Assembly (NCBI GenBank): GCA_010093605.1 | Contig: MU004181.1 | Coordinates: 3,286,001-3,350,000 of the forward strand | Source: Lophium mytilinum | Lineage: Eukaryota | Length of the DNA: 64,000 nucleotides | Direction of reading: 5' to 3' | Part shown: piece after piece, positions 1 to 64,000 of the stretch | How the letters are laid out: each line of letters starts with the position of its first letter | How positions within the stretch are numbered: position 1 is the first letter of the stretch | Notes under the pieces: generated by a model | Told to the model about the DNA's origin: nothing | Seen by the model: the letters and a program-made list of their open reading frames with translations, nothing else | The model's database searches: none | Made by a program: the position numbers and the translations under genes

Positions 1-129
1 GTCGTAAAAGTCTCAGCAGTCGTGAGCCGCAGGAAAGCAGACACGAGGACCATTTTCGCCCAATACCAGATCAAGACAATGAAAGATCCTCCATGCATGA
101 ACCATCCCATACCCCTCGCCCAGACACGA

Positions 130-783
130 CTATCCCTCCTCCACAGTGCTGGAGTATCCCGGATCCTCATTCCCCTTCACCATCAACCTCTCGCTGTACA
201 CGTGCTTGAAGTCCTCCGGGCTCCAGCTCTGCTTCCTGCCCAGATCCCCCAGCTTCAGCCCCACCGGCTTCGCCCTCTTGACCGCCTCCGCCTGGCCCTC
301 TCCCACTCCCGTCTTCAATGGCACCACTCCCTTCCCTGCAGCAATCGAGTCCGGCGACATTCTGCCTGGTTCCTCGTAGACAGCCGAAGTGTGCGGCACA
401 GGCGACATTCCAGCCCCAACCAGCGCCTCTGCATAGTTCGAGCTGCTAGTCCGCGCTGGCGCTCGTCTGTACGCTAGCTTCGCCTCGTCGTCCGCACCGT
501 CCCTTCCCTGGGTCTTTTCTCCCGCGCCGTCCGTGCTCGCAGCCATGTATCCGGATTTGCTTGCTGCGAGGGCGTGGATGGCCTCGAAGCGGGCTGCCGC
601 GTCTGGCAGTGGAGTAGTCGGGGCGGCGGAGTCGGTCTGCGCCTGCGAGTTTGCCGTGAGGGCGGCTTCGGCTTCGGAGCGTGTGTTTGGTGTTAGTTGG
701 GAGGGTGTACCGAGGCCGTATGATGGACTGCTTGTGAGTGCGGCTCGGGTTGAGAGGAAGGCAGTGGATTCCGAGTCGCCCAT
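130..783 (-). CDS. Hypothetical protein (Ala/Ser-rich, C-terminal LGRKQSWSPEDFKH motif)
   Basis: Open frame 130..1158. Most likely start is the ATG at 783 (MGDSEST), just downstream of a TATA-like TATATA near 805-811. No family recognised. Confidence 0.6.
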   Translation of the reverse strand: MGDSESTAFLSTRAALTSSPSYGLGTPSQLTPNTRSEAEAALTANSQAQTDSAAPTTPLPDAAARFEAIHALAASKSGYMAASTDGAGEKTQGRDGADDEAKLAYRRAPARTSSSNYAEALVGAGMSPVPHTSAVYEEPGRMSPDSIAAGKGVVPLKTGVGEGQAEAVKRAKPVGLKLGDLGRKQSWSPEDFKHVYSERLMVKGNEDPGYSSTVEEG

Positions 784-1787
784 GTTGGCGGCGGTCGGGT
801 GGGGATATATACGTAAACAAAGGGTGATGGGGTGATGTTTTAATTCAAATTGGGCCTGTTGAGCTCCTGATCTGTGACGTTGGTTGCTCCAGAATAGGCA
901 GACAGTGGAGACTGGAGGCCGGGTCCGTGGTGGTGGTACGGAGCTGCAACCTGCTCCGCCGCTGGCCTGCCTATTTATCTGACCGTCTCCTTCGGTAGAG
1001 AAGATGGCGTGCGCCAAGAACGGGTGACGTCCTGCCGTCCAGACGTAAATGCAGGGACCTTTTAGCGCCATTCTTGCGGGGAGACTTGACGCAGTTCGGG
1101 CATTCAATATGGTGATCTCTATCAGGTGTCGAACGCGCCCATTCGTCATAGGTGCCACCGTCCTGACTCTTTATTAACACCGCGGAACCATTATGCAGAT
1201 CTGTTCACTATATTCCAATCGCAGATGCTGCAGATTCGGCCCAGGACGGGTGACAGACTTCGCCGAACAATAAGTCGAATACCGTCTGCTAAGGCGCGGA
1301 CAGCTATCCTGCTTGCCCAAACGGCAACTTCACGAATTCAAACAACATACCAAAGGACCTCAAGCGGTACTAGACAAGGGTACACCATCACAGAAAGAGT
1401 GATTACGTCAAGTAGGGACCCTCAAGTTAGCACCATGGATTCGTAGACTGCTAGAGAGCTCTGGAGAATCCGGCACCGAAATCGGACGAGGTAAGGAAGG
1501 GAATGGCATTGCCTATGGCTGGGTCGGGGGTGTAAGTCTTGAGGACTGATAAGCGGACGTACTCATCTTGTCTATCAGGAGGAACGGGGTCCGGGTTGGT
1601 CCTCCGGTCATGCTCCCACATATGAGACTTCTGTTCCGCTATCAGCTGTGAAGTCTATTTTTCGTTGTAGCATCTGGAAAGACAAACCCTAGCCGCCGTC
1701 GCTTACCGCCCACCTACCTTTTGCACCTTTTTTACACCTCCAGTGTAGGCGAATAGCATTTGCATGTATATATAAGAGACATTTTGC

Positions 1788-1964
1788 TGACATCTTCCAC
1801 CGCCCTGACCGCCATCCGAGATTCACGTACTAACGAGAATTGGTGGAAGGATTCCATGGAGCGAGCCGCTAGCCCCAGTTGCTCTAAGTGTGACCAAATC
1901 TGCACGTAAAGTCCTCACCAATTCTCGTGTGTACGTGAATCTCGGATGGGGTTGGAAGACGTCA
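1788..1964. repeat. Fold-back inverted repeat (MITE-like or hairpin)
   Basis: 1812-1845 matches the reverse complement of 1916-1949 at 32/34 nt. Outer extension TGACATCTTCCA (1788-1799) pairs with TGGAAGACGTCA (1953-1964). Confidence 0.85.
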
Positions 1965-2289
1965 CAACGTTAGGAAAGATAGCTATACTATAATGTGCAG
2001 GGTGGCGTATAAGGCTAACGTGTGGCTGACGGAGAAATAAGTGTCCGAAGAGGGTTTTTCGTTTCATTAGTCCCCATCGACTTGTGTTGGGTCTGTATCA
2101 ACGCTCGGCCCGACGTACGGCCTCAGAGCTCGGTTCGGCTTGCCGAGAAAGTCGTCCATCTTCAAGTGTTTCTGAAGCACTAAACCTGGCCGCAACACCA
2201 CAACCTCGACCACCGTCCACCATCAACGCAGAGACTCCAGTCGCAGACCCCGTACCCGCCTTCATACTCCCTATTCTCACGCGCTCACC

Positions 2290-2863
2290 ATGGCCGACGT
2301 AGAAATGGATGTCGACCCGCCGCAGGCAAACTCCCCCGAAGCAAAACCCGCCAGCGAAACACGCACTCAAGCCGGCGCTGTCGCAGTCCGTTCGATCGAG
2401 GGATGGATCATCATGGTCACCAATGTGCACGAAGAAGCGAGCGAGGAGGATCTGACGGATCTGTTCGGAGAATACGGCGAGATCAAGAACATTCACCTAA
2501 ATCTGGACAGGAGGACGGGCTATGTCAAGGTACGGCTCTTTCCACTACCATGGAAACCGCGCGATTAGAGACTGCAGGCTTGGAGGCGCGGGTGCGGCGA
2601 TATGTATGCATGCTGACTTGCAAACTTAGGGCTACGTTCTCATCGAGTACCCCACCCTCGCAGAAGCGAAAGCTGCGATTGAGGGTGCGAACGGAGAGAA
2701 GCTTTTGGATCAGACTCTTGCAGTTGACTTCGCATTCGTACGACCACCACCAGGAAAGGGACAAGCAGGCAAAGGTGGAAGAGGTGGTGCGGCGAGAGGT
2801 GGAGGCGGAGGGAGAGCGAGGAGCAGGAGTCCAGGCGAGGCACGAGATGATAGGGACGACTAA
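2290..2863 (+). CDS. RBM8A: RNA-binding protein 8A / Y14 (exon junction complex RRM)
   Basis: [17 protein letters not shown]...[20 protein letters not shown] signature. Intron 2530-2629 (GTACGG..GCTGAC..TTAG). RG/RS-rich tail, TAA at 2861-2863. Confidence 0.96.
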
Positions 2864-3753
2864 TAGCCACGTACGAACAGCACGACCTTCGAGGATAATG
2901 GCGCTGGGCGACGGCGATTCCGATAACCCGTTGGTTGCAGAGACCGGGCGCGGATGGTTATGGTCTCGATGGACAAAAGCACTCAGCTCAAGGCACCTCA
3001 GTCAGGCGTCAGGAGCCTTCCAATTAAAAGCTTGCCAGCCCGTCTACTAGATGGGCTGGCTTTTCAACTCTCCTCACGTAAGCTGAACTCTCTCTTCCTC
3101 CACCAACACAATACTAACAAGCTCCAGGCGTGCTTCGATGAATGTAGATGCGTGCTGCATGTGACCACTGGCTGGACAAGATATAACGCTTCTAGAGCAG
3201 GAGACCACAATACCAGGCAGCCATGGCAGAACAATCGTCTGTCTAGGTAGGTAATCCACAGTTGACTGCCAAGGTTCACTGGCCATACAATTTCCCCCCA
3301 TGTGCTCTTTCGATGTCGGCTGTATATCGAGACTGTGGCTTTGCTCCTCCTATTGGGTTTCTACGTAAGACCGGGCACTGAATTTTGAGTTTCGGCTTGC
3401 AGCCACCGTTGGATACACTGAGAGTGGACAATCGTAACTCAGTCTGGTAGTCTTGGGTACTGCGCTGTGCAGAACCAGGATAGATAGTGAATACACCATT
3501 AATCAAGCCTCTTCTCTATGCTTACCTACACAATTCCGATTGGCCCGTGCTAGCGAGACCTAGTCCCGTGTGCGGAGTATTCCGAACTGTCTTGAGCCAT
3601 GAACAGGTGGAGTCAGGTGTGCTTGCATTCATCTTGGCAACCACTATCGAGAATATTGCGAAGGTGCACAGATTTATCGCTTAAGCCCCGCTTATTTGTC
3701 TAGACTATATACCAAAAAATTTGTGCTTCATCCATTCAACACCAAAAGTTGCA

Positions 3754-3853
3754 GGCAAGATGGCCGAGCGGTCCAAGGCGCTAGCTTCAGGCTTTCCCCA
3801 GTGAGAGTATGCTAGTATCGTAAGATGCGTGGGTTCGAATCCCACTCTTGTCA
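3754..3853 (+). tRNA. tRNA-Leu(CAG) with 18-nt intron (3792-3809)
   Basis: Acceptor stem GGCAAGA/TCTTGTC+A; D-arm TGGCCGAGCGGTCCAAGGC; anticodon stem CTAGC/GCTAG around TT-CAG-G; long variable arm; T-arm GGTTCGAATCC; downstream T-runs as Pol III terminator. Confidence 0.95.
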
Positions 3854-4172
3854 ATTATTCTTTTGCTTTTGAGCATCAATTTTTTGCAATGTGGAAGAGT
3901 GGGGATGGGCTAGTCGAGACATTCGACGCTACCGAATTGTGAGGGGAAGCTGGTCACGCACACCCCGCTAGCGCCACCATATAAACCCCGTGCGAACTGC
4001 AACATCGCCTTCTTCAGTCCTCAAGCACTCTTCACAATACCTCCATTGGCTGCTCTCTCGTCATCCCTCATACTCAATGCTGGGCTCATAGCACTCTCTA
4101 TTTGCTCTACAGAGCTAGTGCCTTTACTTTCACCTTTTCCCGCTTCTTTCACCTTCTCCACCTCTTAAAAGC

Positions 4173-6549
4173 ATGGTTTCATGGGCATTCTTGTCTCAGG
4201 GCCACGCCCGGCGTTGGACTCTACTCCTTCTTACGACTGTATTCTTAAAAGGTGTTTATGGAGAGGTAATTACACCACCGAAATCCCAACAAGCATCTCA
4301 ATTGCGACTCTGTGCTGACAGGATTGAATCGCCGCTCTAGAAACGTATCTTGAAGCAAGACCCTCACTATCCCAACCTTTCTCCGCTCGCAGGAAATAAA
4401 CCAGCTAAATTCGACCCGCCCCGTGATTCCCTCGAAGAGCTCCGCCATGCGCTCGAGACGATGCAGAGCGATTACTTCAAGATATGGCTTGGCAAATGGC
4501 CCGACGCCATTGACTGGACCGCCGCTGTCATGGGAACCCACATGTCTGCCGCCCTTTACTCTCTCACTCGATCCCTGGAATACAGCATGCCGGGCACAAA
4601 GAAAGAGGGTCAGCGCGTAGAGAACGAGATCAATAAATACTTCTCGCAGGCCATCACATACTTTTTCGGGGAGGACCACTTCGCCATCCGAACTCAGGCC
4701 TACGATGTAAGTAAGGTCAGGGTCAGCATACCAGTAAGGTCAGGGTCAGCATACCAGAGCCCTCTTGTGTCAAGTTTTTCTCAGTGCCACTAGAGCGCGT
4801 ACTTAGACATGACTCGAGTCGCGTTGCGGCAACTTCCTAGGTCGTCACGCTGCGCATGAAACAGGTGGCCTACTGAGAAAGTATTCTGTCTTGCGTAGGA
4901 TATACCTGTCTGCCGCTGCTTGTGGTGTTTCTATGCATTTCCAAGACTTCAAACGAGAGAAAAATCTCGGGCTTGGGTTGAAGCACTTGAAACAGTGGCA
5001 GACAGGTGTACACACGACCGCACAAGACAGAATTCTTGCTGAGTGTGCCACCTTTTTCATGTCTGGGGTGGTCATGTCAAAAGGCTTCTATCATCCGGCC
5101 TGGAACATCTGTTGAGCTATTCCTTGAACAGATTAACCCAGTGTCTTGGACATGATCTAAGTGGCCGAAGAGGGAAACTCACACTAGAGGATCTAGTATC
5201 TGTCCTACTTCCCCCTCTTTGTAAACACTAGTATGCATACTAACATTGTGAAGGATATGCTATGGGTTGTTCTCGGCTGGCTCGAGAACATACGGTTCAT
5301 TGGGGAGCACAATTCGCTGCATTATCCTGCAAAGAGTGACTCAAACGGTGAATCGCAGTGGTATGGAAAACAGTTCGAGGACGCGTTCGCCCACCGCGCT
5401 CGTGTTTTCTACGATCTAGCTAAGAAAGGCTGGGACACGAAGGAGTGCGGCGGAGGCATGACATGGGACCCACACGAGAAAACCTACAAGAACGCCATCA
5501 CGAACGAGCTGTTCATCGCTGCCAGTATCGGCATGTATCTACATTTCCCGGGCGACTCCAACTGCTCCCCCTTCATGTCCATGGACGACGGATCTGACGA
5601 CGGATCTGACGACGGATCTGACGACGAGGCCCGAATCGTCGAAGAAGGCGACGGAGTGTGCAAGTCGCCTAACAAACCAGCCCCAGCCCACGACCCCGTC
5701 TATCTCAAATTCGCCGTGGACGGATACAAATGGCTGAAAAACTCTAACATGACCAACGCAAAGGGCCTCTATGTCGACGGCTTCCACGTGACCAACGGCA
5801 AATGCGATAAACGCAACGAAATGGTCTACACCTATAACCAAGGCGTCCTACTGTCCGGCCTGCGCGGATTATGGGAAGGAACAGGCAACCTTACCTACCT
5901 TGACGACGGCCACAAGCTCGTTCGCGATGTGATCCGCGCCACTGGATGGAAGCCGGGCCACGGCTTGATAGATAAACGCAAGGAGTCGTGGGCCGGTCTC
6001 GGGAGGGACGGTATCCTCACCGAGAACTGCGACGCCGCTGGCACCTGCTCTCAGAACAGCCAGACTTTCAAGGGCATCTTCTTCCACCACTTGACTCTCT
6101 TCTGCAAGCCCCTGCCCCTGTCGCCCCTAATTCCCGGCAAAACTCACTCCGCAAGCAAGACGGATGCTATGCTCCATCGCCAGAGCTGCAAAGAATACGC
6201 GCCATGGGTGGCGCGCAACGCACAAGCGGCATTGCAAACAAGGAAGGATGGCAGGTTCGGTGGGTGGTGGGCGCCGAGTAATGAGACAGCTGAAGCACTT
6301 CCGGATAAGGCAGTCGACTATCGCAACCGGCTAGAGAGAAAACGCGACGTGTATGAGCTTACCGATGTCCAACTTGCCGCCATGCAAAAGAAGAAAACAA
6401 ACCATCGTGCTCAGAAATTGAAGCCACGAGGTGGGGAGGACGAGGACCTGAATGATAGGGGCCTCGGCCGGACGGTTGAGACGCAGGGCGGGGGCGTCGC
6501 CGTCGTTCGGGCGATGTGGGAGTTTGTGAACATGTACAATCAAGATTAA
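4173..6549 (+). CDS. Glycoside hydrolase family 76 (alpha-1,6-mannanase/Dfg5-like family), 3 exons
   Basis: Exons 4173-4265, 4341-4706 and 5254-6549 join in frame, giving AYD|DMLW (GH76 YDD motif), CGGGMTW, YKNAITNEL, YTYNQG and FKGIF. Hydrophobic N-terminus. Confidence 0.92.
4707..5253 (+). other. Unusually long (547 nt), highly self-complementary spliceosomal intron
   Basis: GTAAGT donor at 4707, TACTAAC branch near 5238-5244, AAG acceptor ending 5253. Nested inverted repeats 4742-4811/5151-5206 and 4855-4958/4965-5061. Confidence 0.88.
4710..4757 (+). repeat. Perfect 23-bp tandem duplication at the intron 5' end
   Basis: AGTAAGGTCAGGGTCAGCATACC twice, followed by AG. Confidence 0.95.
5584..5625 (+). 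repeat. Coding 12-bp minisatellite (DDGS x3) in GH76
   Basis: GACGACGGATCT three times plus GACGAC. Confidence 0.9.
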
Positions 6550-7294
6550 CGTGCTGTTTTGGGAATACGTTGGTTGGAAGGCGTAATAATAGGGTTTATA
6601 CAGTACCAGGTCATATTTTTGAAAACATGGATACTCTACTGCTCTGGCTCCACCCTTACTTTCTTGACGCCACTGTCAGGAATGCCCTGGCCAACATGCC
6701 TATAGTCGATCAAAAGGTAGTCTAATTTCCACCGGGCTGACCAAAATTGCATCTAGAGTTTCGAAAGCATTTTGGGGTGCCCCAAGATTTTCAAGGGTCG
6801 CCCGAAATGTAGTTACGCCATGTAATCGCCGTCCATCTAACTCGCCTTGACATGCAGCTATCTTGGTACTGATGACTTCCCCGACTCCGAGTGAGACGTC
6901 AAGCCCAGTGAGTCAGTACTCTTATCTAGTGTTATTAGTTCCTTTGTGGAGACTCAGTCTGGTCTAATAAAGCTGTGTTTTCACTCCATATCTGATCTTA
7001 GCATCGTTCGTATCGCATATCGAGTATACGAAGCCCGATCCGGGCTAGCTCGATCCGCTTTTATTGGCCAAATTACTCCCCCTCGCCAGATTCCGAGGAC
7101 TGGAACGTAGCTATAAGACACAAGCCTCCTGAACCGGACTTTCGATTGCTCCGGATACGATTGAGCGGGATCCGCGGGCTGCTTTGCTGCTGCGCTGAGC
7201 GAGTATATATAAAGACCGGCAACGAAGGAGAGACAGAAGTATCTCATCCTCAACCTCCTCTCCAAGTACAACCGTAAGATCCCCAACCACACCA

Positions 7295-8497
7295 ATGTCT
7301 CCCAAAAACCTCATCGTGATCCTCGGCATCACCGGCAACCAAGTACCCCAACACTCCCCCCCTCTCCTAGAAACCCAGGACTCACCAACCCCAGGGCGGC
7401 TCCGTGGCAGCCGAATTCCTCAACCACCCTAGCTGGTCCATCCGTGGCATCTCCCGCTCCCCCACCTCCGCCCCGAGCGCCGCCTGGACCGCCCAAGGGG
7501 TCGAAATAGTCGCCGCAGACCTCAACGACCCCGCCTCCCTCGCCCTTGCCTTCAAAGGCGCCACCGCCATCTTCGGCGTCACGGACTACTGGCAGCACTT
7601 CTGGGACCCCGCGACCCGGATCCGCGCAGCAGAGATCGGGAAGACGCTGAACGAGATCAGCTACGAGCTCGAGGTGCAGCAGGGGAAGAACCTTGTGGAT
7701 GCGGCGGCGAGCGTGGAAGGGTTGGGCAGGCTGGTGTTGAGTACGTTGAGTAAGAGCCGAGAGTGGAGCAAAGGGAGGATTACGTGGAACTACCACTCCG
7801 ATGCGAAGTGGGCTGCGGTCGAATATATGCGGGAGGTGTATCCGGAGCTGGCTGCGAAGGCTAGCTTTTTGCAGGCGGCGCCGTTTATGGAGAATTACAG
7901 GAAGTTGGCGAGGAAGGTGAGTTGGATGGATGGGGTAAATCGGAAAAATGAATTTGAGGAAGCTAATCGTTTTTGTTAGCAAACCGATGGGTCGTATAAG
8001 ATCAGATGTACGGTTAAGGCCGACACGCCTGTTCCGATGATAGATCCACGGGCTGATACGGGTTAGTCTTCAGCCTACCTTCGGACGATATACAATCTAA
8101 TTTATAGCACAGGCCATCTCGTTAAGGCCCTGCTGGACGTCGCGCCGGGAAAAAACCTCGCCGGTCATGGCAGCCTGGTATCATGGAGCCAGCTTTGCCA
8201 ACTCGCCTCGAAGCTCTCTAACGTCACTTTCACGTACGAGCAAAGTACCGTGGATGACTTCGACGTGATGATTCCGGGCGGTGCTGGACGAGAAATCGGA
8301 GAGATGTTTGTGTATGCTGAAGATCCTGGGTACTACGGAGGCGATCCAAGCATCACCAATCCAGAGGATGTGAGTGTCCATGCCATTGAAGATGAGCTTC
8401 CAGAATCTAAACGGTGTCGCAGCTGGGAGTGAAAGTTCAGACAAAGAGCATAGAGACTTTCTTAAGAGAGGATCTACCTTCGTTCTTGAAACAGTAA
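7295..8497 (+). CDS. NmrA-like NAD(P)-binding protein (multi-exon)
   Basis: MSPKNLIVILGITGNQ|GGSVA Rossmann motif, GVEIVAADL, AFKGATAIFGVTDYW, HSDAK. Several short introns; stop TAA at 8495-8497. Confidence 0.88.
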
Positions 8498-8569
8498 AAA
8501 GCGAGATAGCTTGGAAAAATGGATGATAGAACGTGCTTTTGAATGTCTAAACCTTACACACCTCCTTGC

Positions 8570-9653
8570 TTAAAGAGTAATCACTAGCTTCGTAGCCGAA
8601 ACCCCCTTCCGCAGTTCATCAACACCCACTTGAATCTTTTCTAGGCCGTGACCGATAACGCGTGGGCTGGGTTTGCACCTCAGTAGTCCCTTCTGTAGAG
8701 CCGGCGTCACCCACTCACCCCACACAGCCTTACCGACTTCGTTCGCTGTGATATCGAGTTGCATTGCTACGCCAGGATCAGCTAAAGCCCAATCGTTCGA
8801 ATGGAGGTCCATTACCATGCCCAATCTTGACGTTCTCAGGTAGCCCCTCTGGCAAAGGCGTCCAGCTAGGCCTTACAGTGCATACAAATCTCTTTCCCTC
8901 AAGACTACTCGAGCCCGCGACCTGTGCACTGAGAGTAATGGTCTCGAAGGTTGATATAGCATCGAAAACGCCAGCAAAGTCTTTCCCCTTGAGTACATCC
9001 ACAATCTCGTCGACGACATTAGGGTTTGATTGGTCAAAAGTGTGCGTGGCGCCCAGATCTTTGAGGTAATCATGATTCTTGCTGCTCGCTGTGGCTGCGA
9101 CCTCGAAACCAGCGGCTATGGCGAGCTGGATCGCGCAGCTACCGACACTGGAACTGCCTCCCCATACCAACAACGTCTTCCCATTAGACTTAACATCCAG
9201 TTGCGGAAACGGCAAATCCAACGTCGATTTCTGGAAAAGCCCAGCCGCAGCAGTCGCAAGACCTAACGGCAGCACCGCACCATCAGCATAGCTAACACTA
9301 CCCGGCAGCTTCGCAACCAGCTTCTCCGTCGTCGCACTATACAACTGAAACCCCGCATTCGAGTGCTTCTTAGTTCCCAAGCCGTCCATATCAGCAATCA
9401 CTCGATCGCCTATCTTAAACTTCTCCACGGCGGAGCCAACAGCAGCGACTTCTCCAGCTACATCGCTGCCGAGAATCGCGGGGTAGGAGTGCAGCACACC
9501 GCCCCAATCTTGGAGTTTCCAGTCGACGGGGTTGATGGCGACGGCGTGATTTTTGATGACGACTTCATGGGTCGCTGGAACGGGCATGGGGGCATCGTCA
9601 ACGTTGAAGGGGTGCGCTTTCTCGGAGGAGAGGTAGGCGGCTTTGTTGCTCAT
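8570..9653 (-). CDS. Zinc-binding dehydrogenase / trans-enoyl reductase-like (MDR family)
   Basis: AVAINPVDWK, YPAILGSDVAG, LVWGGSSSVGSCAIQLA, and C-terminal KGVSATKLVITL. One ~49-nt intron near 8767-8815. Confidence 0.92.
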
Positions 9654-10458
9654 GTTGTAGATTTGAATAGTTTGCTTTTGAGGGTGCGATATGGAGATAC
9701 TGATGGCTTCTCGAAGGAGGTCGGTCATGCATATATGTGCATATGCCTCGCGTGAACTACCGTTCTGAGCGCCGGTCAGAGCACAGCCACGGAAAGTATC
9801 CGGAATGGATATGAACCCGGCGGGTCCCGCTTTTCCCGATCGCGAGCCTGAATGTCCACGGATGATTGGGGAATATGAAATGGTCCAAATGAACGAGCCA
9901 ATAAAGTGAAATCTACCTTTCCATTTTTACACACCGTCGATTCGACTCATATGCTGGCTGAGATGAAGATCCGAAAACGATAGAACTACCTACTTAGAAC
10001 ATCTCACCGGCCATGAGACAGATCAGTGTCGAAGTCATGGGTTACAGCGAGTGGTACGCGTAGTCGCTTCAGCTCTGAATAAGTCCAATCCTGAAAATCT
10101 GACGTACTTGTTTGCGACGGCATTGCTTGCCCTCAGGCCAGTGCTCAAGTACTAAGGAAGCTGCCGTGCAAATGATCGTTCCGGTAGCCATGAGCGTACC
10201 TCAATTTTCCTTTCCCCGCGTCTCTCAGCGCGGCGTGAAGCCACATCCAGTGAACTCGCGGGATAGCAAGCCACGAAAGCCAGTTGCGACAGAAGGATAA
10301 TCTCGAGAGTAACGCAGCGCCTCGCGGTGCCATGTTCCGACAGATTCAGCTCAGCCTAGGTAAGAACTATTCCAGAAAAGTTTACCGGACGCGTCTACAC
10401 GCTGTACGATAACGCGAGTGTGACTAGAAATCCACAACTCCATTAATCGCAAACCCCG

Positions 10459-11298
10459 TTATCGCCGCCCACCCAGCCCCAAAACCCGCGATGCCGCATT
10501 GCTCACCTTCAGCACATCCCTATACGTCAGACTCACCCGCGTCGTCCGCTCGATTATCCCACCCGACCCACCACTACCGTCGACATCATCCGCAGCCGAG
10601 TACCGCCACGCTTCCCCTACAAGATCCCAATTCGCGACCGTCGCACGCTGAAGATCCGCATCGTGGGTAACGGCAGGCACGCAGTGCATGGTGGTACTGT
10701 AAGCCGGCGCGAGGGTTACGAGAAGGGAGCGGGGCTCGCAGAGGATCCGATGGGTATCGGTCGGCGCTGGGTTGACGGTAGACGCTTCTGATGTCGAGTT
10801 CCCAATCTCGTCACTTGTCGCTAGTTCCGCGGTGAGGCTCTCAGCGGCTTCCGCTTCGGCTTGTGGTTGTGATTGTAGTTTGGCTGTGACCTCAAGCATC
10901 ACTGCGCCTCCTAGACTCACCGTCGCGACCACGGGGGCGTATGCTGGCCCGTCCTCGTGCGCCATTATCCCCTCGCCGGGCTTATACTCGTTTATTAGCA
11001 CATGATTCGGTGCTTTGTGTGGTGTATTTGCAAAGATGCCGAGCGTTGCGAAGCGTGTGACGATAGGATCGAGCAAGTAGGATGGTAGCGGGGCGGCGAG
11101 GAGAGTGTTTGATTTTGTGAGGGTAGACGGGATAGCTTGTAGGCGGCGATGTGTGAGGTTTGTCCAGCGGTTTGGGGGGATCTTCGAGAGAAGGGAGGCT
11201 TCCTCTTCTGGGCTGATGAAGGAGGGGATGTAGTAAAAGGACGGTGGGAGGGAAGGGATCCGGAAAGCGAGGCGGGGATCTGGGGTGGAGGAAGCCAT
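10459..11298 (-). CDS. AlkB family Fe(II)/2OG dioxygenase, ALKBH6-like
   Basis: YYIPSFISPEEE, NHVLINEYKPGEGIMAHEDGP (HxD), MH...RVSLTYR. Confidence 0.9.
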   Translation of the reverse strand: MASSTPDPRLAFRIPSLPPSFYYIPSFISPEEEASLLSKIPPNRWTNLTHRRLQAIPSTLTKSNTLLAAPLPSYLLDPIVTRFATLGIFANTPHKAPNHVLINEYKPGEGIMAHEDGPAYAPVVATVSLGGAVMLEVTAKLQSQPQAEAEAAESLTAELATSDEIGNSTSEASTVNPAPTDTHRILCEPRSLLVTLAPAYSTTMHCVPAVTHDADLQRATVANWDLVGEAWRYSAADDVDGSGGSGGIIERTTRVSLTYRDVLKVSNAASRVLGLGGRR

Positions 11299-12413
11299 TG
11301 ACGGTTAGGAGAAGCTGAAGGATTAGTGGGGTCTGTGAGTTTTAGTATTCGCGGTGACGAGATGCTTTCGTGGTGGGTCTGCTTGGGCTCGAACTTGGAG
11401 GTCGAATAGATACTGCGCTAGGTAAATGACTAAGCAGCTATAAAGTCTACAACTTTCCCCTCGCAATTCCTTTCCGACTAGACCGTTCATTGAGGACTTC
11501 TACGAGAATATTTTTCCACCCCTCTCATATCTCCAGTTCTCACACAAAACTCTGCAAACCTTCACACGGCTTCTTTGCAACCACAGTATGCTCCGGAATC
11601 TTCTCCCCTTCGAAAGGCAGCGTAATCGCAACTCATCACTCGGATACGTCGTTAAATGCCCAGAACCTGTAGTATCAAAAGCCAGGAGTAGACTACCCGC
11701 CCCTCCTAGGATTAAAGACTCGATTGTGGGGTCATGCGGCAAAGTCACGTGCGCAAGACCTGATCGTGCATGATACTGGATCCACAATCTTTGCTCGGCA
11801 TTGCATGATGGAGAGCGTACAAGTAGGTAAACGTGTAATACGAAATCTATTCGCAATCAATGGGCTCAAATATGACTACTCCCCATACTCCTTGCTCCAA
11901 TGCCGCAATCATAATCCTGTTCGGAATAGAGAGATCCGCACTAGTGAGGAGAGTTGTCAACCCTTTTGACTGCATGCTGCTCAAATCCTTAAGAGATTAT
12001 GATGCCTGAGCACCACAGACTGTATGTGTATTTGAGATCGGAAGGGGAAGCCAAAAAATGATGTAGACTGAACTCTGACAAAGAGAGCGGAAAGTGCTCA
12101 CACGTATCCTGCAAAGCCGAATATTGGAACCGGGGAAGTGAATGTAAAATGGACAATGCGTGAGACATGATGCAGGCAAAAGGAGACACTAAGCGCCACA
12201 CGTGCAGATCACGCCCAACCTAAAGCGTGAACCAGCGCGCCTGAACGTGCAAAATCCAGCTCAGATACCCTAACGCAAACGCCTGTCCAGGTCTAAGATG
12301 GTAGATCTCGTGCAGATTGTGAGAAGGGCGAAGATGAAGGCTTGAATATAGGAAAAGGGAAAGAAAGTCTTCTCCGCTCGCGTGCTTCCAACTACTCACT
12401 TCTACGTGAATCC

Positions 12414-14570
12414 TCACATGATCACACAGCCACCAGGTCCGCTTCTAGCCCGTCGCCGCCTTCCGCCAGTGCCCCCGTTACCTGTTCCGATACCACCGTC
12501 CTCTTCATCTTCATGTAAAAGACGAGCCTCTCGAGCTCGGCGCCTCCGCCTCCTTGCGCCCACTCCTGTACCACCAGCGTCCGCTTCTTCAGTCGCCATC
12601 ATATACTCGGCCCACTTCCGTTCTAGGCGATTCGCAGCTGCGACGTTGCCGTGCAACACCCGTTTTGTATGCTCATCGACGGTTGGCTGGTACGTGTAGA
12701 AGCACTTTAGGGAGATGATTTCGGGATATCGGGTAGCTTCACTTGGATCGGAGCTCGAAGTCGGTGTGGAACGGGCAGTCTCAGCATTGCGGGAAAGGAT
12801 CTCACGGACGCCGGTCCAAGTAACGTTTGCACAATCGTATGCCACGATTTTGAGGCCTACGCGGGGGCGTTCAGAGCCAGATAGGGGCCTCGCGGCGCGG
12901 TTTCGGGTACGAAGACTTGCAGCGGCCTCGATGAGAACCAGATCAGATACTCGAGTGTTGTCCATATCGAGCGAGCCTATTCGCGAACAGGCTTTCAACA
13001 GTGGTAGCATGCCTGCGTCACCAAGATTCTCACAGTAGGAGATGCTGAGATGGCGGAGGTGCGCGGTGCATGGGGATGTAGAGAGGCTCTGTAATGTTGC
13101 GTTGGTAAGAGCATCTAGTTCTTCTAGGTCAAGGTGAGTGAGGACAGGTACGGTTGGGAGAAGCTCCATAAGCGAATCATCGGTCAAAGAGTGGCATTTG
13201 GATAGTCGAAGACCTTCCATAAATGGGACATTGTGAGCTAAAGCTTTGATTCCGGTGTCGGTTATTCCACGAGACCGAGTAAGATCGAGGTGCTTGAGCT
13301 TGCGTGGGGATACCAGTGGTCGGTCAGTTAGAATGTCGATGTCCGGATCGACTCCTACAACCAGAGCTGCAAGTGATTCGTCGGTAAGGCTGTCGCAGTG
13401 CATCAAGACGAGTCTCTCGAGGGTGTTTCGCTTGAAGATCTCAAACATGAGGTCGACATCGTCCCATCCACGAACTTCACCTGCGCGTAGATCTTTGAGG
13501 TTCGGACACCCCTCGATGACCTTACGCACGCCCCTGGTATCAATGTTATTGCACCACGAGATGTTCAGATGCTCAACTCGTGGGCAATGCTGTGCAATGA
13601 TCTTCATGGCGGAATTGGTCGCTCCTGCCAGCCCAGATAGGTTGATGTGAATTAGGCGAGGGTTTTGGACGAGGAAACAATGAATGGAACTCCTGTCAAT
13701 ACGACAGCCCTCAAGGGAAAAATTCTCGAGATTTCGGCATGCGTCAGCCAAGGCAGTTCCGTTGTTGTTCCACCGCTCCCTTAACTGCACGCAGCCTCTC
13801 AGGTTGAGGTCGCGTATGAAAGGCCCAGCAGAATTGATGATATAAGCCAATGAGCTAGCTGAGATATCCTGATAGTACTCGGAAGTGTCGAGGTTACTCC
13901 AGAGTTGGCCGTCGAAGCACATTGACTGCCAAGACTTGGAGATGGAAGAGCAGCGGACGATTTGCTTAGGATTGAGGTATTGAAGGATCTGGATCCGAAT
14001 CTCAGCCGGCATATCTCCCCAAAAGTTGAAGTTCTCCCTTCTCTGTAGCGGCTTGACCTGGGTCATCGGCGCGGTGAAGTAGTCTCCTTCAAAGTCCATG
14101 CCCTGGCGTGACATGGGCCTCAGGTCTGACGGAAGGGCAACAGACGTGGGCGTGTTTTGGCCAACCAAACAGAAGCGAGCTCTCTCATCACCAGCTGGAC
14201 TGCCTGGACCCGGGCTTCCCGCTACAGATGTTGGCGCGGTGGAATACCCGGCAGACATCTCGGAAGAGTATGAGCTCCCGTAGGAGTGGCCGTATGAAGA
14301 GGAGCCCGATGACAACGACACACAAGACATGGAGGCTTTCCCTCCGCTGCGATATCCAGACGAAGGTGTCCTCCCCATCTTCGCCAGCGATGGCGAAGAC
14401 GACATGCGTTGTAAACCCTGTAGCAGACGTTGTCGGCCCTTCATCTTGGGCGGCACAATGGTTATAGCATCACTATGCGGGGTCGAGCGGCGAGCGGGAC
14501 TCGCAGGGCTAGAGGGAGCGGTGGTGAGAGGAGTGTCAATGACAATCGAGTCAATTGAAAGAGGCTCCAT
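12414..14570 (-). CDS. F-box/leucine-rich repeat protein (FBXL2-like) with C-terminal CaaX
   Basis: F-box MPAEIRIQILQYL...ISKSW, multiple Cys-containing LRRs, polybasic tail ending CVIM. Start taken at ATG 14570; the frame stays open upstream to 14729. Confidence 0.9.
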   Translation of the reverse strand: MEPLSIDSIVIDTPLTTAPSSPASPARRSTPHSDAITIVPPKMKGRQRLLQGLQRMSSSPSLAKMGRTPSSGYRSGGKASMSCVSLSSGSSSYGHSYGSSYSSEMSAGYSTAPTSVAGSPGPGSPAGDERARFCLVGQNTPTSVALPSDLRPMSRQGMDFEGDYFTAPMTQVKPLQRRENFNFWGDMPAEIRIQILQYLNPKQIVRCSSISKSWQSMCFDGQLWSNLDTSEYYQDISASSLAYIINSAGPFIRDLNLRGCVQLRERWNNNGTALADACRNLENFSLEGCRIDRSSIHCFLVQNPRLIHINLSGLAGATNSAMKIIAQHCPRVEHLNISWCNNIDTRGVRKVIEGCPNLKDLRAGEVRGWDDVDLMFEIFKRNTLERLVLMHCDSLTDESLAALVVGVDPDIDILTDRPLVSPRKLKHLDLTRSRGITDTGIKALAHNVPFMEGLRLSKCHSLTDDSLMELLPTVPVLTHLDLEELDALTNATLQSLSTSPCTAHLRHLSISYCENLGDAGMLPLLKACSRIGSLDMDNTRVSDLVLIEAAASLRTRNRAARPLSGSERPRVGLKIVAYDCANVTWTGVREILSRNAETARSTPTSSSDPSEATRYPEIISLKCFYTYQPTVDEHTKRVLHGNVAAANRLERKWAEYMMATEEADAGGTGVGARRRRRRAREARLLHEDEEDGGIGTGNGGTGGRRRRARSGPGGCVIM

Positions 14571-15807
14571 GGCGGCTATGGAGGAGGCGAGGAGGAGAGA
14601 GGATTGCGTGACAGGCCGGCTGCAGGGTAGGGGTGGTTGAAAGAGGGACGAGCAATGAAGGGCGAAGAAGAGGCTTATAGGCTCGAGGCCAAAGAATAGT
14701 AACGACGAGGAGGCGAGCCCGTGAGGCACTCCGGTGCCCTGAAGGACAGTTTAAGGGACGTTCCTGGAGCCACTGTTCGGCGTGGTCGTCGGTATTTAGC
14801 CAAGCGGGGAAGGTTGCTCCGCAGTAGCGGGGAGTTGTGGACTAAGACACGGCCGAGGAGTTCGCGGGACGCAGTGCTGGCGACGAGTTTGTGTAGAACT
14901 GCAGTGAAGAAGAACACGACGAGCCCGGTGCCGGTACAGGCAGAGCAGCGGGAGTTTGCTCGACGACTGCTCGGCCCAGCTTTGTGAGCCTTTGCGACTC
15001 TATGTGGAAAGCCGGGATTGGGCCTGCTTATCGCGCCATCGATAACGAGGCCCGGCACGTGCGCTTAGTTTCAGCGGGAGTGTCTTGCGACGGCGAAACA
15101 CGCCCACCTGAGGCCACCCGACGAGGGCGCGTGAGACGCCCCGAGCGATGAAGCAGACCAGAACGGATCCGCGTGAGGACTCGTTATCTGTGTGCGAAGT
15201 AGCGACACTGGAGGGTCTTCAGACGAGCACGTTCTGCCCGCGAGAGTCAACCTTCGACGGCTGAGTGTGGTACACTACGAACTGTCAGCACACCACCACG
15301 CACCCACCCCTGAGGCTGGAAAGGCTGGCTTCATGCAGGGCAAACCAGCGCCGCCCGTCGGAAGCCTCTTGCAGCCTCTTACAGCCCGACCATGCTGGAG
15401 TCTGGGAATGCCCAGAGACTCCAGGACCCGCGCCCGTTGTCGACGCCTGACTGCCTCACCGATCCACACCCGCTGGCCTTGTGACTTGGACAGAAAGATG
15501 CGCATCCTGCTATCTCCAGCTTCACTTCGACATGTCTGACTGGCGGTCCTGCACGCTTCTTGCTCGGTCACGCCGCCGGTATCGCTTACTACATCAGCGC
15601 TACTGACCGGACGGGTTGCGTTGTCGGCATGAGAGTCGATCCAATGCGAGAAGAGAGCTTCATTCGACTTCAAATCACTCTGTAGTATACATAAAAGCTC
15701 GTCCGAGCTGCAACTGCGTCCTCTTACGCTCGCAGAGTCCTTGATGATTCTCTCACACTCGTAGCTTGAAAATCACCGCAGTTGTATCTAGGCAAGCTGA
15801 TACTCCT

Positions 15808-16593
15808 TCAACCCAATCGATCTGCACCCGTTGCCAGCCCGATTTCACTAAACCCAACAACGTCGACCCGGTCCAGCACCGCAATGCACGCAAGCACAGA
15901 AGACGTCCCTGAGATAATTGCTCGTATGAAGTTGAGCGTCGCCCATTTGTCCAACAACCCGTTCACAGTCTCCTCCTTCGCAACCCCAGCCTCTGCTGTC
16001 TTGTCCGTGAGCTCAGTGCTTGCCAGCGACTCTGCTTTGCCGAGAAGCTTCTTGTTTGTGGGCATCATCGTCAAGAAAGTCCACGGGACGATGGACGGTG
16101 CCACGATGGCTGACGCGAGCCAGAATTTGAAGGCCGTGCTAGATCGTGGTTCTGTGCCGAGTATCAAGGTCAGTCAATGTACTCCGACTTGTGATTGGAA
16201 AGGCGCCGCCAAAGACCAAACATGAACGCACTTCAAGGCGTCCACATGCAGCGCTATAGGAACAGTATAGCGGACTTACCTCGCCATGCTAGGAATCCAG
16301 AGGCCGCCGTCCCTAGAAGAGCTAGGGCCGGTCCAAGTTTCTTGCCTAAGTCGTATTGATACTTGAATTGAGACGCCGCAAGCCCTGCAGGCGCCCGCAT
16401 GAGCGAAGGTACAACTCCCACGGAAATAAACGCATTCATTCCTCCACGCACCGCCATAGTCAGCTTAGACAACCTCAGCGAGTGTTTGTCGGTACTCACC
16501 ACTCAAGAACGCAGCCGATGTTATACCAACCGTCTGGGCAACGATAATGCCTGTTGGCACTTTCTCATGATAAAATAGGCCTGGGGAAGTCAT
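15808..16593 (-). CDS. DUF1772 (anthrone oxygenase-like) membrane protein, 3 exons
   Basis: MTSPGLFY...AQTVGITSAAFLSG, QFKYQYDLGKK, IVPWTFLTMMPTNKKL, LLDKWATLNFIRA. Confidence 0.8.
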
Positions 16594-17227
16594 TTTGATC
16601 GATTCGCAATGGTGCGTTGAGGATGCTGTTGAGCACGTCGAGAGAGCTCCGACGTTTAATAAGTTGCTCGTTCGACCCTTGCGTCATGGCGGCTCTTCGG
16701 TCAACACCCGCGGACTCTAAGAACGCCCGAGAGTCCGCAGAGCGGATAGTAGAGGCCACCGACCTTGCATCTCAGCGAAGATTTCGGCAAAGTCAGTCTG
16801 TATGAGTCTCCTCTCCAGTGTTTTCTGGAATTTGACTCCCTTGGGTGGGCCGATCAGCTGTTCACGTGACTCCACGTGGTCGGTGCAGTCTGCTCTATGT
16901 GGTGGAACCGACCAGCATCGGAATCCTAAACAACCTGCACAGCCCAGGATTGTGGTTGCACTAAAACAAGTTCCTGCATAGCCCAGAGAGGCTCCACCAT
17001 ATTTCCGTGACCTGTTGATCCAGCAGCATTACCCCGCGTTTCCTCGCTTCTACTATCCTTTTGTAGTTCATGTAGATCCACTTCCACGAACTGGCCGCCA
17101 TGAATGACGTTGAGCCCTTTCTCTTTGTCACCTCGGCTTCAATTCTCTTATATGATGAAGGATGAAGGGTGCTTAGTGGATTTTCATTCTCGATTCTTCG
17201 AATTTGTAAAAAGATCTTCTTTCAAAT

Positions 17228-19941
17228 ATGTTACGTCTTCTCGGCATCCAGGCAGTCTCCAGTCTTATAATTGGACATTCACTCGCAGCTCTCATCTCTA
17301 CCAAACTAGAAGGTCGAGATCAACTACAAGCCTGCGGTGATGCATTCTACTCAACTTCGAATGTATGCATTGACTACGCCGTCAATGCTATATGCAAGAC
17401 TAACGTGGCGTGCAGTACACATGCTATGGAGACTTTTTGTGTCCACTAGAAGATGGAGTCCCAACCCTGAAATGCGGCAGGGATTGCTATTTACCAGACA
17501 TGTACTCGTAAGATATGTTTGTTCTCTTTTGTCATATTTTGTAACAACTCAATTTAGATGCTCCAACGATCTTCTGGTCTACCCACCTGAGCACACTTCG
17601 ACAGCGACCTCGACATCTGCTACAGCCACCGTTTCCGTCAGTAATACTCCAACTTGCTCTAGCGAGGCCACAAGGCTTCATTTAAGCGACCCACCATATG
17701 AGAATTACTTCTACGAAGATTGCGCGAGCTCCTCTCACGTTGTTGTAACGAGCCCACTAGAGAACAGCAACTTGACGATAATAGGTCCCCGTTTACTTGT
17801 CGCTTGGCCAGCTGGGAACAGCGGAGTAGTCGCATTTTTTGAACCAGAAGATGGCAAAAATGGGACACTGGGAATACAGCTTCAAAACTCTACAGCAACT
17901 GGACAGACTCTCGATCCCGTCTATCTCCCTACCAAAAATGCTAGCTCGGAGAACCCTCAAGTCGGGGTTTCTGGGATCATAAATTTCAATACCTCAGCAA
18001 TTCTTACAGTTCCGATACTCGGCTCTATACGAACGATACGTGATTTTACCGAAGGTCCGAGTATACTCATCACTTATATTCAGGGCGCCATATCGTTCTC
18101 TGAGATCCCAGGAGGGGGCGCCAACTTGAACAGAACATGGCTGGACAACGTGACTACAACGTACCTGGGATTTGTGCCCATCAATGGCTCCGGTGCGGTA
18201 TCCATCAACAGAGGGGTAAACACAACACTGCGATTCGAAACTGGCTCTTATCAGTTCACTGCATCCTTCGATTATCCTCAGCTAGAACCGCTGAGCCCGT
18301 CGCAAGTTTTCAATCCCTCATCAAGCGACTTGGCTCAGCAAGATCCAGATCAGGCAACATCTCTCTCCTTTTTATCATACACTACTAAGCTTCTGGCCGG
18401 CACGTGGAGGTTCCTCACATACTTCGGCCGCGACAGTATGCTCTCCTTGCTCTTATTGCAACCCGTTCTCAGTGAAGGCGAAGGGGGTGCAATTGAAGCA
18501 GTTATCGGGGCCTTCCTCGAACGCATCAATCGTACTGATGGAAGCGGGTGTCACGAAGAAACCATTGGCGATTACTCTACGTATCTAAACCGGAACAAAA
18601 ACATTACATCAACAGCTCCGCAGTGCGATTATAAAATGATCGATACTGACTACTATTTACCAATTGTTTTGAAGAACTACTTCGTGGACTCCGCCACAGG
18701 AAAGAGCCGTCTCTCCTCCTTCTTCAACACTACTGCGTCTGTTTTTGAAGAGAACTCTGATCTCACCTACGCAGACCTGGCGCTCATCGCGGCTGAGAAG
18801 ATCATGAACACATCGGCACCATTTGCGGCTGACGGTGGCCAAACAAGAGACAACCTGATTCACCTGAAAGAAGGCGAAATAGTCGGTGAATGGAGAGACT
18901 CAACCTACGGCATTGGTGGAGGACGCATCCCATACGATGTGAACACCGCACTTGTCCCAGCCGCACTCCACAACATTGCCGCGCTCTCGACCGCCGGCTT
19001 CTTCCTCGAGCATCCAGCGTGGAACGAGACTGCGAGCCAGTACGCTCAGGTATGGGAAGACAAGACGTTAGAGTTCTTCGAGGTTACGATTCCGCAATCG
19101 ACAGCCAAGTCTCTCGTTGAACAGTACGTCAACGAGTCTGCCTTCGCTGGACCCTCCCACACGGACAACATCACCTCTGATATTGTCTTCCACGGCCTGG
19201 CACTTGATGGAAACAACAACCAAAGCATTGTACGAGTCTTGAACACAGACGACTGCTTCCGGCTTTTCCTCCTCAACTCCACGAATCAAACCCAACTCAG
19301 CTCGTTCCTAGACCAGACCGCAGGCCACATCCTCCTGCCATTCCCTGTGGGTCTTTCCTCTCCAGTGGGCCTGTTCGTTGCCAACCCAGCGTATGGCGAT
19401 GATCCAGTGTACGATTTTCTCCCGAACCCGTTGAGATATCCATCCAAAGCCCATTTAGACCTCATCAAGTATCCCACTAACAGATTTCCCTAGCTACGCC
19501 GCCAACTTCACCAACTCCGCCTACCACGGCACCGTCGTCTGGAGCTGGCAACTAGCCATGACCGCCGCCGGCCTCGCGCGCCAGCTGGGCCGGTGCTCCT
19601 CAACCACTCCTCCTGGTAAGCTCCCACCACCTCCCCTCTCCCCATAGTTCATACCGCAACCCCCCCAACTAACCTCATCCCCGTCCCCAGATTTCTGCGC
19701 CCAACCCCCCCTCTACACCAAACTCCGCACCGCCTACTCCCACCTCTGGGACCTCATCGACGCCAACGCCGCCCAGCTGAGCGGCGAGGTCTGGAGCTGG
19801 GTGTACGACAGCAGCGAGGGCTTCAGAGTCGAGCCGCTGGGCGCGCTGCCGCCGCCGCTGGGGACGAGTCCGACCGAGAGCGATATCCGGCAGTTGTGGA
19901 GCTTGACGTTTTTGGCCGTGCACCGAGAGGAGTTTGGGTGA
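17228..19941 (+). CDS. Secreted CBM52-type domain fused to a six-hairpin (glycogen-debranching-like) glycosidase domain
   Basis: Signal-like N-terminus; CGDAFY..YTC..FLCP..LKCGRDCY..YSC Cys pattern; Ser/Thr linker; RFLTYFGRDS, HEETIGDY, GEWRDS, PYDVN, YHGTVVWSW. Four introns; TGA at 19939-19941. Confidence 0.8.
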
Positions 19942-20606
19942 GATGGGGCACTGTTGTATGGGGCGGAGAGATGTGGGGTGGAGGTATTGAAGATGATTGG
20001 GTTGTATGTATGAGATGATATCTATTTAGAGGGTTTTTGGCATCGCTGAAGCGAGGTCGAGGTGCCCCTGGCTGCTTCATCAGTGTTGGGAGCTCTGGTG
20101 AAATCGACGGGCTGGGTTCGACGCTCTGGTTCTAGGGATGAGGAAATGGGCGGAATCGCACTCTTAGGCAAAAGAGAGGTAGTACGAAACAACTCTTCAC
20201 TTTGAAGCACTTGAAAGCACTCTAGACTCCACACATTTGTTAGCGGCCAAGAACTACCTCATCGGGACAACCGAAAAGACAACACTCACGTACAATCCGT
20301 CTCACACAGCTACGAAGCCCACACGCAGCATGTTCATCATCTTCAAAGCCTTTTTATTTCTACAAGCCCGACTAAGCGTTAGAGTCAGGTTCTAAGTATG
20401 ATACAGATACAGATCGATCGCTCCCATCGCCCAAACCCCCGCCCTCCTCCGAATCGCGACTGGAGGAACATGAGTGGAATTAGCCTTTCCTGTGACGATG
20501 CAAAACAAAGAGAACGAAAAGAGACGGGTGGTGTTTCCGAATAACCGACCGACTATGCTGGGAACCGCGTATGTACAGAGCACGCACCCGCTTGAAAGCG
20601 GACGTC

Positions 20607-23383
20607 CTACACAGTCGGCTCTGGTGCAGGCGGGACTACGGGTCCCTTCACGCCCTTCCCAGCATCCGCACCTCCCACGTCCGGCTCGATCAGACCGGGG
20701 ACTTTGCCATGGGTGCCACCAAAGTACTTATGGAAGTCCTGGGGATCCTCGAAAGGCCGGGGGCCTAGTAGCCTGATCATGTCGTCGCGGCCCAGCATCT
20801 CCTTCTTGAGCAGCTCCTCAGCCACCAAGCCCACCTCGTGCTTCTTCTCCGTGAGGAGGTCTTTGCATTGCTTGTACGCCTCGTCGACAATCCGACGAAC
20901 CTCGGAGTCGATGTTCTTCGCCGTCTCCTCGGAGAAAGGCTTGTGCAGCTGCTGGCTAGAGTCGTCCTCGAAGTAGATGTAGCCGATCTTGCGCGTCATG
21001 CCCCATTTGGTGACCATAGCGCTGGCCATGGCGGTCACCTTCTTGAAGTCGTCACTGGCACCGCTGGTCACGGTTTCGAAGTGCAGTTCCTCGCTGACTC
21101 GGCCGCCAAGCGTCATTGCCATGCGGTCCATGAGCTGGTTTACGTTCATTAGGTAGGTGTCGCCCGCAGGAAGGTACTGGGCGTATCCGAGTGCGCCCTG
21201 TCCACGTGGGATGATGGAGACTTTGAGTAGCGGGTCGGCGTATTTGAAGTACCAGCCGCAGATAGCGTGGCCGGCTTCGTGGTACGCGACCGTGCGCTTC
21301 TCTTCGGGGTTGAGGACTAGGGATTTCTTTTCTAGGCCACCAATGACTCGCTCAATGGCTTGTTCGAAGTGTTCCATCTTGACGGAATCGGCTTGGTGGC
21401 GGGCCGCTGGAAGGGGTTAGTTAATGGTCATAGAGAAAAGAATAGAGACCTTATCTTACCAATTAGGGCAGCTTCGTTGACGCAATTGGCAATGTCAGCG
21501 CCAGAGAAGCCAGGTGTGAAAGCTGCGAGACGGCCCATGAGGAATTCGATATCTTCCTTCGTCACAATCTTCTTGAGATGGACGGCAAAGATTTGTTTGC
21601 GGCCATCCATTGTCGGTCGATCGATGCTAATATGCCTATCAAAACGGCCGGGGCGCATGAGCGCTTTATCGAGGACATCAGGTCGGTTGGTGCCTGCGAG
21701 GACTACGACCTGATCGGAGGTGTTGAAACCATCCATTTCTGTGAGAATCTGGTTGAGGGTGCTCTCTCGTTCGTCATTCCCACCTCCGAAATTCTGTTTC
21801 GCTCGAGCCTTTCCAATGGCATCGATTTCGTCAATGAAGATGATGCACGGTGTATTCTTCCTAGCGTTTGCGAAAAGATCACGCACGCGGGAAGGACCAA
21901 CACCAACGAACATCTCCACAAACTCGGAGCCACTGACACTGAAGAAGGGTACCCCTGATTCACCAGCAGTCGCTTTGGCCAGCAAAGTCTTACCCGTGCC
22001 GGGAGGTCCAGACAGAATGGCACCGCGGGGGATTTTAGCACCAAGCTTCTGGTAGACTCCCGGCTCTTTCAGAAAACTGACAAATTCCATGATCTCCATC
22101 TTAGCTTCGTCCATACCAGCAACGTCGGAGAACTTGACCTTGATGTCTGTTTCATGGTTGAACTTCTTAGCCCTACTCCGGCCCATACCAAAGATTCCAC
22201 TTTGTCCTCCACCGCTGGATGCGGCGCGTCTCGAGAAGTAGAAAATTGCTCCAATGAAGAGTAGAGTGGGACCGAATGACATTAATGTTGCAAACCAAGA
22301 TATCTCATTCGAATAAGCAACAGGTATTCGCTCTGTGCTAGGTATGCGAAGGTCGTCTTGCGCTCTCTCCATCTGCCGTTCAAAGGCCTCTACGGAGCCT
22401 ATTGTGAAGTAGTAGTAGAAGTTCTGTTGCGCAGCAGGCGACTCTGGGTACATGGAAGCAACGGCTTCCCGGTGAAGATGTACGCGTGCTCTGCTTTGAT
22501 TTAATATCACAACCTTCTCCACTAAGCCTTTGTCTAGGAAGGTCGTCCTGAACTCTTGCCATGTTATTTCCCGTGTGTTCTCTCCAGGTACCACCAAGCG
22601 GTATAGGAGGTAGGCGACGAATGCAGCAGTGAGAAACGTGCTTGTGTCCAGGTTCAGTTCATAGGGAAGTCCGGGGGCTCCCTTCTCCGACGACTTCTTT
22701 TTCTGGTCCTTCGACTGTGGGCCAGGATCGTGAGCTCCTGCCTTCTGCTTCGGGGTATCTTGTTCAGCACCTGAGCTTTCCTCTGCAGCCTTTCGCGCCA
22801 TTTGCGAAGTCATACGAGATATCTTTGCCGCGGTCGCAAGGTCCATTGGTTCGCCCCTCTTGAGCTTGTCCATCTCTTCCCGTACTTCCGGCGGTATACC
22901 ATCCTTCTTAATGAGCTCAAAAGCCTTGTTCAGATGCTTGATCTGCTCTGCTGGCATACCCATTGACACAATGGACATGAGCTGATCCAAGGCCTTCTCC
23001 TCCTCGGGTGTGAGTTTCGCCGCCGCAGAACTCGACGCATTCTTGTTTCCTTCCGGCGCATCCCCCGGCTGTGGCGCTGACTGAGGACTCTGGGTGTAAA
23101 AGTTCTCAGAACCAGCTGCTGGTTTGCCCAGAGGCTTGTTTTGGCCCTCCGCTACCTTTCCGTCGTTTGCCTCCGGTGCTTTTCCATCCTTCTTGTCCTG
23201 TGGGTCTTTCGGGTCCTCCGGTGGTGGCTTAACCGTAGCATACTGTCGCACACGTTGATGCGCGAAAGCACAATGTGGTAGGGGTGCAGCCGGCCGTATT
23301 GAGGGCGAGTTTCGTGTGGCGACGTTGATGGATTGCCTCGATAATCGCGCGAAATGGCCTGAGCGACGGAGGAGGGTGCTCAT
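20607..23383 (-). CDS. AFG3: Mitochondrial m-AAA metalloprotease subunit (AFG3/YTA12 type, FtsH family)
   Basis: Arg/Ser-rich presequence, two TM segments, Walker A GPPGTGKT, Walker [27 protein letters not shown] zinc motif. Intron near 21408-21459. AFG3 versus YTA12 cannot be resolved by eye. Confidence 0.93.
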
Positions 23384-24328
23384 TGTCGGATAGAGAGGAA
23401 GGGCGAGGGAGGGAGAGTGGAAGAGGTGGCTATAGGCGTAGGAGGCAGACCATCAACAGCAGAATGGAGGCGTGTTGGGCGAGATGGCGAAATGGCGATG
23501 GTCTAGCAGTGGTGGACAGCTTCGAGCCAAATAATCATGACGCCTGGGCCGTGTGTTTTGGGCCGGCAGGTCCCTTGAACAGAAAGTGGTAGTCGTCGAA
23601 TTTTGTGAATGTACTGTAAAGGCCCGTATGCTTTAGATATAGACTCACTTAGCCTTGTGTACATTGGCCTAGCATCACTTGGGGTCCCTTGATACCCTTT
23701 CAGAAAATGTAAAGTGCCAGTCCCTTGAGAGCTGATAGCTTTTTGGCTTCCTCATATGACTGCCACTTGATTGACGGAGCCCGGCCCGCCGGTCTCCGGG
23801 TCACGTGTTGACGCTCTCGATCACTTCAGATGTGGCATGAACCTTTTCAAATTTTCGTATAGACGCGTGCAATCCTGTAGTCCTCTAATGATGCAGTATT
23901 CAGTCAGAGAACCTAGGAGGACGGACAGTAGCTTCACATCTGCGCAGCTTTTGGGGTACAACATCATTGCATGTTATTTGCAGAGATCTAATATCCACAC
24001 GCTACCACCCGAATCTAATGGCAGAGAATGAAAGCACAGGTATTATACATCATTTGGAGAGTTCCAATTAACCTTGATCTTCCGCCCTGGAGATCTTAGA
24101 TAGCCACTGTTTTGCCCGCCTCTCCCAATCGTTCCCGACGCCGACTCGAAAATGCAGCAAGAAAATACGCAAACGACAGAAAGTACTAACACAGTAATGT
24201 ACAGTGATTGGAGATGCATATGTACGAAGGTAGGGGAACTGCTAGAGGAATTGAAGCGGAATCAAAAGTATTCGTACGACCGACATAGGCTCCTGTTTTG
24301 CTCCAATGTATTACTTGCCCATCTATAC

Positions 24329-27300
24329 TTACAAGTCATCCGCTTTTTGCGCCCTGCGCTTCGGGTTTGCCGTCCGCTTCTTGGGAGTCGATTTTTTCGG
24401 CGAATCCCCACCCTCAATATATTTCAACAGTTCTTCTACGCTCCTCTGATCGCGGAATTGGCTTGATATGCTACGCGCTTCTCGTCCGTCTGCCTGAGCG
24501 CTAGTTTGGCCAACCTGAGGCTGCGGACGAAGTGTCCCTCGGGTGTTGAGTTGCACCCGTCGGACCTTTCCTTTGGCTAGATCCTGTAGTTGCTTTGCTT
24601 GTGTGACGGCGGTCTGCGTGAACTGCTCAAGCCACTGGCCTGCTTCCTTCGTGTTTCGGTCTTCGGAGCCGAGCACCGCGTTGAAGATTTTATAAGACTC
24701 CCTCATGCGGTTTGCAGCACCGCGCATGTCCTTGTCCAGCGCCAGCGCCTGCGAAAGCTGGAACAATAGCGTTGCAGTGTTGATGGACTGTTTTCCGGAA
24801 ACTTGTTCGCAGATGGCAAGGGAAGCCTCGAACCACAATCGAGATTCGTGGTACTGCTTCATCGATTGAAGCATCACAGCGGCATTGTTTATGGTAGTAA
24901 TGGAATCAGGGTGATTGGGCCCGTAGATGATTTTCCACAATTCGAGGGCATGTCGGACGTAATGGAGAGCAGCCTTCGTGTTGCCAGTTGCGTGCTCAAA
25001 CAGGCCGAGATTGAGATAACAGAGCACAGTCTCTGCATGATCGACACCCAAGGTACGTTCTGACACAATGACTGCTTTGTGTGCTAGTTCAACGGCCGCA
25101 TTCTTCTCTTCAAGAGTATACAAAAGATTGGACAATTGGTGATACGCCCTGGCAACTTCGGGGTGTAAGACACCGTAGATTTGTTCGTGTAGCGACAACG
25201 ATTCGAGTAGGAGCTCTTGGCCCAGCTCCTTTTGGTCTTGTGCCATGGAGAGGCGGCCAGCATCGAGCGCCTCCTCTGCAAGCATGCTTTTTGGTGATGC
25301 CTCTTTGACGACTGGAACAATGTTCAGGATGTCGTCAGCATGGAACGTCAGCGATGGTGCTGGTACCGCAGGGCTAGCTGGCCTAGGAGGAGAGGCCTGC
25401 TTCTTTTTCTTCTTGCTTGACCCGTTGGTGTTGCCATTTGTTGGTACCACCGCGTTGCCATCTGTGTGAGATGCTCCATTTGTATGCGGCTCTTTGACAA
25501 AAACATACTCTTTACCTTCCAACTGTAGGCCGAGCTTCAAGGAAACCTCGCGAAGCAGTTGTAGGTACCTGTCATGTTCAATCCAGTTGTCTCCAAGATC
25601 GAAGCGATATCTTAGAGCAACTTGAGCGGTGATATCTTTCTTCAGAGTAGCAGGGGACACTTTCTCAAAGCTGAAGTCGCCTTCGGGGTACATGGCCTTG
25701 AGCGAGTCGTCGAGCTGAGGAACTGGTTTTCCGTTCACGCCTTCTCCAAGAAGGCAGTTCAACAGATGTGCCATACAGGAAACGGCAAAAGGAACAGGTA
25801 GATGCCTCATGAACTGGTTTGCGACATGCTTGAATCCTCGAGAGATCATTTCCTGCACGGACAAGCGCTTCAAAGCCTGGAGTCTCGCATCCTCCTTGTC
25901 AGCCAAGGTAGCGAGCTTCCCCAGGTAGCGGATGTTGATACCACGCTTGTGAAGCAGAGTGCTCAGCGAAGCACCATCCATGGGGAATCCTACTTCCCCT
26001 TCTTGAAGCTCGTGTACTAAACGTGGTATGACCTCTGATAGAAGGTGGCCACATGCTGCACGTACTTCCGCTTCGTCCTTGGCCCACTCCTCTTTGTCTT
26101 CGTCTGACTGCGGCTTTTGGCCACAGAAAACGTCTGGATTGAGTGCGAATCGGAAGCCGCTAATGTCAACGCGCTCTTGCTCAGCTTCCTTATCTCCGCC
26201 ATCCTCTTGGCTTTCGGCATCCTTTTTGGCGACAGCGCCTTCGTCTGCTTTCTCACCATTCGACTCTGAGGTCTTTGTGGATCCGGCACTTTCTTTGGTT
26301 GATTCCGCCTTCTTAGCTAGTTCCTCCTTGATATAATCCCGTAGCCTGACCCTGGAGAATGACTCTACCAACTCAGGGCGCAGCACAGCCATACGATGCG
26401 GGTAATCGCTTTCCTTCGGTTTTGCGCTGTCGTCCTTCGGAGGTTCGCTCCAGTATTGCTCGATCCAAGAAACATCCAGAGGGGTAACCCTGTACAGGTC
26501 AAGAGCGTACTTCCTACCATCAGTTCCAATGAGTCCCTTGGTTTCCACGCTGCCCTCCAGCTCGTGCCGGATATCCTCCTTGTCCCAGACAGGGTGCTTC
26601 TTGACATGGAGTAGCTTAGAGAGCTTCTCAAACAGCGGGACGAAGGCTGCATCCTCTGCAACAACGTCTTTGCCCTCAACCCCTCCGTAGTCGATCTGGT
26701 GCTCTCCGGGTTCTCGCTGCTTGAATATACCTGGGACAATGCTCTGGCCCACAATGCGCTTGCCAAGATAGTCTACAACAACAGTGCCTGGCGTGAACAG
26801 ACCCTGTATGTCGAGATTGTTGACAGCACGTACACCCGTAACATCCTTGCCTGTGGCTACTCGAGCAGCCTCATCACCACCATCAGTCGTGAACGTACCC
26901 ACGCCGTCGGCACCGAAAGAGAAGAAAATGTTGTTGTAGACGAATATTTGGGCGTCTCTGCTTTCAGTGGGATTGAGAGGAGCCACCTCACCGCGTGCAA
27001 CAAGCATGGCTCCGCGGGTAGCGGCGTCATTGTAATCTGCGAACAACTTGGAAGTCAGGCGCTCACGAAAAACGCGGTCTTGAACGGCCTCTTTGGCCAT
27101 CTCCCTTGTGGACTGGAACTCCTCATTCCAGTCACGTAGGGTATCAGTGTTTTCTAATCCTGATATCAGATAGCTCTCTTGTGTCCGTGCAATATCCGAC
27201 TGATGGGTAGTTAGCGAGGAGCTCGGTGGAGGAACCATCCATGGGTTGGCTGGAATAGCATTCGATAATTGGAAGATGGTCAGGAGGTCCTTTTTCGCGT

Positions 27301-28426
27301 TCAAGTCCAGTAGGGCTTTGAAAGCGGGGTCAAAAGAAGGCGAAATTTGGGCGATCAGATTAAGCAGCGAGTGCGCGGCATAGTCTTTGGGTGGCGGCCT
27401 TGGGAATGGGTCGAATTTGCTGTTTGAGGACTTGTTGACGTAGAAACCCCCAACATGAGCAGTGATCTGGTGCTGCTCACCCTCGATTGTGGTTACTTGA
27501 AGATACAGGAGGTGTCCTTTGGCGCGTAGATGGTATGGGGGTGGATTCCAGGGGGATACTGCGATGGATTTCAACGTCTTTAGGGGACTCTCGGGGGCGG
27601 GTGGTAGGAGGTGTTTCACCGATCCCAAAGCTTCGAAGTCGTAGTCTCCCATGACGGCCCCTTCGGGAGCTGCTGGGCTAGCACCATTCGCAACAGAGTT
27701 CTCCACTGTGTCCGGCCCAACGCTGTCGTGCAGGGACAGCCCCGCTAGGACGCCATGCAGTGTGTCGGTGCGATCTCCGGCTGCCCCTATGAGCTCCCTA
27801 ACTCGTACCACATGCATACGAGCGTCTTTCTCAGTGTATGGATCTTCCACCAGTGTTAGCTCTGAATCGGGGCTGAGGCTAGGAACCTCGGAAAGCTCGA
27901 TGAAGTCGTTGATCCGCTGCCCTTTGTGCTCGAGGTGGAAGCAGGAGTACTGAAAGGTCGGGGGTTGTTCCACGATGGACTGGCGCAGGTCCTGGACTTG
28001 CTCTTGGGTCGACATCTTCAAGGTGTTAGCCACGGACACTGGAAGAGGCTGTGAAGCTGCTGCATACCATGACCTGTGTTTTATACGGTTCGTGTGGGAG
28101 AATGACGGTGATCTGGAAGACAGCTATAGCACGCACAGTCAGCCATTGGCAATGACAAGCACCGCGGGAGCAGCGTGAAGGAGTGATAAGGCATACTCTC
28201 GGCATTGTCTCCATTCGGCTCGTCCTGGGAGCTCTCTCCCGTTGCGTCCCCATTGACGGTAGACACGGCATCGGTAGGTTGGGAGAGGCCTAGAATGTTG
28301 AGATGGTTAGCTCATTGCTGCAATTGACACGATCGGCGTACTGGAGGAGCGAAGATGGGGTTGCTTGGAAAAAGTGAAGCGGTTGGGGAGCTCACCTGTA
28401 ATGGAGGCGTCATGATGGTCGGCCAT
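24329..28426 (-). CDS. CLU1: Clustered mitochondria protein 1 (CLU1/TIF31)
   Basis: CLU domain (SPWNPPPYHLR, RDWNEEFQ, GTDGRKYALDL) and C-terminal TPRs. Three short 5' exons from ATG 28426 (MADHHD). Confidence 0.96.
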
Positions 28427-28726
28427 GGCTAGGGCACGAGATGAGGAAGGAGGTAGGAATGGACTACGGAGTGCACGAGACTAGGTTCGGGACGGAAAGA
28501 AGAGGATATATGGCGCGAAGAGGGAGGTACAGAAAACGCATAAATGCGCAATTGCGGTGATGGTGGATGCTCGCAGCACCTCGATAAACTTTTTCCTAAA
28601 AGCACTCACGGTTTTCTCCGGGCAGCCGGCCCAGTCCTCGGGTCTGCCCCCTGTCGCAGCCACAGCCTTGCGGTCAAGCCCCACCAGCAAGAGTCGGCAA
28701 CGTCGGGATATCAAGCTCAACCCTGT

Positions 28727-30017
28727 CACGCGGGTGACACGTTAAGCGATACACTAAAAAATGCCGCCCCCACTAAAAATCATTATTTCTCTATAAAAAT
28801 ACAGCCAAATTAATGCTAATTTAAAAGCCAGTTATTGCGCCGTCCATCTTAATTACTATCCTTAGCCGCCGGGGCATAGAATTTACCCATTTATTAATAA
28901 AATTAGTTAAAACCTTATTCTATCCCTCTTAGAATAATTCTCTTATAGTATTCTTATTCTAGTAAGAGAACTTTTTAATATACTACTTAGGCGGCTACTA
29001 ATAGTTCTTAATTAGAGCTAGATCTAGTAAAGAAGTATAGTTAAAGTAGTACTCTAAGTAATTTTATTCTTTCTAGGTCTAAATAATATTACTTTTCCCT
29101 ATACTATAGCCGCTATCTCTATCCTCTTCTAGAATAAAGTTATTACCTCTTTAAATCTAAGGCTTTATAAAAGGCTCTAGAATATAGTCTTAATAGACCT
29201 AGAGAGTTATCTTTCTATTTAAATTAGAGGGAATATTATAGAATAAGAGAGGACTCTTAAAATTCTACCCGGTAGCAGCCTAAGAATGCAGCCTTTTTTA
29301 AGCATTCTTAACTATTCTATTATTAGTCTCTTAAATATAATTAGCGTAGTATCTTTAGCCTAGTTTTCTAATAATTTAAAGCTTTTCTTAGGGTTTAATA
29401 CCCTAGTAAACCTTATTAAAGAACCTAACCTAGTACTAGTTCTCTAGCTCTAGGTACTTTCTAAGTATATACTATGCCTATTTCTTTTAGTAATTTACTA
29501 TAGATTTATTTATCTATTCTTTCTAGCAGGTAATATACTTATAATAGGCTATAGTACCTATTACGCGTAAAATAGTCCTACTAGAGTACTCTAGGCTAAT
29601 TTTATAGCCTAGCTACTTCTAGGTTATTACTTTTACTTTAAAGCCATCTAATTTTATAACCTTTTTAAGCTCTCTTATCTTTTTTAGAGTAATAATATGC
29701 TTTAAGCCTCTTCTCTCCTCTATATCTAGGTTATTATAGTACCTTCTTAGGTTATCTTTAAGCATTAAATAGCCCCGGGCATAGAAGATATTAAAATAGC
29801 AGAAAATAGCCTTATTCTCCCCTATAATCCCTTTTAATTTATTATATTTAATAGCCCCTTAAACCTTAGCCTTAGTTAGTGTCTTCTAGTCCTTATAGCG
29901 GGCGTTGGCAGCGTTGTTAGCTATTATAGTGGGTGGTAAATAGGTAGAGATAGTAGTATGGGCGGATTTTTAGTGGGGGCGGCATTTTAGTATATCGCTT
30001 AACGTGTCACCCGCGTG
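28727..30017 (-). mobile_element. RIP-inactivated Tc1/mariner-superfamily DNA transposon (DD37E), ~1.29 kb
   Basis: TIRs of ~55 bp (28727-28781 / 29965-30017). AT- and TpA-rich interior. Minus-strand relic reads VRFFNKVY*G (from VRFSDEVHWG), LEEDRDSG and LLDLALIKNY* (from SPDLAPIENCW), with many TAG/TAA stops. CCTGT on both flanks. Confidence 0.92.
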
Positions 30018-30440
30018 CCTGTGTGCCTGTGACCCCATCAAACATCTCACCGCTGCGATGCCCGTGGCCTTTTCTCGGATGCGGTGCGCGTCACTGCCTC
30101 GAGAGCCCTCCATCTCCTGCATAACAAAGATGCCGTCTGATGCTCCTCCAGACGGTTTGGCATCCCGCAGCGCAGTGCGGAGAGCAGCTCGAGCCGACGG
30201 CTGACACTGCGCAGAGCTGTTCGTGGAACTAGTCGCGGCGCTCTCCTGAAATTTGGCCAGGAGTCCTGGAGTCTTTCATCATCGTGCACCATACGTCCAT
30301 CTGCCATCCTCACAAACTCGGGCTTTGCTTGCTTGCGGCGACGTCTCCCTCTTTCGGCCTTCTCCTCCGCCTTGGAAGCCTCTCTTGACGTCTTGGTGAG
30401 ACCTGGCGCGTCTGTCGCGCCTGTTGACGCGTGAGCAACA

Positions 30441-32416
30441 ATGATGCTCTCGCGAGTCGCAAGAACACGCATCACCGGCAACAGTCCCTGCCTGGCCTCT
30501 GCCTTTGTTCGTCGTCCTGCTATCTCGCGAACACATCCACGCTGGGCGACGGGTCCGCCGACGCCAAATCAGCCCAACCCTGATCCCGTCGACGATGCCG
30601 CTCCCGACCTAACTGGCGACAACAATGGCCGCGCCAAGTGGAAAGGCACTGCCTTCAAGATGTTCGAGAGTGCTATGACCACGTTCGCCTCTATTGCTGT
30701 TCTTGGGTGAGTGCGCCCCCTGCAGATCCATTCATTCACTTCGTCCTTAGAAGTCACGTGTGCACCAAGAACACAAATCATAACATTCGTGACCTTACGC
30801 TAAATATGGGTGACACAGCTTGGTCGGGTATAGCTACAACCGGTACTACAAGGCTCTTGTCCTGGAAAAGATGGAAAATGCGTTCCGACCAGGCGACCCT
30901 GTTCTCGAACTGGCTGCTCAGGGCAAGCAAATTGCCGGGAGACCTAGTCAGCCGGGAGATGTGCCTGGCGTTGGTGGAGACGAGCACGAACGCTGGATTC
31001 CGCGAGCTGAGCAGCTCAAAATCGACGCCATTATCAGAGGAGACGATCGTGGCCACTACCATCTGCTGATTGGCGAGAAAGGAACCGGAAAGTCTTCCAT
31101 GTTGATTGAAGCAATGTACAAGGTTGACGGTGAGGGCGTCGCTATGTTTGAGGCCCATGCCGATCTAGAGATATTCAGAGTCCGGCGTGCGTGCCCCTTA
31201 GTCCCTCCCTACCATCTTCACCTTCTCACATGTTTACAGTGGGAAAAGCCTTGGACTTTGAATTTCACGAGGATAACATTGGCTCTCTGTTCTCCATTCG
31301 TGGTCCACGCGATGCATCCGCACTGCTCGATATCGAACGTGCCCTCAACAAGCTCGAAAAAGTTGCGCTGAACCGGAGGAAACGGGTTGGGCGACCCTTG
31401 ATTCTGATCATTAACAGCGTGCATCTGCTCAGGGATGACGAAGACGGCCGAGATCTCCTAGAGCTGATTCAGCAACGTGCTGAACAATGGGCTGCCTCCA
31501 ACCTCGCTACCGTCGTCTTCAACAGCGACGACTACTGGGTTTATGAGCGGCTAAAGCAGTACGCGACCAGGATGGAAGTGACCCCAATAGGCGACTTGCC
31601 GAAGGACAGGGCGATTCAAGCCTTGCGCAATTACAGAATGAAATACTTCCAAGAGGAGCCAGAGGTTTCTCTGCTCGAGAAAGTTTACGATCAGATCGGG
31701 GGCCGATTAACATTCTTGAACCGCGTTGCCAAGTCCGAGGACATGATGCACACGTGTCGTAAGATCTGCGAAATGGAGAAAACATGGTTTCTGAACCAGT
31801 GTTGGATCCTGGGAATGGAGATGGACGACGATGTCATGGACCAGCAAAAATATGCCGTATGCGCTCTCGCTTACTAACATTTTCATGTCTTCTTCATTGG
31901 CTAACACTCCTCAGTCTGCAGCTATGGTCCTAGCCAAGGCTCTCGTTGACAAAGAAAGCGAGATGGACACGATATACGACGAACAAAGAGGACATATTCT
32001 GCCAGAAATACCAGTACATGAAGCACGGCAAATCATGACTCGAGCAGACTTCATCAAAGACTACGATCGCATCAACGTTTTCACGATCGATTCGCATGCT
32101 ATGGTCCGCGCAGGTAAACATCACTCAACCTCGTTCTTTCACCAAACATTACTGATCGGTATTGATAGATTCCGTCCCCATGCAGAACGCCTTTCGGGAG
32201 ATATGTTCCAAGCCAGGATTCGAGAAGCATCTTGACGGCACTCTAGAGCGCATTGGTGACATTGAAAGCTTAGGCAGAACTCGAGAGCTGACTATCAAAG
32301 ATCTGTGGAATGGGGGCAAATACAAGATCACGGCACGAAACGCAAAGGGAAATGTCGACAAAGATCTGTCTTTCGAAGTAGTGCCCGGAGAAAAGGACGA
32401 CAGTGATGACAACTAA
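30441..32416 (+). CDS. Conserved fungal P-loop/AAA-like protein, probable mitochondrial membrane protein (multi-exon)
   Basis: Arg-rich presequence, TM segment (TTFASIAVLG), Walker A GEKGTGKSS. Exons join through canonical introns; TAA at 32414-32416. Confidence 0.82.
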
Positions 32417-34043
32417 TGCTGGAGTTCGTTCTGAAGTGAAGAATTTGTACGATAGGGTGGGGGGGATTGGCTATCCGGTGGTGGTTTGATTCTTGATACC
32501 CAAAACTAGAGTGAATATTTAAATAACTGTTGAGCGCCACTTTCAACCCCTAGACTCAGTGATTCGAAGTCAATGTTTCGCACCTCGCGTACCTCGCTGA
32601 AGGGCATCACGACAGACCCGAGAATGCCGAAAAATACGAACCAACCAGCCAGATAGGTGTGCAGCGCTCAGAGAAAACGACATAGCCATCAAGTGTTCTT
32701 GTTGAGTCTTGAGTAGTCAGTAAGCTCGAAAGTTGGACAAATGGAGGCAACAAAGGACTGTAGTCGTTGCTACACCTCATCAGTTTCAGCGGCAATCACG
32801 GTGTATGGATGATGCTGCGGCACAAAGAATCGGTCTCGAAAGGTGGCATCGATACCACCTGCACAGCTTTGCGAAAAGAGTCAGCGGATGGCGGTCAGCC
32901 TGTCGTCTGCTATCGAGGATCTGACGACAGGGCTCTGGCTTGACGCAGGTCTGCTGTGGTGCAGATATGGGAAAGATTTGACTCGCAAGAGCGCATGAGA
33001 GTGGATCTATGCCTCTTGGCTGGCTCCATATCGTCGGCTTTGCTGTGGTGTTGCTGCAGCCCGCTGGCAGGCCGCGTCACTGTTGACTGATGTTTCTCTG
33101 CACCTCGATATCCTGAATCCCAGCACACGTGATGACTAAATCGGCCTTCTCACTGGCACTGATAGTTGATTCCACACGACACGTCCAAATCATGATAAAA
33201 AGGCATGACCATATAAGCAGCAGTAGACCAAGCAGTTAGTCCAAGTAGAGCACGTACTGTAAATATATTCCGGTGAGGGAGAGCGTCAAGTGTTTTGCAG
33301 CCTTCTCCGGCGAGGCCTCCACACTTGATGACGGCGCACCTGAAACGGGGCGCGCCTTGCAATGTCTGGGGTGCCGATCCATCGGGCGGCACACGGGAAG
33401 CCGAAGCAGCAGCCCCTGGGCCGGCGCATACCAAGTGGCAGTCCCGCCAATGGCTGCATCTCGATTTGTCGCTGGGCGTCGCAGTGTCGGTTTCTTTGTG
33501 CACTGCCCCAGCCTTCTGCTCACAACTGCACGCCTATTCGATAAGTCGGGGCGCTGTTCGTGCTTGTTGGAGAGCCTAGCTGACGCGTGGCCCGTGAAGC
33601 TGGCCGCCATCTGGCTATTTTTTGCATCTTCTTACCGCATCGAGCCCCAGGCAAGCCACGGATCCCCACCCACGAGAAATCCGTTAGCGTACGGGGGCAT
33701 CATGGAGCCATCAACACCTAGAGGCACTACTGGAAGGCCTTCGGCCTCTTACGCGCAAGCAGTCTCGGGGAATTCGCATGTCATCAACGGCTGCGCCCAT
33801 GCTTTCTTCTATTTCATCCCGCACCCCGTTCTCCTGTGCTTATAGGAGCCTCTCCTCGTCGCTTGCTTTGACAGCCGTTTGTACCTTCAAATAGACCAGC
33901 CAACCCCTCCCACTGTTCCTTGTTGCATTTGGCCAAGTGCGGAACAAAGGCCTACCCCTGTCTTCGAACTTTCTCAAATCCAATTGCAACACCACTGTGC
34001 TTGTTTCACGCCCGCATCATATTTCCCCAGGGACGTAGCCGTA

Positions 34044-35785
34044 ATGAGGACGATACTAGCAGCGAGTCTGCTCGGGCTCGGTAAGAGGAAACACGCAGTG
34101 CCCTCTTTGATAGAACGAAGCTGACAGTATCGTTCCACACAGCTTCCAGAGCTGTTGCGCAGGTAGCCGAACAGTGCGCGACAACTGATGTCTGCTTCAA
34201 GCTGAACATCCCCTCCAACACAGCATCATCTGGCAAAGGCGACATATTCTTCCAGATTTCCGCTCCCAGCACATACCAATATGTTGCGCTCGGCCAGGGC
34301 GATGGCATGGCCGACTCGAACATCTTCGTCGTATACACCTCATCCAGCGGGAACAACGTGACGCTGTCACCGAGAAAGGGAACAGGGCACGTTGAGCCCA
34401 AGTACAGTAGCTCTGCCGAAGTTACTTTACTTGACGGCTCTGGGGTGTCGAATGGGAAGATGGTTGCTAACGTCAAATGTAAGTTGACTGCGCATCTGTG
34501 TGGTCCCTGAACTAACAACTACCAGGCTCTAACTGTGACAGCTGGTCAGGGGGTTCCATGGATTTCTCCTCGTCGAAAGGCAACTGGATACATGCATTCA
34601 AGTCCGGAGGGGCGCTAAATTCGGATTCCACGTCTGCCTCTCTCTCCCAGCACGGAGCCAACGATGGGGCCGCCTTCTCGTGGGACTGGGCTGCGGCAAA
34701 GGGTGGAGACAGCCTGAATCCTTTTGTTGCTGCCGCCTCGGGAACAGGAGTCTCTGCCACCGCTAAAGTCACTGGCAAGACGACAGCTGCTCCAACAGGT
34801 GCTGCCGCCACCAGCAGCTGCGTTCCCCGGCCTACGACTGGAACTTTCGCCGACAATGAGATATCTTCTGCTGTCGCGTCTGTGACCAGCTGGCCTTCTA
34901 ACGTTCCGACTGCATTCCCATCCGGTTTCCCCTCTGAATGGAGATCTCACTGGCCGACGGCACGCCCGACGGGTGGCAATTGGTACAAGCGGGACGATAC
35001 CAATTACTGCGAGGCTGGCGACACTGGAAACAGTGGCAACATCATCTCGCCTATTGTGTCTTCGAAGGTCACGCAGCAGAAGAAGATGATCGCGGCTCAT
35101 GGAGTGGTCGCTGCTCTTGCGTTTGTCATTCTCTTCCCAGCCGGTGCCATCAGTATACGGCTTGCCACTTTCCCCGGCGTTATCTGGCTCCACGCCGCAT
35201 TCCAGATCTTTGCGTATATCGTGTATATCGCTGCTGTCGGACTTGGAGTCTACATTGCGAATGAGAAGAGTCTGGTATGTGTTTTTCCATCTTCCTGCCT
35301 AGCAGCTACTGACCGTCTCACAGCTTTCCAACTACCATCCGATCATCGGGTTAGTGTTGTTCGTTGTCATCTTCTTCCAGCCGATTTTCGGGTGGCTTCA
35401 CCACTCCCTCTTCAAGAAGTACAACAGCCGCTCGATCTGGTCGCATGTGCATATCTGGATTGGGCGCATCGCTATCACCCTCGGAATAATCAACGGCGGT
35501 CTCGGCTTCAAACTGGCGCTCAGCGATGGCGTAGGATCGCATAGCGGCATGATTGCATACGCGGTGATTGCTGCTATTGCCTGGCTACTCATGGTCCTCG
35601 CTACAATCTTTGGTGAGCGGAGGAAGGCAAGAGGTGGAATGCGAGACGCGCCTCCGAAATACGAAGAGACTACGTCTATGGATACACCGCTACGGTCGAT
35701 GAGTCGAGAAGACCCGCGACACCGATCAAATCCCAGCGAGGACCGGGGGACGCATGGCTACTATGGACAGCGGTCAAAACCGTAG
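34044..35785 (+). CDS. DOMON (CDH-cytochrome-like) plus cytochrome b561 integral membrane protein
   Basis: Signal peptide; DIFFQISAP..ALGQGDGMADS..SPRKGTGHVEP..SQHG (Met/His heme ligands); then AHGVVAALAF, WLHAAFQ, GWLHH and HVHIWIGR (b561 histidines). Confidence 0.88.
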
Positions 35786-36279
35786 TTCATTGTGATATGC
35801 TAGATTGGGGCGTGAAGTAATGGATGGGCCTGAATCATTCAGGGAGAAAGTCGTCATGAACTGAGATGTATATTTTTATGCGCTCCACCATATGATTGGC
35901 GGATAGATAATTTAGTGAAATGAAATACCAAATGAAAAGTTCGAAACATTTGCCCTATGGCGCGTATAGAATCTGCGAATCGTGTAAGACGCGACTGCAA
36001 ATCAGGATCTAAATGCAGTGTTTCAGTCGTGACGATGAAATAAAGCTTGTCTGGTCCACGGGTTATTTGGCGGCCGGTGCCGCAGCCGTACCAGGGGGCC
36101 TTGGCTCTCCGATCTTGGTGGAAAGAGTTGTGTGTAGAGGGGCAGTTGCACACCACAACAAAACATCTCACGCCCGCACCTCCACGTCCCCTCTATAAAC
36201 ACCCCCCTCGTCTTGTCGGCACTGCTCTCCGTACCTGTCTCCTCACCTCGCTGACCACGCCCAGCGATCGCGGTCCAAG

Positions 36280-37430
36280 ATGGGAGAATCGAGGTACGCT
36301 TTCCCTAGGCTGCTATCCTGAGCGCCGCCCCGGCTTCCATCGATGCTGTGCGCATTACACACGGGCTGTGGCTAACATACTGGCGTCTATAGGCAGGAGC
36401 TACTTGCCTGGCTGAACAACCTCCTCCAGCTCAACGTCACCAAGGTCGAGCAATGCGGCACCGGGTATGCGCCTTCGTCCTATACCTCTCGCACTCCCAG
36501 TCCTCAGTCCATCGACCGAATATTTGAGAAACACTAGGCTTGGAGCAGACAGCCGCTAATGCTTCGGATTCAGGGCAGCGCTGTGCCAGATCTTCGATAG
36601 CATCTTCTGTAAGCACAGCAGATCTCTGCCAACTACGTCGAAAGCGATGCTGATCTGTCTGTGTCTAGATGATGTACCGATGAGCCGCGTCAAGTTCAAT
36701 GCCAACACCGAATATGCCTACTTGCAGAACTTCAAGATCCTTCAAAGTACGTCGTCTGCGCACCTCCACGAAACTTTCATCACGCTCGCGAAGTCGTCCC
36801 ACAACTACTAACGCCATCTCCACACAGACATATTCACAAAGCATGGCATCGACCGCCCCGTGCCGGTGGAGGCACTGATTAAGTGCAAGATGCAGGACAA
36901 CCTGGAGTTCTTGCAGTGGACAAAGCGTTATTGGGATCAGTACTACCCCGGACACGACTACGACCCTCTGGCACGGCGGAAGGGCGCGGGCGGGCCCCCT
37001 GCGACTGGTGGTCCTGCTCCGCGCGCGGCCGCCGCCTCGAGTACCGCGCGACGTGCCCCAGCTGCCAGCGCGGCGGCACCAAGAACTCGTACGCCTCAAG
37101 GAGGTGCGGCTTCCGCGGCCCTGAAAGAGGAGAACAACGTTCTGAAGGACACGGTGACCGGCCTAGAGCGCGAGCGCGACTTCTACTTCAGCAAGCTCCG
37201 GGACATCGAGCTTCTGATCCAACAGTCGATGGACGCAAACCCAGATCTTGAGAAAGACGACGATGGGCTACTGAAGCAGATCCAGACGATCCTATACTCG
37301 ACCGAGGTACGCGTTTCGCAATCGTTACTTGCGAAATCCTTGGAGGCGATCATGATCACTGACTTTTCTACAGGAAGGCTTCGAGATCCCCGCAGAGGTG
37401 GAGGGAGAGGTCGAGGAAGAGACTTTCTAG
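36280..37430 (+). CDS. BIM1: EB1 microtubule plus-end tracking protein (Bim1/Mal3)
   Basis: MGESR|QELLAWLN, CH domain (KCKMQDNLEFLQW), EBH domain (LERERDFYFSKLRDIE), C-terminal EETF. Multiple introns. Confidence 0.96.
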
Positions 37431-40126
37431 ATGTCGCATAACGTGTGTGTTACAGCGGGGTTCTGCATCTTCCATACGATACCTCTTTCTAGGGCTCTCT
37501 CTTTCCGGGACGAAGTGATGACGATTTGCATGAGCGGGGTTGCCCTTTTTTGACCTTGTTCGTAGGGTGGATGAAGTGGTCTTTGTGGAGGGGAGGCGTG
37601 TGGAAATACCATTTCGTGGTAATCATTCTTGCTCCAAGCTGGTATCTCCTGCGATTGCAACGGTTAGTACATTGCTTGATGGAGAGGAAAAACTCGGCCG
37701 TGGATTTGTATGCAATGCATCATGGTTCTGGATTACTCTCCCCTTCGGTTCAGCCTATGCGAGTGTGCTCGTTGCGTACCTCAACTTCTTAGGGATTGGC
37801 AATCTGTTGGACTAAATTGCTTTCTGATGGATCACCGATTACTAACAAGCTAGGGGAGGGCCATACTTTACGGTCATTTGTTTTGACAGTTCACCTAGCC
37901 GTAGACTGCAAGCCCTGAGGTATTCCCGCGAGACTTGACTCCCCCGCACTCTAGGACCTCGAGCCCCTTGTTCATCCCCACTCCACAGACTTCAGATACG
38001 AGCTGCCTCAGACACCTCCTGCGAGACTCGAGATCTTCTCCCGAAGCTCAAACACCCCCACCTCGTGTGTAAGCTTGTATTCTGTGGATCACCCTTCGAC
38101 AAAGCCCACCATCTGTGCCAGCAGACATGTACCTAGGTAGTTGCCCAAGCTGATCGTCAGCCTTCTGTCAGCCCAATCGGCTTTACCTGGAATTTGAAGA
38201 GATAGATACACCTGTAGACATAGTGACAACGCATCCAGCCATCCATACCGTAAGTTTACTTCAATCGTTCTGTGATCAAGGGGTTTGATTGAGCTGACAG
38301 CCCTATGGAAGATCCGCCCCATAAAGCCTCTATGTCTTGAGTTTACCAATTATATACGTAATATCTACCTCACAGAGCGAAATCTAAACAACGATTAGTC
38401 ATGTCTGCCCGTATACCCCTCAAGAGACGAGTGATATCGCTGGGTATTTGGAGCTTTGAAGTCGTCAAAGCTTGACTGGATTGTGTTGCTAGTGTAACAC
38501 TGCGTCATGCAGCGCAAGTAGCCCAGGTGAGGGATTGATTGCCAGCTATAATACATGAACGGAATCCGGTAGGTTTTACTCCATAGGCGGTACTTAGAAC
38601 TCCTGATTGTAAGTAAGGTTTTGGAATCGCTCCCTACATAGTACAAACTCATATCAGAAGTTACGGCGTCGGCGCTGCGGGAACATAACAGCTGTTATCT
38701 TGGGAGGGCCGTATGAGATTGAGAAAGAACTAGAGACTATTACCGCGACTCAGACTACGTTCAGCGATGCTGTTTCTGCCTCTCAAGGCGAGAACAGAGC
38801 TCGGTAGAATGGGGCAGCTTTGATGCTTTTATTAAATTATGAAGTAAGAAATCACAGAGTTTTGCAGTCTAATCTTGGGATTGAATTTCTCTTCCACGGT
38901 TCTAGAAAGAGGATAGTGCATTTTCATTTGGGGTTCGATATATTATGGATGGTTCTCAGTAGCTAGAAAAGATGCAACTCTTGGTGCCAATGGATCGGAC
39001 AGTCTCATAACAGTGCTTCAAGCTCGTATCAATACACTTTAGCAGTATCAGAGACTAAGAAGCACAACTAGAAGGATCACGTGATGGTGGCAATTGACGC
39101 TAGTAAATGATCCTCTAGATAGATCCCTCTCCTTTGCCGTTCACCCCGCCAAGCTCAAATGCTAGCAGTAGGTCTCTTTGAGCAAGCTAGAGAGTAACTC
39201 AGCCGTCTCGGACAGCGCCCGGCCACCGTCTGAGAAAACCTCGCGATTGAGCGATGGATCGACTAGCTACAGATGTTTATCTGTACCGCGTGACTCTAAC
39301 AATGGTATCTTAGACGCAGAGATTCAGGAGATATCTGGCTTGCTGAGCAACGTGTGCTTTGTAGTATGCATGACGGAGAGCTAGCGGAAGGGATGCATGA
39401 ATTGAATGATGATTTGTTTGATTGGATGGAGTGCAGTACTTCGTATGAAAGGTTGAACAACTTACGGACATAATGTAATCAAGATATCATTACACGCAAA
39501 AGTATTCATTGAAGTCAGAAGATTCCCTATAAAAGGTGTTTCCAGAGTAGTTTGACGCGTCAACCCTATCACGCGGGGCATGAGAAAGGTGGCACCCTCT
39601 TCTTACTTTTGTACCCCTGCTTGTGGTGCTTCAATGCATTTTCAAGATAACAAAGGTGATAGAAACTCTTAACGTTTGGCTACGTGAATATTTGTTAAGA
39701 TACTCCAGGCAGTGGCAGACCGGAGCACCTTCTGTACGAAGTACAATAGCCATAAGAGAGCGTGGAAGATAAGTGGCAATAGAAATTGGCAGTCTATAAA
39801 TTTCTAAGCTTTACCTATTACTTGTACGCTTGTTTAGCACCTTTAGAGGTCCTCCAGTATGCTATTTCTACTCATGAAATACCAGCTTTGGCAAGCCTGA
39901 TAGCTCTTCGGGCGACCTCAGACAGTGTTGAACTGCTGTAGTGTGTCACTCTTTTGCTGCCCAGGTATTAATTGTGGTTTGACGCGTCAGCCCTAGGTAT
40001 CAAGCCGCTGCACAGCCTCACCGGTATGACGAGCATCCTAAGACGCTCTTGAACAGCTCCCTTCCCAGCACAGCTTCACTCAACTCCCCCCTCCAAATCA
40101 CCTTCCAATCAAACTAAACCACCAAA

Positions 40127-40784
40127 ATGGGCCGCTGGACAGACAGAGAATCCGTAAGCCTTTCACCCCAATCCGCGACTACTCGTCTCACAACTGCAGG
40201 ACGAACAACGCCTGCCCGATGGCATGCAGCGCATCGGCTACGACGCCGACACGCAGCGCTACTCATACCGCGACGCAGACGGCTCGCACTGGGAGGGCGA
40301 AGAGGGGAGTCAGTATGGCCAGCTCCATCCAGGTATATCCGCCCCCTCCCACCTCCAGTCCATCGCGCGATGCTAACCCGCGTGCAGCTGGCGCCCGACC
40401 TCAATTGTCGCCGGGGCAGGTAGAAGCACACGTAAGTAACGATATCGTCCCCATTCTACCTTTTAGAAGATTATCTAACATGCTCCGGGGCTCTAGAACG
40501 AGGCCCTCCGCGCCGGTAACCGCCAGGCCTGGCGTTATATGCTCCCCTTCGCCCTCGTCGGCATCGTCTTCCTACTCCTCCTCTTCCGCTTCTTGGACTC
40601 GGGGTCCGCGGCTAAGGTGCTGACCTGCCCACCGAACAACCATCCGTATGAGGTTAGGAAGGGAGATACGTGCTGGGCGATTGCGGAGAAGTTTGGGTTG
40701 GATGTGGAGGGGTTGGTGAAGTTGAATTCAGGGTTGGAGTGTGAGAAGATGTGGGCGGGTAGTAAGGTCTGTGTGCCGGAGTAG
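40127..40784 (+). CDS. Single-TM protein with C-terminal LysM (CBM50) domain
   Basis: RLPDGMQRIGYDADTQRY N-terminal motif, TM LPFALVGIVFLLLLF, LysM YEVRKGDTCWAIA..LN..C..VCVP. Several introns. Confidence 0.85.
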
Positions 40785-42937
40785 AAGCCTGATACGAGGA
40801 GGATATGACGGGAAACTTGGTGTAAAGGTTTGGAGTTTGGGTATTGCTGTCCAGTACTGATGTTAGGCTGGACTGAGCATCAAGGAGAGGCTAACGATTA
40901 TCTGAGGCTGACATCATTATGAGGCAAGTCAGGAACCTTTCAACAGTCAAGAGTACGTTTCTTACCATTCAAAGCTCTTTTTGACTAAACTTTTTGACTT
41001 TCTCTGCTGCCATTGTTTACCCTCTTACATGAATTGCGATTCTTCTTCGATGTTTGTGTATTGCTTCCTCTGCGTGTTGGTATCCTACCTATAGCTAGCT
41101 TTTAGTCGCGGATTATTAGCGTTTCTTGCGTTCTTCTCTCCATCTATCGCATCAACCCCCATCAAGGATCGATTGGAAATCTGCAAGGGGATGACAATAG
41201 GAGCAATCCTGTCGACTTTCAAGGGAAGACGCCTCTCACTCGGTCAAATCTCAATCAGATAGGTGGTTACTACCCCTCCTTCCGCTCTCAAACCTTACAT
41301 CAAGCACGGCGTCACAGAGATGAAGTTCATCTTCTACCAAAGTACTGGAAGTCAAGTACTTTGGTGACCATCGCTACGGCGAAGATTGCAAGCAAGCAGC
41401 TGCGGAGGAATTCTCGGACATGACGTAGTCAACATAGCTTCACCAATTGCCCGCCCATAGATTGGGTCCGAGGCTTGATAAAGTGTACACCACACTAACA
41501 TTATCTCTTGGCGTACCATTCCTCCCAGGCACTTGGTCAGTAGGCTTACTTATCGAGAACATGCAACGATTCAGACCAAGCCACAAGGACTAGAATCGCC
41601 ATTCTCGGCACGAATGGCCACATCACAGAGCGTTGACGAAGGGTCGAGATTACCTCCACAGGTGGACCATGTTACTATTTGCAGTAAGTCTGATCTCCTG
41701 CCCATGCCTTTGAGCGCCAGTATTCACCCGTTTGTGATTCGCGACGGATCTTCTGGACCCTTGACTCCCTTCACTGTTACGAGGTGATACCACATTGACA
41801 CGCTAAGGCCTTCGCGGGTGATAACAGAGACAAGCCTTCAGTGACAGTTTGAAAAGAATGCATAACCATCTTGCTCAGCACGGACGCGACGTGAAGTACC
41901 GAGGCCGTGAGACAAGGCGTTGAACGCCTCTCAGCCTGGGGAACGTTGGATACGGCAGACGGAGCGTGGAAGGCTGGTGAATCCACGGCGGATTGCGGCC
42001 TGTGCGTCCAAGTCGTCGAGGATCGGGGATCGAGACTGAGTGATCGCAACCTGGTTGTAATACATACTTCTGGCCCAATTCTGGGGACGACCAGATCGCC
42101 CGCGACCTTCGGGCCTTTTGATCTACGCTGTCTAGAACTCGCGGAGCTCCTGGTGCCCATCACGCTCCATGTTGTCGATTTTCGCAGGGCGTCTTGAAGA
42201 TCGCAGGCACTGCAGAGGTATGCCGGTGGTTGGTGTTTTCTGCCCCTGGTCGACTACTGCAGGCTCACTGCACGGCTCACTGCTTCGGGCATTGGGTGCT
42301 TTTGCTTTTTCTCTGACTCGCTTCTGTCCCATTATTTTCGAGAGCCGCGTTTCGCCTGGAATTCTGTTCAGCCTCACACGGGCCGTCCCCGTGGCGCCCA
42401 GCCCGTGCATCCCGTGTAAGCTGCAACCATATCACCATCAAGGCCCCCGCGAAGGCTTTTGTGATAGCCTTAAGGCGACCCACGCCTACGATGGGTTGAC
42501 TATCCATACCAGCAGGGGCCCGCATGCTGATTCTGCAACCAGATGTGCACCACGAGAAGGGTGAGCGAGCGAGCTGCATCTCGTTCTTCAACACGCCTGC
42601 AAATGCGCTCAATCCGGAACGTGCGCTTGAGATAATTGGACCGCGGAAGCCCCACTGCATAACGGCAAGCCACAAAATTCCAAGTCCCGCGTCCCCGGAC
42701 GCAAGCCCCAGACCACCTTGCGGTACCTCTTCGGAGACCCATGCCTCTGACAACGGCTCTTATCACTCGATCTTTGCAGAAGCTCGTTTAGAATCCTTGG
42801 TAATGAAGTGACCTCGGGAGGCTGTTGATAGTACAATCGCCGGTACCCAGCAGCTTCTGTTGATGGCAAAACATCAATTGCGACTTCATCGAAAACGCTG
42901 AGCACGGCTATATTTCTCAGACTTCATACTGATCAGT

Positions 42938-44718
42938 ATGGAGGTTCTCTCACTCAACGGGTCTGGAATCTCAGCCCTGTTAGACACGCCGATCTCTGCC
43001 CTGTGTCTGTATTTCGTGGTGCTGATCATAGCATATGTTTGTACAACTACGCAATTGGCGTAGAAACCACATATTGACAATAACTACAGTTCACAATCAT
43101 ATCAATTTATCGAGTCACATTCCATCCTCTGGCAAGATATCCCGGGCCACTTTCATATAAACTCTCCAATTGGCCTCTAATTTTCCAATGCATTGGTGGG
43201 AATCGCCATATCATTCACTTGCAAGACCACGAGAAATACGGTACGCACCAATGCTGAACCTTGTATTATCTCGTACTGATCGCGTAAGGTTCCGTGGTGC
43301 GGATTGGTCCAAATGTGCTATCTTACAACACCGAGACGGCACTCAATGTGATCTATGGTGGGCAAAAGACGAACGTGCGCAAGTCCGAATGGTACAGAAC
43401 CATTGATGCCGGCTCGGGAGCTTTTAGCGCTGCCACTGAGATTGACAAGAAAAAGCATGCTGTGAGAAGGAGATTCATCTCGCACTCCTTCTCCACGGAA
43501 GCACTTCGAAACTCGGAACCCTTCATTCAAGATAACGTTGCGCGATTCTGCGAGAATCTGGCATCAAAAGACGAAAAGACATGGAGCGAGAAGAAGGATA
43601 TGGCTAAGTGGTGCACATGGCTTGGCTTTGACATCATGGGGGCCCTGGCGTTTGGGAGGCCATTCAACTGCCTGGAGTCGGAAGAGAACAGATACATTCC
43701 GACAGCCATTACTTCTGCGAGCAAGTACATGTACTATGTGAGTAATCTCCTGGTCTTTTCTCTTACGGCAGCTTACTCAAGGCAGTTCCCTTTTCTCCCG
43801 GCAGCTTGGCTTCTTGCGCCTATCATGAACAGCAGACTCATGGAGTACGTGGGTGGCCAATCAGTGACGGACAACATTCGTCTCGTCAACTACGCCGCCG
43901 AGCAACTCCAATTCAAGATCGAGCAGGAAAAGGTGGATAAAGAAAAGGGCAAAGCACCTCGAAAGGACATGCTGCACTATCTGTTGAACGCCGAAGACCC
44001 AAAGACAGGACTCAAGCCAACCCCTGAAGAACTGCTTGCAGACAGCGTTCTCTACCTCACAGCGGGCTCCGATACTGTCGCGACTTGCCTTGCTGCGTCC
44101 TTCTTCTATCTCGTGCACAACCCCTCTGCCCTCGCAAAAGTCACCGCCGAGGTCCGCGCAGCTTTCAACTCCCCCGAGGAGATTACTGCAGGCAAGCACA
44201 TCGACAGCCTTGCGTATCTTCACGGTGTCATGGACGAGACAATGCGCCGCTGTCCCCCAAAACCCAGCCACGTTCCTCGCGAAGTCATGCCTGGCGGCAT
44301 CACCATTGACGGCGAGCACATCCCCGCCGGCACTGTCGTCGGCGTGCCAGCCTACGCCATTCATCACAATCCAGACTGCTACCCGGACCCGTGGTCGTTC
44401 AACCCTGAAAGGTGGATCGTGAACGAGGCCGCTGGCGTGAGCGCTGAAAGTGTGGCGTTGACGAACCGCTCATTCTGTCCGTTCAGTCTTGGGATTCGGG
44501 GCTGCATTGGCAAGACGCTGGCGTATATGGAGTATAAGATTACGCTCGCGCACGTGCTGTGGAAGTATGACATCAGGCAGGCTGAGGGCGAGACAGTGGG
44601 GGAGGGGAGCCCGGATTTGGAGCAGGGTAGGCAGCGGGTCGATGAGTATCAAATGGTGGACGTGATAGGGGTCATGCGGAGTGGGCCCATGGTGGAGTTC
44701 AAGCTTGCGCATCATTGA
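42938..44718 (+). CDS. Cytochrome P450 monooxygenase
   Basis: TM anchor then FHPLARYPGP; VRIGPN; I-helix AGSDT; ETMR (ExxR); FNPERW; heme motif PFSLGIRGCIG. Confidence 0.95.
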
Positions 44719-45947
44719 AGATGTATGGAGATGGCGTAGGCGCATGCACTCGCACTTCCCACTCGTCTGGGTACCCTGAAGACGTATAGTAGCGGCATGT
44801 TACCGTCCCATGCAGCTGGATGCATTCACTAGAGAAGACGAAAGAATGGCCGTTATGTAACAGAACATCTCGCGTATTCACTTCCTACTCTGTAACGGCT
44901 TCGAGGCACCACGTCCAACTCGTGGGGTATCATCGGAAGATTACAGCGATCAAACGGCCTGGCCCCGAGCACACATTAAACTTTTCAGGCGTCCCGAATC
45001 CAGCTCCGAGGCCGACCCCAGGCGGAGGATCTGACGTCCCGCCAGGTCCACATCGAACGGTCTCCGCATTAACGTGACTTCACCATGCCGCGATCTACAT
45101 AGTCTGTATGCATCTGCATCACATCAACCCATTCCCTCAACCCATGATCCCGTCCTTCTGCTACCTACATCTCTCGGCTCGCTGACCTCGACATCATTCG
45201 CACCGGTTTCACACCCACAACATACCGCTCGCGACTCACCAACACGGGTGCTCCCGGCACCGTTTGGCCGTGTCAGAGCAGAACCCGGGTCCGGGACTGC
45301 GGCCGCCATCACTGGCGCCCGCCACGCCAAGGCGCCGGTGCACGCTGCAAGCGTCGTGGGTAGCGCGTGGGGTGATGGACTCGAGGTTCCCGAGGGGACC
45401 TCAGCTGAGACGAGACAAGGAAAACGCCACACATGCATCCCGACGCAGTGGTTCGACCGCGATGCGCGCCTGCGCCGTCTGAGTGGCTCGAGGGGGAGCG
45501 GCTCGGGGAATCGGGAGGCACAGGGCGCGGCTTAGTCTGTGAATTGGCGAATCGTGGGATTTCGCGGATCCACGGGCGGCGTTTGGGGCGCGGTGAGGCG
45601 TTCGCTGTAACTGACTGTTTTTGGTAGTGCATGAGATTGGGCTGCAGCGCTGCTGTGGGAGATGCAGGCGGGGACCTGGTTTCTTTGGGGGGTTGGGTGA
45701 TTGAGGTGGTGGGTGACGAGATTCAGTTCTTGCTTTTCTGTCGCTGTGCTGATTGGGCTTGCTTTTCTATCTATCATGGTGCTAATTGACTGGAGGATCT
45801 GCCCTCCGAAACCGGCGAACGAAAGCTGTGAATACGAGGACCGCCAGCCATTTCGCCAGAGTTTAGGTGCGAAATTACAAGAGCTATGTGCGTGCGAGAG
45901 ACGAGACGAAAAGCCACCCATTTTTCATAGTGATTTCCCGCGCTTGC

Positions 45948-47785
45948 TCAATCCTGAACCTTGTCCGGGTCTGTTGGGACGACGAAACGCTTATGCCCGC
46001 TGATGAACCAGTCGCACAATGCAAGGAAAATGACGAACAGCATGATCGGCCCAGCGTAGTTGAAGTTCTTCGCTGTGACGGGGACCATGGCGGGGAAGGG
46101 TAACCAGACGATGCAGAAGAGACACCATACCACGGCGTAGATGTTGATGGCGATGCCGAACTTCCCGAGGCTGAAGGGCCCATAGTGCGGATGCTCGCCT
46201 TGGAGTTTACGAATCAGGAAGAGGAGAATGGGCACGATGTAGGAGATGTAGAGAGCGATGGCGCCTAGGGAGATGACGGCGAAGAAGGCAGACGTGTTGC
46301 CGATTGTGATCAGCCCAATCAGTGCGCAGATGCTCGCCACCAGACCAAGGGCGCGGGTGGGCATGCGGAGGGTGGGGTGGACCTGAGTGTGATGAGATAA
46401 GCGGCTGCAGGTACGACGTAGGTGGTGCGAATACTTACATAGGCAAAGTAGGAGGAGAAAGGCAAGCCGTTGTCGCGAGCAAAGGCCCATACGAGCCGCG
46501 TCACCGAGGCGTACACACTGAAGTTGCAGATCACGGCCGGGACGATGATGAAGCAGGTCAGTGTGGTTGCGCCGGCCAATGAGCCCGTGGCGTTCAGGTA
46601 GATCTGGATGACGGGGTAGCCTGTTGGGCTCAGGAGGGCCTCCATTGGGTCGCCGATGAAGAAGAGTAGGGTCAGAATGAAGCCGAATGCCAGAAACCCG
46701 TTGATGACGACGCCTAGGGCCATGCTGGTAGGTACTTTCTTTGGGGCGTCCTTCATCTCATTGCTCAAATGCAGCACTCCGTCGAATCCTTTCAAGTGGT
46801 CAGTATGAGCGCATCTTCGAGACCTCAGTTGAACATACCGGTAAGAAGAGATGTGCTGGTAAGCAACCCAATACACCACTGCACGCCCTGGTTCTCCCAG
46901 CCACTCAAGCCGTATGAAGAGGAAGTAAAGACATATTCTGCCGAGCTGGGCGTGCCCATAACCGCGAGCGTGACTACAGTGGCGATGAAGAAGGCAAAGT
47001 GGACGATTCCACCGAACATCTCAATCACGACAAGCACTTTCCGCGCGTAGAGGTTCAGAATGACCGTCACGGTGATGAACGCCCACATGAGCAGTGTGAC
47101 GTGCCACAGCTTGGGGATGTAGGTTGGGTTGTTCAGCCCGATCAAGCCTTGGGTCATGGATGCATTGACGTAGGAACCTCCCGCGCAGAGGGCGATCCAG
47201 GCGAACGTCTAGAGGATGTCAGTACGCGTGGGTTTCTAGTGGAACGAGAGAGCTTACGGTCAACCATCCTTGGATCAAACTCCAGAACGCAGGTGTCATG
47301 ATACCCCGGGGGGCGTACAGTCCTGACCATCGATACTGGGCTCCGACCACTGGGGTACTGTAGTGGGGTCAGTGAGCTTCTTTGGTTTTTGCAGCGGTGG
47401 CAGCAGCTCCTTACATTGAGGCCATTTCTCCTAGACTGAGAGCAATGCTGAGGGAGCCAATTGTGGCCATTATGAGGCCGTAGACCAAAGAAGTAGCCCC
47501 GCCATTCAGTAAACCGGCACCGAAGGTGATCCCAATACCTTCCCAGGTAGAGAGAACTGTGAGGCCGAAAGCGACGGCAGGCTTCAGAGTAATATATCTC
47601 TACAATATAGTCAGTGATTGATTGCATTGGGGCGGGTGGATCGAAGGATTGAACGGAGTACACACATCAAGCTCACGGTTCTGGCCGACACTCCCAGAGT
47701 GTCCTGTTCCTCTAGGAATCTCATCGGTCGTACCACTGGCGCCCTCATGGACGGACAGCTCGATGTTCTTGTCGTCGAGAACCAT
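45948..47785 (-). CDS. Amino acid permease (APC/ACT family, choline/GABA-permease-like)
   Basis: GFDGVLHLSNEMKDA, RLVWAFARDNGLPFS, FNYAGP motifs; many TM segments; multi-exon. Confidence 0.9.
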
Positions 47786-48568
47786 GATGAAAGCAAGATA
47801 CTATAGAATGAAGCACTTCGCCAATTGAGCAACGAGCTGCGAAAGAAAGAAGGATAAATGGACAGAAAATTCGACTGAGGGGCTCCACAAGTCACACAGG
47901 TCCCGGTGCAGTGGGCAGTGGTGCACTGGGAATCCGGGAGATATGGGGAAGGAAAAGTAAATAGAGGCGGTCGCACCTATCCTTCTCCAATCTCAGGTGC
48001 ATGCTCGACCCCATCCCCGTGGCGGCTTATCACACACTACGCGAAGGCACTGGGCGAAGCCACTAGCTCTGGAGCTGTGCTTTTGACGGAAACGAGAACC
48101 TACATGCATGGCTGATGCTGGATCAGCTCCCGTCCAGCCCCATCCCGCCCGTCTAGCCAGTGCCCAACGCCCCGGGAGAGGCGATCCTTGCCGTACCGAC
48201 CGAGCCAATACGAGCTGCAGGCCGACGCGAGATCTGACTCGCTAGCATTGATGTGAATGTCCCTGCTGGATGCACCGCAGGTGGGATGCAACTGCACATT
48301 TTCTTGGCTCCTCCCAGCGAGAGAGGCGTCGTGCCGCGTTAAGGAACGGGCAATCCGATCAGGGACAGCCCAGCCAGGAGGGCCTTTCCATGACGCCTCA
48401 TTCTAAGCCCGACGCAGTTGCAAAACATGATGGCGCCGGATCACAGACAATATATCGTCAAGTAGACCCTTGCTTTGACTGCACAGTTGACTCTGGTTGA
48501 ATCGAGCTTCAGATACCTCCTTGCATACCTTTCTCTGCTGTCTTTTTTGTGTTCTGTTCTGTACGACA

Positions 48569-50001
48569 ATGCCCAACCCTCATCACAAGCCGGGCGCCGG
48601 CGTCGTGGCCGTGTCCTACTCACTGATCATCACCACCCTCGCTTTTGCCATTGCCAGGTTTTACACCACTTTTCGACGGAGACAAGGCTTTAAACTTGGC
48701 GACTGGCTCTTTTTGTTTGCAAATGTAAGCTGTCTGTCCTGTCATGAATAGCTGGCATAGCAGAAGAAGCGTATGTGCTGATCGGATCGCCACGACTCGC
48801 AACAGATCATAGGTCTCGCACAGAGCATCGTTCTCGATCGTGCTGTGCAGAATGGCCTCGGCCATCACATTCGCGAGTTGTCACCGCCGCAAGTCGACGC
48901 TTACTTCAAGGTGAGTGCAGAGTCTGCTTGCCATCGTGATCACTCCCGCATTCTTGCAAACACTCAACGCTCGTAGTTCCTCTACATATCGCAACTGCTC
49001 TCAATCATCGTCCAGGGGCTCTCGAAGGCATCAGTCGTTATCCTGATTGGCAAACTTGACAACAACAAGAAGACGAGGCAGCAATGCTACATCATCCACG
49101 GATTGACCGTCTTCTGGATTCTGTTCTCTGTCTTCACCGTCGCTTTTCAGTGCGGTTTCCCCAGCCCATGGGTCTTCAGCAAGTCGAAATGCACAGCTGG
49201 AGGTAACCTGTACTATATCGTTATTGTCTTGAACATCATCACAGATGCCATCATCTCGACGTTTTTCCTCCCCGTGGTGTGGAAGCTGCAGATGTCAAAA
49301 CGGGAGCGAACCAACGTCAGCACCATCTTCGCTTCTCGATTAAGGTATGTTCCTATACCCTCTACTACTCCGCAGATGATAGATGCTAAATGCCCAGTGT
49401 CTGTGCCGCTTCAATCGGCGAATGCGTCGTCCTCGGCCCCTACCTCAACTCCACCGACTTCACCTGTAAGCTCCCAATCCCCAACCACCACCCGTTCTGT
49501 TAAAACCGAATCACCTAACACCCCCCTCCCCCCCCAGTTGAAGCCGTCCCCCCCGCCATCCTCGCCATCGTCGTCATGAACCTCTCCATCCTCACCGCCG
49601 GCATCCCCAACGTGCACCGCTTCCTCGCCGACCTGCAAACCGGCCAAATGGGCACCCGCCTCACCGAAGACCAGATCGAGTCCTCGGGCGCCGGCTCGCG
49701 CCAGCGCTCCTACTTCTCGCGCTCGGGCGGCAAGATCTCGAAGTCCTCGAACAGCGGGCACTCGCTGAAGCTGACGCCCATCACCCGCGGCGCGGTGACG
49801 ACGACGTGCACGACGAATGAGGAGACCGAGAGGCACGGGCGGGAGCGCGACGAGGTGGATGAGGATGGGAGTACGAGCAGTTTGAAGCGGAATGTAGTGA
49901 TGCAGACGCGTGAGATTTCGGTGGATTATGAGAGTAATCCGGATTATAGAGCTGGGGCGAGTGGGGGAGGAAGGGGGCTGGATTTTGGAGGAAGAGCGTG
50001 A
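48569..50001 (+). CDS. PTH11-like (non-CFEM rhodopsin-domain) integral membrane protein
   Basis: DWLFLFA, GLGHH, LSKASV, AFQC..PW, NIITD..LPVVWKLQM..FASR, NLSILTAGIP, followed by a Ser-rich tail. Confidence 0.85.
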
Positions 50002-50721
50002 TAGGGTATTGGTGATGGCCTTTTGACTGACTGAATACCTGATAGCTGGGCCACCCCTGACAGCGGTGTCAAGCAAGCAAAAGCGAAGTCCGAGCAGTAG
50101 GATATCCATCGTCTACTAGGGTGTGTATTTATGGAGACTTAGACGGCTTTTACGAGCGATCGAAAGGGGAGGGTTATATGGACTGGCGTTGCTGGCTGGC
50201 TTGTTCGAATTCTTGACGCCAAAATATATAGTGTAGATATGTGCTTATAAGAACCCAAAGTCTTGTCGTCACGACCACGGACGTTGTTTGACATTCTGAT
50301 CCTTCGTAGATAGACGGATACATGCCGGCTGACGCTTGAGTCGCGTCGATGACTTCCTGGCACATAGTGATACAATGAAAGTTGTGCGACTCTTAGCAGA
50401 ATGCAGCACTCGGTAACTATGACCATCACAACATCGAGCCGTAAGTGCGCATTCTTGGTTGTCGGCGTGACATTGAATGAAGTAACTTGTACATTCCCAG
50501 GTATATGAAAATGATAAAAAATCATTGTTCTGAATAACCTGTACATACATTCGCCAAGACGCCACCAAGGGGGTTTGCCCACTAACAAATGAAATTGGCA
50601 TAAGGATATTTCGTAATCATCCAACACATGTACAAAATTCAAATCAAAGTATATGAAATCATTCCCACCAAGAGCCATATCAACGATACTAGGTCCTTTC
50701 ACCCCCAAACCCTTGTCCAGA

Positions 50722-53700
50722 TCAAACATATCTAAGTCTAGGATCGATTGTCTCCTGAGGCTCGTTGTCCGAAGCGTCGTTTGGATTTGTAGGATCTGAG
50801 CGCGACCCTTGGGCAGAATCGTGGAAGTCGCCCTGGGAGATGCCATATATATTCGCTGGATCCATACTCGCCTCTGGGGCAAAGCAGTCGATGTAGTCTG
50901 CCTGCGCGGTGTATTGGGGAAACGTTGTAGGTAGAAAATCAATAGGTACTTGACTATCTGCTGGTCGCTGTTGAAGTCCTGGCCCATATGTCTTGTAACA
51001 ACGAATCCAACCCTTCAAATGGATGGTGGCGAGGAACTGTCGCTCTGGCGAAAGACCGTTTGCAACAGTCTCGAAATCTTGCTTAAAGCTAAAATCAATG
51101 CGTTCTCCAGTTGAAACAGTGTTGGGGTATATGTCGTTGAGTAAATCTCCGTGCGATTTGAGATAAGCGTAGAATTCGTACCACACGTCACATGTGAAAG
51201 TTTTCAGCTCCGCTTGTGGAAGTGTTTCCGTGAGTTTAAGGAAAACGTTCATGAATTGGCGAATAGAAATGAGAGCAGTTTTTGTCAAGGTATCGTGGCT
51301 CGCCCCCGGTCTAGTTTGATCGGGGTCTTGACTCGATGGCATCTCGCAGGCGCCTTGAGTGGCCCGAGCATGGGGAATTTGCTCTCCAATAGGCCATGGC
51401 ATGTCATAACCTAGAGTGTGCTCTCCATCGCGAAGGTCTTGATCGCGTCCAAGATCTGAAAATGGGTGGGATTGTAGACCCGGTCTGGCGGCGTTATCGC
51501 TGAGTCCTGGGAGTACCACTTCGGGCTGCGACTCTTGTTGAAAGAGAACAGCTTGATCTTGGTCTTCTGCCTGAGAGATAGCAGTAGGAGTCCTCATTGG
51601 TTGGCCGTGAGGTAAGGCCTGAGGGACGACACGCAGTTTGACATTTGGGAACCCATTGCCTAGAGCTGAGATTAGCATGAAAGGCTTCCAGAAACCAGCT
51701 TGACTTGCAAGACTTCCGACTTACGTGGGTCTGGTATTCGATGCACATGCGGGTAGAGCCTTGTGTAAAGATCTTCCCAATGAACAAGGACATCCTTACG
51801 CCTGGGTTGCGGACGGGTGCCTTGGCACTGGGGTCGCTTGTGTCTTCCGTCCCACTCCATCTGGTCTACCACCAGTATCTTGCATTGTTTACAATACTGA
51901 GGTACGATCAATCCGCGGTTTTCCAGGTAAGTCTTATGAGACTTGAGATGCCGTCGTAAGTCCGACATAGTCTTCGCTAGGTACCCACCGATGCAATCGC
52001 GCTCATCCTGCTGAACATTTTCAAGTTCTTCATACTTGTGCACTGGGCAAGCGAAAGTTGCTTTCTCAGTATCACCTCCTTTTGATGGGAGTGCTTTCAG
52101 CTTCTTCTGTGTGCCGTCGTCTTCGCCTTCGGAATCTTCACGTTCGAATCCTCGAGATCGTTTGCCGATGCTACGTTGGCTCGAAACCCTAGTTCCGGAC
52201 TGTCCGGAATTTGTAGATATTCCGGTCTCTGTAGGTTTTGTAGCTACAGGTGAGGTGTTTGATGAAACCCCACGAGCTGCCTGCTTGACATGATCCTGAG
52301 TCAAATGGGAGCCGAGGCCAGCCAGATCGAAATTGTTCGGAGTTCTCAGGGGCTGCCCAGACGTCAATTGACTCTGGCAGCCTGCACGTTGCCTAGCAAA
52401 GTCGATATCTGCTAGGACGCATTTTCCATGCGAAATTGCGGCCCCTAGACCTGGGCTTCTGTGAAGGGCTAACCGGAGGAAGGCATTAGGATCCAGAGAA
52501 TTCTGGGATCTGACTCGGGGAAGTTCGAAGGCAATCGAGGGTGCTGGTGCATGGGTTGAGACATCGAAGCGATGGGTTCGTTGGGCAAACGGGCGAGTGC
52601 CTTGATCTGGGCGGCCCAGTGCGCGAGAAAACGCGGAGGCGTCCACATTGTCTTCACTGATTGCAAGATTAGATTAGTACGGACTAAGTGTTTGTATCTA
52701 GGATCTTACAATTTGAAGTTAAGGACTTGAACAGAGGCGTCCCACCGCCGGAAGCATTTATTGACAAGAGATGGGTCCCGGACGGAGTGGAGCTGGCTCA
52801 CGAGATAGTCGAAACTTTTACTAGCATCGTCTGTGTCCTTCTGCATTGAACTTATGTGTTCCGTAGACTTTGGATTTCGTTCTATTCGAGCCTGGTTAGG
52901 ACTCCGGTTCCTATGTTCTTGACTCATAGCGTCAGGTGGCTGTGTCGCTGGAAGGCGACTTTCTGAGTCAATTTGACCTTTTTCTCGGACGGGGAGCCTT
53001 AGCTGATAGGAGAACGCTGAAAGAGGCCCAGATAATTTCCCAAACTTGGTGGTAAGTTGGTCCTTATCATCGTGGCCGAAGTGACGTGGGCGCTCACTAG
53101 GAGATGCCTCCATCCATTGAGACATAGTCAAACCATTCTCAAAGTGAGTGGCGATATGTTGAACCCTTTGAAGCCAGGTTTCGAAGGATAAATCACAAAA
53201 TCCACATGTTCGGGGAAAATCCGCGACATAATCAACCTGTGATGCCCTGATAAGCTTTGACCGAGGATCGCCGTAGCCACTATGGCCGTTGTCGATGTGC
53301 AAACCAAGTTGATCCTGACGATGAGTGATGAATGCCTCATGGATGGAAGACGGGCAAAGAACGCATATCCAGACTTGTTGCGGGTATCTGATCTCCTCGT
53401 GCTGCTTGAAGTCATCTTTGCGCTTTGAGCTGGCTCCGCATCCTGAAGTGCATTGGTATTTCCCCTCGGCCGACGTGTGATGATTGATTTCTTTCGGGCA
53501 TTTGCTCAACGCCTCTGCAGCGTAGCGCTCCACTCGGTGTAATCTCTCTTCTCGTGTCCATTCACTGAATCGATCATCATTCCAATATGGGGTTGTAACT
53601 TCAGGTTCCAGCGTGTTTGGAGGAGATGAGGTGCGAGTATAAAATCCTGTTTCTTCGGCCTGAGGCAAGCTACCGTAAGTTGAATCGCGAGACTCGCTTG

Positions 53701-54202
53701 GGTGGGAGCTCAATTGAGTCAAGTGGGTGCTTGGAGGGGTCGATTCTATGAATCCGCGACCTGGCGAATCGACTCTGGGGCGTTTGCTTCGCGCGTGCCG
53801 GTAGTTGGCTTCGTCCACATTCCCCGTACTCGAGGGTGTTGCGTCGGAGGATCCATGACGGCGGCAGCGCGTTGGGGTGTGAGAGCTACCAAAAAACAAT
53901 GTCAGCAGAGGGAAAGACGTAAAAGTCAACAGGGTGGATTACATGAGAAGAGATCTGCTCGGAAACGTAGAAGAGCACCCGTCGCAATCATACCGTACTC
54001 TCTTAGGGTGGGTATGGTCTGGTTCCGCTTCAGTGGGCTGAGCACATTGCTCACTTACGCTCCTGTAGAGCTTGACACGGCCCCGAGGCTTGGAACCACG
54101 GTTAGCATTTGGTACACGGTTAGGAATGGAGTAGACGCTCACCCGGCTGAAAGACACATGGGCGGCCCTCGGCACGTAAGGCATGCAGGCAAAGCTGAAC
54201 AA
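50722..54202 (-). CDS. Large multi-exon hypothetical protein with C2H2-like zinc fingers (5' end uncertain)
   Basis: ORFs 52706-53929, 51672-52646 and 50722-51678 join in frame via GTAAGA..CAG (52709-52657) and GTAAGT..AG (~51724-51666). A further intron lies at ~53886-53942. Motifs: YQCTSGC..FKQHE, WICVLC, CGFC..HIATHF, FACPVHK..RRHLKSH. Confidence 0.6.
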
Positions 54203-54549
54203 GGCGGGAAACGCCTTTGGAGCCTTGGAGCGAGGAAAAAGTACAATAAGTCGACCCTGGGGGCTCTGTTGGACCCCAAACCTCTCCGGGAGAGCTTCCT
54301 ATCGCAATCTTCGTCCGTTCGAAAAGTGAGATATCTCAATAAGTGGGCGAAATGTACGTCCTCTCTAACGGCAAGGCTGAAACAATACTGAAGAAGCTTA
54401 CGCATGTACTATAAATTTAAAAATATTGGAACGATGAAGAGGAAGGGAAGGGGAGAATGCGATTCCGGGGAGAAGAGCCCGGAAAAGGGCCCATCCCCCT
54501 CCCAAACTACACGAGAGACCAAGCGGTCAAGGGCGGATGTCGTGTTGTT

Positions 54550-54588
54550 GAGATGCTGAGATGCAGAGATGCAGAGATACAGAGATGC
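54550..54588. repeat. 8-bp microsatellite (GAGATGCA) x~5
   Basis: gagatgct gagatgca gagatgca gagataca gagatgc. Confidence 0.85.
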
Positions 54589-56158
54589 CCCAGCACAGCC
54601 ACAGTAACTCTCTTGCTCCTAGGTATGCCGATCACCGGGCATAACGAAGGGCAAGCCACCAACAGCAAGCAAGGAGACCAACAGATCTCTCAAACATCGC
54701 TCTCCAGATGTGTAACCGTCGTTTTCAAAAAACAATTCTTCAAGAAAATAATCATATCGTCCAAGAATGAATATGAACCCTGGACTGCGGGAGGCTGACT
54801 TTCTAGCACCGTTTCGGCTATACCGATAGCGCTTCGTATAGCTCACGACAGACCTCCCCGGAGACATGCACGACGATCAACAGCGACACAAACACCGTCG
54901 TCATTCCGGCTTTTCTATACCTGCGCAATGCCGCAGCTACTCTTCACCCCAGGAGCGCGAGCAATTTGGTACGCACTGGCTCACAGGCCTTTCGCCAACC
55001 AAAAACGCGACCGAGCGAGTGAGACCACGGCGGCTAAGCTTGATGCCACGGACGACAAGACCGCGATTGAAGGAATGAGCGCACGAACAGCACCGTACAG
55101 TACAGCACCGTCGCATTAAGTCCTCTTCTTGATCGAGTATGATTATATGGGAAGTTCGGACTTGAAGAAATGACAACCAGGATTCGATCAAAACAAACCT
55201 TTCCAAGCGCTACGGAGTGTCGACATCTATATCCAGCTATCTCCAGGAGTCGATCTCATACCGCCAAAGGCCGCGTGGTCGATAAAATCAAGGAGATTTT
55301 GAGCATCATCGAGTACCTACCCGAAGATGACGACACATATCTGATGCGAACGATCAAAGCCTAGTTCTAACGCGCCGAGAATGTGCCGCCTATGGGGAAG
55401 ATAGTTCGTCTGGCTACACACTTCCGAGATGCCAGTCTTCCAATGCGACGTTTACCGAGGTACGTTACTCTGTGCTTCAACATGAACAGCGCTGACCAGA
55501 CAAAGCCAGTTGACCCGGACTTGAAAATCGAAACCTCCTAGTGCATCGTTGCAATGTTCATAAAGCTTTTCATAGTCCGCAAAATTCACGGAATGTCGAG
55601 TCCCTCTCCCAATATCGCAAGAGCGTAGTTGGTACGCAATTGGAGAATAGTACGTCGCACCCGAAAGCGTGTTAGGTCGGAAAGGATGATAAAGAGTTGA
55701 GCGTCCCAGACTTGAAATTGGGAGTCGTAGCCGTTGCTACCGGCGTTGGTGTTGGTATGGGTTGACCATTCATCTTGCGGCGATTGGTCTCGCGATCGAC
55801 AGTGGCATGGTGGCCCTGGTTGGAGTACTTGAGACGGTCTTATCTTGTATGCCCAAGTAACGATGGCCTTTTGATAAGGAACAATGGTGTAGATGGGTGT
55901 TGGATGAAAGAGGAGAGTTTGATCAGGTTAGATGACGGCGTGACTCGTCACTCGTCGCACGTGGCAGGACATCATGGTGCTCCGTGTTCATAAAATGTTT
56001 CAAGCGCATCATTCCAGGGGTTCCTTTGGTGCATGTTCCATGTTTGAAAATGATTAGTAGGATAAGATCCTTGCTTCATGGAAGGGCCCCGTTTGTATGA
56101 CTCCACTAAAGGTCCAATTGGTTCCAGTATCTTTTGGACCCCCTACAGCCATAGCATT

Positions 56159-57130
56159 GAAGGACGCCTAACGGTCGTAAACACGGTTCAGATCATAGTT
56201 CAGACGAGGACTTGATTTCCGTGGTGAGAATCATTAGATTGCTCTCCAAAAACCACACCGCGTCAAAGCACTTCTAACGTTGGTGTCGAAGACGCAAGTC
56301 CTAGCTTCGGTAAGCTCGATCCTAAAGGTAAAGGCCCTCGCACCTTTTCCCAAGTCTTTCATACAACGTCGGAGGACGTCTAACAGCAGGAAGCAAAGGT
56401 TTCCGAAATAGCAAAGAAGCAGCTTGATTCAGGACGTGAAAACCATATCATCGCTTTCAAGGACTTCATGCCGCACTGAAGACCTTCTAACCTTGGTAAA
56501 CAGAGGTGGAGATATGCATCAGGCATCGGCCTGGCTCACAGCATGCTGATTGCTACATTGGTTTTAGATATATCACACAATCTTGAAGCACCTCTACTAG
56601 TGGCATGCAGGTGCCCGAGTTGCAGCCTATACGGAGGCTTGATTCACAGCGGTATGCCAGTTACATCGTCCCCGATTCATTCTTAGGATCTGGAAGGACC
56701 TCAAGCGGCAACAAACGAGCGTCCAGAGGACGTCTAATGCGACAGCCTGATTCAGGGCGTGCGAAGTTCAACATTGGTCGTGAAACTTTTAGGAGGTATC
56801 AAAGGACCTCTAACGGTACTATAGGCATGTTACATTAACAGCTTGAATGTAAACTTGGTACATGATGTAGCAACTTTGATATTATTTTCATTCCAGCCAT
56901 AGGTTGCTGGAGGACCTTTAGCATACAGCTAGAGTGCGAGCTTGATTTACGACATGATAGCCTTGACATCATCTCTCAAATATTATACCACACTAAAGGC
57001 TTCCTGACAGTACCAAACAAGCATCAAAACCAGAGTTTCTCAGCCCCTCTAATTCAGACTGTGTCGATTCTGACATCCTACTGGCAATTTTCGTGCAGCG
57101 CCAACGGACTTCCAACAGCATCAAGCCGAT
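56159..57130. repeat. Degenerate tandem array, ~107-bp period, ~10 units
   Basis: AGGACCTCTAAC-like motif at 56161, 56267, 56373, 56480, 56587, 56695, 56803, 56911, 56997 and 57105. Second motif CTTGATTC at about +50 in most units. Confidence 0.8.
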
Positions 57131-57244
57131 GTCAACTTCGTGTTAATGTTCTTACCAATATCATGTTCACGCCTAACAACATGTTTCTGTCTTAAGATAT
57201 ACCCACGCTATGCTGCATGTTCCATCACGATTGACACACGCTTC

Positions 57245-57610
57245 CGCCTCAAGATTGAGCTACGCCATGCCCGCATCATCTATCATTACTACTAATAACG
57301 ACACCTTGACATACCCCATTCCTGCTTCAAGATCGAACTACCCAACGTCTACATGATCCACCATTACGGCCAACAGCCTCGACGCAAAGGCCCTTCTCTC
57401 GTCACAAGATCGAACTACACTTTACCCGATCATCCACCATTACTACCAACAAGGTCGACTTAACGTGCCCCGTTCTTGGTTCAAGATTGAACTACCCCAC
57501 GCCTACACAATCCACCATTACGACCCACAGCCTTGGCGCAAAGGCCCTCCTCTCGTCTCAAGGTCGAATTACCCTATGCCCGCATAAACCACCATTACCA
57601 ACAAAACCCT
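57245..57610. repeat. 77-bp tandem array (5 units) with A/B dimer higher-order structure
   Basis: CAAGATYGAACTAC-like starts at 57250, 57328, 57405, 57482 and 57559. Shared ATCCACCATTAC-like block; CGCAAAGGCCCT only in units 2 and 4. Confidence 0.9.
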
Positions 57611-57648
57611 CCACCCAACCGCCCCAAAAACTACATAATCCCCTCTCC

Positions 57649-58383
57649 TCACAAAAACTCAAACCCCCTCCTCGCCTCCGCCTCTCTCACCCCCAAAACC
57701 TCAAAAACCCCCCTTCCCCCCTCCTCTCCCTCCTCATCTTCCCCCTCTTCTCCACCCCCTTCCCCCCCTCTTTCCTCACCCAGCCCCAACCTCGCCCTCC
57801 TCCTCGCCCTCAACACCCTCGCCTCCTCGGGGCTCACATCCTCCTTCCCACTCCCCTTACTATCCCTCCGTGGCCTCTTCCTATACCGCTCCCTCAGCAC
57901 GCTAGTCAACTGGTCCACCGGCTGCGTCTCCCGCCACTCTCCCCCTTCATCCTCACTAAGCACCGAAAGCGGGCCCTGCGGCTCGGGATGGCGGAGCGAA
58001 AGGGGGTCGAGCGAGCTGACGTCTCGCGGGGGAACAAAGCGCGGAAACGGGGACGCTTGCGGGGGTTCTGGTGCTTCGCAGGCCGGGAGCGTGGGCGAAG
58101 CGGACGACGACGAGGTGCGTGGTGGTGACGGTGATGGCGACGGTGACGGTGATGGCGTTGGAGGCGGAGGGGTGATGGCGCGGCGGATGTAAGTGCGATG
58201 CGTGCGGATTTTGGGCATTCTGTTGGCATTCGGGCGCGGAGCGTTGTCTTTTCGCTTGCTTTTGGTGGTTTGAGACGCGCGAGTGGTAGGGGGGCGGCGG
58301 GCACGCTGTCCAGCAGCGATGCGGGCGTTTTCTGCGGCTTCGAGGGCGCGGAGGGACAGCTTGGGGCTTGGTCTTAGGCGCAT
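57649..58383 (-). CDS. Hypothetical low-complexity (Pro/Ser, Arg/Glu/Gly-rich) protein
   Basis: Open frame from AAAATG at 58383 (MRLRPSPKLSLRALEAAENA). No domain recognised; the ORF may partly reflect base skew. Confidence 0.4.
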   Translation of the reverse strand: MRLRPSPKLSLRALEAAENARIAAGQRARRPPTTRASQTTKSKRKDNAPRPNANRMPKIRTHRTYIRRAITPPPPTPSPSPSPSPSPPRTSSSSASPTLPACEAPEPPQASPFPRFVPPRDVSSLDPLSLRHPEPQGPLSVLSEDEGGEWRETQPVDQLTSVLRERYRKRPRRDSKGSGKEDVSPEEARVLRARRRARLGLGEERGGEGGGEEGEDEEGEEGGRGVFEVLGVREAEARRGFEFL

Positions 58384-59168
58384 TTTCGCGGGTATTGGTG
58401 GATTTGAGAGGTTTATGGTAGCGCTGACGTGGTAGAGAAAGGGTACTTGCTGCTTCTTCTGGTGGTGGTGATGATGATGAATATGGTGGTGATGAGGATG
58501 AAGAGGAAATGTGGTTGAGCGTGAGGATGAGGAAGATATAGAAACAGTCACAATAGCATGGAAACAATAGGAAACAACAATAGAGACACAATAGAGGCAT
58601 TCTGACTATGTATGGGGGGTGTCATAGTGAAGTGGTGAGTATCAATGGTCCGAGCGTTGACACGGGGCTCGGTTTGCTTGCTTCTTGTCACAACAATATT
58701 CAGATGGAAAGACCCTTTACTTGACATAAGGAAATAATGAGACTAGTAGTCTGTGACTTTAACTTCCATTATACCCAAGCAAACCGTCGTAGTTCCCTTT
58801 AGAAGTGGGCATGCAAACCTCTCCTGATGGCCGTTGACGATTGCTCGCCGCCGTTTGAAGCCCGTCAGTACCTTGATGAAGAATCATATGGGATGTAATG
58901 TCCTCTCACGCCTATGTTGGGATCGGCGTCTGCATGCTCTTGAGCGACTACTTACTCAATGAGGCGGCTTCGGCCATGTTTTCCGACAGGCAAGAAAGGG
59001 GCAATATTGAAGCAGGTTAAGCAAACCTACGACAGTGACAAGCGAGCTACAGCAAGTTTGGTCGGCTTTTTCGAAGCAGGAAAGGCCCTTGAAGCACTTC
59101 TAGCAGCACGCAGGGTTCACCTTATCAGCACAATGATAGATATCTGCCTAACGCATTGCTTGGAGAGT

Positions 59169-62100
59169 CTAGTCTCTATCCGGATCTTGGACTGGTTTGG
59201 CACCTGCGCATGATTAGCATCGCTGCGTCTGACATCGGCATTATAGTCACAGTAGAACTTACCTAAGACCCATCCCAAGCCACTGGCCAAGCCGCCAGTC
59301 ACAGCACTCGCCACCATGTCCCGTTTACGAACTCTCCCACCTTCGTCACTCCCTGCAAAACTCCCAGCTTCACTTCCCAGATCTGATGACATTCGAGCAT
59401 GGCCGCTGTCGCCACGATTGGCCCCCGTAGCGCTATCGGTGTTGACACTCGCACCTCTGAGCGGGAACGCACTCCTTGAGAAAGCCGCCGCGGCACCTCT
59501 TGCAACATCAAACAGTCCCATTGGCGTCTCCTCAACAGCCCCTCGGCCGACTTCTCTTCGAGGCTGGATAGCGACAGCCTCTGTGAAAGCTCCTGGTAGT
59601 TTCTGATCGGCTCGATCATTAAAGCGCAGCTCAGCTTCATTCTCCTGGGCTAGTAGCGTCGTCATCTCTTCTTCGCATTCTTGCCAGACACCAAGCACCT
59701 CTGGCAGGTTAGCCGGGGGCGCTAGAAGCAGCGCTTGACTGAGCAACTCCATTCGTTGCTCCAGTCTTCGCAAGATTGGAGGCGCGGTCGATCCGGCGGA
59801 GTTGTACGAGCCCGACATTGGTGAAGAGCGATGGCGTCCTGCGAGAAAAGCAGCGCGCCACGAGAGATCGTCTTCGTCTTTCTTCTGGCGACTAGACGTC
59901 AGGTAGTCGACGGCGATGGAAGGTCTCCTATCCATGGAAGGTCGCCTACTATCCGTCGGTGTGAGGGGTGACAGAGGCCCTATAGGCGACATCGGCGTCG
60001 CCGGCGTTCCTGGTGTTGAAGGAGTCCCAAAATAATTCGGGGGCGATAGACGGTTGACGACGTACGAGTAAGCAGTCTCAAAGTCATCTTCTGCAAGGGC
60101 AGCCTCGATGGCCATGCCAATGACTCGTCTTTCTGCAGTGTTCTTGCGTCGACTCGATTCGGTGGGAGTAAGATCCATGACAAGGTCAGGCGCGGCTCCG
60201 GAAACTCTAGAGGGTGTTGCAATGACCAAATTTTGGCCGATTGAGATAAAATCATCAAGATGGGTATAGCTGCGTGGATTCTGGTCCAAGACCTTCTCCA
60301 ACAGCGTAAGTGGGTCGAGACTAGCCCGGATCATGACGGGTTTGAACGGAACGCCATGCTGAAGAGTCAAAGAATAGAAAGATAATGCATGTGTCGCAGA
60401 GATGAGAGCCTTGCTTCTCTGAAACATGGAAGAATTTGGAAAATATTTGTCGAACGTCGAAATGATATCGGCAGCCTTCTTCATGCCCCCTCTAGTTCGA
60501 TTCCCATTGCTGGCGTTGTCGTAGTGGGCCATGGCAGCTGTGATGATCACGGTTTCGATTTCTTCCAATGAAAGACGGTGATACGGAGTTGCGCTGATGT
60601 ATATCTTGACGGCGAGTGTGTGGCGACCCGTGTCTAAGAAAGCTCGTAGGATTTCTCTCTCGAAGACTCCCCTCTCTACTTTCCCAAACACTCCTGCTCC
60701 GAACAACGCGCCATTCTCATCGACATCGATTCCCCAGTTCCACAGCCAAAGTAGTCGATCCCTCACTAGTGACCATTGTTCATCATCTTTCTGGGGCCCG
60801 GTGGTTAATCCGTGCAACACCTTCTGAAGCGTGCCAAATTGCTCGTCATCGGTCTTGTGGAAGCGCATTTTTGCAACGTTCATTATGGATATATTATAAC
60901 TTAAACCACCGAAATTGTAAGCCGAGTATACAAACATCTGCAGAAGGCAAAATGTTTGCACCTCCGGCTTTGTTAGCGGATTATCGGCACGAAGGAGCAC
61001 GTCTTTTTGAAAAAGAGTAGCGGATGTTTCTTGTAAGATCGGGGAGGCCGTATCGATCTTTGGTAATAGCTCGACAGTGGTTGCTAGGCCTGGGGGTGGC
61101 TCAAAGTCCATGAGCGTTGCTAATCGAACTAAGAGCGAATGTGCTCCTTCGATGGTCTCTGGAGTATTGGCCTCAACTGAATATGCACTTGCGAGAGCTG
61201 ACTGAGCATATCGGATCTCGAGTCGCCGCTGTGTTTCCTCTTCGAGGTATTGATGACCCTCGTCATAGCCTCCCAGATCCGCGTCACTTGGCCCATCCCA
61301 GTCTTCTATGGCCCCCGTCACGAGAGGAAAGTCATTGGTAGCGGTATGAACGAACCATGCGAATAGACATTCCCAGTCTTCATCAGACTCTGGTACGGGT
61401 TCTTCAGGAGATGAGCTGGTGCGTTGTGTGACTGTACTGGTCTGGTTGTCTGCTACTGACGACTCTCGCCTGCCAGTATTTAATCTCCGCCTTTTCCTAT
61501 CGTTATACCCATACATCCACGGGCCCACAAGTCCCCTCAAATCCCTCCCTGTTTGTGGAGCTGTTCTCTTGTCCGCGACGGGCTTCTGGGTGGGAGACAG
61601 GAACATATCGACAACTTTTGGGGCCCTCATTTGGCCGAATTCCTGCAAGGTAGGAATCGCACTGTGGGGATAGTACTCGTAGCCGTACCGAAGTAAGGGC
61701 AGAATTGAGGATATGAACCAAGTTCTCAAGTATTCGGAGTGTCGAAGAAAGGGCACAATGAGCTGTGGGACCAGTTCCAATAGGCCTGTCTCCGCATCAA
61801 TGCGATGGGCTCGGTGGACGAGGAAAGACGTGAGTATGTCTTCCGGCGTATCGGGCGTGTAGGAGGAATGAGCCAGTTGGAGCAGGTGCAGTTTGTGTAC
61901 TCCTTTCCGTGCTATCCTCTCTGACAGGTCCGCGACCGGGGAGATGTCAAGAGGGGTAGCATTGTCCTGCCCTTCTGAGTATATTCTTGACGCCGTTTCG
62001 TGGACGAAGGTGGTGTATAAGGTAGGTTCCGTGCTCTCGGGAAGGTAACTAAGTATGATCCTAAGTGTAAGCTGAGGATTGAAGGCGTCTTTCCGGGATA

Positions 62101-62197
62101 TCGTTAATGTGCGGAGGGCGGTGATGTTGGCTTCCGTGGCATATTGCACCGCAAGGAGGACGATTCGAGGCACGGAGAGCCTCGCAGCTTCAGCCAT
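59169..62197 (-). CDS. SEC39: Sec39 (Dsl1 tethering complex subunit)
   Basis: LRIILSYLPES, RAHRIDAETG, YDNASNGNRTRGGMKKA, HALSFYSLTLQHGVPF, RVRKRDMV..GLASGLGWVLG. Terminal intron ~59203-59262, then GAKPVQDPDRD*. Confidence 0.92.
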
Positions 62198-63028
62198 GGA
62201 CAACGATCTGAGGCAGGATTACTGGGAAGAGTGGTGGGGCATGTCGTGAGGAGAGAGGCCACATAGGTGGAGAGCGGTGTCGATAATGGAGCTTGATGGA
62301 TTTCTTGGGCGCGTTCTAGGTTCGTGATGCGCGCTGGCTTACTAGCGTCTGACGTTTTAGCTATGTGGGGTGAACACTGCTCATTGCGCTGCGGTGCGCC
62401 TGGGCGCCACTAGATAGCCAATCTGATCTGCCTCATCGATCACGTTCGATTTGAATGCTGTAATTTCACCTATCAAGGGCAGATTGATATAAGTCCCTCA
62501 GATGCGAATTCCACAACAGATGTTGTAGATATAAGTTGGAAAGATTTGAAGGGCTCCATGAGACATTTCGACATCAGAATTGATTTTAGTCACGAGGTTA
62601 AGCAATCAGATGCTTGTTTTTGTTGTGTTCTGAGGGAATGAATCCAATCCCCTTCAACGGACCCTCTATCTCAGAGCCAATTCATTACAAACATGCTATG
62701 CTAAACTCAGGTATGCACCTACAACGCCAACGCTTGCGCCGAATGCAGTGAAGAGAAAGAAGAAAGGCCAGCGATACCGCGCCTTCGTCTGCCTGCAAAC
62801 GATATCTGGAACGTCATGGAAAAGGAGTGAAGTAAGAGCCGTCAGGGATGAAACAGAAATCCACAAATCCCTCGCGGGCATGGAAAGCGAAAAGAAGGAA
62901 ACACAGGAAAGAGAGTCATCTGTACATAAACCCGCCTTGCAGGTTGTCGTCGCAACTCCTCTAATCTGGCATCGGTTTCAACGTGGTGCTGCTCACACCT
63001 TACCTCTGAAATCTTTCACCACAACATC

Positions 63029-64000
63029 TCATGAATTTGGACCAGTAGTCGTTGGTTCAACCGAGAGGACAGGCAGACTTGGCTCGGAGGCTCGCCGTTG
63101 ATTCTCTATTTGCTCCGGAGTCGGCTCAGAAAGAGTAGGCAGAGGTGGTGTCGTCGTTTGCCCAGAGGTTGTGGGTTGAGCTTGCGTTCCATTCGTCGCT
63201 GCCTGTGTGTCTGCGGCGCTACTCTCTGCGGAGTTGACTGTTACCGCACTTCCAGCAGCCAGCTCTCGTTCCTTCCTCTCCTCTTCCTCTGCCGCCGCCT
63301 CTACTTCTAACTTGTCCTGAGCTTCCTTCTCAATAGATTCCTTGCAAAGATTGCATAGTAAGATGCCGCAGTAGCCACACTCGTACGCGAAGCTGAAAGG
63401 AGGATACGTGATCTCGGAACGGAACGTGAACTCGGTTGGAAACGCGTTTGTCTTCTGTGGAGCTGATACTGAGAGCGTCGTGGAAGCAGAGTTCGCAGTT
63501 ACAGACGGATGCAAGCTCGTAGACCCAGAGTTGTTTCCGGAAATAGACATAGAACGTTCTGCAGTATAAGAATCACCGTCAGTCATGATGACATCGCCAT
63601 ACTCGTCCACAAAGACTTGCGGAGAAGCAGGAGAGTTACCAGGATCGGAGGCATTGCCAACCATCAGGTTACCCAAAACGCGATCGAGGTGCCCTTGTAG
63701 GCCTGAATTTCGGTGTCCTGTTCCCAGCGGGGTGTGGGTTCGACCGGGCGTGGGCCCCCGACGCGATGCGCGGTCTCTGCCTTGAGCCCTAGATTCCTCA
63801 GGGCGGTGGTAGCCTCCAACCATGCGTACCCTCCCAGCGTTTCCCATTTTCTTTGGCAGGGCGATTTCGGGGTAGACGGTAGCCCAGCAACGGCAACACT
63901 GCATACCCGACACTTGATACTCTTCCTTCAGACGCTGCTCAAAATCGACCTTTGCAGTCTCGAGACGATGCTCACATTGCCAGGCCCGATCAGGCGGCTC
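63029..64000 (-). CDS. Partial (5'-truncated by window) Cys-motif protein, possibly an IBR/RING-type C-terminal region
   Basis: Frame open to the window edge; WQCEH, CCRCW and YECGYCGILLCNLCK motifs; low-complexity tail. Family assignment is a guess. Confidence 0.55.
   Translation of the reverse strand, partial: EPPDRAWQCEHRLETAKVDFEQRLKEEYQVSGMQCCRCWATVYPEIALPKKMGNAGRVRMVGGYHRPEESRAQGRDRASRRGPTPGRTHTPLGTGHRNSGLQGHLDRVLGNLMVGNASDPGNSPASPQVFVDEYGDVIMTDGDSYTAERSMSISGNNSGSTSLHPSVTANSASTTLSVSAPQKTNAFPTEFTFRSEITYPPFSFAYECGYCGILLCNLCKESIEKEAQDKLEVEAAAEEEERKERELAAGSAVTVNSAESSAADTQAATNGTQAQPTTSGQTTTPPLPTLSEPTPEQIENQRRASEPSLPVLSVEPTTTGPNS

What the first reader, a model, noticed from the sequence alone, without database searches (positions are those of the whole stretch)
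4707..5253. 547-nt intron that folds into an almost end-to-end RNA rod and splits the GH76 catalytic Asp-Asp pair
Seen: this intron is several times longer than the other introns here (mostly ~50-110 nt) and lies exactly between the two GAT codons of YD|D. Nested inverted repeats cover most of it. 4742-4790 pairs with 5161-5206 (CCTCTTGTGTCAAGTTTTTCTC vs rc CCTCTAGTGTGAGTTTCCCTC). ACTTAGACATG (4801-4811) pairs with CATGATCTAAGT (5151-5162). A ~75-bp stem pairs 4855-4931 with 4980-5061, including ATTCTGTCTTG and ACCTGTCTGCC perfect blocks. It is capped by CCAAG/CTTGG and CGAGA-gaaaaa-TCTCG, with a side hairpin ATCTGTT/AACAGAT (5107-5133). Folding would bring the donor within a few tens of nt of the branch point, recreating a normal-sized effective intron. 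Established: the adjacent DD are the GH76 catalytic residues, and structured introner-like elements are known in Dothideomycetes. Inference: it could be an introner-like or fold-back element tolerated through its structure, a dsRNA/milRNA precursor, or a structure-gated splicing switch. By hand count, G-U-compatible changes only slightly favour the sense strand (~8 vs ~5), which is not decisive.
Basis: partly seen in the sequence, partly recalled or inferred. Interest (0 to 1): 0.82.

Follow-up and report, generated by a model that had tools for sequence, protein, structure and literature searches.

The report
Recently gained foldback intron in GH76
A fungal cell-wall enzyme gene carries an unusually long intron made of hairpin-forming repeat DNA that seems to have entered cleanly between two essential codons only in this lineage, a well-documented example of how new introns arise rather than a new kind of element.

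Summary
4707-5253 is a 547-nt, phase-0, GT..AG intron between the two Asp codons of an invariant YDD motif. Contigs of an RNA-like public run join 4706 to 5254 exactly. It folds far better than shuffles (z -7.6), but the antisense strand folds almost as well (z -6.9; 22 vs 20 G-U pairs). The rod is therefore a DNA-level nested inverted repeat, with no sign of an RNA-specific structure.

The inner hairpin (about 4818-5061) is one copy of a dispersed repeat family. Many other contigs of the same genome carry it, and a decayed intergenic copy lies at 39.5 kb in the window. The outer parts, which carry the splice signals, were single-copy at 80% likeness or more.

The intron is lineage-specific. 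All 79 informative homologous fungal loci read straight through D-D. A contig of a roughly 95%-identical relative, whose contigs keep intron 1, lacks exactly these 547 nt. There is no target-site duplication.

Best reading: a recently and seamlessly gained introner-like intron built around a MITE-like foldback repeat. No data here test a milRNA or splicing-switch role. It is a new variant of a known kind, of moderate interest.

The parts
4173..4265 (+). GH76 exon 1 (start codon at 4173)
   Evidence: Open spliced frame. X3 contig joins 4263>4339 with cut +2, i.e. 4265|4341.
4266..4340 (+). Intron 1, 75 nt, ordinary size
   Evidence: GT..AG joint in an X3 contig. X4 contigs 24-26 run through it, with small indels at 4277-4284.
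4341..4706 (+). GH76 exon 2, ending ...AYD (GAT)
   Evidence: In 24 of the 25 best loci its end maps 0 nt from the start of exon 3.
4707..5253 (+). Intron 2, 547 nt, phase 0, between the two Asp codons: the finding itself
   Evidence: Joint 4706>5254 GT..AG in X3 and X4 contigs. Fold z -7.6 (+) and -6.9 (-).
4710..4755 (+). Perfect 23-nt tandem duplication just inside the donor. Each unit holds a GTAAGG donor-like word and a GGTCAG doublet.
   Evidence: (D1, 100% identity). No junction using the extra GTAAGG words was listed.
4743..4809 (.). Outer inverted repeat, left arm (partner 5142-5206)
   Evidence: Local inverted alignment score 20, 0 of 1000 shuffles as good. Duplex -93.1 against -70.2 +/- 6.1. 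Single-copy at 80% or more in X1/X2 contigs.
4818..4940 (.). 5' arm of the repeat-family hairpin. Family likeness starts near 4818-4830; the strong stem runs from 4855.
   Evidence: nhmmer and alignment to the 39.5-kb copy start at about 4828-4830. The reverse complement of the loose-end consensus behind 5061 resembles 4828-4855 by eye. Contigs of other copies were laid from 4904.
4941..4976 (.). Hairpin cap (CCAAG..CGAGA-gaaaaa-TCTCG..CTTGG). It is about 16 nt shorter than in the 39.5-kb copy.
   Evidence: Loose ends before 4977 in other copies.
4977..5061 (.). 3' arm of the hairpin, the most repeated segment. One other contig in each of X1, X2 and X3 carries it with 0 differences.
   Evidence: table 8 (records 2-6, 10-14, 20), with loose ends at 4977 and 5061.
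5107..5133 (.). Small side hairpin (ATCTGTT..AACAGAT)
5142..5206 (.). Outer inverted repeat, right arm
5229..5244 (+). 14-nt perfect palindrome (5229-5242) overlapping the branch-point word TACTAAC (5238-5244). The branch A is at 5243, 10 nt before the acceptor.
   Evidence: (I6). Positions 5239-5241 are mostly paired in the ensemble (P unpaired 0.06-0.13); the branch A is mostly free (0.70).
5254..6549 (+). GH76 exon 3 (D MLWVVLGW ... stop)
   Evidence: Pfam PF03663, E 5.5e-26. 1928 homologues found, most named ones from Dothideomycetes.
39553..39745 (+). Second, decayed, intergenic copy of the core repeat, which no longer folds
   Evidence: BLAST and nhmmer hits (E 1.2e-10), alignment, fold z +0.46. 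No ORF of 80 aa or more between 38652 and 40114.

Best explanation
This is a genuine, canonically spliced spliceosomal intron that was gained in this lineage. It is not an old intron.

Its body is a nested imperfect inverted repeat. The central hairpin (about 4818-5061) is one copy of a dispersed, MITE-like foldback repeat family that is abundant in this genome and in its close relative. The outer roughly 270 nt carry strong splice signals (GTAAGT, TACTAAC, AG), form a second and weaker inverted repeat, and had no other copy in the genome at 80% likeness or more.

The DNA entered seamlessly between the two Asp codons of the invariant YDD motif, with no target-site duplication, so exact splicing restores the ancestral reading frame. 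This is the way ascomycete introner-like elements are reported to insert.

The rod-like fold is a property of the repeat DNA and is equally strong on both strands.

Inferred, not shown: in the pre-mRNA the fold leaves the donor and the branch A free and shortens the donor-to-branch path, which would help a 547-nt insert be spliced in a fungus whose introns are normally under 100 nt.

Not resolved: whether the composite arrived in one step, or the core repeat landed later in a freshly gained intron.
For: Splicing: X3 contigs join 4706>5254 (GT..AG) and also join intron 1. The spliced frame is open and matches orthologues.

Lineage-specific:
- A 92-aa probe across the site gives one uninterrupted HSP in 79 of 80 metagenomic fungal GH76 loci. 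The 80th (L047) is cut by its contig end. The 79 comprise 56 distinct peptides, 77 of them with DD[MIL]LW.
- In 24 of the 25 best loci, the end of exon 2 and the start of exon 3 lie 0 nt apart. In the 25th (L025) the exon-2 match stops 16 residues early and 130 nt upstream, but its frame reads ...EAYD|DMLWV... without a break at D-D.

Recent: X4 (organism C; exon pieces 0-10 differences per 104-194 nt) has a 298-nt contig joining 4706>5254 exactly. Three other X4 contigs run through intron 1. That pattern fits genomic DNA lacking only intron 2.

Repeat family:
- In the DNA runs X1 and X2, 104 and 98 records were laid, and extra contigs pile up only on about 4887-5120.
- Table 8 lists 5 other contigs per run carrying 4977-5061 with 0-15 differences. 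Eleven to twelve contigs have loose ends at 4977 and at 5061.
- Bins 4653-4886 and 5121-5237 show only the single home contig.
- A second copy lies in the window at 39.5 kb.
- X4 has a high-depth contig of the same core.

No target-site duplication: the empty site is TACGAT^GATATG and the joint is ambiguous by only 1 nt ('both' = 1).

DNA-level fold: z -7.6 against -6.9; inner part -10.8 against -10.2; outer duplex -93.1 against -94.9; G-U pairs 22 against 20.

Literature: seamless, TSD-free insertion and long, stably folding new introns are reported for ascomycetes (PMC9860276, PMC3609843, PMC8469720).
Against: X4's kind is not on record, and the run could be RNA. In that case its joint shows only splicing, and the gain is dated only as younger than the split from relatives about 59-73% identical in protein.

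X3 is RNA only by a guess, although its two exact GT..AG joints support the guess.

The whole genome was not available. Copies of the outer parts below 80% likeness, or filtered out of the contig tables, cannot be excluded. Whether other copies of the core sit in introns is unknown.

The 3' arm is identical to another copy up to 5061 and then loses family likeness abruptly, whereas the 5' arm keeps it for about 35 nt more. No simple insertion model explains this.

The 80 outgroup loci are metagenomic, partly redundant, and may include paralogues.

The cofold test of the outer arms alone was not significant (z -1.4 on + and -2.5 on -).
Confidence: 0.62

Rival explanations
1. It is a full member of a true introner / introner-like element family. 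Under this reading the whole 547 nt, including both splice sites, is the mobile unit and has sister copies as introns at new positions in unrelated genes. The outer parts looked single-copy only because the sisters are under 80% alike or were filtered out.
For: The gain is new, seamless and without a target-site duplication. The intron has strong canonical signals, is much longer than intron 1, is very stably folded and has sequence relatives elsewhere in the genome. These are the traits listed for ILEs (PMC3609843 passages) and for ascomycete introners (PMC9860276 passages). The other copies are themselves heterogeneous beyond 5061, with loose-end agreement of 0.54-0.59.
Against: In X1 and X2 no second contig was laid on 4707-4886 or 5121-5253 at 80% likeness or more. 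The in-window second copy shares only about 4828-5012 and is intergenic. A copy made after the split from a roughly 95%-identical relative should still be well above 80% like its source.
Confidence: 0.2
2. It is an old intron at this site that was lost exactly (cDNA-mediated loss) in organism C and in the other fungi sampled. In this lineage it was merely inflated by insertion of a MITE.
For: Exact loss of the 3'-most intron while the 5' intron is kept is what cDNA-mediated loss produces (mechanism as described in PMC3609843 passages). The core is a repeat that could have been inserted later.
Against: All 79 informative loci, comprising 56 distinct sequences, lack an intron here. This reading would need very many independent exact losses. 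Taking out the repeat core still leaves about 270 nt of inverted-repeat sequence, which is not an ordinary short fungal intron.
Confidence: 0.06
3. The hairpin has a selected RNA function. It would be a Dicer substrate (milRNA or dsRNA precursor), or a structure-gated switch that sets how much active enzyme is made by controlling removal of an intron sitting in the catalytic site.
For: There is a long near-perfect stem (z about -10.8). Both spliced and unspliced contigs are present in X3, whereas for intron 1 only the spliced form was listed. Retention gives a stop after 28 codons. Part of the branch-point word is paired in the model.
Against: Both strands fold equally well and there is no G-U excess on the sense strand. 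The hairpin is a generic multi-copy repeat, also found decayed in an intergenic site. No Rfam match. No covariation data and no small-RNA data. The intron is absent from the close relative, so any such role would be very young.
Confidence: 0.07

Closest known systems
Introner-like elements (ILEs) of Dothideomycetes (van der Burgt et al. 2012, known to me only as cited; Collemare et al. 2013 PMC3609843 and 2015 PMC4457414, passages read)
   Same: Same fungal class. A newly gained intron at a position empty in other species, with canonical donor, branch point and acceptor. It is much longer than regular introns, has a very stable predicted structure, and has sequence relatives elsewhere in the genome.
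   Different: ILEs are defined by hundreds of near-identical full-length intron copies in unrelated genes. Here only the central hairpin is multi-copy, and the splice-site-bearing ends were single-copy at 80% or more. At 547 nt it is far above 'about twice a regular intron'. The known ILE families are from Capnodiales, whereas the nearest named relatives of this gene are Lepidopterella, Glonium and Coniosporium.
Ascomycete introners with 'direct insertion' (Gozashti et al. 2022, PMC9860276, passages read, including the Fig. 2A legend on Alternaria alternata)
   Same: Seamless insertion with no target-site duplication and no change to the mRNA. The length lies within the reported family range (median 30-654 nt).
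   Different: Family membership in that study needs at least 5 similar introns per genome, which could not be shown here.
Internally symmetrical (stw)introns of Hypoxylaceae (Fekete et al. 2021, PMC8469720, abstract and section 3.5 read)
   Same: Introns that resemble their own reverse complement (imperfect terminal inverted repeats about 73% identical). They integrated seamlessly at new positions without flanking duplications. The donor G, branch A and acceptor G are left unpaired in the predicted hairpin. A genuine intron is present on one strand only.
   Different: Those introns are 93-207 nt, are Sordariomycete, and many are donor-split twin introns. This one is 547 nt, is not a twin intron (the GTAAGG words in the 23-nt duplication would enclose only 19 nt), and its symmetric core is also a dispersed non-intronic repeat.
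Intergenic intron-homologous elements of Zymoseptoria (Wu, Macielog and Hao 2017, PMC5647799, section 'Intergenic Regions as Reservoirs' read)
   Same: Long, recently gained, presence/absence-polymorphic introns with homologues in intergenic DNA.
   Different: There the homology covers 80% or more of the intron length. Here it covers only the central third to half.
MITEs / foldback elements nested in introns (general knowledge; review PMC11282704, passages read)
   Same: A short, non-coding, hairpin-forming, multi-copy element present in both genic and intergenic sites.
   Different: The ends, terminal inverted repeats and target-site duplication of the family could not be defined. The whole intron, and not just the repeat, is missing from the relative.

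Membership tests
Spliceosomal (U2-type) intron | GT..AG ends, a branch-point word, and exact removal seen in transcripts | tested here: met
   GTAAGT at 4707, TACTAAC at 5238-5244, AG at 5252-5253. An X3 contig joins 4706>5254.
Introner-like element / introner | Intron position new relative to orthologues | tested here: met
   All 79 informative loci are uninterrupted at D-D. An X4 contig lacks the intron exactly.
Introner-like element / introner | Many near-identical full-length copies as introns in unrelated genes | tested here: not met
   At 80% likeness or more, only about 4887-5120 is multi-copy in X1/X2 contigs, and the ends are single-copy. The only other copy in the window is partial and intergenic. 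Caveat: no whole genome was available, and the contig tables are filtered.
Introner-like element / introner | Longer than regular introns, with unusually stable predicted structure | tested here: met
   547 nt against 75 nt for intron 1. MFE z -7.6. Only 4 of 159 equal-length windows fold as low, all with much higher GC.
Introner-like element / introner | Compensatory changes that maintain the structure among copies | not testable with these tools
   The sequences of the other copies could not be fetched. Only 30-nt loose-end consensus strings were seen.
Cut-and-paste MITE as the origin of the whole intron | Target-site duplication flanking the inserted unit | tested here: not met
   The filled site is TACGAT[intron]GATATG and the empty site TACGATGATATG, with only 1 nt of ambiguity.
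MITE / foldback repeat (core 4818-5061 only) | Short, non-coding, inverted-repeat structure, multi-copy and dispersed | tested here: met
   Inner hairpin z -10.8/-10.2. Several different long contigs carry it. A second copy lies in the window.
MITE / foldback repeat (core only) | Defined terminal inverted repeats and a family-specific target-site duplication | tested here: inconclusive
   The family ends could not be placed. The 5' likeness runs to about 4818-4830, while the 3' likeness stops abruptly at 5061.
[D1,2] stwintron | [quoted passage not shown] | tested here: not met
   The intron starts GTAAGT, not G|GT... The only G|GT...AG|TAAGG arrangement, inside the 23-nt duplication, would enclose 19 nt. 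No second joint was listed in X3.
GH76 alpha-1,6-mannanase family (host gene) | Pfam PF03663 match above the curated cut-off | tested here: met
   Exon 3: 92.4 bits against a cut-off of 25.9. Orthologues P0001, P0003 and P0010 also match.
GH76 alpha-1,6-mannanase family (host gene) | The split D-D equals the adjacent catalytic nucleophile and acid/base (Asp124/Asp125 of the Bacillus circulans enzyme) | tested here: inconclusive
   D-D is invariant in 16 of 16 aligned orthologues and present in 77 of 79 loci. The adjacent catalytic Asp pair is documented for BcGH76 (PMC8362039 passages). The Pfam and PDB alignments made here cover only later parts of the protein, so the equivalence is inferred.

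The most novel reading that the evidence does not exclude
The foldback core is the mobile module of a still-active introner system in a Dothideomycete lineage outside the Capnodiales. In this reading, hairpin or cruciform DNA, or a double-stranded intron RNA, drives seamless insertion without a target-site duplication, as was only speculated for the symmetrical Hypoxylaceae introns. This copy would then be a gain caught early: present here, absent in a roughly 95%-identical relative, and sitting in the middle of a catalytic dyad where only exact splicing keeps the enzyme alive.
Probability: 0.2. Interest if true: 0.75.

Novelty: new variant of a known kind. Interest (0 to 1): 0.5.

Why it matters
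Cases in which an intron gain can be pinned to an exact empty site in a close relative are the raw material for working out how new spliceosomal introns arise. For ascomycetes that question is still open: insertions leave no target-site duplication and the mechanism is unknown.

This one is unusually large, about seven times its neighbouring intron, and is made of hairpin repeat DNA. It is seamless, and it lies between two invariant, probably catalytic, residues, so the gene works only if splicing is exact.

It also shows a mixed architecture, with a multi-copy hairpin core and unique flanks that carry the splice sites. That does not fit the simple picture in which a whole intron is copied, and it could tell between one-step and two-step models once the genome is searched.

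As an RNA-structure finding it is ordinary. The rod is a by-product of inverted-repeat DNA.

Tried and rejected
1. Whole-genome copy search: not possible, because no genome is held for this window (error).

2. Earlier notes of this scan: nothing for this sequence, nothing for this genome, and nothing relevant by words.

3. RNA evidence: no RNA holder is listed for the stretch. X3 is RNA only by the tool's guess. The lack of X3 cover over 3600-4067, and of X4 cover over the flanks, is not used as evidence. A spliced-to-unspliced ratio from contig depths (about 354 against 166-199 in X3) is not reliable, because each contig carries a single depth figure.

4. Copy number: the summed depth over 4887-5120 (about 4600 against 168 in X1) is only a rough sign of many copies. 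The tool warns that it is not a copy number.

5. Cofold z-score of the outer arms alone: weak (z -1.4 on + and -2.5 on -). I relied instead on the duplex and local-alignment tests.

6. Sense-strand bias: rejected (22 against 20 G-U pairs, similar z-scores).

7. Stwintron reading of the GTAAGG words in the 23-nt duplication: rejected, since the enclosed piece would be 19 nt and no extra joint was seen.

8. Both exon-intron junctions resemble two adjacent words inside the 5' arm: 4697-4713 against 4867-4883 (76%), and 5246-5258 against 4891-4903 (85%). By rough arithmetic of mine, done without a tool call, about four such matches are expected by chance in the region. Only 3 of 6 arm differences point toward the junction sequence. 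I treat this as chance.

9. Rfam: no family in the intron.

10. Aligning the YDD motif to solved GH76 structures or to the Pfam profile: the alignments cover only later parts of the protein.

11. A target-site duplication or terminal repeats of the core repeat: not definable from two window copies and 30-nt loose-end strings.

12. Supplementary tables of the introner papers were not available. They may list families from relatives of this fungus.
Full report
**The observation.** Joining exons 4173-4265, 4341-4706 and 5254-6549 gives an open 584-codon frame reading ...RTQAYD|DMLWVVLGW.... The 547-nt gap is in phase 0, between two GAT codons. It starts GTAAGT, has a perfect TACTAAC at 5238-5244 (branch A 10 nt before the acceptor) and ends AG.

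Exon 3 matches Pfam GH76 (PF03663, 92.4 bits). The protein has 1928 homologues, and most of the named ones are from Dothideomycetes. The best hit is only 67% identical, and the window's own protein is not in the database.

There is also a perfect 23-nt tandem duplication at 4710-4755, just inside the donor.

**Is it spliced there?** One search of public runs found four holders, and I laid all four on 3600-7100.
- Run X3 is RNA only by the tool's guess. It has a contig joining 4263>4339 (cut +2, i.e. intron 1) and a contig joining 4706>5254 with GT..AG ends, so the predicted splice sites are used.
- X3 also has contigs that run through both ends of the long intron (4678-5022 and 4995-5283). For intron 1 only the joined form was listed.
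- Contig depths cannot give a reliable ratio, so I say only that both forms exist. Retention would put a stop 28 codons into the intron.

**Is the fold more than chance, and is it an RNA feature?**
- The sense strand folds to -209.9 kcal/mol (z -7.60; 0 of 100 shuffles as good). The antisense strand folds to -199.7 (z -6.90).
- The inner part (4855-5061) gives z -10.8 (+) and -10.2 (-).
- For the outer arms (4707-4854 with 5062-5253), a cofold test was weak (z -1.4 and -2.5).
- The inter-arm duplex energy is clearly better than shuffles on both strands: -93.1 against -70.2 +/- 6.1, and -94.9 against -67.0 +/- 6.6, with 0 of 500 shuffles as good in each case. The best local inverted alignment (4743-4809 with 5142-5206, score 20) was reached by 0 of 1000 shuffles.
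- G-U pairs number 22 on the sense fold and 20 on the antisense fold.
- Of 159 other 547-nt windows in the 64 kb, 4 fold as low, all with GC of 0.598 or more against 0.479 here.

The rod is therefore real, but it is a nested inverted repeat in the DNA. Nothing marks it as a sense-strand RNA structure, and no Rfam family matches.

In the MFE model the donor is unpaired and the branch A is mostly unpaired. Three bases of the branch-point word are paired in the outermost helix. The donor-to-branch path shrinks from 531 to 10 nt. This is a prediction only.

**The core is a dispersed repeat.**
- In the DNA runs X1 and X2 (one sample, possibly the source of the window), 104 and 98 records were laid. 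Extra contigs pile up only over about 4887-5120.
- Table 8 lists five other contigs per run (358 to 31,616 nt long) carrying 4977-5061 with 0-15 differences, one of them with none.
- Eleven to twelve contigs per run have loose ends before 4977 and behind 5061.
- Bins 4653-4886 and 5121-5237 hold only the single home contig.
- X4, a relative, has a high-depth contig of the same core.
- Inside the window a second copy lies at about 39553-39745 (BLAST; nhmmer E 1.2e-10). It is partial, shares only about 4828-5012, and has about 16 nt more loop. It no longer folds (z +0.46), and it sits in a stretch with no ORF of 80 aa or more.
- The loose-end consensus behind 5061 in other copies, read as its reverse complement, resembles 4828-4855 of this copy by eye. 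The family hairpin is therefore longer than 4855-5061. In this copy the 5' arm keeps that extension, while the 3' arm loses family likeness abruptly at 5061.
- I could not define the family's ends or any target-site duplication.

**The intron is lineage-specific.** I aligned 16 orthologues (AYDDMLWVVLGW is essentially invariant) and used the alignment to fetch 80 fungal GH76 loci from metagenome contigs.
- A 92-residue probe centred on YDD gave one uninterrupted HSP across the site in 79 of 80 loci. The 80th (L047) is cut by its contig end.
- The 79 comprise 56 distinct peptides, 77 of them with DD[MIL]LW.
- With the window's own exons as queries, the end of exon 2 and the start of exon 3 lie 0 nt apart in 24 of the 25 best loci. 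In the 25th (L025) the exon-2 match stops 16 residues short of its end and lies 130 nt upstream. That locus still reads through D-D without a break.
- These loci are partly redundant, and some may be paralogues. Even so, no occupied site was seen.

**A close relative lacks it exactly.** X4 (organism C) carries this gene at about 94-100% identity per exon piece. One 298-nt contig joins 4706 directly to 5254, with 104 nt on the shorter side. Three other X4 contigs run through intron 1, with small indels inside it.

A run that keeps intron 1 but lacks intron 2 looks like genomic DNA of a relative without the long intron. X4's kind is not on record, and I put about 0.8 on this reading. If X4 is RNA, the joint shows only splicing, and the date of the gain becomes loose.

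No such joint exists in X1 or X2, so this is not a paralogue in the same genome.

**No target-site duplication.** The empty site is TACGAT^GATATG and the filled site is TACGAT[GTAAGT...GTGAAG]GATATG. The joint can shift by only one base. A classical cut-and-paste insertion of the whole unit is therefore not supported. The site is not an AG|G protosplice site either.

**Interpretation.** The best-supported reading is a lineage-specific and probably recent seamless gain of a long intron that carries its own strong splice signals. Its body is foldback repeat DNA.

Shown: the exact splicing, the inverted-repeat nature on both strands, the multi-copy core, the absence from the other sampled fungi, and the lack of a target-site duplication.

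Inferred: that X4 is DNA, that the fold helps the spliceosome cope with a 547-nt insert, and the mode of insertion. Two origins remain open. Either a composite piece arrived in one step, or a roughly 270-nt structured intron was gained first and a family copy then landed in its centre.

The abrupt end of family likeness at 5061, next to an 85-nt stretch identical to another copy, is unexplained.

**Rivals.**
- A true full-length introner/ILE family (0.2) fails the one test I could make, since the ends are single-copy at 80% or more. That test is imperfect.
- An old intron lost everywhere else (0.06) would need very many exact losses.
- A selected RNA role as milRNA precursor or splicing switch (0.07) has no data here that test it directly. 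The strand-symmetric fold and the generic repeat nature of the hairpin argue against it.

**Comparison with what is known.**
- Ascomycete introners insert directly, without transposon hallmarks (PMC9860276, passages including the Fig. 2A legend).
- Hypoxylaceae (stw)introns are internally symmetrical, with inverted repeats of 45-55 nt about 73% identical. They are seamless, have no flanking duplications, and leave the reactive nucleotides unpaired (PMC8469720, abstract and section 3.5).
- Zymoseptoria introns with intergenic homologues are long and presence/absence-polymorphic (PMC5647799, one section).

This intron works like these but differs in three ways: its size, its mixed architecture (repeated core, unique splice-bearing flanks), and its taxon. 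I therefore do not file it as an ILE family member.

**The catalytic D-D claim.** That the split D-D is the catalytic pair follows from its invariance here and from the adjacent Asp124/Asp125 of the Bacillus circulans enzyme (PMC8362039, passages). My alignments to solved structures and to Pfam did not reach that part of the protein.

**Verdict.** This is a new variant of a known kind: TE- or introner-type intron gain in fungi. Interest is moderate. It would rise if a genome-wide search shows the hairpin family making other new introns.

Noticed in passing
window 3754-3853 (+): A tRNA gene about 320 nt upstream of the GH76 start. It matches Rfam tRNA at 49.4 bits over 100 nt, so it probably contains an intron or a long variable arm. 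ARAGORN in its bacterial setting did not call it.
   Followed up: partly
window about 5583-5630 (+), exon 3: A tandem 15-nt repeat encoding DDGSD x3 in a poorly conserved loop of the enzyme. The relative X4 lacks 24 nt at 5585. It also has in-frame indels further on: +3 behind 6243, +21 behind 6298 and -6 at 6438.
   Followed up: no
window 39553-39566 and 39976-39989: Two near-identical words containing the palindrome GACGCGTC lie about 420 nt apart. They flank the decayed repeat copy in an AT-richer intergenic stretch (GC 0.454 for 38001-40000). They may mark a larger or rearranged element.
   Followed up: no
window 5229-5242: A perfect 14-nt palindrome overlaps the first five bases of the branch-point word TACTAAC. 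It is complementary to the GCATAC word present in both units of the 23-nt duplication near the donor.
   Followed up: partly
window about 6558-6580 (3' UTR of the GH76 gene): In X1 and X2, a contig from elsewhere joins repeat-core sequence (up to 5002) directly to sequence like 6558 onward, with only 22 nt on the shorter side. Depth is doubled near 6560. This is possibly a short fragment of the same or another repeat in the 3' UTR, or chance.
   Followed up: no
window 4277-4284 (intron 1), run X4: Two X4 contigs differ from each other by small insertions inside intron 1. This suggests two haplotypes or strains of the relative in that run.
   Followed up: no

Follow-up and report, generated by a model that had tools for sequence, protein, structure and literature searches.

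The array and its neighbors

The window, by which we mean the whole 64,000-nucleotide stretch of the Lophium mytilinum genome analyzed here, contains an array of ten ~30-nt cores flanked on both sides by transcribed DNA (Table 1). The transcript to its left is read from the + strand, ends just before the array and matched no Pfam family in the one frame searched; the RNA contig that contains it is not one transcript, because the contig also takes in the − strand gene on that side. The spliced + strand RNA is divergent from a C2H2-like gene. On the other side, the 3′ end of the Sec39 transcript points at the array, so that the array sits between two 3′ ends. RNA-run contigs cover 51500–56032, 57243–57655 and 57930–62273 and not the array, a contig gap being no evidence either way. 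A second, younger tandem array (57250–57598; 77-bp unit, 154-bp dimer) directly follows the 107-bp array, lies under a separate 413-nt RNA contig and has no core motif. Elsewhere in the window we observed a 34-nt inverted repeat at 1812–1949 (94%, arms 70 nt apart), which is unrelated to the families studied here, and a tRNA-Pro called by ARAGORN at 20052–20136, the anticodon of which (GGG) is unusual for a eukaryote and which may be a false call.

Table 1. Positions in the window of the array, the neighboring transcripts and the transposon-related features
Feature	Position	Strand	Basis and details
CACGC-ended MITE, 225 bp, two cores as an inverted pair	4846..5070	.	flanks GTCGT / GTCAT
CACGC-ended element of 1291 bp whose Tc1-like transposase is interrupted by numerous TAA/TAG stops	28727..30017	-	perfect 5-bp duplication CCTGT
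CACGC-ended MITE, long form, ~400 bp, three cores	39570..39964	-	scores 353 bits with a profile built on 9 copies outside the window
RNA contig piece left of the array	54143..56032	+	GT..AG intron 55457-55504
Array of ten ~30-nt cores	56157..57134	+	core spacings and lag-108 periodicity; core starts 56157, 56263, 56369, 56476, 56583, 56691, 56799, 56907, 56993, 57101
Nine box pairs (box 2 TRATTC-like, box 3 TTKACATC-like)	56213..57077	+	genome-wide box pattern; box 2 starts 56213, 56317, 56425, 56532, 56640, 56748, 56856, 56943, 57050, box 3 20 nt after each
Possible terminal-inverted-repeat remnant of a TA-flanked MITE	56611..56629	+	local alignment; directly after core 5
Short eighth unit	56907..56992	+	21-nt deletion takes the 3′ half of the core; boxes after it intact
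Sec39 transcript	57930..62273	-	spliced contig, CT..AC joint 59201-59261; PF08314, E 2e-261
Single module (box 3 and core)	58838..58904	-	in the transcribed Sec39 3′ region

The ten cores are spaced at 106, 106, 107, 107, 108, 108, 108, 86 and 108 nt, exactly as claimed in the first-pass annotation, the register of which placed them at 56161, 56267, 56373, 56480, 56587, 56695, 56803, 56911, 56997 and 57105. The ~107-bp autocorrelation check proposed there was run, and lag 108 came out top of 260 lags, with none of 500 shuffles reaching the array's count; 4-mer matches at lags 106–108 numbered 58, against a mean of 23.9 and a maximum of 36 for the best count at any lag in 500 dinucleotide shuffles. 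Pairwise identity of the array units is 0.29–0.61, and the array had indeed been overlooked by a standard repeat finder, since it is missing from all 43 Tandem Repeats Finder rows. Nor does a long ORF cross it, as had also been noted: no stop-to-stop frame of at least 100 aa spans the array, and one 109-aa frame overlaps its last three units.

Two further blocks had been described and assigned to the core preceding them. Both are present, but they belong to the core downstream, the order in the array being box 2, 14 nt, box 3, 22–24 nt and then the core. Array box positions agree with the genome-wide pattern at 78%, and three of the nine box pairs are among the genome's one-mismatch matches. 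The short unit, for which a deletion of ~21 nt had been proposed, shows a 21-nt gap directly after the 5′ half of its core; this core scores −14.5 bits, and the boxes at 56943 carry one mismatch. We also agree that the array is not a CRISPR: the cores are 0.53–0.62 alike, the linkers are homologous and the genes of the host, a fungus, are spliced.

The proposal that the array is an eroded minus-strand gene for a 36-residue repeat protein draws on the four spacings of 108 nt and on the reversed core, which is readable as LEVL. Against it, there is no codon-position pattern (column identity by position mod 3 is 0.408/0.408/0.413), stops occur in every frame (three 108-nt units have them in all six), and a six-frame search of the array with X at stops returned no Pfam family. 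Moreover, four array spacings are 106–107 nt, homologous modules recur at periods such as 97, 104, 119 and 131, and homologous units lie in both orientations inside non-coding miniature transposons (MITEs), all of which reduces the repeat gene to a negligible prospect. It also appears very improbable that the units are small RNA genes or cassettes for RNA polymerase III, with box 2 serving as the B box. When the listed box-2 copies were compared by eye with the B-box consensus, two of 52 could be taken for a B box on the opposite strand, whereas most misfit that consensus; there were no Rfam matches and no ARAGORN gene within the array, and eight of nine units fold no better than shuffles. What stands of the non-coding option originally offered is thus the kept motifs and spacing, probably as protein-binding sites, and not the small-RNA units.

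The array itself was rejected as a MITE, terminal inverted repeats at its two ends and dispersed copies of the whole unit both having been looked for and not found. The array has no paralogue, and its borders show neither paired terminal repeats nor a target duplication; neither of the two MITE families described below has a terminal repeat convincingly matched around it, and no inverted pair is listed there. A BLAST search of the genome with the array returned the array only (at least one copy), and no match was found among the fetched loci. The possible terminal-repeat remnant reached a local alignment score of 21.8 against a null of 11.3 ± 2.3; it occurs in only one of nine units, and averaged over the array the score does not reach significance (p 0.08–0.27). 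RIP was likewise rejected as the cause of unit divergence, as the array has no RIP signature: its composite index is −0.39, compared with 1.37 for the nearby dead transposon at 28727–30017.

A three-box module shared with miniature transposons

Across the genome, the module reads TRATTC, 14 nt, TTKACATC, 22–23 nt and then the ~30-nt core. Searching for the core with a 25-nt window-derived pattern at up to three mismatches yielded 219 matches, compared with one in the reversed control. Scored with a matrix built from 48 non-window sites, for which no shuffled position reaches 8 bits, nine of the ten array cores obtain 9.9–28.8 bits, the exception being the deleted unit; the 48 sites were found with window-derived patterns and are therefore independent in sequence, not in ascertainment. 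An unselected 400 kb held 21 core matches against 3 in reversed DNA, or ~45 per Mb, seven of them in MITE context, and showed no excess of the 14-nt box pair, from which it follows that the modules are clumped. Blocks 2 and 3 are found upstream of the core also in core copies outside MITEs. A profile derived from 31 non-window modules matched eight of the nine internal box-box-core stretches of the array over 70–85 nt (E 2e-7 to 8e-3) as well as the single module in the Sec39 3′ region (E 3e-7; core 23.1 bits), and six of the nine array stretches were matched in register by a profile of the module lacking the core.

The geometry of the module is reproducible. Exact box pairs lie 14 nt apart in 49 of 68 instances at spacings of 8–22 nt, the control total being 13, and spacings of 13–15 nt account for 52 pairs against two in the control. 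Fifty of these 52 sites were fetched regardless of the core, the other two lying within an already sampled locus, and in 32 of the 50 the best core is 22–23 nt downstream of box 3. All 19 cores of at least 5 bits among the 50 sites lie at that distance, a score attained by none of 3000 control stretches. As the boxes start at 0, 20 and ~51 nt within the module, they would occupy roughly one helix face. Metagenome contigs contained no exact core match, and no Sec39 relative was confirmed among 82 candidates.

The fetched loci contain no fewer than 15 additional arrays built of the core or the module, with periods of 66–225 nt: 66 (12 units), 97 (6 units), 102–108 (several, 2–6 units), 119, 131, 134, 161, 206 and 225. 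Among 13 such periods there is no helical phasing, the resultant never exceeding 0.5 for 10.0–11.0 bp per turn. One array type is a paralogous block on three contigs (L182, L245 and L246 on C1, C9 and C17; 70–75% identity), so that copying has occasionally involved entire arrays; two of the three copies share a sharp-ended 3′ tail, and no terminal repeat was found there. The array at L155:4789–5571 (G000:C5), single-copy in the searches made, consists of twelve cores at a near-exact 66-bp period with boxes 2 and 3 absent, and fills the gap of convergent ORFs from 44 bp past one stop to ~130 bp before the other. At L009:900–1480 (G000:C5), four units of 139–162 bp keep boxes 2 and 3 with a degenerate core and are flanked by two strong cores pointing outwards.

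The core is present in two MITE families, and the complete module in the TA-flanked one. The first family, with CACGC ends, gave 194 terminal-repeat matches and none in the control, has lengths of ~230 and 400 bp and carries its cores as inverted pairs. From 30 loci, of which five lacked a second end within 600 bp and two were duplicates, 23 distinct complete copies were obtained, and their 5-bp duplications are perfect in 15 and have one mismatch in six more; in place of the TA duplication of a Tc1/mariner MITE, the family thus has a 5-bp one. The inverted core pairs in these elements (L125–L154) are 51 or ~61 (59–62) nt apart in 21 of 22 cases, a step of 10 nt. The second, TA-flanked family is 213–228 bp long and has CAGT-starting ends; TA precedes nine of the 11 ends listed and stands on both flanks of one complete copy. 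These two traits, TA duplication and CAGT-starting terminal repeats, are those of a Tc1/mariner MITE. No autonomous partner of the family was found.

In the TA-flanked MITE the full module directly abuts the terminal repeat, and the distance from box 2 to the element end is 106–107 nt in three of four copies, which equals the array period. The array unit is homologous to this MITE segment, as both contain the shared module; a profile of the MITE arm alone matches just two array stretches, and weakly (E 0.18 and 3.1), and divergence among the array units exceeds that among the MITE copies present today. More decayed arms or modules of both families lie between genes of the window (6712–6809, 1273–1453 and 23655–23692). 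The terminal repeats of both families end in GGCACAC, and the CACGC family's repeat has the word AGTGGCA.AC in common with the core; together, these similarities would fit binding by a transposase.

Four elements of 1.3–1.44 kb, the one at 28727–30017 in the window and three others (L034, L035 and L036), have CACGC ends and perfect 5-bp duplications in four of four complete copies. Their stop-riddled transposases have intact homologues that are Tc1-like (DDE_3, HTH_Tnp_Tc3_2), full-length homologues matching DDE_3 in eight of eight cases, four of them above the cut-off; the broken frames themselves gave no Pfam match. The clade comprises 339 homologue clusters at E ≤ 1e-10. The ends of these elements resemble, and are not identical to, those of the CACGC MITEs, for which the window element is a candidate mover. 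It has no core, the core is absent from all seven transposase-coding elements tested, and a search of 14 PF13358 loci plus the four 5-bp elements turned up no transposase-coding parent with the module.

Divergence of boxes and linkers

Linkers of the 47 modules with perfect boxes are 0.30–0.37 alike, where unrelated DNA would be 0.25, and fall into 39 clusters at a cut of 0.55. Box matches with up to one mismatch number 345 against 61 in the control, and with up to two, 1731 against 1139. Excess matches thereby amount to ~48 without mismatches, 236 with one and 310–580 with two (range by the background used), whereas uniform decay at the linker rate would predict ~48, 510 and 2500; the data fit 72–80% retention and a copy number from one to a few thousand. 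Within the array, between-unit identity is 0.61 for boxes and 0.36 for linkers. The same direction is seen in nine copies of the TA-flanked family (boxes and core 0.76–0.82, linkers 0.60–0.68) and between the paralogous arrays (boxes and cores 0.84, linkers 0.76, p 0.01), in one of which C-to-T changes in the boxes were noted by eye. Further, core identity exceeds upstream identity in ten of ten arrays, the units of which were partly picked by core score; the excess reaches p<0.05 in six arrays and is not significant in four.

Other comparisons count against constraint. In a gapless test, the 60 nt upstream of the core in the array showed heterogeneity no greater than a uniform model (1011/2000). 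The same core positions are kept between arrays when all columns are used (8/3000), a result that weakens to 303/3000 without the motif ends, and private mutations in MITE copies are only weakly fewer in the core (p 0.08 and 0.20). The core scores below 5 bits at 31 of the 50 perfect-box sites, and core columns over all 50 are just 0.33 alike. Cumulatively, the boxes and their spacing have been retained while the linkers drifted towards random, which points to a putative protein-binding site; given the fixed gaps of 14 and 22–23 nt with free linkers, it looks like a composite one.

Origin of the array and the putative binder of the module

At a probability of about one half, we favor the reading that the inner arm of a Tc1/mariner-type miniature transposon was amplified head to tail long ago, and that each unit would be a composite site of three boxes placed roughly on one helix face. 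A protein or complex binding these boxes would keep them and their spacing while the linkers drift towards random, and this binder would more likely be a host DNA-binding factor, used by the elements as a helper, than the transposase itself. We infer all three parts, tandem amplification from the arm, protein binding and the identity of the binder. The homology between unit and MITE segment and the matching arm length argue for the inner-arm origin, the direction from MITE to array being the presumed one. A core common to families with different ends and target duplications and absent from the coding elements would favor a host factor over a transposase. Candidates for the binder among domesticated transposases comprise eight PF01498 matches, six of them with internal stops.

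The array could, alternatively, be a dead relic in which the boxes are inner transposase sites of extinct Tc1-like families, their conservation stems from mobility and the array itself decays neutrally. The module abutting the terminal repeat in the TA-flanked MITE, the short word common to the core and the CACGC family's repeat, the array type that moved as a block and the many decayed cores are all consistent with this. Yet the 39 clusters among 47 modules would then require very many source families, our searches turned up just one copy each of the window array and the 66-bp array, and none of the seven transposase-coding elements has the core. In addition, inner and terminal sites are similar to each other in IR-DR elements described to date, whereas boxes 2 and 3 are unlike the terminal sites. 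Tc1 elements are described, in the portion of one account bearing on them, as having two or three inner binding repeats (PMC4120734), which adds to the case for a relic; on balance we regard this origin as unlikely, though worth keeping in view. In that same portion, members of the IR-DR Tc1 group (Bari, Sleeping Beauty, Minos) have conserved stretches inside their ends at set distances from the terminus, as here (PMC4120734); unlike them, the elements studied here have terminal repeats of ~28 bp and inner boxes mostly unlike these, and the transposase-coding elements found are without the boxes.

The order of events might also be reversed, with a chromosomal cis-element of the host (an insulator, a terminator or roadblock, a replication or a cohesin site) having come first and been captured by MITEs, and with the arrays as selected multi-site platforms. 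Speaking for such a history are a geometry held constant across dozens of unlinked loci where the linkers are nearly random, the further arrays with their different periods, the lack of a RIP signature in the window array, its position between two 3′ ends and the core density of the unselected sample. Against it stand the lack of a clear bias in gene context or in orientation towards 3′ ends of genes (7 convergent, 7 tandem and 4 divergent among 18 clusters, judged by eye from rough ORF calls), the lack of helical phasing in the array periods, and modules that are clumped and often decayed. We also consider this order of events unlikely. It is rather unlikely that the module is an ~80-bp composite cis-element with three helically aligned boxes and about a thousand copies, bound by a host complex, with unrelated MITEs hitch-hiking on it and intergenic arrays acting as working platforms that might, for example, stop or insulate converging transcription.

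The first-pass annotation had held that a hit to a known transposable element would remove the novelty of the array, and with the unit corresponding to a MITE inner arm and belonging to a genome-wide family, part of that novelty is lost. Tandem repeats born of MITEs are known and are usually homogeneous and without internal constraint, and mimp and Guest are fungal Tc1/mariner MITEs comparable to the families studied here. In alpha satellite, the CENP-B box is a short box kept in diverging monomers of near-constant length, and it has a transposon connection; by comparison, our array is not centromeric as far as seen, shows no homogenization and has three boxes. The case of Xenopus, as far as the relevant excerpt of its description goes, is close: for Xstir and for the miDNA4 satellite, one sequence is found both inside a MITE and as free tandem arrays that lack terminal repeats, and miDNA4 is likewise of Tc1/mariner type (PMC12628747). 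The arrays described here differ in being short (2–12 units), mostly single-copy and of many periods, in having units that are 30–60% alike and yet hold three boxes at fixed distances, and in a core common to two MITE families. The EFT MITEs of Epichloe are similarly non-coding, with lengths of 200–420 bp, terminal repeats of 25–40 bp and TA flanks such as one family here possesses; their table, and the accompanying text in the sections that concern them, has no family with 5-bp duplications and no mention of a shared internal module or derived arrays (PMC3227409). The three-box module, and fungal Tc1-like elements with 5-bp duplications, were without description in the literature searched, a body to which subscription journals and Repbase do not belong.

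The array is real and non-coding. It belongs to a large family of transposon-linked modules in which constraint on the boxes and their spacing can be measured. Across dozens of unlinked loci and many arrays, its three boxes hold exact distances while the linkers are near random. If a host factor binds them, the module would be a concrete, testable DNA probe for a filamentous-fungal regulator and would show transposons and their host using one site; should it be a relic only, it would nonetheless record a Tc1-like lineage of an unusual kind, with 5-bp duplications.
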